Shown here: in pieces, positions 1-64,000 of the stretch | Layout of the letters: each line of letters opens with the position of its first letter | Position numbering within the stretch: position 1 is the stretch's first letter | Assembly (NCBI GenBank): GCA_947626875.1 | Contig: CANQTV010000004.1 | Span: 3,506 to 67,505, forward strand | Direction: 5' to 3' | DNA length: 64,000 bases | Source of the DNA: an uncultured Clostridia bacterium | GTDB taxonomy: Bacteria; Bacillota; Clostridia; TANB77; CAG-508 | Position numbers and translations under genes: made by a program | Notes under the pieces: generated by a model | The model's input: only the letters and a program-made list of their open reading frames with translations | Told to the model about the DNA's origin: nothing | The model's database searches: none

Positions 1-2381
1 ACTGAATAGTCTGTTGCTGTGAATTCTATCTTATCTTTTGCTGTTAGTTTGTATGTTATTCTTGGAGAGTTGTTTAGACTATAGTAATATTTTTTATTTC
101 CTTCTGTTTTTGCTTTACTTAATTTTTTTAATTCTATTGTCCTGTTTATTGCTCTACCATTATAACTTTGTGCTGAAATTTTAAATTTTATGTATTTACC
201 TTTAGTAAGTTGTGATTCTTTTATCTCTAAGGTTGTTTCTTTTGTTGTAGTTTTTCCTGAAAATGAATCTATTGTGTTACTATATTCTTTTTTGTTTTCA
301 TTATATTTTTCAACTGTTGCAGATTTTATTCCATCTGCACTTTTTACAGTTAAAATAACCTTTTTTGCGTTATTTCGAGCTATACTAATAGATGGTGCTT
401 TTGATATGATTTTTAGTTCTTTTGTAGTTGATTTTACATTATTGTCTTCATCTGCATCTGGCTCATCTACACCTGGTTCATCTTCTTCTGGTTCTTCTTC
501 TGGCTCTTCGGTCTTTGGTTCTTCTTCTGGTTCTTCTTCTGGTTCTTCAGTCTTTGGCTCTTCTTCTGGTTCTTCTTCTGGTTCTTCAGTCTTTGACTCT
601 TCTTCTGGTTCTTCTTCTGCCTTCTTAGCTTCTTCCGCTTTCTTAGCTTCTTCTGCCTTCTTAGCTTCTTCCGCTTTCTTAGCTTCTTCTGCTTTCTTAG
701 CTTCTTCCGCTTTTTTAGCTTCTTCTGCTTTCTTAGCTTCTTCTGCCTTCTTAGCTTCTTCTGCCTTCTTAGCTTCTTCCGCTTTCTTAGCTTCTTCCGC
801 TTTTTTAGCTTCTTCTGCCATCTTAGCTTCTTCTGCTTTCTTAGCTTCTTCTGCCTTCTTAGCTTCTTCTGCTATCTTAGCTTCTTCTGCCTTCCTAGCT
901 TCTTCCGCTTTCTTAGCTTCTTCAGTTTTTGCATTTTTACTAGTAACTTTTAATTCTTCTACACGTTTCATGCCTGATGCATCTTCAATTGTTATTCTTA
1001 ATTCAGAAGAACCTTCTGTTAAATTTATTTTCTTTAAATCCGCTACTACACTTGGTGTCACTTCTTTTAATCCTGTTTTATTTACCAATGTTTCATATTT
1101 ATTATCTTTTTTATACTCAACTTTAATAGCAACTACTTTTGAATTGTCTTTTGCTTGAATAAGAATTTTTCTGTCATTTGCTGTACTATATGTTACCCTT
1201 GGTGAATTATCTACAGAATAATACTGTCCATCTTTGTTTTTACTTGTTAATCTTTTTAGTTTTAAGATTCTTTTTAAAGTATAACCATTATTGCTTATTG
1301 CTGTTATTCTAAATTTTGCAGAATTTCCTTTTTTTAGTATTTTATCTGAAGATATAGATAATTGTTTTTCTTTTGCCCCATTTGCAAGTTCTTTTACTAC
1401 ATTTTCATATTTTTTACTAGTTGTATTATATTTTTCTAATTGTACTGATTTGATACCATAGGAATTTTTAAAATCTAAAATTAATTTATTTTTGTTTTTT
1501 AAATTTAAATTAACAACAGGTGCTCTTTGTAAAGTTAATTTATAAGTTATTTTGGCTGATGATATTGGTGTCACTGGTGTCACTGGTGCCACTGGTATTT
1601 CTGTTTCTTCTTTTTCCCCTACAAAGGTATCTTTCCATACATAATTACTATATTTTTGATTTTTGGTAGATTCCATTAAAGTTTGGAATACTCTTGTTTC
1701 TTTTTTCCCGGTTTTATCTTCTACTTCTATTTTATATGTTGCTTTTTCAACTTTTGAACGGAATGTAAATGTTACAATAGTTGCATCCTCAATCTTTGTT
1801 ACTTCTTTTGCTTTATCCATGGTCTCTGATGATTTTTTATACAATAATTTATAATTTATTATAGATTGTGCTGTATTATTAGTTAAAACATAGTTACCAC
1901 TGTTATTTTTTTGATAAACTTTTATGCTTTTGATTTTACTGTAATCTTTAATTTCTATTGTAGCATCTCCAACATATCTTTGTCCTTCAGTTTTATTTGC
2001 ACTAATGCTTATTCTTGGTGCTCTATTTACGATAAATTTGCCTGTTGCATTTTTTGTTATGCTCAAATTATCTGTAAAAGTTTTATCTGTCTGGTCTGTA
2101 ATTTCAATTTTGAAGTCACCTACTGTTGCTATAGTAAATCTACCTTTTGTTGTTTGATTTTTGTCCTTTCTCACCGTTGAAAATGTTTGTTTTTTACCAT
2201 TTACTTTGATTTCCTTTAAACCGCTGTAGTCAATAGCTGTTAAAGTAATTTCTTTTTCTCCAGATTTTACTGATAATCTAGGTTGTAAATTCATTGCAAA
2301 AGCTTTTGTTGCTAGTGCTGTTGCACTTATTATAAGTAATCCAAACGTTGTGATACTTAGTTTTTTCATAAAATTATTCAT
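1..2381 (-). CDS. Partial (C-terminus lies off the window) large secreted cell-surface protein. It has a signal peptide, repeated Ig-like beta domains, an (EAKKAE)n repeat and a PEEEPEEEPKTEE acidic linker.
   Basis: Minus-strand ATG at 2381 and 2369 followed by MNNFMKKLSITTFGLLIISATALATKAFA, a signal peptide. The minus-strand frame stays open to the window edge. The listed + ORF 190..1158 (ASSAFL repeats) is its antisense. Confidence 0.55.
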   Translation of the reverse strand, partial: MNNFMKKLSITTFGLLIISATALATKAFAMNLQPRLSVKSGEKEITLTAIDYSGLKEIKVNGKKQTFSTVRKDKNQTTKGRFTIATVGDFKIEITDQTDKTFTDNLSITKNATGKFIVNRAPRISISANKTEGQRYVGDATIEIKDYSKIKSIKVYQKNNSGNYVLTNNTAQSIINYKLLYKKSSETMDKAKEVTKIEDATIVTFTFRSKVEKATYKIEVEDKTGKKETRVFQTLMESTKNQKYSNYVWKDTFVGEKEETEIPVAPVTPVTPISSAKITYKLTLQRAPVVNLNLKNKNKLILDFKNSYGIKSVQLEKYNTTSKKYENVVKELANGAKEKQLSISSDKILKKGNSAKFRITAISNNGYTLKRILKLKRLTSKNKDGQYYSVDNSPRVTYSTANDRKILIQAKDNSKVVAIKVEYKKDNKYETLVNKTGLKEVTPSVVADLKKINLTEGSSELRITIEDASGMKRVEELKVTSKNAKTEEAKKAEEARKAEEAKIAEEAKKAEEAKKAEEAKMAEEAKKAEEAKKAEEAKKAEEAKKAEEAKKAEEAKKAEEAKKAEEAKKAEEAKKAEEAKKAEEAKKAEEEPEEESKTEEPEEEPEEEPKTEEPEEEPEEEPKTEEPEEEPEEDEPGVDEPDADEDNNVKSTTKELKIISKAPSISIARNNAKKVILTVKSADGIKSATVEKYNENKKEYSNTIDSFSGKTTTKETTLEIKESQLTKGKYIKFKISAQSYNGRAINRTIELKKLSKAKTEGNKKYYYSLNNSPRITYKLTAKDKIEFTATDYS
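470..935 (-). repeat. In-frame coding tandem repeats: an 18-bp unit GCTAAGAAAGCGGAAGAA (A-K-K-A-E-E) for about 17 copies, preceded by 45-bp PEEEPEEEPKTEE-type repeats.
   Basis: Periodicity is visible directly in the sequence. GCG|GAA spans codons, so CGG is not in frame here. Confidence 0.8.
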
Positions 2382-2530
2382 AAAAATCATCTCCTATCTC
2401 TTTCACATAATTTTATTATAGCATATTTATGTATATTTGTCAATATTTGGGCTTATTTGTATGTGGTTTTTGACACTTTATAAAAACATAATAAAAACCT
2501 ATCACATTTTATTTGTGATAGGAGTTTTCC

Positions 2531-3388
2531 CTATTTTAAATAAATACTTGGATCTACTTGTACATTATCTTTTAATATTTCAAAATGCAAATGTGGTTCA
2601 TCACTACTTTCAAATGCTGCTGTGTTTCCTACTGTTCCTAGGCTCTGTTCTTTTTCTACTTTTTCACCTTCAACAACAAATTCTGATGTTAAAAGATTTG
2701 AATATACAGTTTGAAATCCATTATCATGTTCTACTACAATCGTTAAGCCATATCTTGGATCATTTTTTATGCTTTTTACTGTTCCCGCTTCTGCTGATTT
2801 TACAACTGTTGTTTTATCTGCTTTGATATCAATACCTGTATGAATTACCCATTCTTGTAATGTTTCAGAAAATAATAAATTTTCTTTTGCATATTCTTTC
2901 ATAATGTCTCCTTCTACTGGTTTTACAAATTGTAGTTCTCGTTGCTTAGGTTCTTCTTTTATTTCTGTATTAGTAGTTGCTGTATTAGAAGTATTTGTTT
3001 TTTTAGTTGTAGTATTTTTATTTGTCATGTTGACTGTATTTGTTGTACTAGTTGTATTATTTTTGCTTGTTGTATTTTTTACTGTATTTGTATTTGATTG
3101 TTCATTTTTTAATTCATTTTGTGATTCATTAACGCTTTTTCCCATCTCTGTAGTTGTTGTTTCTGTTTCTTCTGTATTGCTATTATAATTGGTTGTAGTA
3201 TTTTCACTTGTTCTATTTGCTAGACTAGCAATTTGTTCTGTATTTAATGTTCCTTCTTTCACTTCTTCTGTTAAACTTTGGCTATAAATCAGTAATCCTA
3301 TTACAATAACTGTTAAAACTAATACACCTATTGTTGCGTATTTAATAATTTTATTCCCCATATCTTCATTTTGTTTATTTCTTCTCAT
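2531..3388 (-). CDS. M23/LytM-family metallopeptidase with an N-terminal transmembrane segment and a Thr/Asn-rich linker. Probably SpoIIQ-like, given its position next to spoIID.
   Basis: C-terminal HTGIDIKA ... NGFQTVYSNL ... PHLHFEI motifs (HxxxD, HxH) are intact. Adjacency to spoIID is as seen in clostridia. Confidence 0.65.
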   Translation of the reverse strand: MRRNKQNEDMGNKIIKYATIGVLVLTVIVIGLLIYSQSLTEEVKEGTLNTEQIASLANRTSENTTTNYNSNTEETETTTTEMGKSVNESQNELKNEQSNTNTVKNTTSKNNTTSTTNTVNMTNKNTTTKKTNTSNTATTNTEIKEEPKQRELQFVKPVEGDIMKEYAKENLLFSETLQEWVIHTGIDIKADKTTVVKSAEAGTVKSIKNDPRYGLTIVVEHDNGFQTVYSNLLTSEFVVEGEKVEKEQSLGTVGNTAAFESSDEPHLHFEILKDNVQVDPSIYLK

Positions 3389-3462
3389 ATATATCCTCCT
3401 TCAAAATTAATGTTATTACCATTATTTCCTTTTTTTAGAAAAAATATACATAAAAAGAAACT

Positions 3463-4479
3463 TTATATCTGATTTATGTCTTTTATCTCTACATTAGTAT
3501 AAAAGTGGTGGATAATTTCTTCTGCATTTTTTCCTTGTTTTGCTAAACTATCTGCACCTGTTTGACTCATTCCAACTCCATGTCCATATCCTTTTACATT
3601 AAATGTAATTTGATTATTTTGCTTTATGATTTCAAAATTAGTAGATTTTAGTCCTAATATTGTCCTTGTTTCTACACCTGACAAATTATGGTTTCCAAAT
3701 TTTATTGTTTTTACTCTCCCACTTTCTGTGTATTCTAAAATTTTTAAATCATCATTATTTGCAAAATTTATTTGAATATCTTCATATTTTGTTTTTATTT
3801 TATTTATTATTTCTTCATAACTAAAAGTTGCTTCAGATGAATATTGTGTATATGCTTCTTCTCCTGATGTCTCTACAACTTGCAAATATGGATAGTTACT
3901 GCCACCCCATACATTTACTGGCATTTCTGTTGTTCCCCCACTATTAGAATGAAAAAAAGCGTTGATTACCTGATTATTATATGTGACAATTTTGCCTTTG
4001 GTTTCATTTACTGCTTCAGTAATTTTCTTCCAGTTTTCTTCTCTTTTACTTTCCTCCCATTTTGCAAGTCTATCTTCTTTTGAAATCCATGCCTGGCAAC
4101 AACTACTACTGTCACATATATCACTATTGTCATGTTTTTTATTGTTTACTTTATATATGGTATATGTTCTGGCAACCATTGCTTGTGCTTTTAATGCTTC
4201 TTTCTCAAATGTTGCTGGCATTTCTGCTGATACAACATTACATAAATATGTTTCTAAATTGACTTCTTCTATTTCTCCTGTTTTACTGTGTAATAATTTG
4301 ATTTTGCTATATTTTCCTTCTGGAATTTCTTCTACTTTTTTGGTTTCTTTTTCTTCAGATGTATTCTCTTCTATAATATTTTGTGGTGAGGATGTTTGTT
4401 TACTGGTATTTGTGAAAATAGCAGGTAAAATAAAGCAAACAACAATTAGACTTAATATATATACTAATATCTTTTTCAT
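3463..4479 (-). CDS. spoIID: Stage II sporulation protein D (SpoIID lytic transglycosylase)
   Basis: SpoIID/LytB domain: AEMPATFEKEALKAQAMVARTYT, HSNSGGTTE, YGHGVGMSQTGA. Signal-anchor N-terminus. Confidence 0.85.
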   Translation of the reverse strand: MKKILVYILSLIVVCFILPAIFTNTSKQTSSPQNIIEENTSEEKETKKVEEIPEGKYSKIKLLHSKTGEIEEVNLETYLCNVVSAEMPATFEKEALKAQAMVARTYTIYKVNNKKHDNSDICDSSSCCQAWISKEDRLAKWEESKREENWKKITEAVNETKGKIVTYNNQVINAFFHSNSGGTTEMPVNVWGGSNYPYLQVVETSGEEAYTQYSSEATFSYEEIINKIKTKYEDIQINFANNDDLKILEYTESGRVKTIKFGNHNLSGVETRTILGLKSTNFEIIKQNNQITFNVKGYGHGVGMSQTGADSLAKQGKNAEEIIHHFYTNVEIKDINQI

Positions 4480-4487
4480 TGTTCCTC

Positions 4488-5219
4488 CTACCCAACATCT
4501 GATAATAATGTTCTCATTTTATTTAAAATTTTTCTTTCTGTTCTTGATACTTGTACTTGACTAACACCTAATATTTTTGCTACTTCTGTTTGCGTTTTTT
4601 CTTTATAAAAACGTAATAAAATAATTTGTTTATCTTTTGGATTCAATCCATCAATTGCTTCTTTTAATGCTATTCGATTTGTAATTTTTTCTTCTTCATT
4701 TTCTCCTGTAGAAATTTTTTCAATTAGGCCTATTCCTTTCTCCCCTTTTTCAGATTGATATACACTGTCTATAGATTCAATTGGTTTACTAGCTTCTAGT
4801 GCAATTGCAACATCTTCTTTTGCAATTTTTAACTTTTCTGCAATTTCTTCTATTGTAATGTCTTCTTTATGAATATTTCTATATTCAACTTGTATTTGTT
4901 TTATTTTTGCTTGTAATTCTTTAATACTTCTACTAATTTTTATTGTGCCATCATCTCTTATATATCTTTTTATTTCTCCTAAAATATATGGTACTGTGTA
5001 TGTTGAAAGTTTTACTTCAAAACTAGTATCAAATCTTTTAATTGATTTAATAAAGCCAACACATCCTATTTGATATAAATCTTCTAATTCAAATCCTCTT
5101 CCACTAAATCTTTTTACAATACTCCATATCAATCCACTATTTTCTGTTATTAATTTTTCTAATAACTCTTTGTCACCTTGCTGTGCTTTTTGAATTGCCT
5201 CTTTATCATTTTCAAACAT
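4488..5219 (-). CDS. sigF: Sporulation sigma factor sigma-F (SpoIIAC)
   Basis: Sigma-70 regions 2-4 (LIWSIVKRF, YQIGCVGFIKSIKRFD, TQTEVAKILGVSQVQVSRTERKIL). It sits immediately downstream of spoIIAA-spoIIAB. Confidence 0.8.
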   Translation of the reverse strand: MFENDKEAIQKAQQGDKELLEKLITENSGLIWSIVKRFSGRGFELEDLYQIGCVGFIKSIKRFDTSFEVKLSTYTVPYILGEIKRYIRDDGTIKISRSIKELQAKIKQIQVEYRNIHKEDITIEEIAEKLKIAKEDVAIALEASKPIESIDSVYQSEKGEKGIGLIEKISTGENEEEKITNRIALKEAIDGLNPKDKQIILLRFYKEKTQTEVAKILGVSQVQVSRTERKILNKMRTLLSDVG

Positions 5220-5232
5220 ATTTTTTCCCTTC

Positions 5233-5685
5233 CTAAGGCATAGTTGTCATTTGTGGTACTCTTATTTTTTTTGACATGGTAACTTTAGTTCCTACATCAA
5301 CAATAGATTCAATATTGATGGTGTCCATAAAGCTTTCCATAATTGTAAATCCCATTCCTGATCTTTCTAAATTTGGTTTTGTTGTATAAAGTGGTTCTTT
5401 TGCTATTTCAATGTTTTCTATCCCTTTCCCATTATCAGTTATTTCTATGGTAACTTCGTCTTTAGATAGTTTTGTATGTAATTTAACAATTCCAATTTCA
5501 TTTTCATATCCGTGAATAATGCAATTGGTAACTGCTTCTGATACAGCTGTTTTTATGTCTGCTAATTCTTCTATGGTTGGGTCTAATTGTGATACAAAAG
5601 CAGCTACCGCAATTCGAGCAAATGCTTCATTTGCTGATTTGCTTAAAAATTCTAAATTCATTTCGTTTTCAAATTGTTCTTTCAT
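5233..5685 (-). CDS. spoIIAB: Anti-sigma F factor SpoIIAB (HATPase_c serine kinase)
   Basis: [22 protein letters not shown] motifs. Operon position fits. Confidence 0.85.
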
Positions 5686-5704
5686 ATTTTCTCCTACTCT
5701 CTTT

Positions 5705-6019
5705 TTATGCTAGTGTTGTGACTGGTATTAACTTTAAAATACCACTCATTTCAAAGATTTTATTAACACTTTGTGTTAAATTTGCTACTTCTAATTTTGC
5801 ACCTAATAGATTAGCAAATTTATATCTCCCTATTAAAAGTCCTATTCCGGCACTATCCATGAAAGTGACACTATCAAAATCAAATACAACTTTTCTAGGC
5901 ATAAATCTTTCAATTTCATAATCTGCTTTCCTCCTTATCTTTTGGACACTATGGTCATCAATTTCTTCCGTAATTTTAAAGACTAATAGCTTGTCCTTTT
6001 CATAAAATTTTGATTCCAT
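5705..6019 (-). CDS. spoIIAA: Anti-sigma F factor antagonist SpoIIAA (STAS domain)
   Basis: STAS motif [21 protein letters not shown]. First gene of the tricistronic spoIIA operon. Confidence 0.8.
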
Positions 6020-6096
6020 GTATTTTCCTCCTTTGTTTTCGTTTGGTATTATATATCAATTTACAATATTTTCCAATAGCGAAACAATAGAAGTTT

Positions 6097-6122
6097 TGTC
6101 GTATTGTGACAAGTTTTCGACA
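6097..6122. promoter_or_regulatory. Pair of inverted Spo0A-box-like heptamers (TGTCGTA / TTCGACA) about 80 bp upstream of spoIIAA
   Basis: Sequence ttttGTCGTAttgtgacaagtTTTCGACAaa matches the 0A-box consensus TGTCGAA on both strands. In Bacillus, spoIIA is Spo0A~P-activated. Confidence 0.35.
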
Positions 6123-6136
6123 AATTTTTTAAAGAA

Positions 6137-6268
6137 AACCGGGAATTGGGGGACGCCCTTTTTTTCCCTATGCTATTTTTCCCTCTTTGTAAAAAAATAA
6201 ATATTTTTATAATAATAAACAAAGAGGGAAAAATAGCATAGGGAAAAAAAGGGCGTCCCCAATTCCCG
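6137..6268. repeat. Palindromic intergenic repeat, copy A. Perfect hairpin of about 132 bp with arms GGGAATTGGGGGACGCCCTTTTTTTCCCTATGCTATTTTTCCCTCTTTGT and an AT-rich loop of about 30 nt.
   Basis: Read directly. It abuts the stop codon of ytfJ (6269) and lies upstream of the spoIIA promoter. Confidence 0.9.
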
Positions 6269-6868
6269 TTACATTTCATCTTCATTTGCTGTTTCATCAT
6301 ATTCAAATTCATAAGTAACTTCATTAGGTTTTTCTTCTGTTTTTCTTTCAACTTTTTTTACTGTTCTTTCTGCATGTTCTTTTGGTTGTTTTATCTCTTC
6401 TTCTTTCTTTCCCATTTTACGAATGATTTTTTCTGTTTCTTCTTTTTTGTTTTCAATACAGCGATTCATTGCATTATTTACTTTTTCAATTAAATCTGGA
6501 ATATAATCTAATAACTTGTCTATACTTGAAGAATGATTAACTGGAATTAATTTTACATTTTCTTTTGTAATAACTAAAAATGCAATTGGATTTATGCTTA
6601 CACCAGCACCACTCCCTCCACCAAATGGTAGACGATATTGAATCTCTTCTTCCTTATCTGCTTTTTTATATTCGTCAACTGTTTCTCCTTTAAATTCACT
6701 TCCTCCTGCTGCAAATCCAAATGATACCTTTGATATAGGAATGATGACAATATTATTAGATGTTTCAATTGGTTCTCCAATAATAGTATTTACATCAATC
6801 ATATCTTGAATGCTATTCATAGCTGTAGTCATAAGACCTTCTATTGGATGCTCGTTCATATTTTTCAA
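6269..6868 (-). CDS. ytfJ: Sporulation protein YtfJ/GerW family
   Basis: HPIEGLMTTAMNSIQDMIDVNTIIGEPI ... VSFGFAAGGSEF ... FGGGSGAGVSINPIAFLVI is typical of Spore_YtfJ. Confidence 0.7.
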   Translation of the reverse strand: MKNMNEHPIEGLMTTAMNSIQDMIDVNTIIGEPIETSNNIVIIPISKVSFGFAAGGSEFKGETVDEYKKADKEEEIQYRLPFGGGSGAGVSINPIAFLVITKENVKLIPVNHSSSIDKLLDYIPDLIEKVNNAMNRCIENKKEETEKIIRKMGKKEEEIKQPKEHAERTVKKVERKTEEKPNEVTYEFEYDETANEDEM

Positions 6869-7424
6869 CTCTCCTTTTCTTTTTTAATATACATATTGTG
6901 GTTATAATATGTATCATTTTTATTTTAAATATACCTTCCAACTGGAAATTGATTATATTCTTGTTTTTATAAATTGGTGTTACTTCAAAATTTTGTTTAT
7001 TATTTTTGTTTCTTGTTTTTTGAACTATGATTGCCAAAATGGTACTAATTATTGGAATTAAAAATGATGTTAATATTAGATTTTCTGTTCCTAATTCTAT
7101 TTTGAAATTTAATTGATTTATTTGAATTTTTATGTTCTTTATAATTTCTTTAAAATCTATATCATATTTTTCTTTCTGCATCTTTTCTTTTATTTTTTCT
7201 TTTATATGCTTTTTTTGATTTAATTTTTCAAATTTATTTTGTGTTAGTTTTAGTTTAAATATTGGAATTTTACTTAAAATATATAAATAAATTGAAATTT
7301 GATATTCTTGATTAATATGTGATTCATTATATTTCAAATTTTCCACTCTAATTTGTATATTTGTTGAAATAATTAGTAAATAAATTACTAATATTAAAAA
7401 AAATGTATAAAATAAAAATAGCAT
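6813..7424 (-). CDS. Membrane protein, probably DUF2953 (YtfI-like partner of ytfJ)
   Basis: Hydrophobic N-terminus and lysine-rich body. Synteny with ytfJ as in B. subtilis ytfI-ytfJ. It overlaps the next ORF's 5' end, so the ytfJ start may be at an internal Met. Confidence 0.4.
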   Translation of the reverse strand: MLFLFYTFFLILVIYLLIISTNIQIRVENLKYNESHINQEYQISIYLYILSKIPIFKLKLTQNKFEKLNQKKHIKEKIKEKMQKEKYDIDFKEIIKNIKIQINQLNFKIELGTENLILTSFLIPIISTILAIIVQKTRNKNNKQNFEVTPIYKNKNIINFQLEGIFKIKMIHIITTICILKKKRRVEKYERASNRRSYDYSYE

Positions 7425-7613
7425 ATTTTCGCCTTCTTTTTTATTTTTGTTATTTTATACATAGTTTTTCCAATTTTGGAAATTTTAAACATAAATTATT
7501 AAATATGTTTTTCAAAAAAATTTTCAATTTTATTTACTTTTTTTGTCAAATCATATACAATAAGAATATAAAATTTAAAAATGGGAAACTACTAAGAAAG
7601 CGGAGGAAAACTA

Positions 7614-10001
7614 ATGAAAAATAAAAATGAATTATCGTACAAAGATTTAAAATTAACCTGTGATGAAAGTCTTTTTAATTTTGATACAACTCAGGAAATT
7701 GAGGATATCCATACAGGTATTGGTCAGCAACGTGGTATTAAAGCTTTAGAATTTGGTCTTCAGGTTGATGTGAAGGGTTATAACTTATATTTAGAAGGTC
7801 CAAATGGCGTAGGAAAAACAATGTATACCAAAAATTACTTAGACAAAATATCTAAAAAACAAAAAGTTCCAAATGATTGGTGCTATATTTATAATTTTAA
7901 TAATCCAAATAATCCTATCTCCGTTTCTTTACCTGCTGGACAAGGTAAAGAATTTAGAGATAATATGGATGGGTTTATTAAAGAAATAAAAAAAGATATA
8001 AAAAAGACATTTAATGCAGATGATTTTGAAAAAGAAAAGGCTATGATAAAACAAGAATTTGAAGAAAAACGTGCTGCTCTTCTTGAAAAATTAAATAGAG
8101 ATGCATTAAAATATAATTTTCAAGTAAAAGCTTCACAAAATGGTATTTATATGATGCCTGTTATAGATGGTAAAGCTATCGAAGAACAGGAATTTGATAA
8201 ATTAGATGAAGCCGTAAAACAAGAATATGAAAACAAATCTGCTATTGTGCAAGAACAAATTATGAATGCAATTAGTCAAATTAAGCAAATTGAACGTCAA
8301 GCTGATAAAAAAATTTCAGAATGGCAATCTAATATTGCTCTTTTAACAGTTAGTGCTCACATTAATTTTTTAAAGTCAAAATATAAGAGAAATAAAAAAA
8401 TAAATAACTTTCTAAATGATGTAAAACAAGATGTTTTAAAAAATGTTTCTTATTTTTTAGAAGAAGACAAAATTTCTCAAAATCAAGCGATAAACCCGGC
8501 TGCTAAAAAACCAGATCCTTCTTTGAATTATCGTGTTAATTTATTTATTGATAATTCAAATTTAGATGGCAGTCCCGTTATTATGGATTCAAATTATTCT
8601 TATCATAATATTTTTGGTTCTCTAGAATATGAAAATTATTATGGTGCTTTAAAAACAGATTTTACTATGTTAAAACCTGGTCTACTACATCAAGCAAATG
8701 GTGGTTACATCATATTTCAAGCTAAAGATTTGTTATCTAGCCCTACTTGCTATGAAGCTTTAAAAAAGGCATTGCGTGTTAAAGAATTAGGAATTGAAGG
8801 TTTACCAGAACAGCGTTCTTCTATGGTAATGATTTCTTTACAGCCTGAACCAATTCCTTTAGATTTAAAAGTAATTTTGATTGGAAATAGCTATATTTAT
8901 CAGACATTATTAGCAATGGATTCTGATTTTAAACAATTATTTAAAATTAAAGTAGAATTTGAGGATGATGCTCCTTTAAATGCTGAAAATGTTAATAAAT
9001 TGGCTAGAATTATACATGGTTTTTGTGAAAAAAATCAACTTGCTCATTTAGATAAAAGTGCTATGGCAAAACTTGTTGAATATTCTTCAAAAATGGCTGG
9101 TAGTCACAGCAAAATTTCAACTCGTTTTGATGATTTGATTGAAATTGTTGGAGAGGCTGCTACTTGGGCAAAAATTGAAAAGTCTAAGGTCGTCACAGCA
9201 AAATATATGGATATGGCATTAAAAGAACAAATAAATCGTGTTAAAAAATATGATTCAAAATATATTGAGATGATTAAAAATGAGTCATTATTAATTGATA
9301 CTTCTGGTTTTAAAGTAGGAACTTTAAATGGTTTGACTGTTATGACAATTGGTGATTATACTTTTGGAAAACCTGCTAAAATTACAGTAAATACTTATAC
9401 TGGAAAAAATGGTGTTGTTAATATTGAAAGAGAAGTTGAACTTTCTGGTTCTTCTCACTCAAAAGGTGTTTTGATTTTAACAGGTTATTTGGGAGAAATG
9501 TTTGCTCAAGATATTCCTCTTTGCTTAACTGCTAGTATTTGTTTTGAGCAATTATATAATGGTGTAGATGGTGATAGTGCTTCTAGTACAGAGCTATATG
9601 GGTTACTTTCTAGCCTTTCTGGAATCCCTATTAATCAAGCAATTGCTGTTACTGGTTCTGTGAATCAAAAAGGACAAATTCAGCCAATTGGTGGTGTTAA
9701 TGAAAAAATTGAAGGTTATTTCCAGATTTGTAAAATGAGAGGCTTAGATGGTTCACATGGTGTTATGATACCAATTCAAAATGTTGATAATTTACAACTT
9801 TGTGATGAAGTTTTGGAAGCTGTAAAAAATAAACAATTTCATATTTATTCTATTTCAACAATTGAAGAAGGAATTGAAATTTTAACAGGCGTTCCTGCTG
9901 GTAAAAGAGATTCTTCTGGTCATTTCCCTGCTGGTACTATCAATGACCTTGTTTATCAAAAATTAAAGAAATATGCAAATATTGTTTATGGTAAAAAATA
10001 A
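7614..10001 (+). CDS. Lon-like ATP-dependent protease (AAA+ ATPase plus C-terminal S16 Lon proteolytic domain; COG1067/LonC type)
   Basis: Walker A LEGPNGVGKTMY. C-terminal DGDSASSTELYGLLSSLSG...VTGSVNQKGQIQPIGGVNEKIEG with the Ser-Lys dyad context. Confidence 0.7.
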   Translation: MKNKNELSYKDLKLTCDESLFNFDTTQEIEDIHTGIGQQRGIKALEFGLQVDVKGYNLYLEGPNGVGKTMYTKNYLDKISKKQKVPNDWCYIYNFNNPNNPISVSLPAGQGKEFRDNMDGFIKEIKKDIKKTFNADDFEKEKAMIKQEFEEKRAALLEKLNRDALKYNFQVKASQNGIYMMPVIDGKAIEEQEFDKLDEAVKQEYENKSAIVQEQIMNAISQIKQIERQADKKISEWQSNIALLTVSAHINFLKSKYKRNKKINNFLNDVKQDVLKNVSYFLEEDKISQNQAINPAAKKPDPSLNYRVNLFIDNSNLDGSPVIMDSNYSYHNIFGSLEYENYYGALKTDFTMLKPGLLHQANGGYIIFQAKDLLSSPTCYEALKKALRVKELGIEGLPEQRSSMVMISLQPEPIPLDLKVILIGNSYIYQTLLAMDSDFKQLFKIKVEFEDDAPLNAENVNKLARIIHGFCEKNQLAHLDKSAMAKLVEYSSKMAGSHSKISTRFDDLIEIVGEAATWAKIEKSKVVTAKYMDMALKEQINRVKKYDSKYIEMIKNESLLIDTSGFKVGTLNGLTVMTIGDYTFGKPAKITVNTYTGKNGVVNIEREVELSGSSHSKGVLILTGYLGEMFAQDIPLCLTASICFEQLYNGVDGDSASSTELYGLLSSLSGIPINQAIAVTGSVNQKGQIQPIGGVNEKIEGYFQICKMRGLDGSHGVMIPIQNVDNLQLCDEVLEAVKNKQFHIYSISTIEEGIEILTGVPAGKRDSSGHFPAGTINDLVYQKLKKYANIVYGKK

Positions 10002-10007
10002 AATTTA

Positions 10008-10208
10008 GAATTGGGGACGACCTTTTTTTCCCTAGCCGGGAAGAGGGGACGCCCTTTTTTTCCTTAGTCGGGAAGAGGGGACGCCCTTTTTTTCCCTATG
10101 CTATTTTTCCCTCTTTGTAAAAAATAAATATTTTTATAATAATAAACAAAGAGGGAAAAATAGCATAGGGAAAAAAAGGGCGTCCCCAATTCCCGGTTCG
10201 TCCCCAAT
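10008..10208. repeat. Palindromic intergenic repeat, copy B. Three direct GGGGACGCCCTTTTTTTCCCTA units, the AT loop, then an inverted unit.
   Basis: Read directly. It fills the gap exactly, from the stop codon at 10001 to the stop codon at 10209. Confidence 0.9.
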
Positions 10209-10603
10209 TTAAAATATATTTTTTAAGTCTAATGCATTTTTATCTTTTATATGTTTCAATATAAACATACTACTATCTAATTGATTTAATGCTTCTGGTG
10301 CATCTTGTTTTTCTACATAGCTTTTTAATCCTGTTAAATTAGTTTCCACTTTTTCTAATTCATTATGTTCTATATAATATGCCATATTATCATATCTTTT
10401 TTCCCAGTTTTTTTCTATTTTTTCTAAATTTTGATTTGCTACTTCCCAATTAATATTTTCATCTTCTAATATGATTTCTTCTCTTAATTTATTTAAATCT
10501 GTTGACATTTCTGTAACTGCTTGTTCTGTATAGTTTTGCGTTATATTGTTTCCGATAATAATTGCTATTACAATTATTATTAATATTGTTAATTCTTTAT
10601 ACA
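10209..10603 (-). CDS. DUF4363-like small membrane-anchored protein (usual partner of DUF421/YetF)
   Basis: N-terminal TM helix then helical body. The start is taken at MYKELTIL, because the longer ORF overlaps the upstream gene. Confidence 0.5.
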
Positions 10604-10623
10604 TATAAATCCTCCTAATGTAC

Positions 10624-11295
10624 TTAATTTTCTTTTTTCTGGCAAAAAATTTGACCTTTTCCATCAATTGTGACAACTAGGGCTTCTTCTGGTTGCATTT
10701 TAAATTTTTCTACTTGTTTTTTTAGCCATTGATAATCTTTCCCTATTTTTTGTAAGTTGTCTGACATTATTTTTCCATCAATAACTAAATCATATGAAAT
10801 TCCTTCATAGTCTGGAGTAATTTGAAAATCTTCTGGTATTGTATTTCTCTTTTCTGGTTTTTGTATTACTGTAATCTGTCCACTTGTTTCTAATATTGCA
10901 TATTCTACGTCTCCAAGGTTCATTATATTATTTCCTCTTAGACGTTCTTGAAGTTCATTTATTGTAAATCTTTCTTTTTTTAATGCTTTTTCATCAATTT
11001 TTCCCCTGTATATTAAAATCCTCGGTTTTCCACAGATAATTTCTCTTGCTCTAATACTTTTTAAATTCAAAAAAGATATTCCTAAATGCATTACTAGTAA
11101 TCCTAAAATTGGTATAATTCCATTCCAGATTGGTACTCCTGTTTCTGTCATTGGAATGGATGCTAAGTCTGCAATCATAATAGAAATTGCTAATTCAAAT
11201 GGTTGTAATTGCCCTATTTCTCTTTTTCCCATAAGTCTCATAACAATTAAGACAATGATGTATAAAATGATTGCTCTAAAAAATGTTATTAACAC
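10624..11295 (-). CDS. DUF421 (YetF/YdfS family) membrane protein
   Basis: MLITFFRAIILYIIVLIVMRLMGKREIGQLQPFELA and the C-terminal YetF domain. GTG start with RBS GGTGAAAG. Confidence 0.7.
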   Translation of the reverse strand: MLITFFRAIILYIIVLIVMRLMGKREIGQLQPFELAISIMIADLASIPMTETGVPIWNGIIPILGLLVMHLGISFLNLKSIRAREIICGKPRILIYRGKIDEKALKKERFTINELQERLRGNNIMNLGDVEYAILETSGQITVIQKPEKRNTIPEDFQITPDYEGISYDLVIDGKIMSDNLQKIGKDYQWLKKQVEKFKMQPEEALVVTIDGKGQIFCQKKEN

Positions 11296-11446
11296 CGTAC
11301 TTTCACCTCATATCTAATTTTCTCAAAAAAATGATTTTTTATACGATTTTTGAATAAATATTTTTTTATTGAACATAATAATTTTAAAGCCAATATAGAA
11401 AATTATTTTAACTTAAAATTTTTTTTGGCTAAGGAGGTATTCATCA

Positions 11447-11817
11447 TGTCAAATGCTGAATCAAATGTAAACAGTGGTACTTCAACTGTATGGCAAATAA
11501 TAGGTAGACTAATTGGTGCTGCAGTTGTTTTAGCTATTACTGCTTTCTTTACACCTGGATTTTCTATCAATAATATATGGACTTTAATAATTGCTGCAAT
11601 TGTTTTAACAGTTATTGACTATTTAATTGTAAAATTTACTGGTTTACATGCTAGTCCTTTTGGTAAAGGCTTCGTAGGCTTTGCTTTAGCAGCTATTACA
11701 TTATATGTAACACAATTTTTTGTAGCTGGATATACAATTTCATGGATGGCCGCAATTATTGGTGCTTTAATCTATGGTGTTATTGATTACTTTATACCTG
11801 GTAATCAAAATATGTAA
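11447..11817 (+). CDS. Small 4-TM membrane protein (DUF360 / phage-holin-4-like family)
   Basis: RBS AAGGAGG 8 nt upstream of the ATG. Glycine-zipper hydrophobic segments. Confidence 0.4.
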
Positions 11818-11823
11818 ATTAAA

Positions 11824-11858
11824 AAAAGAAACGTTTTTTATCTTAAACGTTTCTTTTT
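11824..11858. terminator. Bidirectional rho-independent terminator between convergent genes
   Basis: GAAACGTTTtttatcttAAACGTTTC hairpin flanked by A-runs and T-runs. Confidence 0.6.
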
Positions 11859-11866
11859 CTTGGTTT

Positions 11867-12538
11867 TTATACTTTTTCTGTGATTTCATTTTGATTTTTA
11901 TATATACTGTTTTGTTCTAATACTCCTCGAACAGATGATAATGGATATATATTTGTTCCTTTACCTATTATACTTCCTGGATTTAAGATACTTCCACATC
12001 CTACTTCTACATTATCCCCAAGCATTGCCCCTACCTTTTTTAATTTTGTTTCAAATTTCTCACCTGTTTTAGAATTTTTTATTACTACAAGGGTTTTATC
12101 TGATTTGACATTTGATGTAATTGAGCCTGCTCCCATATGTGCTTTATATCCTAATATAGAGTCTCCTACATAATTGTAATGTGGTACTTGCACACTATCA
12201 AATAAAATTACGTTTTTTAATTCTGTAGAATTTCCTACTACAGCATGTTTTCCAATAATTGCATTTCCTCTAATAAATGCACAATGTCTTATTTCTGCTT
12301 CCTCACATATTATTACTGGTCCTTTTATATATGCTGTTTTTGCAATAGTTGCTGTTTTTGCAACCCAAACATTTTCTTCTATTTCTTCATATTTATCTTT
12401 TGGTAATGTTTTTCCCAAGGCTATAATATAATCGTGAATTTTTGGTAAAACTTCCCATGGATAAGTTACTTCATCAAATATAGATTTTGCAATTGTATTT
12501 TCAATTGAATATAGGTCTTGTATTTTGCAGCCTTTCAT
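11867..12538 (-). CDS. Left-handed beta-helix (hexapeptide-repeat) protein, GlmU-C-terminal-like sugar-nucleotide-pathway acyltransferase partner
   Basis: Isoleucine-rich hexapeptide repeats (IRGNAIIGKHAVVGNSTELKNVIL...). It is downstream of a UDPGP-family gene. Confidence 0.5.
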   Translation of the reverse strand: MKGCKIQDLYSIENTIAKSIFDEVTYPWEVLPKIHDYIIALGKTLPKDKYEEIEENVWVAKTATIAKTAYIKGPVIICEEAEIRHCAFIRGNAIIGKHAVVGNSTELKNVILFDSVQVPHYNYVGDSILGYKAHMGAGSITSNVKSDKTLVVIKNSKTGEKFETKLKKVGAMLGDNVEVGCGSILNPGSIIGKGTNIYPLSSVRGVLEQNSIYKNQNEITEKV

Positions 12539-12693
12539 TTTTCTCCCCTTCCTTGTTGAAAAATAATTAGCATCTTGCGTTGTTAGACTTTATCTTAAAT
12601 CAAATCAACGTGCAAAAAGCACGTCTCATTGATTTAAGACTCGTCTGCCTAGCAATATACTAATTCTTTTCCAACAGCTCTAATTCCAATATT

Positions 12694-13947
12694 TTAATTC
12701 CAAAATTTTTCATACAACTCCTTCGCCGTCTTTGGACTATCAACACCTTCTTTATTTTTTACTGGTGCAAAGTCTTCTTCTCTTTTACCTCTTAAAATAG
12801 CAATGTCATCAAAAAATGTAAATGCATCAAATATGAATGCTTCAAATTTGAATGTATTTTCTTTTTCTGGAATAATTTCTTTTCCTGTTGAATCTATATA
12901 TGTATTTTTCTTTAAAGCCCAATGATACATTAGTGGCTCTTTACTGATTTTTTCTACTGCATCTATTGTAAACAGATTACACATAATATGAGATTCCCCA
13001 TATTTTAATTCTCCATCTAGATTTACTTCTTCTGCCATCTTTTCTGGAAGTTCTGTGTACTCAATTACTTTTGGGTGTCCATTCATTTTGCAGAATACTC
13101 CTACTCTTTCTTGAGGATTTGCTTTTACAATCGATTTTGATGCTATTTGAACATTTTGTTCAATCGCTAACCCTAGTAAAGTAGTATCAGCCATTTTTAG
13201 TAGTACATTATCTACTCCACCAATAAATACCCATTCAATGCCTCTTTCTTTCATGTCTGCTAAAGCTCCAGATGTTCTTAATGATGTGAATGTTCCTCCA
13301 TTTCCATCTGATGCTAATTTAATTAACTTATTTTTTCCAATTAATAACTTTCCTTTTGTGTCAATTAATGGTAACTCTCCTTGTTGAAATAAAATTACAT
13401 TATTTTTATCATATCCAAAAAAAGAATGTTCTTCTAAAAAGCTTTTTGTTTCATTATGATTTTCTTTACTTGTCATGATATACCAAGGAATTGTCACTCC
13501 ATATTTTTTGTTTGCTTCTTTTAAATTGTCAATCAATATTTCAAAAAGGTATTTTCCTTTTCCATATACATCTAATTTAAATGTTCCTTTTGGTCCTGTA
13601 TGTTCTAATCTTGTTCCTTGACCTCCAGCCATAGTTACAACTGCATATTTCCCTGATGAAATAACTTTTTCTCCTAAATTATCTAATTGACTTTTTTTAC
13701 TACTACTTATTTTTGCTTTATCAAAATATTGAATTTCTTCTATTTTATTTTCTTTTATTTGAACTGCTTTTTTAGTATTATCATATAATTCTGCTAATTG
13801 ATGAAAATCTATAGTTAGAATTTGATTTTCTAATGCTTCTTTCTCTTGTTCATTTAGAGTTTGCATATAGTTGATAATATGTTCTTGTTTATATTGTTGC
13901 AACAAATCTATTACTTCTTGTGTTTTCTCCATTCCCATACTCTTCAT
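12694..13947 (-). CDS. UDPGP type-1 family nucleotidyltransferase (UDP-GlcNAc/UTP-glucose-1-phosphate uridylyltransferase, eukaryotic-type)
   Basis: MAGGQGTRLEHTGPKGTF ... DGNGG motifs. Confidence 0.65.
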   Translation of the reverse strand: MKSMGMEKTQEVIDLLQQYKQEHIINYMQTLNEQEKEALENQILTIDFHQLAELYDNTKKAVQIKENKIEEIQYFDKAKISSSKKSQLDNLGEKVISSGKYAVVTMAGGQGTRLEHTGPKGTFKLDVYGKGKYLFEILIDNLKEANKKYGVTIPWYIMTSKENHNETKSFLEEHSFFGYDKNNVILFQQGELPLIDTKGKLLIGKNKLIKLASDGNGGTFTSLRTSGALADMKERGIEWVFIGGVDNVLLKMADTTLLGLAIEQNVQIASKSIVKANPQERVGVFCKMNGHPKVIEYTELPEKMAEEVNLDGELKYGESHIMCNLFTIDAVEKISKEPLMYHWALKKNTYIDSTGKEIIPEKENTFKFEAFIFDAFTFFDDIAILRGKREEDFAPVKNKEGVDSPKTAKELYEKFWN

Positions 13948-14138
13948 TCCCCTCAGTATTTATATCACTAGTATATTATTCAATTTTTCATTTTTTGCTA
14001 TTATCAATCGAAAGTATTCTATCACAAATATTATCATTTTGCAAATTTTTTTGAAAACTTGTCATATACCTTGTCAATTCTCAATATACATTAATAAATC
14101 AATTTGTACAAACATGTGCTAAAAGGAGGTATATAGAG

Positions 14139-15617
14139 ATGGAAAATACAAGATTGTATGAAGACATCGCCAAAAGGACCGATGGGGATATATATGTTGG
14201 GGTGGTTGGTCCTGTTAGAACTGGTAAATCTACTTTTATTAAAAATTTTATGGATTTATTGGTTATTCCCAATATCGATAATGATTATAAAAAAGAACGT
14301 GCAAAAGATGAATTGCCACAAAGTGCTGGTGGAAAAACTATTATGACTACAGAGCCAAAATTTGTTCCAAATGAGGCAGTAGAAATTACTTTAGATAATA
14401 ATTTAAAATTTAAAACTAGATTAGTAGATTGTGTTGGATATTTAGTGGACAATGCAATTGGATATTTAGAAGATGATATGCCAAGAATGGTGAAAACTCC
14501 TTGGTCTGATGATGAAATGCCTTTTGAAAAAGCTGCTGAAATTGGTACGAAAAAAGTAATTGATGAACATTCAACTATTGGTATTTTAATGACAACAGAT
14601 GGTTCTATTACAGATATTCCTAGAGATGACTATGTTCAGGCTGAAGAAAGAGTTGTTCATGAATTAAAAGCCTTAAATAAACCATTTGTTATAGTCTTAA
14701 ATTCATATGATCCAAATTCCAGTGAAACAATGAATTTGGCTGAGGATCTTTCCCAAAAATATCAAGCAAGTGTAATTCCTTTAAATTGTTCATCTTTAAA
14801 TTTAGATGATATAAATACTATTTTTGCTAAGGTTTTATATGAATTCCCTGTAGAACGTATTGCTATAAAATTTCCTAAGTGGATGGATGGTTTGGATTTC
14901 AGTCATCCTTTAAAGTCACAATTAATGCAAGAAATTCAAGAGGCTTTTGGTGATGTGAATGTTTTAAAAGATGTATCTCCTTGTGCTAATAAGATTGCAA
15001 AAACAGAAATCATTGATGGAACTACTATTCAAGATATTCAACTTGGTTCTGGATTTGTTAATATTAAAATTGATTTAAAGGAAGACTTGTTTTATAGTGT
15101 TTTATCTGAAATTACAGGTGTTGAAGTACAAAATGAAGGTGATTTGTTTGGCATTATTAGTAATCTTTCTTCTACGAAGAAACGTTATGATAAAATTGCA
15201 TTCGCATTAGATGAAGTTGATAGAAAAGGTTATGGAATTGTAACTCCTTCTATTGATGAGTTGGAATTGGCTGAGCCAGAGATGGTAAAACAGGGTTCTC
15301 GCTTTGGTGTCAAATTAAAAGCTACTGCCCCTTCTATTCATATGATTAGAACTAATGTAACAACTGAAGTTTCTCCTATTGTTGGTTCTGAAAAGCAGTC
15401 TGAAGAGTTGGTAAATTATTTGCTTTCTGAATTTGAAAGTGATCCTAAGAAAATTTGGGAATCTAATATTTTTGGAAAAAGTTTACATGCTCTTGTAAAT
15501 GAGGGCTTACAAACTAAACTTTCTAAAATGCCTGAAGATGCTCAAATTAAATTGCAAGAAACTTTGGAACGTATTGTAAATGAAGGCAGTGGCGGATTGA
15601 TTTGCATTATATTATAA
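14139..15617 (+). CDS. spoIVA: Stage IV sporulation protein A (spore coat morphogenetic ATPase)
   Basis: MENTRLYEDIAKRTDGDIYVGVVGPVRTGKSTFIK (Walker A), full length of about 492 aa. RBS AAAGGAGG. Confidence 0.9.
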   Translation: MENTRLYEDIAKRTDGDIYVGVVGPVRTGKSTFIKNFMDLLVIPNIDNDYKKERAKDELPQSAGGKTIMTTEPKFVPNEAVEITLDNNLKFKTRLVDCVGYLVDNAIGYLEDDMPRMVKTPWSDDEMPFEKAAEIGTKKVIDEHSTIGILMTTDGSITDIPRDDYVQAEERVVHELKALNKPFVIVLNSYDPNSSETMNLAEDLSQKYQASVIPLNCSSLNLDDINTIFAKVLYEFPVERIAIKFPKWMDGLDFSHPLKSQLMQEIQEAFGDVNVLKDVSPCANKIAKTEIIDGTTIQDIQLGSGFVNIKIDLKEDLFYSVLSEITGVEVQNEGDLFGIISNLSSTKKRYDKIAFALDEVDRKGYGIVTPSIDELELAEPEMVKQGSRFGVKLKATAPSIHMIRTNVTTEVSPIVGSEKQSEELVNYLLSEFESDPKKIWESNIFGKSLHALVNEGLQTKLSKMPEDAQIKLQETLERIVNEGSGGLICIIL

Positions 15618-15662
15618 TAAAAAATGCTGAGATTATGTTTAGTATAATCTCAGCTTTTTCTT

Positions 15663-16685
15663 TTAATTAGATGGATTATATGATGGCAAATCTTCATAAG
15701 GTGATGTTGAATTATCGTTGCTATTATTAATTGTTACATTAGTAGTGCTTCCTGTAGTGTTGTCATACATAACAATTGTTTCATTTCCTTTTGGAGTTTC
15801 TTGTTCATTTTGATCTGTATTAACGATTTTATATCCATCATACTTATCTATGATGTAGTTTAAAAATTTTTGTACTTTTTCTTCTCCTATATAAAATGCT
15901 TTTCCTGTGTCAAGGATATTTGTTAATAAATAACCTTTATCTGTTAAAGATACACTAATATTTTCATATCCTAAAATGGGGATATCTACACTTATATTTA
16001 TTTTTGAAGCAAATCGTTCTGATACATAATTTCCTGGATCTGCATCACTATATATGTTTTCTAAACTTGTATCATTAAATAACATTTTCCAAATAATATC
16101 ATTTTTTACATCATAAAACTCTACATTTGTATATTCTGGATTATCACTTTCCTTCCCTTCCCAATAATTATATTCTATTGTTCCAAAAGATGTAATTTCT
16201 TTTAGATTTAGGTCTTGTATAAACTCTTCTAATGTTGTTGGTTTGTAATAGCTATTTACATACACATAGTAATCATTATCATTTTCGAATTTTATTGCAA
16301 TAGCACATTTTTCTGATATATCTTTTATTGAATATAGTTCTGCTTTTTTCTCATGTTCCGTGTTTGTGTCTGTATCTTTTCCAATTAAAGTTGTTGTTTC
16401 AAGATTTTCTTTTATTTTATCATTTGAAATTTTAGTATTTCTACTCGAATATTTCTCGTTATTATAATTAGCTTCATTATATTGCTGGCTAATAGGTCTA
16501 TCTTTCCAATATGGTATTGTTGCTGGTAAATCTGAATATTCAGAATTATTAGAAACTTGTTTTTCAATCCATTGGTGTGTTTGATTTTTTTTGTTAAATA
16601 GATGTGTTTGCATTAGCCATATAAGTATTATAATAACTATTGCAAAAATTGGAATTAATATATATTTAATATGATTTTTTTTCAT
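15663..16685 (-). CDS. Hypothetical membrane-anchored protein (N-terminal TM, Asn/Tyr-rich extracellular body)
   Basis: ORF only. No recognisable domain. Confidence 0.35.
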   Translation of the reverse strand: MKKNHIKYILIPIFAIVIIILIWLMQTHLFNKKNQTHQWIEKQVSNNSEYSDLPATIPYWKDRPISQQYNEANYNNEKYSSRNTKISNDKIKENLETTTLIGKDTDTNTEHEKKAELYSIKDISEKCAIAIKFENDNDYYVYVNSYYKPTTLEEFIQDLNLKEITSFGTIEYNYWEGKESDNPEYTNVEFYDVKNDIIWKMLFNDTSLENIYSDADPGNYVSERFASKINISVDIPILGYENISVSLTDKGYLLTNILDTGKAFYIGEEKVQKFLNYIIDKYDGYKIVNTDQNEQETPKGNETIVMYDNTTGSTTNVTINNSNDNSTSPYEDLPSYNPSN

Positions 16686-16701
16686 ATCTCTTCCCCACTT
16701 T

Positions 16702-17727
16702 CTATTTTTTTATATTTTTCCTTCTTAGTTGTCCACATGCTGCATCAATGTCAGATCCTAATTCTCTCCTGATTGTTGCTACAATTCCATGTTCATTTAA
16801 GTAGTCACGAAATTTGATAATATTTTCATTACTTGCTTTTGTATAAATTCCATTTTCAATAGAATTTATTGGAATTAAATTGACATGGCAAAGCATTCCT
16901 TTTAATAATTTGACCAATTCTTTTGCGTCTTCTAAATTATCATTATTGTCTTTTGCTAATGCATATTCAAATGAAATCCTGCGATTTGTTTTTGCTATAT
17001 AGTCTTTACATGCTTGTAATAATTCTTCTATTGGATAGCTGTTATTTACTGGCATCATACTACTTCTTTTTTGATTGTTTGTTGCATGTAATGATATTGA
17101 TAATGTGCATTGAATGTTTTCTTCTGCTAATTGATAAATTTTAGGTACTAATCCACTTGTTGAGACACTAATATGACGAGCTCCAATGTTTAGCCCTTTT
17201 GGATGGTTAATTAAACGAATTGCTTTTACTACATTATCATAGTTATCTAATGGTTCGCCTATTCCCATAAAAACTACATTGGAAATACGAATATTTTCAT
17301 CTTGTTCTACTGCTATAATTTGTTCTACAATTTCTCCTGCTGTTAAGTCTCTAATAAATTTAATTCCTGTTGATGCACAAAATTTACATCCCATTTTACA
17401 TCCAATTTGTGATGATACACAAATACTATATCCATGATGATATTGCATTAAAACTGTTTCAATTGCATTTCCATCTAATACATCAAATAAATATTTTTTT
17501 GTGCCGTCTTTTGCTTCTTGTTTTTTGATAATATTATAATTGCAGATTGTATATGTTTCTTTTAATTTTTCTCTTAGTGATAAAGATAAGTTTGTCATTT
17601 CATCAAATGCTTTCACTTTTTCTTCATATAACCATTTAAAAATTTGCTCTGCGCGGAATGGTTTTTCTTGTAATGTTTGCATTTCTTGTTTTAATTCTTC
17701 TAAACTAAAATCTTTTATATTTTTCAT
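16702..17727 (-). CDS. rlmN: 23S rRNA (adenine2503-C2)-methyltransferase RlmN (radical SAM)
   Basis: CxxxCxxC radical-SAM cluster GCKMGCKFCAS. The RlmN N-terminal FRAEQIFKWLY motif. Confidence 0.85.
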   Translation of the reverse strand: MKNIKDFSLEELKQEMQTLQEKPFRAEQIFKWLYEEKVKAFDEMTNLSLSLREKLKETYTICNYNIIKKQEAKDGTKKYLFDVLDGNAIETVLMQYHHGYSICVSSQIGCKMGCKFCASTGIKFIRDLTAGEIVEQIIAVEQDENIRISNVVFMGIGEPLDNYDNVVKAIRLINHPKGLNIGARHISVSTSGLVPKIYQLAEENIQCTLSISLHATNNQKRSSMMPVNNSYPIEELLQACKDYIAKTNRRISFEYALAKDNNDNLEDAKELVKLLKGMLCHVNLIPINSIENGIYTKASNENIIKFRDYLNEHGIVATIRRELGSDIDAACGQLRRKNIKK

Positions 17728-17745
17728 ATATGCTTCCTTTCTGAA

Positions 17746-17774
17746 GGGAATTGGGGACGCCCTTTTTTTCCCTA
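17746..17774. repeat. Solo half-unit of the palindromic repeat family, copy C (GGGAATTGGGGACGCCCTTTTTTTCCCTA)
   Basis: Read directly, just upstream of the rlmN start. Confidence 0.8.
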
Positions 17775-17912
17775 TTTATTTGATATTATAACATCTATTG
17801 AGATGATTGACAATCATTTTTATGACAAATTATGGCAAAACTCTTTTTATTTTTCTTATTTTGTGATACAATATCGTCGAGATTATCAAAAGAAAAATTA
17901 GGAGGATTAAAA

Positions 17913-18182
17913 ATGGAGTTAAATAAATGTACAAGATGTGGTAGTTTTTATTTATCTGAAGGAAATGTTTGCCCTAACTGTGAAGCAAAAGATAATTTGG
18001 AATTTTCAAATTTTAAGAATTATATTCAAGAAAATGGTTTAGACTGTAATATTGATGAAATTGCTGGGAAAACTGGGATTTCTGTTAAAAATATAAATCG
18101 TTTTTTAGGATATGAAGGACTTGGAGAATATTCTGATAAATTAGGAAATATATCATTAAAATCTGGGAAATTTGATTTATAG
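17913..18182 (+). CDS. Small zinc-ribbon protein (CxxC...CxxC), co-transcribed upstream of tyrS
   Basis: RBS AGGAGG. CTRCGSFYLSEGNVCPNC. Confidence 0.4.
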   Translation: MELNKCTRCGSFYLSEGNVCPNCEAKDNLEFSNFKNYIQENGLDCNIDEIAGKTGISVKNINRFLGYEGLGEYSDKLGNISLKSGKFDL

Positions 18183-18200
18183 AAGAAAGGTGGAGTCAAG

Positions 18201-29459: not shown

Positions 29460-31034
29460 TTATTTATACCAGCCAGAAATATGATAAAATACATTATACC
29501 AATTTGGTGTGACATCACCTTTTAAACTTGAATTATATCCAACTGTAAATTTATTGTTATATAAACTAATATAAGGTACTTCTTCTTTATAAATTTCTGC
29601 TATTTTTTTATATCTTTCTTTTAATATATTTTCATCTGTTGTGTTTTTTACTTCTGCTAAAATATTATTTAATTCTTCGTTTGTATAGTTTGCTAAATTA
29701 TTTGCTCCTAAAAAAGTTTCTAAATTAGGGCTTGGTGATAAATTGATACTACATAACATCATATCATAATTTTTTGCATTCATGTTGTTATAATATTGTT
29801 CATCTCCTAGTTGTGCTATATTAACTCTTATTCCTTGTGCTGCTAATTGCGCTTGTATATTTTGTGCTACTAAAACTCTTGCAGAATCACTTGCTTTAAC
29901 TGAAAGATTTAGTTCTAATCTTTGTGTTTTTCGGTTTTCTGTTTTTTGCCAATGTTGACCTTTATAACTCCAGCCATTTTCAGTTAATATTTGTTTTGCT
30001 TGATCTGGATTATATCCTGCACTTGCTTCTTCTGCTTGATATAACCAGTTTCCATAATCTAATGGAAAGCTAGAAGCATAATATTGACTGTTAAATATAT
30101 TTGAAATAATATTTGTTTTGTCAATACAATATGATATTGCTTTTCTTACTTCTTTTTTTGAAAGAAGTGGATTTTGTGTATTTATTGCAATAAAATCATG
30201 TTCTCTTCCTTTTGTTTCTTTTTTGGCATATCCAATTGTTCCTATATATTCTTGCAAATTGCTATTTTGTGTATCAATTACATCAATATTTCCCATTTTG
30301 AAACTATTATATAGTTCTCCTAGAGATGAATAAAGATTAACTGTTATTTTTGTTAATGTTAAATTTGTTTTTGTGTTCCACCAATTGTTGTTTGGCTGTA
30401 ATGTTAAGTGTGTTGACTGCACATCTGTATATTGATACATTCCTGTTCCTACTGGGACAATGCCTTCTGAAAATTCAATATCTTGATAAAACTGACTTGA
30501 AAGAATTGGAAATGTCAAATTGTATTCAAAAAATGGAATTTCTTTATCTAAATATATTTTTAATGTATAATCATCTGTAATTTCTATATTTGATATATTT
30601 TGTACATTAGATGAATAAATTGAGTCAATATTTTTTAGTGTTTCAATTGTAAATTTAACATCATCTGCTACAAATTTTTCCCCATTTGACCATCTTACAT
30701 TATCTTTTAATCTAATAATATATGTTGTTTCATTTTGTTTTGCCCACTCTTCTGCAAGGCAAGGTTGTGCTTTATAGTCTTCTGTTAATTCAATAAGTGG
30801 TTCATAAATAAGCCTAGATATATCTTGCACATTTTTATTTTTACTAAGGATTGGATTTGTAGTGTCTAATGATGCTATTCCTAATGTGATTTCTGTTATT
30901 TTTTTCTCTTCTACATTTACTTGTGTTTGTTGCTCTTCTTGTTGTTTTTCTTCTGTTTTTATTTTGTAAATAGCAAAAATCATAATTCCAACTACAAATA
31001 CGGCAAATACATATTTAAAAAAGTTAGATTTCAT
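29460..31034 (-). CDS. ABC transporter substrate-binding lipoprotein or anchored protein, family 5 (OppA/DppA/NikA-like). Orphan, with no permease neighbours.
   Basis: SBP_bac_5-like blocks. N-terminal TM/signal. Confidence 0.65.
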   Translation of the reverse strand: MKSNFFKYVFAVFVVGIMIFAIYKIKTEEKQQEEQQTQVNVEEKKITEITLGIASLDTTNPILSKNKNVQDISRLIYEPLIELTEDYKAQPCLAEEWAKQNETTYIIRLKDNVRWSNGEKFVADDVKFTIETLKNIDSIYSSNVQNISNIEITDDYTLKIYLDKEIPFFEYNLTFPILSSQFYQDIEFSEGIVPVGTGMYQYTDVQSTHLTLQPNNNWWNTKTNLTLTKITVNLYSSLGELYNSFKMGNIDVIDTQNSNLQEYIGTIGYAKKETKGREHDFIAINTQNPLLSKKEVRKAISYCIDKTNIISNIFNSQYYASSFPLDYGNWLYQAEEASAGYNPDQAKQILTENGWSYKGQHWQKTENRKTQRLELNLSVKASDSARVLVAQNIQAQLAAQGIRVNIAQLGDEQYYNNMNAKNYDMMLCSINLSPSPNLETFLGANNLANYTNEELNNILAEVKNTTDENILKERYKKIAEIYKEEVPYISLYNNKFTVGYNSSLKGDVTPNWYNVFYHISGWYK

Positions 31035-31298
31035 CTAAATTTTTCACCTCTATCTTCTCGGTCTAATCATATATTATATTGACAAAATTTTCAAGTTTTT
31101 ATTACATTATTTTTTAAATTTTTGCTCATACTACTTATGGTGAATGTTAAAAAATAATTACAATTTTGACTGTGTCAACTTTCATTAAAAACGCGGTTAC
31201 ATACAAAAAGTATGCGTCCTTGCCTTTTTAATAAAAGTTTCCTTGTCAAAATTTAATTCTTTTTTAACTCAAATCCTTTAGGAAGGAATGAAGCTAAA

Positions 31299-31949
31299 AT
31301 GAAAGTTGCAAATAATAATGGTAAATATATTCTGGGTATTATTGTCTTAATTGTTATTATTGGTTCTATTTTTTTCTTTTTTAATCGTAATACGAATAAT
31401 GATGATAATCCTTCATATGATGCAGAAAAAACGAGTTCAACTGATGATTCAAATGTAAATGAACAACAAAATACTACTCCTGATCAGCCATCAGTAAGAG
31501 AGCTTTCTTCTTTTGCTACTAAGATTTATACAAAAGAAAGTGGAAGACAGCATAATATGGAATTAACTGCATCTCGTTTAACAAACCATACTATTAAAAA
31601 AGGTGAGACTTTTTCTTTTTGTCAGTTTTTAGGTCCTTCATCTAGTCAAAAAGGTTATCAAAAGGCTGATATTTTCGATAATCAGGGAAATAAAAAGAAA
31701 GGTATTGGTGGTGGAAATTGTCAAATTAGTTCTACTTTATATAATGCTGTTTTAGCTGTTCCAAATTTAACTGTAGTTGAAAGACATGCTCACAGTAATT
31801 ATGTGCCATATGTTCAAAAAGGAAAAGATGCTGCTGTGGCTTATGGTAGTTATGATTTAAAATTTCGAAATGATACTGGTAAGGATATTAAGTTGAACTT
31901 TAAAGTTACATCAGATTTAGTAAGTTGTACTATTCTTCAAATAGATTAA
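31299..31949 (+). CDS. VanW-like family protein, membrane anchored
   Basis: The C-terminal 130 aa resemble the VanW domain (GGGNCQISSTLYNAV...). Confidence 0.5.
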   Translation: MKVANNNGKYILGIIVLIVIIGSIFFFFNRNTNNDDNPSYDAEKTSSTDDSNVNEQQNTTPDQPSVRELSSFATKIYTKESGRQHNMELTASRLTNHTIKKGETFSFCQFLGPSSSQKGYQKADIFDNQGNKKKGIGGGNCQISSTLYNAVLAVPNLTVVERHAHSNYVPYVQKGKDAAVAYGSYDLKFRNDTGKDIKLNFKVTSDLVSCTILQID

Positions 31950-31994
31950 TTTCATATTTTTTGCTTTTTCACATAAATTGGTATTGGTGATATT

Positions 31995-33464
31995 GTGAGA
32001 AAAGCAAAAATCTTTATCATAAATGGTTTTATTCTAACAGTTAGTTCACTCATTATGCGTGGTGTAGGACTTATTTTTAATATATATGTAGCAAATCAAG
32101 TTGGTCAAGAAGCAATTGGTATATTTAGTTTGGTTATGTCTGTTTATTTATTTGCTATTACCTTTGCTTCTTCTGGTATTGGTCTTGCTTGTACTTGTAT
32201 TGTTTCTGAAGAAATTGAAAAAAATGATTTTGCAAGTGGTTTAAAGGCTGTTAGGACATGTATGTTTTTCTCCCTTATTCTTGGCTTATCTAGTTCAATT
32301 CTTTTATTTATGTTTTCCCCTATTATTTCTGATGTATGGTTACAGGGAAGTGTTTCAAAAATGCCTATTTACACTATCTGCCTTGGGCTTCCACTAATTA
32401 GTATTTCTAGTGTAATAGATGGCTATTTTTCAAGTACTGGAAAGTCTTTTAAAATTGCTATTTCAGATTTTTTTGAATTGTCTATAAAGATAATTTCTAC
32501 TATTTTTTTATTAAAATATACTGTAAATGAAGGAATTGATGCTATTTGCTGTAGTCTCATTTTGGGAGATGTTATTTCTGAGTTTTTCTCATTTTTATTA
32601 AATATTTTATTATTTTATTTTGATAGAAAAAAGATGTCTAAAAAGCGTAGCTATGTTAAAAATATGGGAAAACGTATTTTGAAAATTTCTTTTCCTGTTG
32701 CAATCACTTCATATATTCGCTCTGGCTTATCTTCTTTAAAGCAGTTTTTAATTCCAATGCGTTTACAAATATCTGGTCTTAATTATTCTTTAGCAATATC
32801 AAAATATGGATTGATTACAGGTATGGCAATGCCTATTTTGATGTTTGCTAGTTTTTTTATTAATTCTTTTAGTGCTCTTTTAGTTCCTGAATATGCAAGA
32901 CTTTTGGCTGGGAAAAATTTTAATCGAATGAAAACTGTTTGTGACAAAATTTTTAATATTACTTTTATATTTTCTTTTTTAGTAGCTGCTATTTTTTTAT
33001 TTTTTGCTAATGAAGTTAGTTTAATGGTTTATCAGAATTTGGATGTAGCTCTATATCTCCGCCTTTTAGCACCTTTGGTAATCTTTATGTATATTGATAA
33101 TGTTATTGATAATATGTTAAAAGGTATGCAGGCACAATTTCATGTGATGTGTGTTAATATTTGTGATTTATTGATAACAATTTCTATTATTTATTTTGTT
33201 GTTCCAGTGCTTGGTGTAAATGGTTATCTTGTTAGTATTATTGTTAGTGAAATTTTTAATTTTACAGTAAGTTTTTTATTGCTAAAGAAAAAATTAAATC
33301 TTCATTTTGATTTTTGGCATTTTTGTGTAAAACCTTTTTTGATTGTTATATTGGCATTTTTCTTTTGCTCTTTTATTCCAATTCAAAATGAAAATTTTTA
33401 CATATATGCAATTTTAAAAATTTGTTGTTTTATTTCTTTCTATATTGTTCTAATTTTTCGCTAA
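31995..33464 (+). CDS. spoVB: Stage V sporulation protein B / MOP-superfamily polysaccharide flippase
   Basis: 14-TM protein. N-terminus GFILTVSSLIMRGVGLIFNIYVANQVGQEAIGIF resembles SpoVB/MurJ-like. GTG start. Confidence 0.65.
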   Translation: MRKAKIFIINGFILTVSSLIMRGVGLIFNIYVANQVGQEAIGIFSLVMSVYLFAITFASSGIGLACTCIVSEEIEKNDFASGLKAVRTCMFFSLILGLSSSILLFMFSPIISDVWLQGSVSKMPIYTICLGLPLISISSVIDGYFSSTGKSFKIAISDFFELSIKIISTIFLLKYTVNEGIDAICCSLILGDVISEFFSFLLNILLFYFDRKKMSKKRSYVKNMGKRILKISFPVAITSYIRSGLSSLKQFLIPMRLQISGLNYSLAISKYGLITGMAMPILMFASFFINSFSALLVPEYARLLAGKNFNRMKTVCDKIFNITFIFSFLVAAIFLFFANEVSLMVYQNLDVALYLRLLAPLVIFMYIDNVIDNMLKGMQAQFHVMCVNICDLLITISIIYFVVPVLGVNGYLVSIIVSEIFNFTVSFLLLKKKLNLHFDFWHFCVKPFLIVILAFFFCSFIPIQNENFYIYAILKICCFISFYIVLIFR

Positions 33465-33466
33465 GA

Positions 33467-33592
33467 GGGAATTAGGGACGCCCTTTTTTTCCCTATGCTA
33501 TTTTTCCCTCTTTGTAAAAAAATAAATATTTTTATAATAATAAACAAAGAGGGAAAAATAGCATAGGGAAAAAAAGGGCGTCCCCAATTCCC
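33467..33592. repeat. Palindromic intergenic repeat, copy E (single perfect hairpin plus loop)
   Basis: It fills the gap from the spoVB stop (33464) to the convergent gene's stop (33593). Confidence 0.9.
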
Positions 33593-34327
33593 TTAAAGAT
33601 TTTCTTGTAGTATTTTTTTGATACAATTATCAAATATTGATTGTATTTCTTCTGGTGAAAAAATTTGATATTCTGTAGTATCTAGTTCAATTGATTTTTT
33701 TAAGCTTGATACTTCTTCTAGATATTTAATTGTTTCTAAAATATCTTGTTTTTCAAGTGTTAACCATGGAATGTCTTTTGCATATTCCAGCATTTTTTCA
33801 TCATATTCTGGAATATCTGCTAGATGTTTTTCATATATGTGTTTTGAAAATATTTTGAAATCATTTGTTTTTATTTTTCTTAGATTGTCTTTTGGTGCTA
33901 TAATTTGTTTTCCATTTCTTAATTGTAAACCAATTAAAAATTTATCTTCATTAAAAATGCCTTTTCCTCCATATGTTACGTTATTCCAAAATGTATCTGT
34001 GATAATATGTGTATAATATCCTAATATCAATGGATTGTTGAATTGTTTATGATATTTATCATAAAATCCTTGTATATCATGCCTATGTTCTTTATGATTG
34101 TTAATTTGTACCTCAACTGCGAAATGTGTTTTATTATGTGATACTTGATGTGATATGTTTTTTACTACATATCCATTTAAAATATCTGGTAATATATTTC
34201 CTAGTAAAAAAATATTTTTATCTTGAGAATTTATATTTAATTTTTTATTTAATTGTGTTGCTGTTGCTAAGTGTATTGCCCATGCTGGCATGGAAGCACC
34301 TCCTCTTTTTTCTTCATCATACATCAA
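33593..34327 (-). CDS. Zinc-dependent phospholipase C-like family protein
   Basis: N-terminal WAIHLATA...H motifs. About 240 aa. Confidence 0.4.
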   Translation of the reverse strand: MMYDEEKRGGASMPAWAIHLATATQLNKKLNINSQDKNIFLLGNILPDILNGYVVKNISHQVSHNKTHFAVEVQINNHKEHRHDIQGFYDKYHKQFNNPLILGYYTHIITDTFWNNVTYGGKGIFNEDKFLIGLQLRNGKQIIAPKDNLRKIKTNDFKIFSKHIYEKHLADIPEYDEKMLEYAKDIPWLTLEKQDILETIKYLEEVSSLKKSIELDTTEYQIFSPEEIQSIFDNCIKKILQENL

Positions 34328-34402
34328 TTTCCTTAAATTGTAAAGTTATTTTTTGCTTAATCCTACATATATTTTAGTAATATAATCTTTAAGGAGGGTG
34401 TT

Positions 34403-34857
34403 ATGAAATTCCAAAAATATATTTCAAAAACATTGATTTTTCTTATTTCTTATATTTTGTTGTTTCCTTTTTTTAGTTTTGCTGTTAATGATAGTAGTTA
34501 TATTTGGTCTGTGGCTAATCCTTCTATTGCTACAAGTAGCGAGCCTGTAACACAAAATTCCGATGATAATAGTTTGAATTTAGAAAGTGGTTCTGCTATT
34601 TTGATTGAACAGCGTACAGGTCAAGTATTATATAATCATAATGCACATGAACAATTGCGTCCTGCTTCTGTTACAAAGGTTATGAGCATTTTGCTAATCA
34701 TGGAAGCTATTTCTAATCAGAAAATTGCATTAACTGATAGTGTTCCTTGTTCTGAAAATGCCGCTTCTATGGGTGGTTCTCAAATTTGGCTTGATCCAAG
34801 AGAAACATTAACAGTAGATGAAATGTTAAAAGCAATTTGTGTTAATTCCGCCAATGA
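34403..34857 (+). CDS. dacB: 5' portion of the sporulation-type D-alanyl-D-alanine carboxypeptidase (PBP5*, S11), interrupted after the SAND (SxN) motif
   Basis: Signal peptide, SVTK (SxxK), then ...CVNSAND. The ORF then runs into element DNA and stops 5 codons later. Confidence 0.8.
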
Positions 34858-34916
34858 TTACAATGTACAAAAATGACACAAAAATTTTGATTTTAAAAAA
34901 TTGAAAATTTACTTTT

Positions 34917-36476
34917 TCAATTTTTTATTTTTTTAACTTCTGAAAAGTTGAAATAAATATATACTTCTTTTTTTAATACTTCTATTTTTTTTATCAATTC
35001 TTTAACTTCAAAATTTCTAAAGTCACTTTTTTCTAATTTGCTTATTTTCTTTAATAAGTTTTTCTTTTGACTTAAAGTGTTTAATTTATTATCTTCCATC
35101 TTTTTTTCTGTTTGAGATATTTTTTCTGTAATACTTTTTCTTTGTTCAGTTAGAGCGTTATATCTATTTTTATATTCATCTTCATTTATACTTTCAGATA
35201 GTCTTTGATTATATAATGATGTAATCTTAAAATTTATTTTTCTTAAATTTATTTTTAATATTTCTAAATCAGCAATTTGTCTTTTTGTAATATTCTCTAC
35301 ATACTTTTGATATGCACTGTTTTTTAATTTTGTACTTTTAAAATATTCTTTATATATTTTTATAATAAATTTAATGATTTTGTCTTCTATATGTTTATAA
35401 TTTATTTTACAATTATTTGGGCATAGCTTTGAATTTTCACTATGATTTCTACAATAAATATATACTTTTTCTCTTTCTTTTCTAAAAATAAGTTTTTTGC
35501 CACAACTTTTACAATAAATAAAGTCTTTAAATAGATAATTTGTTTCCTCATGTTTTCGTCTTGTCCCATATTTATTTGTATTATGTACATTGTTAAAAGT
35601 TTCTTCTGATATAATAGGTTCATGGGTATTTGGTATCATAATAAATTCATTTCTCTTAACATATATTCTATCTTTTGATTTATAGCTTATGTTTTGAGTT
35701 TTTCCTCTAATACAATGTCCCAGATATACTTTATTACTTAAAATTCTTGTGACAGAACTTTTTCGCCAGATTTCTTTATTTTTTACCTTTTCCAATCCTT
35801 TTATATTTAGATATTCTGCTGGTGTTTTGTAATGGTTCTTATCAAGATATTTAACTATTTGTGGAGTTGTATATCCTTTTTCTTTTAATTCAAAAATTTT
35901 TTTTACTGTTTTACTACTTTCTTTATCAATGATTAACTTTCCTGCATTATTTGGATCTTTTTTATATCCAAATGGTGCCGTATTACATGCATAAAATCCT
36001 TCTTGCATCTTTTTTCTCTTGGTTTTTTTTATAGCTATAGATGTATCTTTACAATATTTTTCATTGAATACTGATTTAATTGGAATAAAATCATTGCTTA
36101 TATTATCATTAAAATTATCAACTTTATCAAAAATAGCTATGTATCTAACACTATGGTCTGGAAAATACTTTTCTATATATGTACCTGTTTCAATATAATT
36201 TCTTCCTAATCTGGCTAAATTTTTTGTGATAACCATATTAACTTTTTTATTCTCTATATCTTTTATCATTATTTTAAAAGCAGGCCTATCAAAATTTGCT
36301 CCAGTATATCCATCATCAACATATTCATTATATAATTTCATATCTGGATGTTTATCAATATATTCTTTTATTATTTTCCTCTGGTTTGTTATACTTTCAC
36401 TTTCAATATTATCTCCATCATCTTTACTTAACCTTAAATACATTGCAACATTATAAATAACTTGCTTATTTGACAT
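34917..36476 (-). CDS. Large serine recombinase (resolvase catalytic domain, recombinase domain, zinc ribbon, coiled coil), downstream paralog
   Basis: YLRLSKDDGD...ESITNQ (catalytic Ser), VDDGYTGANFDRP, VITKNLARLGRN, Cys-rich zinc ribbon (CKSCGKKL...C), C-terminal coiled coil. Confidence 0.85.
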   Translation of the reverse strand: MSNKQVIYNVAMYLRLSKDDGDNIESESITNQRKIIKEYIDKHPDMKLYNEYVDDGYTGANFDRPAFKIMIKDIENKKVNMVITKNLARLGRNYIETGTYIEKYFPDHSVRYIAIFDKVDNFNDNISNDFIPIKSVFNEKYCKDTSIAIKKTKRKKMQEGFYACNTAPFGYKKDPNNAGKLIIDKESSKTVKKIFELKEKGYTTPQIVKYLDKNHYKTPAEYLNIKGLEKVKNKEIWRKSSVTRILSNKVYLGHCIRGKTQNISYKSKDRIYVKRNEFIMIPNTHEPIISEETFNNVHNTNKYGTRRKHEETNYLFKDFIYCKSCGKKLIFRKEREKVYIYCRNHSENSKLCPNNCKINYKHIEDKIIKFIIKIYKEYFKSTKLKNSAYQKYVENITKRQIADLEILKINLRKINFKITSLYNQRLSESINEDEYKNRYNALTEQRKSITEKISQTEKKMEDNKLNTLSQKKNLLKKISKLEKSDFRNFEVKELIKKIEVLKKEVYIYFNFSEVKKIKN

Positions 36477-38097
36477 CAGATTTTCTCCCTATACAGTTCA
36501 TTTCATAAAAATTAAAATATATTACTGCATGATTGTTTTTATCAACTTCAATTCGGTTTATTAATTGATTTATTATTTCCTTTGTATATTCTTTATCTTT
36601 AAGAATTTTTTTGATGATTTTTTGCATATTTGTTTTTATTCTGTTATTAATTATGTCTTCTTGAAAGCTGTCTAATTCTTTTCTAGTTTCCTTTAAAACT
36701 TTTTCTATTCTATGTCTTTTACTAATCAGGTTCTCTGAAAATAATTTGAAATCTTGTTCTTCAAGTAATCCACTTAATTTATCATCATATAATATCGTTA
36801 TTTTATTATTTACTCTTTCTAAGTCTTTTTCTAATTTTTCTATCTTTTCTAAAATATTTCCTTTATTTTTTTGTGATTGGAGTATCTTTTTTAAAGCATC
36901 TTCATATTTAAATGCATCTTTTGAATTCATGTATATTTCTAAAACCTCTGCTATTTTAGATATGGCCTTCTTTTCAAAAGCATTATAATTTATGTATCTG
37001 CTATAACATGGTTTATTCGTATATTTTTTTGTTGCTGTGTCACATAAAATATATCTTCTTGTTACATCTCCATATTTATTATGATCTACTTTAGTCCTAA
37101 TAGTTAGCTTATTATTGCAATGAGCACAATATAGTAATCCTTTAAATATAACATCTGTTTCTCTTATTTTTGCATTTTTATGATTTTTTAGCATTTCTTG
37201 GACTATATCCCACTTTTCTTTACTTATAATAGGCGGATGATGATTTTTTATTATGCTGTATTCTTCTTTTGGTAAACTAATTATTTTTTTGCTTTTATAA
37301 CTTATTTTTTTAGTTTTATTTTGAACACAATTTCCAATATATATTTGATTTTCTAATATTCTTCTTATTGTATTGTGATTCCACTTATTGGTTGTATTAG
37401 TTATATTGTTGACAACACAAGTCATTTTCATTTGTACTCCAGGTGTTTCAATATTACTATCTGTTAATATTCTTGCAATTTGATATGTACCATATCCTTT
37501 AATAAATAAATCAAATATCTTTTTAACAATTTCTGCTTGTACCTCATCAATTTCTAAGTTTCCAGATTTACTTACTTTCTTATATCCGAATGGTGCATAA
37601 GAAGTATAATAAAATCCTTCTAATTTTTTTCTATTTTTTGTTTTTTTTATGTTTTTAGATGTTTCTTTTGCATAGTAGTCATTCATTATATTTTTAAATG
37701 CAACTGTGTCACAATTTTTATCTAAAAAAGTATCAACATCATCTAAAATTGCAATATATCTTACTTCTTTTTCTGGGAAAAATGTTTCAATATATCTACC
37801 AGTTTCAATATAATCTCTTCCTAGTCTTGATAAACTTTTTGTAATAACCATATTGACCTTTTTATTTTCTATATCGTTTATCATTCTTTTAAAATTAGGT
37901 CTATTGAAGTTTGTTCCCGTATAACCATCATCAACATACTCATCATATATTTTATAGTTATTTTCCTTTGTATAAGCTTTTAAGATTTTTCTTTGATTTA
38001 CAATACTCTCACTTTCTTCTCTATCTCCATCTTCTTTACTTAATCGAATATAAATTGCAGCTTTGTATTCTTGATTATTTACATTTTTGATGTTCAA
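36466..38097 (-). CDS. Large serine recombinase, upstream paralog. About 65% aa identity to the neighbour in the catalytic domain. It overlaps the neighbour by 11 bp.
   Basis: IYIRLSKEDGD...ESIVNQRK, VDDGYTGTNFNRP, VITKSLSRLGRD, zinc ribbon CAHCNNKL...C. Confidence 0.85.
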   Translation of the reverse strand: MNIKNVNNQEYKAAIYIRLSKEDGDREESESIVNQRKILKAYTKENNYKIYDEYVDDGYTGTNFNRPNFKRMINDIENKKVNMVITKSLSRLGRDYIETGRYIETFFPEKEVRYIAILDDVDTFLDKNCDTVAFKNIMNDYYAKETSKNIKKTKNRKKLEGFYYTSYAPFGYKKVSKSGNLEIDEVQAEIVKKIFDLFIKGYGTYQIARILTDSNIETPGVQMKMTCVVNNITNTTNKWNHNTIRRILENQIYIGNCVQNKTKKISYKSKKIISLPKEEYSIIKNHHPPIISKEKWDIVQEMLKNHKNAKIRETDVIFKGLLYCAHCNNKLTIRTKVDHNKYGDVTRRYILCDTATKKYTNKPCYSRYINYNAFEKKAISKIAEVLEIYMNSKDAFKYEDALKKILQSQKNKGNILEKIEKLEKDLERVNNKITILYDDKLSGLLEEQDFKLFSENLISKRHRIEKVLKETRKELDSFQEDIINNRIKTNMQKIIKKILKDKEYTKEIINQLINRIEVDKNNHAVIYFNFYEMNCIGRKSDVK

Positions 38098-38103
38098 AAC
38101 AGC

Positions 38104-38259
38104 CTCCTAACTATTTTCTAGTTTACTAATTAAAATTTTTTCCATTATATTTTGAAAACTATCTCCATTTTTATTAAAAGCGATAGAAAATTCTATATTA
38201 TCATTTTTTTTTGATTTTTGTTCTTTTGTGCAATTTTTATCTGAAATATCGTTTTTCAT
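38104..38259 (-). CDS. Tiny ORF (51 aa) immediately upstream of the recombinase pair. Candidate recombination directionality factor or regulator.
   Basis: RBS AGAGGTG 8 nt before the ATG. No recognisable domain. Confidence 0.2.
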
Positions 38260-38508
38260 TTTAAAGCACCTCTATCTAATAATTATGTATAAAGCTATCA
38301 TTTATTCATCTGATTTTCATTTATTTTTTCTTACAAAAAAGGTCTTTTTTACATAATGTTGTTTTTCTCCCTAAAATATGTTATAATTATTATAGGAAAT
38401 AGAAAATAGCAAACCAAATGAAAATTTGGGACGCAAAGCCATAGGTCTAAAAGAAGGAATTCTCATGATAGCTCGGTTGCCTAATTCATTTTTATGGAGG
38501 TGATCCTT

Positions 38509-39117
38509 ATGAGATTTTTCAAAAAAATTTTAGTGTTTATGTTATTGATAATGATGCTAACTATGTCTTTTGGTAGTGTTCAAGCTATGAGTAATAATGC
38601 AAAAAGACTTAAAAATGCTCTTCATTCTATGTCTGATTATATATATAATGCTCGAAATAAAAATGCATGGAAATGGACTTATTCACAATCAGGACAAGCT
38701 GATACATTTGAAAAAGCCAAAAAAACAAATAATCGAGTTATGGACTGTGCTAGATTTTTAAGTTGGGGATTAATTAAAATAGGTGTATTTAAACCTGGTC
38801 AAAAGTTCTATAAAAAAGAAAATGGCAACATAACCTATAATTCTCTTGATGCACAAAAAAGAATGCATAAATATGCAATTGTAAAAAATATAGAAAGTAA
38901 GAATTTAACAGTAAAGCAGGCTATACATAGAGGCTTAATTAAAGCTGGTGATATTATTTGCTATAATTCACATGTTAATTTATATGCTGGAAACTCATAC
39001 TTTTATGATGGTGGATCTACTTTTACAAAAAATGGAAAATATAAATCTATTTTATATGGTAAAATTAGTAAATATATGAATTCAGAAAAAGTAACACGTG
39101 TTATAAGATTAAAATAA
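38509..39117 (+). CDS. Secreted protein with putative papain-like (NlpC/P60- or CHAP-like) Cys...His active site. Cargo of the element.
   Basis: RBS GGAGGTG. Signal peptide MRFFKKILVFMLLIMMLTMSFGSVQA. DCARF (Cys) ... CYNSHVNLYAG (His). Confidence 0.35.
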   Translation: MRFFKKILVFMLLIMMLTMSFGSVQAMSNNAKRLKNALHSMSDYIYNARNKNAWKWTYSQSGQADTFEKAKKTNNRVMDCARFLSWGLIKIGVFKPGQKFYKKENGNITYNSLDAQKRMHKYAIVKNIESKNLTVKQAIHRGLIKAGDIICYNSHVNLYAGNSYFYDGGSTFTKNGKYKSILYGKISKYMNSEKVTRVIRLK

Positions 39118-39130
39118 TAAATACCATAAA

Positions 39131-39162
39131 AGAAGTTGCTAATTTATTAGTAACTTCTTTTT
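39131..39162. terminator. Terminator hairpin AAAGAAGTTGCTAAtttattAGTAACTTCTTT followed by a T-run
   Basis: Read directly, after the cargo gene. Confidence 0.6.
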
Positions 39163-39218
39163 TTATTAAAAAATCATTCACCAAAATACTTTTTACTTGT
39201 GTATATATTGTACATTAT

Positions 39219-64000: not shown

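Follow-up and report, generated by a model that had tools for sequence, protein, structure and literature searches.

A 4,365-bp insert with precise boundaries (34858-39222) splits a Peptidase_S11 gene, dac, in the 64,000-nucleotide stretch of DNA that we analysed (the window). Two adjacent large serine recombinases (LSRs), LSR-A and LSR-B, are the only recombinases on this 4.4-kb element. On balance, sequence comparisons lead us to regard these two genes, together with the small open reading frame ahead of them (orf50), as the core of an obligate two-recombinase module in a sporulation-gene-intervening element of dac. Sporulation probably turns on the pair, which would then excise the insert.

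The insert in dac and its genes

The 5' part of dac, a gene for a PBP5-type D-Ala-D-Ala carboxypeptidase, ends at a GA crossover (34856-34857), and the insertion point (AAT/GA) lies within the codons of the SAND active-site (SxN) motif. When the two parts of dac were joined in silico, the reading frame was unbroken and encoded 413 aa, including the active-site motifs SVTK, SAND, and KTG; the product was 99% identical to a natural intact protein (P0121). The same junction was found in an empty-site contig from a related strain (L099), which aligns to window positions 34136-34857 and 39219-40502 and joins 34857 to 39223 with a 4-bp overlap; both element junctions carry ATGA. As in skin, a coding sequence is interrupted and precise removal restores an intact reading frame. 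NCBIfam models matched the dac product at the generic DacA/DacD level only.

Table 1. Features of the split dac gene and its insert (window positions).
Feature	Position	Strand	Remarks
dac 5' part (D-Ala-D-Ala carboxypeptidase)	34403-34857	+	Peptidase_S11 profile positions 8-107 of 239
attL P-type arm beside dac 5' part	34858-34879		TTACAATGTACAAAAATGACAC, reverse complement of GTGTCATTTTTGTACATTGTAA
AT-rich hairpin, TTGAAAA..TTTTCAA then T run	34900-34921	minus	overlaps LSR-B stop; read from sequence
LSR-B, downstream large serine recombinase	34917-36476	minus	519 aa; ATG start
LSR-A, upstream large serine recombinase	36466-38097	minus	543 aa; TTG start, AGGAGG 6 nt upstream
orf50	38107-38259	minus	50 aa; ends 9 nt before LSR-A; conserved first gene of module
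Sigma-E-type promoter-like motif, GAATAAA-N13-CATAATTA	38280-38307	minus	directly upstream of orf50
c-di-GMP-I riboswitch aptamer (element cargo)	38398-38484	+	Rfam RF01051, 81.6 bits vs gathering score 35
Cargo gene, secreted 202-aa protein	38509-39117	+	weak NLPC_P60 similarity, E 0.013, below cut-off
Terminator after cargo gene	39128-39161		
attR P-type arm beside dac 3' part, with GA core (39221-39222)	39199-39222		GTGTATATATTGTACATTATAT
dac 3' part	39223-40009	+	Peptidase_S11 107-238 plus PBP5_C

The initial annotation had placed two open reading frames with an 11-bp overlap (ATGTCAAATAA) here, and both proved exact; they lie head-to-tail on the minus strand in the order LSR-A, LSR-B. The ribosome-binding site (GGGAG) and the start codon of LSR-B fall within the last codons of LSR-A. 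Both proteins exceeded the Pfam cut-offs for PF00239 Resolvase, PF07508 Recombinase, and PF13408 Zn_ribbon_recom, and both matched the phrog_95 integrases (E 3e-99 and 9e-93). Their domain order (catalytic, recombinase, zinc ribbon, coiled coil), their catalytic Ser/Arg residues, and the attP architecture are those of large serine recombinases. That the two genes are paralogues was borne out by BLASTP (E = 7e-100, 40% identity over 534 aa). At the amino acid level they are 40% identical overall: the catalytic domains agree at 63% of positions, the recombinase domains at 37%, and the zinc-ribbon and coiled-coil regions at 27% each. The value of about 65% suggested earlier for the catalytic and recombinase domains thus holds for the former and fails for the latter, and the described divergence toward the zinc ribbon and coiled coil is seen as similarity that drops along the proteins toward the C-terminus. 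The initial 300 bp, put at about 80% nucleotide identity, are less alike, at 65%, 70%, and 85% per 100 bp (mean about 73%). A hairpin at the LSR-B stop has homologues in four other loci (L009, L019, L020, and L026) and is a probable terminator of the recombinase operon as judged from its sequence; a GC-based terminator scan made no call at this AT-rich site.

A 45-60-aa open reading frame with the motif FxIxFxxxGxSFQxIxExILIxK, here orf50, precedes the LSR pair in almost all family loci. It had no Pfam, NCBIfam, or PHROG match, and is a candidate accessory or directionality factor. A role as a general LSR partner was rejected when an orf50 HMM found nothing beside 51 more distant LSR loci. On the opposite strand, the cargo gene and its riboswitch are preceded by a sigma-70-like site (38348-38377).

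The promoter-like motif in front of orf50 is the sole conserved block in otherwise unalignable DNA. Its strict form (kmATAww-N13/14-CATA) occurred upstream of orf50 in 27 of 31 family loci, compared with 9 occurrences per 128 kb of window sequence. In clade 1 the spacer of the motif has 13 nt. A scan for sigma-70-like promoters upstream of the module found none. The sigma-E signature combines ATA at -35 with a CATA -10 (PMC3789822), and by its motif the conserved promoter would belong to the sigma-E class used in the mother cell; a weak sigma-A promoter could likewise be read into portions of this sequence. The motif found ahead of orf50 also precedes the SpoVB-like gene at 31952. The window's dac has a CATATA -10 with no clear -35, and by-eye inspection upstream of it found no sigma-F or sigma-G motif. 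Among 17 host dac promoters, a CATA[TC]A -10-like element was present in 10 (0.094 expected per region) and the strict sigma-E motif in 4. Since this dac has a promoter of its own without a clear -35, and C. difficile dacF is under sigma-G (forespore) control (PMC3789822), we only infer that this dac is rebuilt in the mother cell.

Conservation and evolution of the recombinase pair

LSR-B was located directly downstream of LSR-A in all species-level genomes with an LSR-A orthologue (29/29), and metagenome contigs L001-L018 contained the same pair at the same dac position. Besides the window's host, at least 29 gut species have this pair in dac. Every family locus with enough flanking sequence adjoins the SAND codons of dac, and no member with LSR-A alone, with LSR-B alone, or inserted outside dac was found in the family. 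The proposed translational coupling is well supported: in 21 of 21 intact pairs the LSR-B start overlaps LSR-A by 8-35 bp and GGAGG lies within conserved ..NCIGG codons of LSR-A. Around the module (orf50, LSR-A, LSR-B) the cargo varies, and elements range from 4.4 to about 19 kb. Recent horizontal spread is indicated by one element of more than 13 kb that was about 99.9% identical across at least 5 distinct host dac backgrounds. The window's host, a gut Clostridium, is uncultured and represented by metagenome contigs; the family, whose hosts are spore-forming gut Clostridia, is common in the guts of humans, rabbits, chickens, goats, sheep, and mice. The initial annotation took a single LSR as the usual case in phage and skin-type elements. 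Tandem LSRs are not rare: among the 51 more distant LSR loci of gut Clostridia, 14 carried two or four in a row. LSR doublets and triplets are known in gin and streptococcal ICEs (PMC5595907, PMC4701971).

Inactivating substitutions in either recombinase would have spoken against a working pair, and the catalytic motifs are intact in both. The predicted catalytic serines S20 (LSR-A) and S17 (LSR-B) align with TnpX S15, and the motifs Y-x-R-x-S, NFxRP, and R(L/F)(G/A)R(D/N)Y are invariant across 21 LSR-A and 21 LSR-B orthologues. Ratios of dN/dS of about 0.10 for LSR-A and about 0.17 for LSR-B reveal purifying selection on both. The A and B clades are reciprocally monophyletic sisters whose distances correlate (r = 0.98), the mark of co-inheritance, with no concerted evolution, and the sequence comparisons show them to be ancient paralogues. 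Gene conversion was rejected as the source of the N-terminal similarity, which we attribute to constraint because A-B identity within elements (62.8%) equals that between elements (61.8%). An origin from phages or plasmids was also rejected: relatives in IMG/VR did not exceed 41% identity, nor those in phage and plasmid collections 35%. Over its full length LSR-A is no more than 35% identical to LSRs borne by plasmids or phages.

LSR-B evolves faster than LSR-A, especially in the coiled-coil region (ZD-CC identity of 42% among B and 58% among A sequences). In one sub-clade (L030, L038, L039, and L042), LSR-B contains a single conserved +1 frameshift, downstream of which about 430 codons stay open despite 18-25% nucleotide divergence. 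These apparent pseudogenes were dismissed as such, their frames being otherwise intact, and the catalytic residues and dN/dS speak against LSR-B being a pseudogene in general. In other family loci a partner is disrupted: LSR-A is split in L027 and L037, LSR-B is split in L029, and both are truncated in L046. Because single partners are disrupted in some members, an element can persist without a need for both LSRs.

Attachment sites

One motif, GTGTCnnAATTGTACA, occurs as inverted copies at the two ends of the element, 22 nt on each side of a GA that is common to attL, attR, and the empty attB. The arm in attL matches the other end and 18 other family arms in motif and register. The reconstructed attP, GTGTATATATTGTACATTATAT-GA-TTACAATGTACAAAAATGACAC, is a near-perfect inverted repeat around the non-palindromic GA. 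In a second clade both arms have changed together, to CCTGTnnnATTGAACA, which points to one DNA-binding specificity acting on both. The initial annotation had seen two different att half-sites at the element ends and proposed their heteromeric recognition by the two LSRs. Its half-sites turned out to be inverted, co-varying copies of one sequence, and as the attP arms are symmetric and co-vary, the heteromeric reading of the ends is unsupported. Symmetric arms fit a homodimer, so that one LSR could in principle suffice, as with TnpX and TndX. As read from the sequences, the two attB arms agree at 6 of 24 positions.

A single attP is present in type II elements and in the window element, itself of type I; several type I elements contain a complete second attP-like site. 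The idea that two LSRs serve two attP sites was discarded, as the window element and all type II elements keep both LSRs with one site and, in elements with two sites, the arms of both carry one motif. In-place inversion was considered when the same element was seen beside the N part or the C part of dac, which suggested an invertible switch. DNA-level comparison ruled against it: the elements differ in the attP-type site used and in core orientation. For the 18.8-kb P0014 element, the far (left) junction, sought as proof that both sites are used, was not recovered in one metagenome scan, which yielded only a low-coverage remnant beside hrcA and a CAG:440 scaffold.

Relation to known systems and alternative explanations

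The comparison with ccrA/ccrB made in the initial annotation stands insofar as LSR-A and LSR-B form an inseparable, coupled unit (29/29, 21/21, r = 0.98, selection on both), and falls with respect to membership of the Ccr family. Against the NCBIfam CcrB model (NF047343, cut-off 900) LSR-A scored 99.3 bits and LSR-B 83.6 bits; against CcrA (NF047344, cut-off 700) LSR-B scored 43.8 bits and LSR-A had no match. CcrAB of SCCmec and the enterococcal ccrABEnt likewise comprise two LSR genes, always in a two-gene operon (PMC5595907), and in these cassettes the pair are the only conserved genes amid variable, non-conjugative cargo, at one site in a conserved host gene (PMC6222049, PMC5595907). In SCCmec, two serine recombinases reportedly work together on a site that is asymmetric (PMC4363357). 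There is no orthology, however: LSR-A and LSR-B are each other's closest relatives (40%, sister clades). CcrAB target the 3' end of rlmH (orfX), whereas the SAND codons of dac are the target at every locus of our family, which also differs in its symmetric attP, its sporulation-type promoter, and its extra conserved 50-aa open reading frame.

The gin element of Bacillus cereus, which intervenes in gerE, is also a non-phage element that splits a sporulation gene and carries a two-LSR operon, girA-girB (PMC5595907). There, excision during sporulation is performed by a third, separate LSR, GirC, with the 42-aa RDF GirX; girAB, whose members are 22-26% identical, are dispensable and silent, with a proposed role in multimer resolution or composite formation (PMC5595907). 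In the dac element, by contrast, the pair is the sole recombinase and lies behind a sporulation-type promoter. Other LSR-bearing inserts in sporulation-associated genes are skin (SpoIVCA and Skr in B. subtilis, CD1231 and CD1234 in C. difficile), SPbeta (SprA/SprB), vfbin, vrin, and yin. Precise excision of such elements restores the reading frame, and sigma-E control of the recombinase or the RDF confines it to the mother cell (PMC5025042, PMC4191935, PMC10747680). They are prophage-like, with a single LSR and a small RDF, whereas the element described here is far smaller (4.4 kb), with two LSRs and no phage genes. We did not find dac as a target gene among the described intervening elements.

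The closest solved catalytic domain is that of TnpX of Tn4451/3 (2MHC; E 4.5e-27 for LSR-A and 1.3e-25 for LSR-B, about 50% identity), with which both proteins share the signature Y-x-R-L-S-x-D-D ... ES-SI-NQ. TnpX and TndX also exchange strands at a GA dinucleotide. They differ from our pair in acting alone and without an RDF, as one paper notes for the serine recombinase of the IME Tn4451, which it calls TndX (PMC5704250), and choose targets more loosely than the dac-specific elements. The LSR triplets of streptococcal ICEs (Tn5252/Tn1549-type) cluster by array position, implying an ancestral duplication kept as a unit, and are site-specific within protein-coding genes with 2-8-bp repeats (PMC4701971). 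Our A/B pairs cluster by position too, as does a second pair family, T1/T2. The triplets differ in having three genes, in residing on large conjugative elements, and in their targets mutT, hsdM, and traG.

For the element as a whole, conserved dac codons may simply offer a safe landing site to an ordinary mobile element that has no developmental role and is occasionally excised for horizontal transfer. The almost identical element in several dac backgrounds, the variable cargo, the empty sites in related strains, and contigs that break exactly at the crossover all fit this explanation, which we nevertheless regard as somewhat unlikely given the sigma-E-type motif at most loci with no sigma-70-like promoter upstream of the module. 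The 4.4-kb element showed no transfer genes, and sporulation genes adjoin the locus in hosts (SpoVB-like and SleB/CwlJ-like in the window, GerA and SpoIVA in L010). DacB and DacF, which act on the spore cortex in B. subtilis, are carboxypeptidases of the same class as the target. An unlikely, and to us more doubtful, alternative is that labour is divided by direction, one LSR being a unidirectional integrase (attP x attB) and the second, alone or with orf50, providing excision or acting as a directionality factor, so that the pair would replace or extend the usual LSR and small RDF of skin-type elements. Known intervening elements do need such partners, namely CD1231 with CD1234 (PMC5025042) and GirC with GirX (PMC5595907). 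Three proteins are conserved here, of which orf50 is RDF-sized; LSR-B changes fastest in the coiled coil, the region controlling LSR directionality; and the frameshift, which limits full-length LSR-B in its sub-clade, fits a dose-controlled regulator. A pure regulator would, however, have no need of the complete set of catalytic residues that LSR-B keeps under purifying selection, and one tight operon of all three genes leaves no obvious route to an integrase without its directionality partner.

The pair might also be the relic of an old tandem duplication or element fusion, with one LSR working at dac and the other a passenger or acting on another substrate (multimer resolution, element fusion). 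The dispensable, unexpressed girAB of gin offer a precedent (PMC5595907), and some family members have one broken partner. Also in its favour are the second attP-like site of several type I elements and the ability of CcrAB to recombine non-canonical site pairs (PMC5595907). The arm motif of that second site is the one found in the first, so it defines no separate specificity. We consider this explanation improbable: a passenger is not expected to persist in 29 of 29 species with a dN/dS of 0.17, invariant catalytic residues, and a conserved overlap, and no A-only, B-only, or non-dac member was found.

According to the two-recombinase reading that we favour, LSR-A and LSR-B would be made together from one mRNA and would act as obligate partners in one synaptic complex, with strand exchange at GA. 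One paralogue would bind both attP arms, which are symmetric, as well as the attB arm that resembles them, on the dac 5' side. Its partner would be required at the dissimilar attB arm and/or to set directionality, and orf50 might be a cofactor. Such a division by arm appears likeliest because the attP arms share a motif and the attB arms are unrelated to each other. The sigma-E-type promoter would be active in the sporulating mother cell, where the element would be excised and dac rebuilt, and the forespore would keep the element. A sporulation promoter ahead of all three genes, if that is what it is, would sit awkwardly with expressing integration in a new host. We give little credence to a more specific version, a developmentally triggered, RDF-independent two-subunit serine recombinase, in which LSR-A and LSR-B would be an obligate heteromer, one reading the symmetric attP arms and the other the unrelated attB arm as well as setting directionality, and in which stoichiometry would in one sub-clade be tuned by programmed +1 ribosomal frameshifting (UUU-CGG-A) in LSR-B.

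Multi-LSR modules (CcrAB, girAB, ICE triplets) and sporulation-gene intervening elements are already known separately; we found no described case of a two-LSR operon as the sole recombination machinery of an intervening element. With a module of about 3.4 kb and sites of about 50 bp, the dac element could serve as a compact natural model for why some serine recombinases pair obligately, a question only partly solved for CcrAB. It could show if an LSR pair relaxes the need for a quasi-symmetric attB, which matters for integrase engineering. If the two-subunit reading is true, serine integrases would have a new means of controlling direction and of targeting a coding sequence that is fully asymmetric. 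It would be widespread in gut Clostridia and could find use as a two-component genome-editing integrase. Given how common the family is in gut microbiota, its effects may extend to the maturation of the spore cortex in many uncultured Clostridia.

The dac-splitting element and its recombinase genes

A gene for a D-Ala-D-Ala carboxypeptidase of the Peptidase_S11 family (dac) is split in two, with one half on either side of a pair of tandem large serine recombinases (LSRs), LSR-A and LSR-B. The element junctions read GCCAAT-GA-TTACAATGTACAAAAATGACAC and GTGTATATATTGTACATTATAT-GA-CTGTGTTGTTGCC, with GA as the crossover core. Fusion of the dac halves at GA in silico gave a 413-aa protein with the active-site motifs SVTK, SAND, and KTG, and this rejoined Dac was 99% identical to a natural intact protein (P0121). 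The contig carrying P0121 (L099) matched the window flanks at 96.5% identity, in two alignments (window 34136-34857 and window 39219-40502) that share 4 bp (ATGA), so the insert is 4,365 bp and bases 34858-39222 are exactly missing from L099.

Features of the element and of the split dac gene (window positions)
Feature	Position	Strand	Description
dac N part	from 34403		profile positions 8-107 of Peptidase_S11
LSR-B	34917-36476	minus	519 aa, ATG start, head-to-tail with LSR-A
LSR-A	36466-38097	minus	543 aa, TTG start behind AGGAGG
orf50	38107-38259		50-aa ORF, stop 9 nt ahead of LSR-A
c-di-GMP-I riboswitch	38398-38484		RF01051, 81.6 bits
Cargo gene	3' of riboswitch		secreted 202-aa protein, weak NlpC/P60 similarity (E 0.013)
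Element terminator	3' of 202-aa cargo gene		
dac C part	to 40009		profile positions 107-238 of Peptidase_S11, and PBP5_C

LSR-A and LSR-B contain the complete large-serine-recombinase domain set. For both, the nearest solved structure is the TnpX catalytic domain (2MHC), and S20 (LSR-A) and S17 (LSR-B) are the predicted nucleophiles because of the match to this structure. The LSR-B ATG lies 11 bp within LSR-A (ATGTCAAATAA), with GGGAG ahead of it in the final LSR-A codons. The two proteins are paralogues with 40% identity (BLASTP E 7e-100), highest in the catalytic domain (63%), lower in the recombinase domain (37%), and lowest in the zinc-ribbon and coiled-coil parts (27% each); at the nucleotide level the first 300 bp of the genes were 65-85% identical. 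The initial annotation had the coordinates, the overlap, and the identity gradient of the pair right, and its percentages were too high outside the catalytic domain.

In the cargo unit (window 38348-39161), a sigma-70-like promoter, the riboswitch, the 202-aa protein, and the terminator follow one another in that order. The cargo would be a putative cell-wall hydrolase under c-di-GMP control, and the gene split by its carrier element also encodes a cell-wall enzyme, the carboxypeptidase. Elsewhere in the window the plus strand has three identical copies of a 26-mer, TTGTAAAAAAATAAATATTTTTATAA (6187-6212, 19501-19526, and 33512-33537), the third being intergenic and directly 3' of a SpoVB-like gene; this sequence could be a terminator or an intergenic repeat.

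Distribution of the family and retention of both recombinases

More than 100 LSR-A homologues at 67-88% identity were found in gut metagenomes. When one genome was scanned for each species, 29 MAGs had an LSR-A orthologue (53-87% identity), all gut Clostridia, from human, rabbit, chicken, goat, sheep, and mouse. An LSR-B orthologue was located downstream on the same strand in 29/29 of these genomes. Every locus with enough flank adjoins a dac gene split at the same AAT/GA position, and metagenome contigs agree. Complete elements measured 4.4 to ~13 kb, with a single one of ~18.8 kb, and their cargo was variable (e.g. sigma-factor and LysR-family regulator genes, radical-SAM enzymes); orf50, the small ORF preceding LSR-A, and the two recombinase genes were the only part common to all. 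The ~18.8-kb element, called the P0014 element (L009-L018), was ~99.9% identical over >13 kb in at least five different host dac backgrounds from the human gut, so the family is still spreading horizontally. No close relatives of the family were found in IMG/VR, phage, or plasmid collections.

The cargo of the P0014 element comprises LysR, radical-SAM, ATP-grasp, ABC ATPase, and sigma-70 region 4 proteins. Several contigs, L014 and L015 among them, stop exactly at the crossover base, an assembly breakpoint at the recombination junction. Elements of clade 2, one of two groups that differ in arm motif, have additional conserved genes 5' of orf50 (L041 8390-9157; L047 9585-10330; L038 9438-9725), including a ~95-aa ORF (..IAYSKIAVNNM..LLAQIDILP..). 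In L041 and L047 a further ORF, of 133-140 aa, resembles the catalytic domain at the N-terminus of LSR-A (~33% identity) and would encode a short resolvase-like protein in addition to the two LSRs.

The start of LSR-B overlapped LSR-A by 8-35 bp in 21/21 intact pairs, with GGAGG in the conserved C-terminal codons of LSR-A, and the catalytic motifs were without variation across all 21 LSR-A and all 21 LSR-B sequences. Estimates of dN/dS were ~0.10 for LSR-A and ~0.17 for LSR-B (36 comparisons). LSR-A and LSR-B formed reciprocally monophyletic sister clades, and their pairwise distances were strongly correlated (r=0.98). Identity between LSR-A and LSR-B was 62.8% within one element vs. 61.8% between elements. 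This equality points to an old duplication passed on as a unit, with no gene conversion between the two genes.

Occasional members have disrupted partners: LSR-A is split in L027 and L037 and LSR-B in L029, and L046 has truncated copies of both. In four further loci (L030, L038, L039, and L042) seeming LSR-B pseudogenes have a single additional base in common, at one shared position, AGA-TTT-C-GGA-AGA (L038 11870-11900). Frame +1 opens three codons 5' of this base and stays open for ~430 codons in 4/4 loci, at 18-25% nucleotide divergence among them. The pattern suggests programmed +1 ribosomal frameshifting (slippery UUU, then the rare codon CGG) rather than decay. The shift would restore the RFGRNY motif, and the open frame past the extra base is further evidence of selection for full-length LSR-B.

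Attachment sites and element orientation

One 22-nt arm is common to all element ends, at a constant register relative to GA. The arm is GTGTCnnAATTGTACAnnnTAn in clade 1 and CCTGTnnnnATTGAACnnnnTAn in clade 2, changed in both arms together, and attP (the joined element ends) is therefore symmetric, with co-evolving arms. LSR-A and LSR-B had been proposed to read different half-sites at the element ends; the symmetric attP and the co-variation of its arms argue against this, and on these arms the half-site argument for the two enzymes acting together is wrong. In our own reading of the sequence, the coding-constrained arms of attB (the empty dac site) agree with each other at only 6/24 positions; the dac 5'-side arm has GTGT 5 bp nearer the core than in attP, and the 3'-side arm is without this motif. 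Such displacement between attB and attP half-sites is known LSR site architecture. Because the attB arms are dissimilar and GTGT is present on the dac 5' side only, a second paralogue may be needed at the asymmetric attB.

Elements were found in two orientations. In type I (the window and 15/29 genome loci) LSR-B adjoins the dac N part, antisense to dac. In type II (8 genome loci) it adjoins the dac C part in sense orientation, and the attP arm overlaps the LSR-B stop codon. Many type I elements have kept a complete palindromic attP-like site directly 3' of the LSR-B stop, e.g. ATGTCTAAATTGTACAGTCTAT-GA-TTGTGATGTACAATTTAGACAT (L009 13183-13345; equivalents in L020, L021, L031, and L044), and integrated via a second, inverted site 60-240 bp beyond it; the window element has lost the site at the LSR-B stop. 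The P0014 element integrated via either site (L010/L011 vs. L009/L012/L016). Inversion of the element as the cause of orientation was rejected, since the types differ in the site used. Judged from these sites, the orientation difference is a choice of site with no mapping onto the two LSRs. A third half-site is present in L041 and L044. On a low-coverage metagenome contig (L101 1-300), the last 54 LSR-B codons and an intact attP-like site are joined directly to hrcA; the contig is either chimeric or the remnant of a deletion at a different locus.

A sigma-E-type motif and comparison with known systems

Upstream of orf50 the DNA was unalignable between elements except for GAATAAA-N13-CATAnTnA, followed by a ribosome-binding site; the clade 2 version of this block is TAATATT-N14-CATAGACT or TAATAAA-N14-CATACATT. 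The strict motif kmATAww-N13/14-CATA occurred singly at that position in 27/31 loci, on a background of 9 matches in 128 kb (both window strands). No sigma-70-like site was found upstream of orf50. In C. difficile and B. subtilis, sigma-E promoters are marked by an ATA -35 and a CATA -10 (PMC3789822). One of the background matches to the strict motif (TCATATT-N13-CATAAATT, window 31952-31979) lies just 5' of the SpoVB-like flippase gene (31995-33464) and was used as an internal positive control. The dac promoters of 10/17 hosts contained a CATA[TC]A -10-like element, vs. 0.094 expected per region, and those of 4/17 the strict motif. Mother-cell expression of the module would excise the element and rebuild dac, a skin-like logic that the sigma-E-type motifs support, short of proof. 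The dacF gene of C. difficile is sigma-G dependent, a caution for mother-cell logic (PMC3789822).

The pair resembles ccrAB in being an inseparable operon and the sole conserved part of a cassette whose cargo varies and whose chromosomal target is always the same (PMC6222049, PMC5595907, PMC4363357), but its NCBIfam scores were ~10% of the cut-offs and its target is different. The earlier label "ccrA/ccrB-like" is thus apt for the genetic logic and fails for family membership. The gin element of B. cereus also carries two LSRs, in a girAB operon, and undergoes rearrangement in sporulation, but there a third LSR and an RDF, not girAB, perform the rearrangement (PMC5595907). LSRs of streptococcal ICE triplets cluster by array position (PMC4701971), as do those of the pair here. 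The same holds by position in the pair for a second, unrelated tandem-LSR family, 33-38% identical to LSR-A, from gut Clostridia and Lachnospiraceae (L068-L075, L079, L082, L089, L093, and L096). Both pair families are present in Clostridium sp. CAG:440 (L021 and L072), and L077 9995-16647 contains four consecutive LSR genes. Tandem LSRs were found in 14/51 more distant LSR loci.

The observed tandem LSR pair is genuine and goes well beyond what chance would give. Paired LSRs acting together, outside the ccrAB family, is the best-supported reading of these analyses, and one towards which we lean slightly. We found no report in the literature of a dac-intervening element, or of an intervening element with two LSRs only. 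The dac element family is a variation on already known kinds of system. The larger result is this family itself: compact, widespread, and dac-splitting, with two LSRs and a small ORF behind a putative sigma-E-type promoter.
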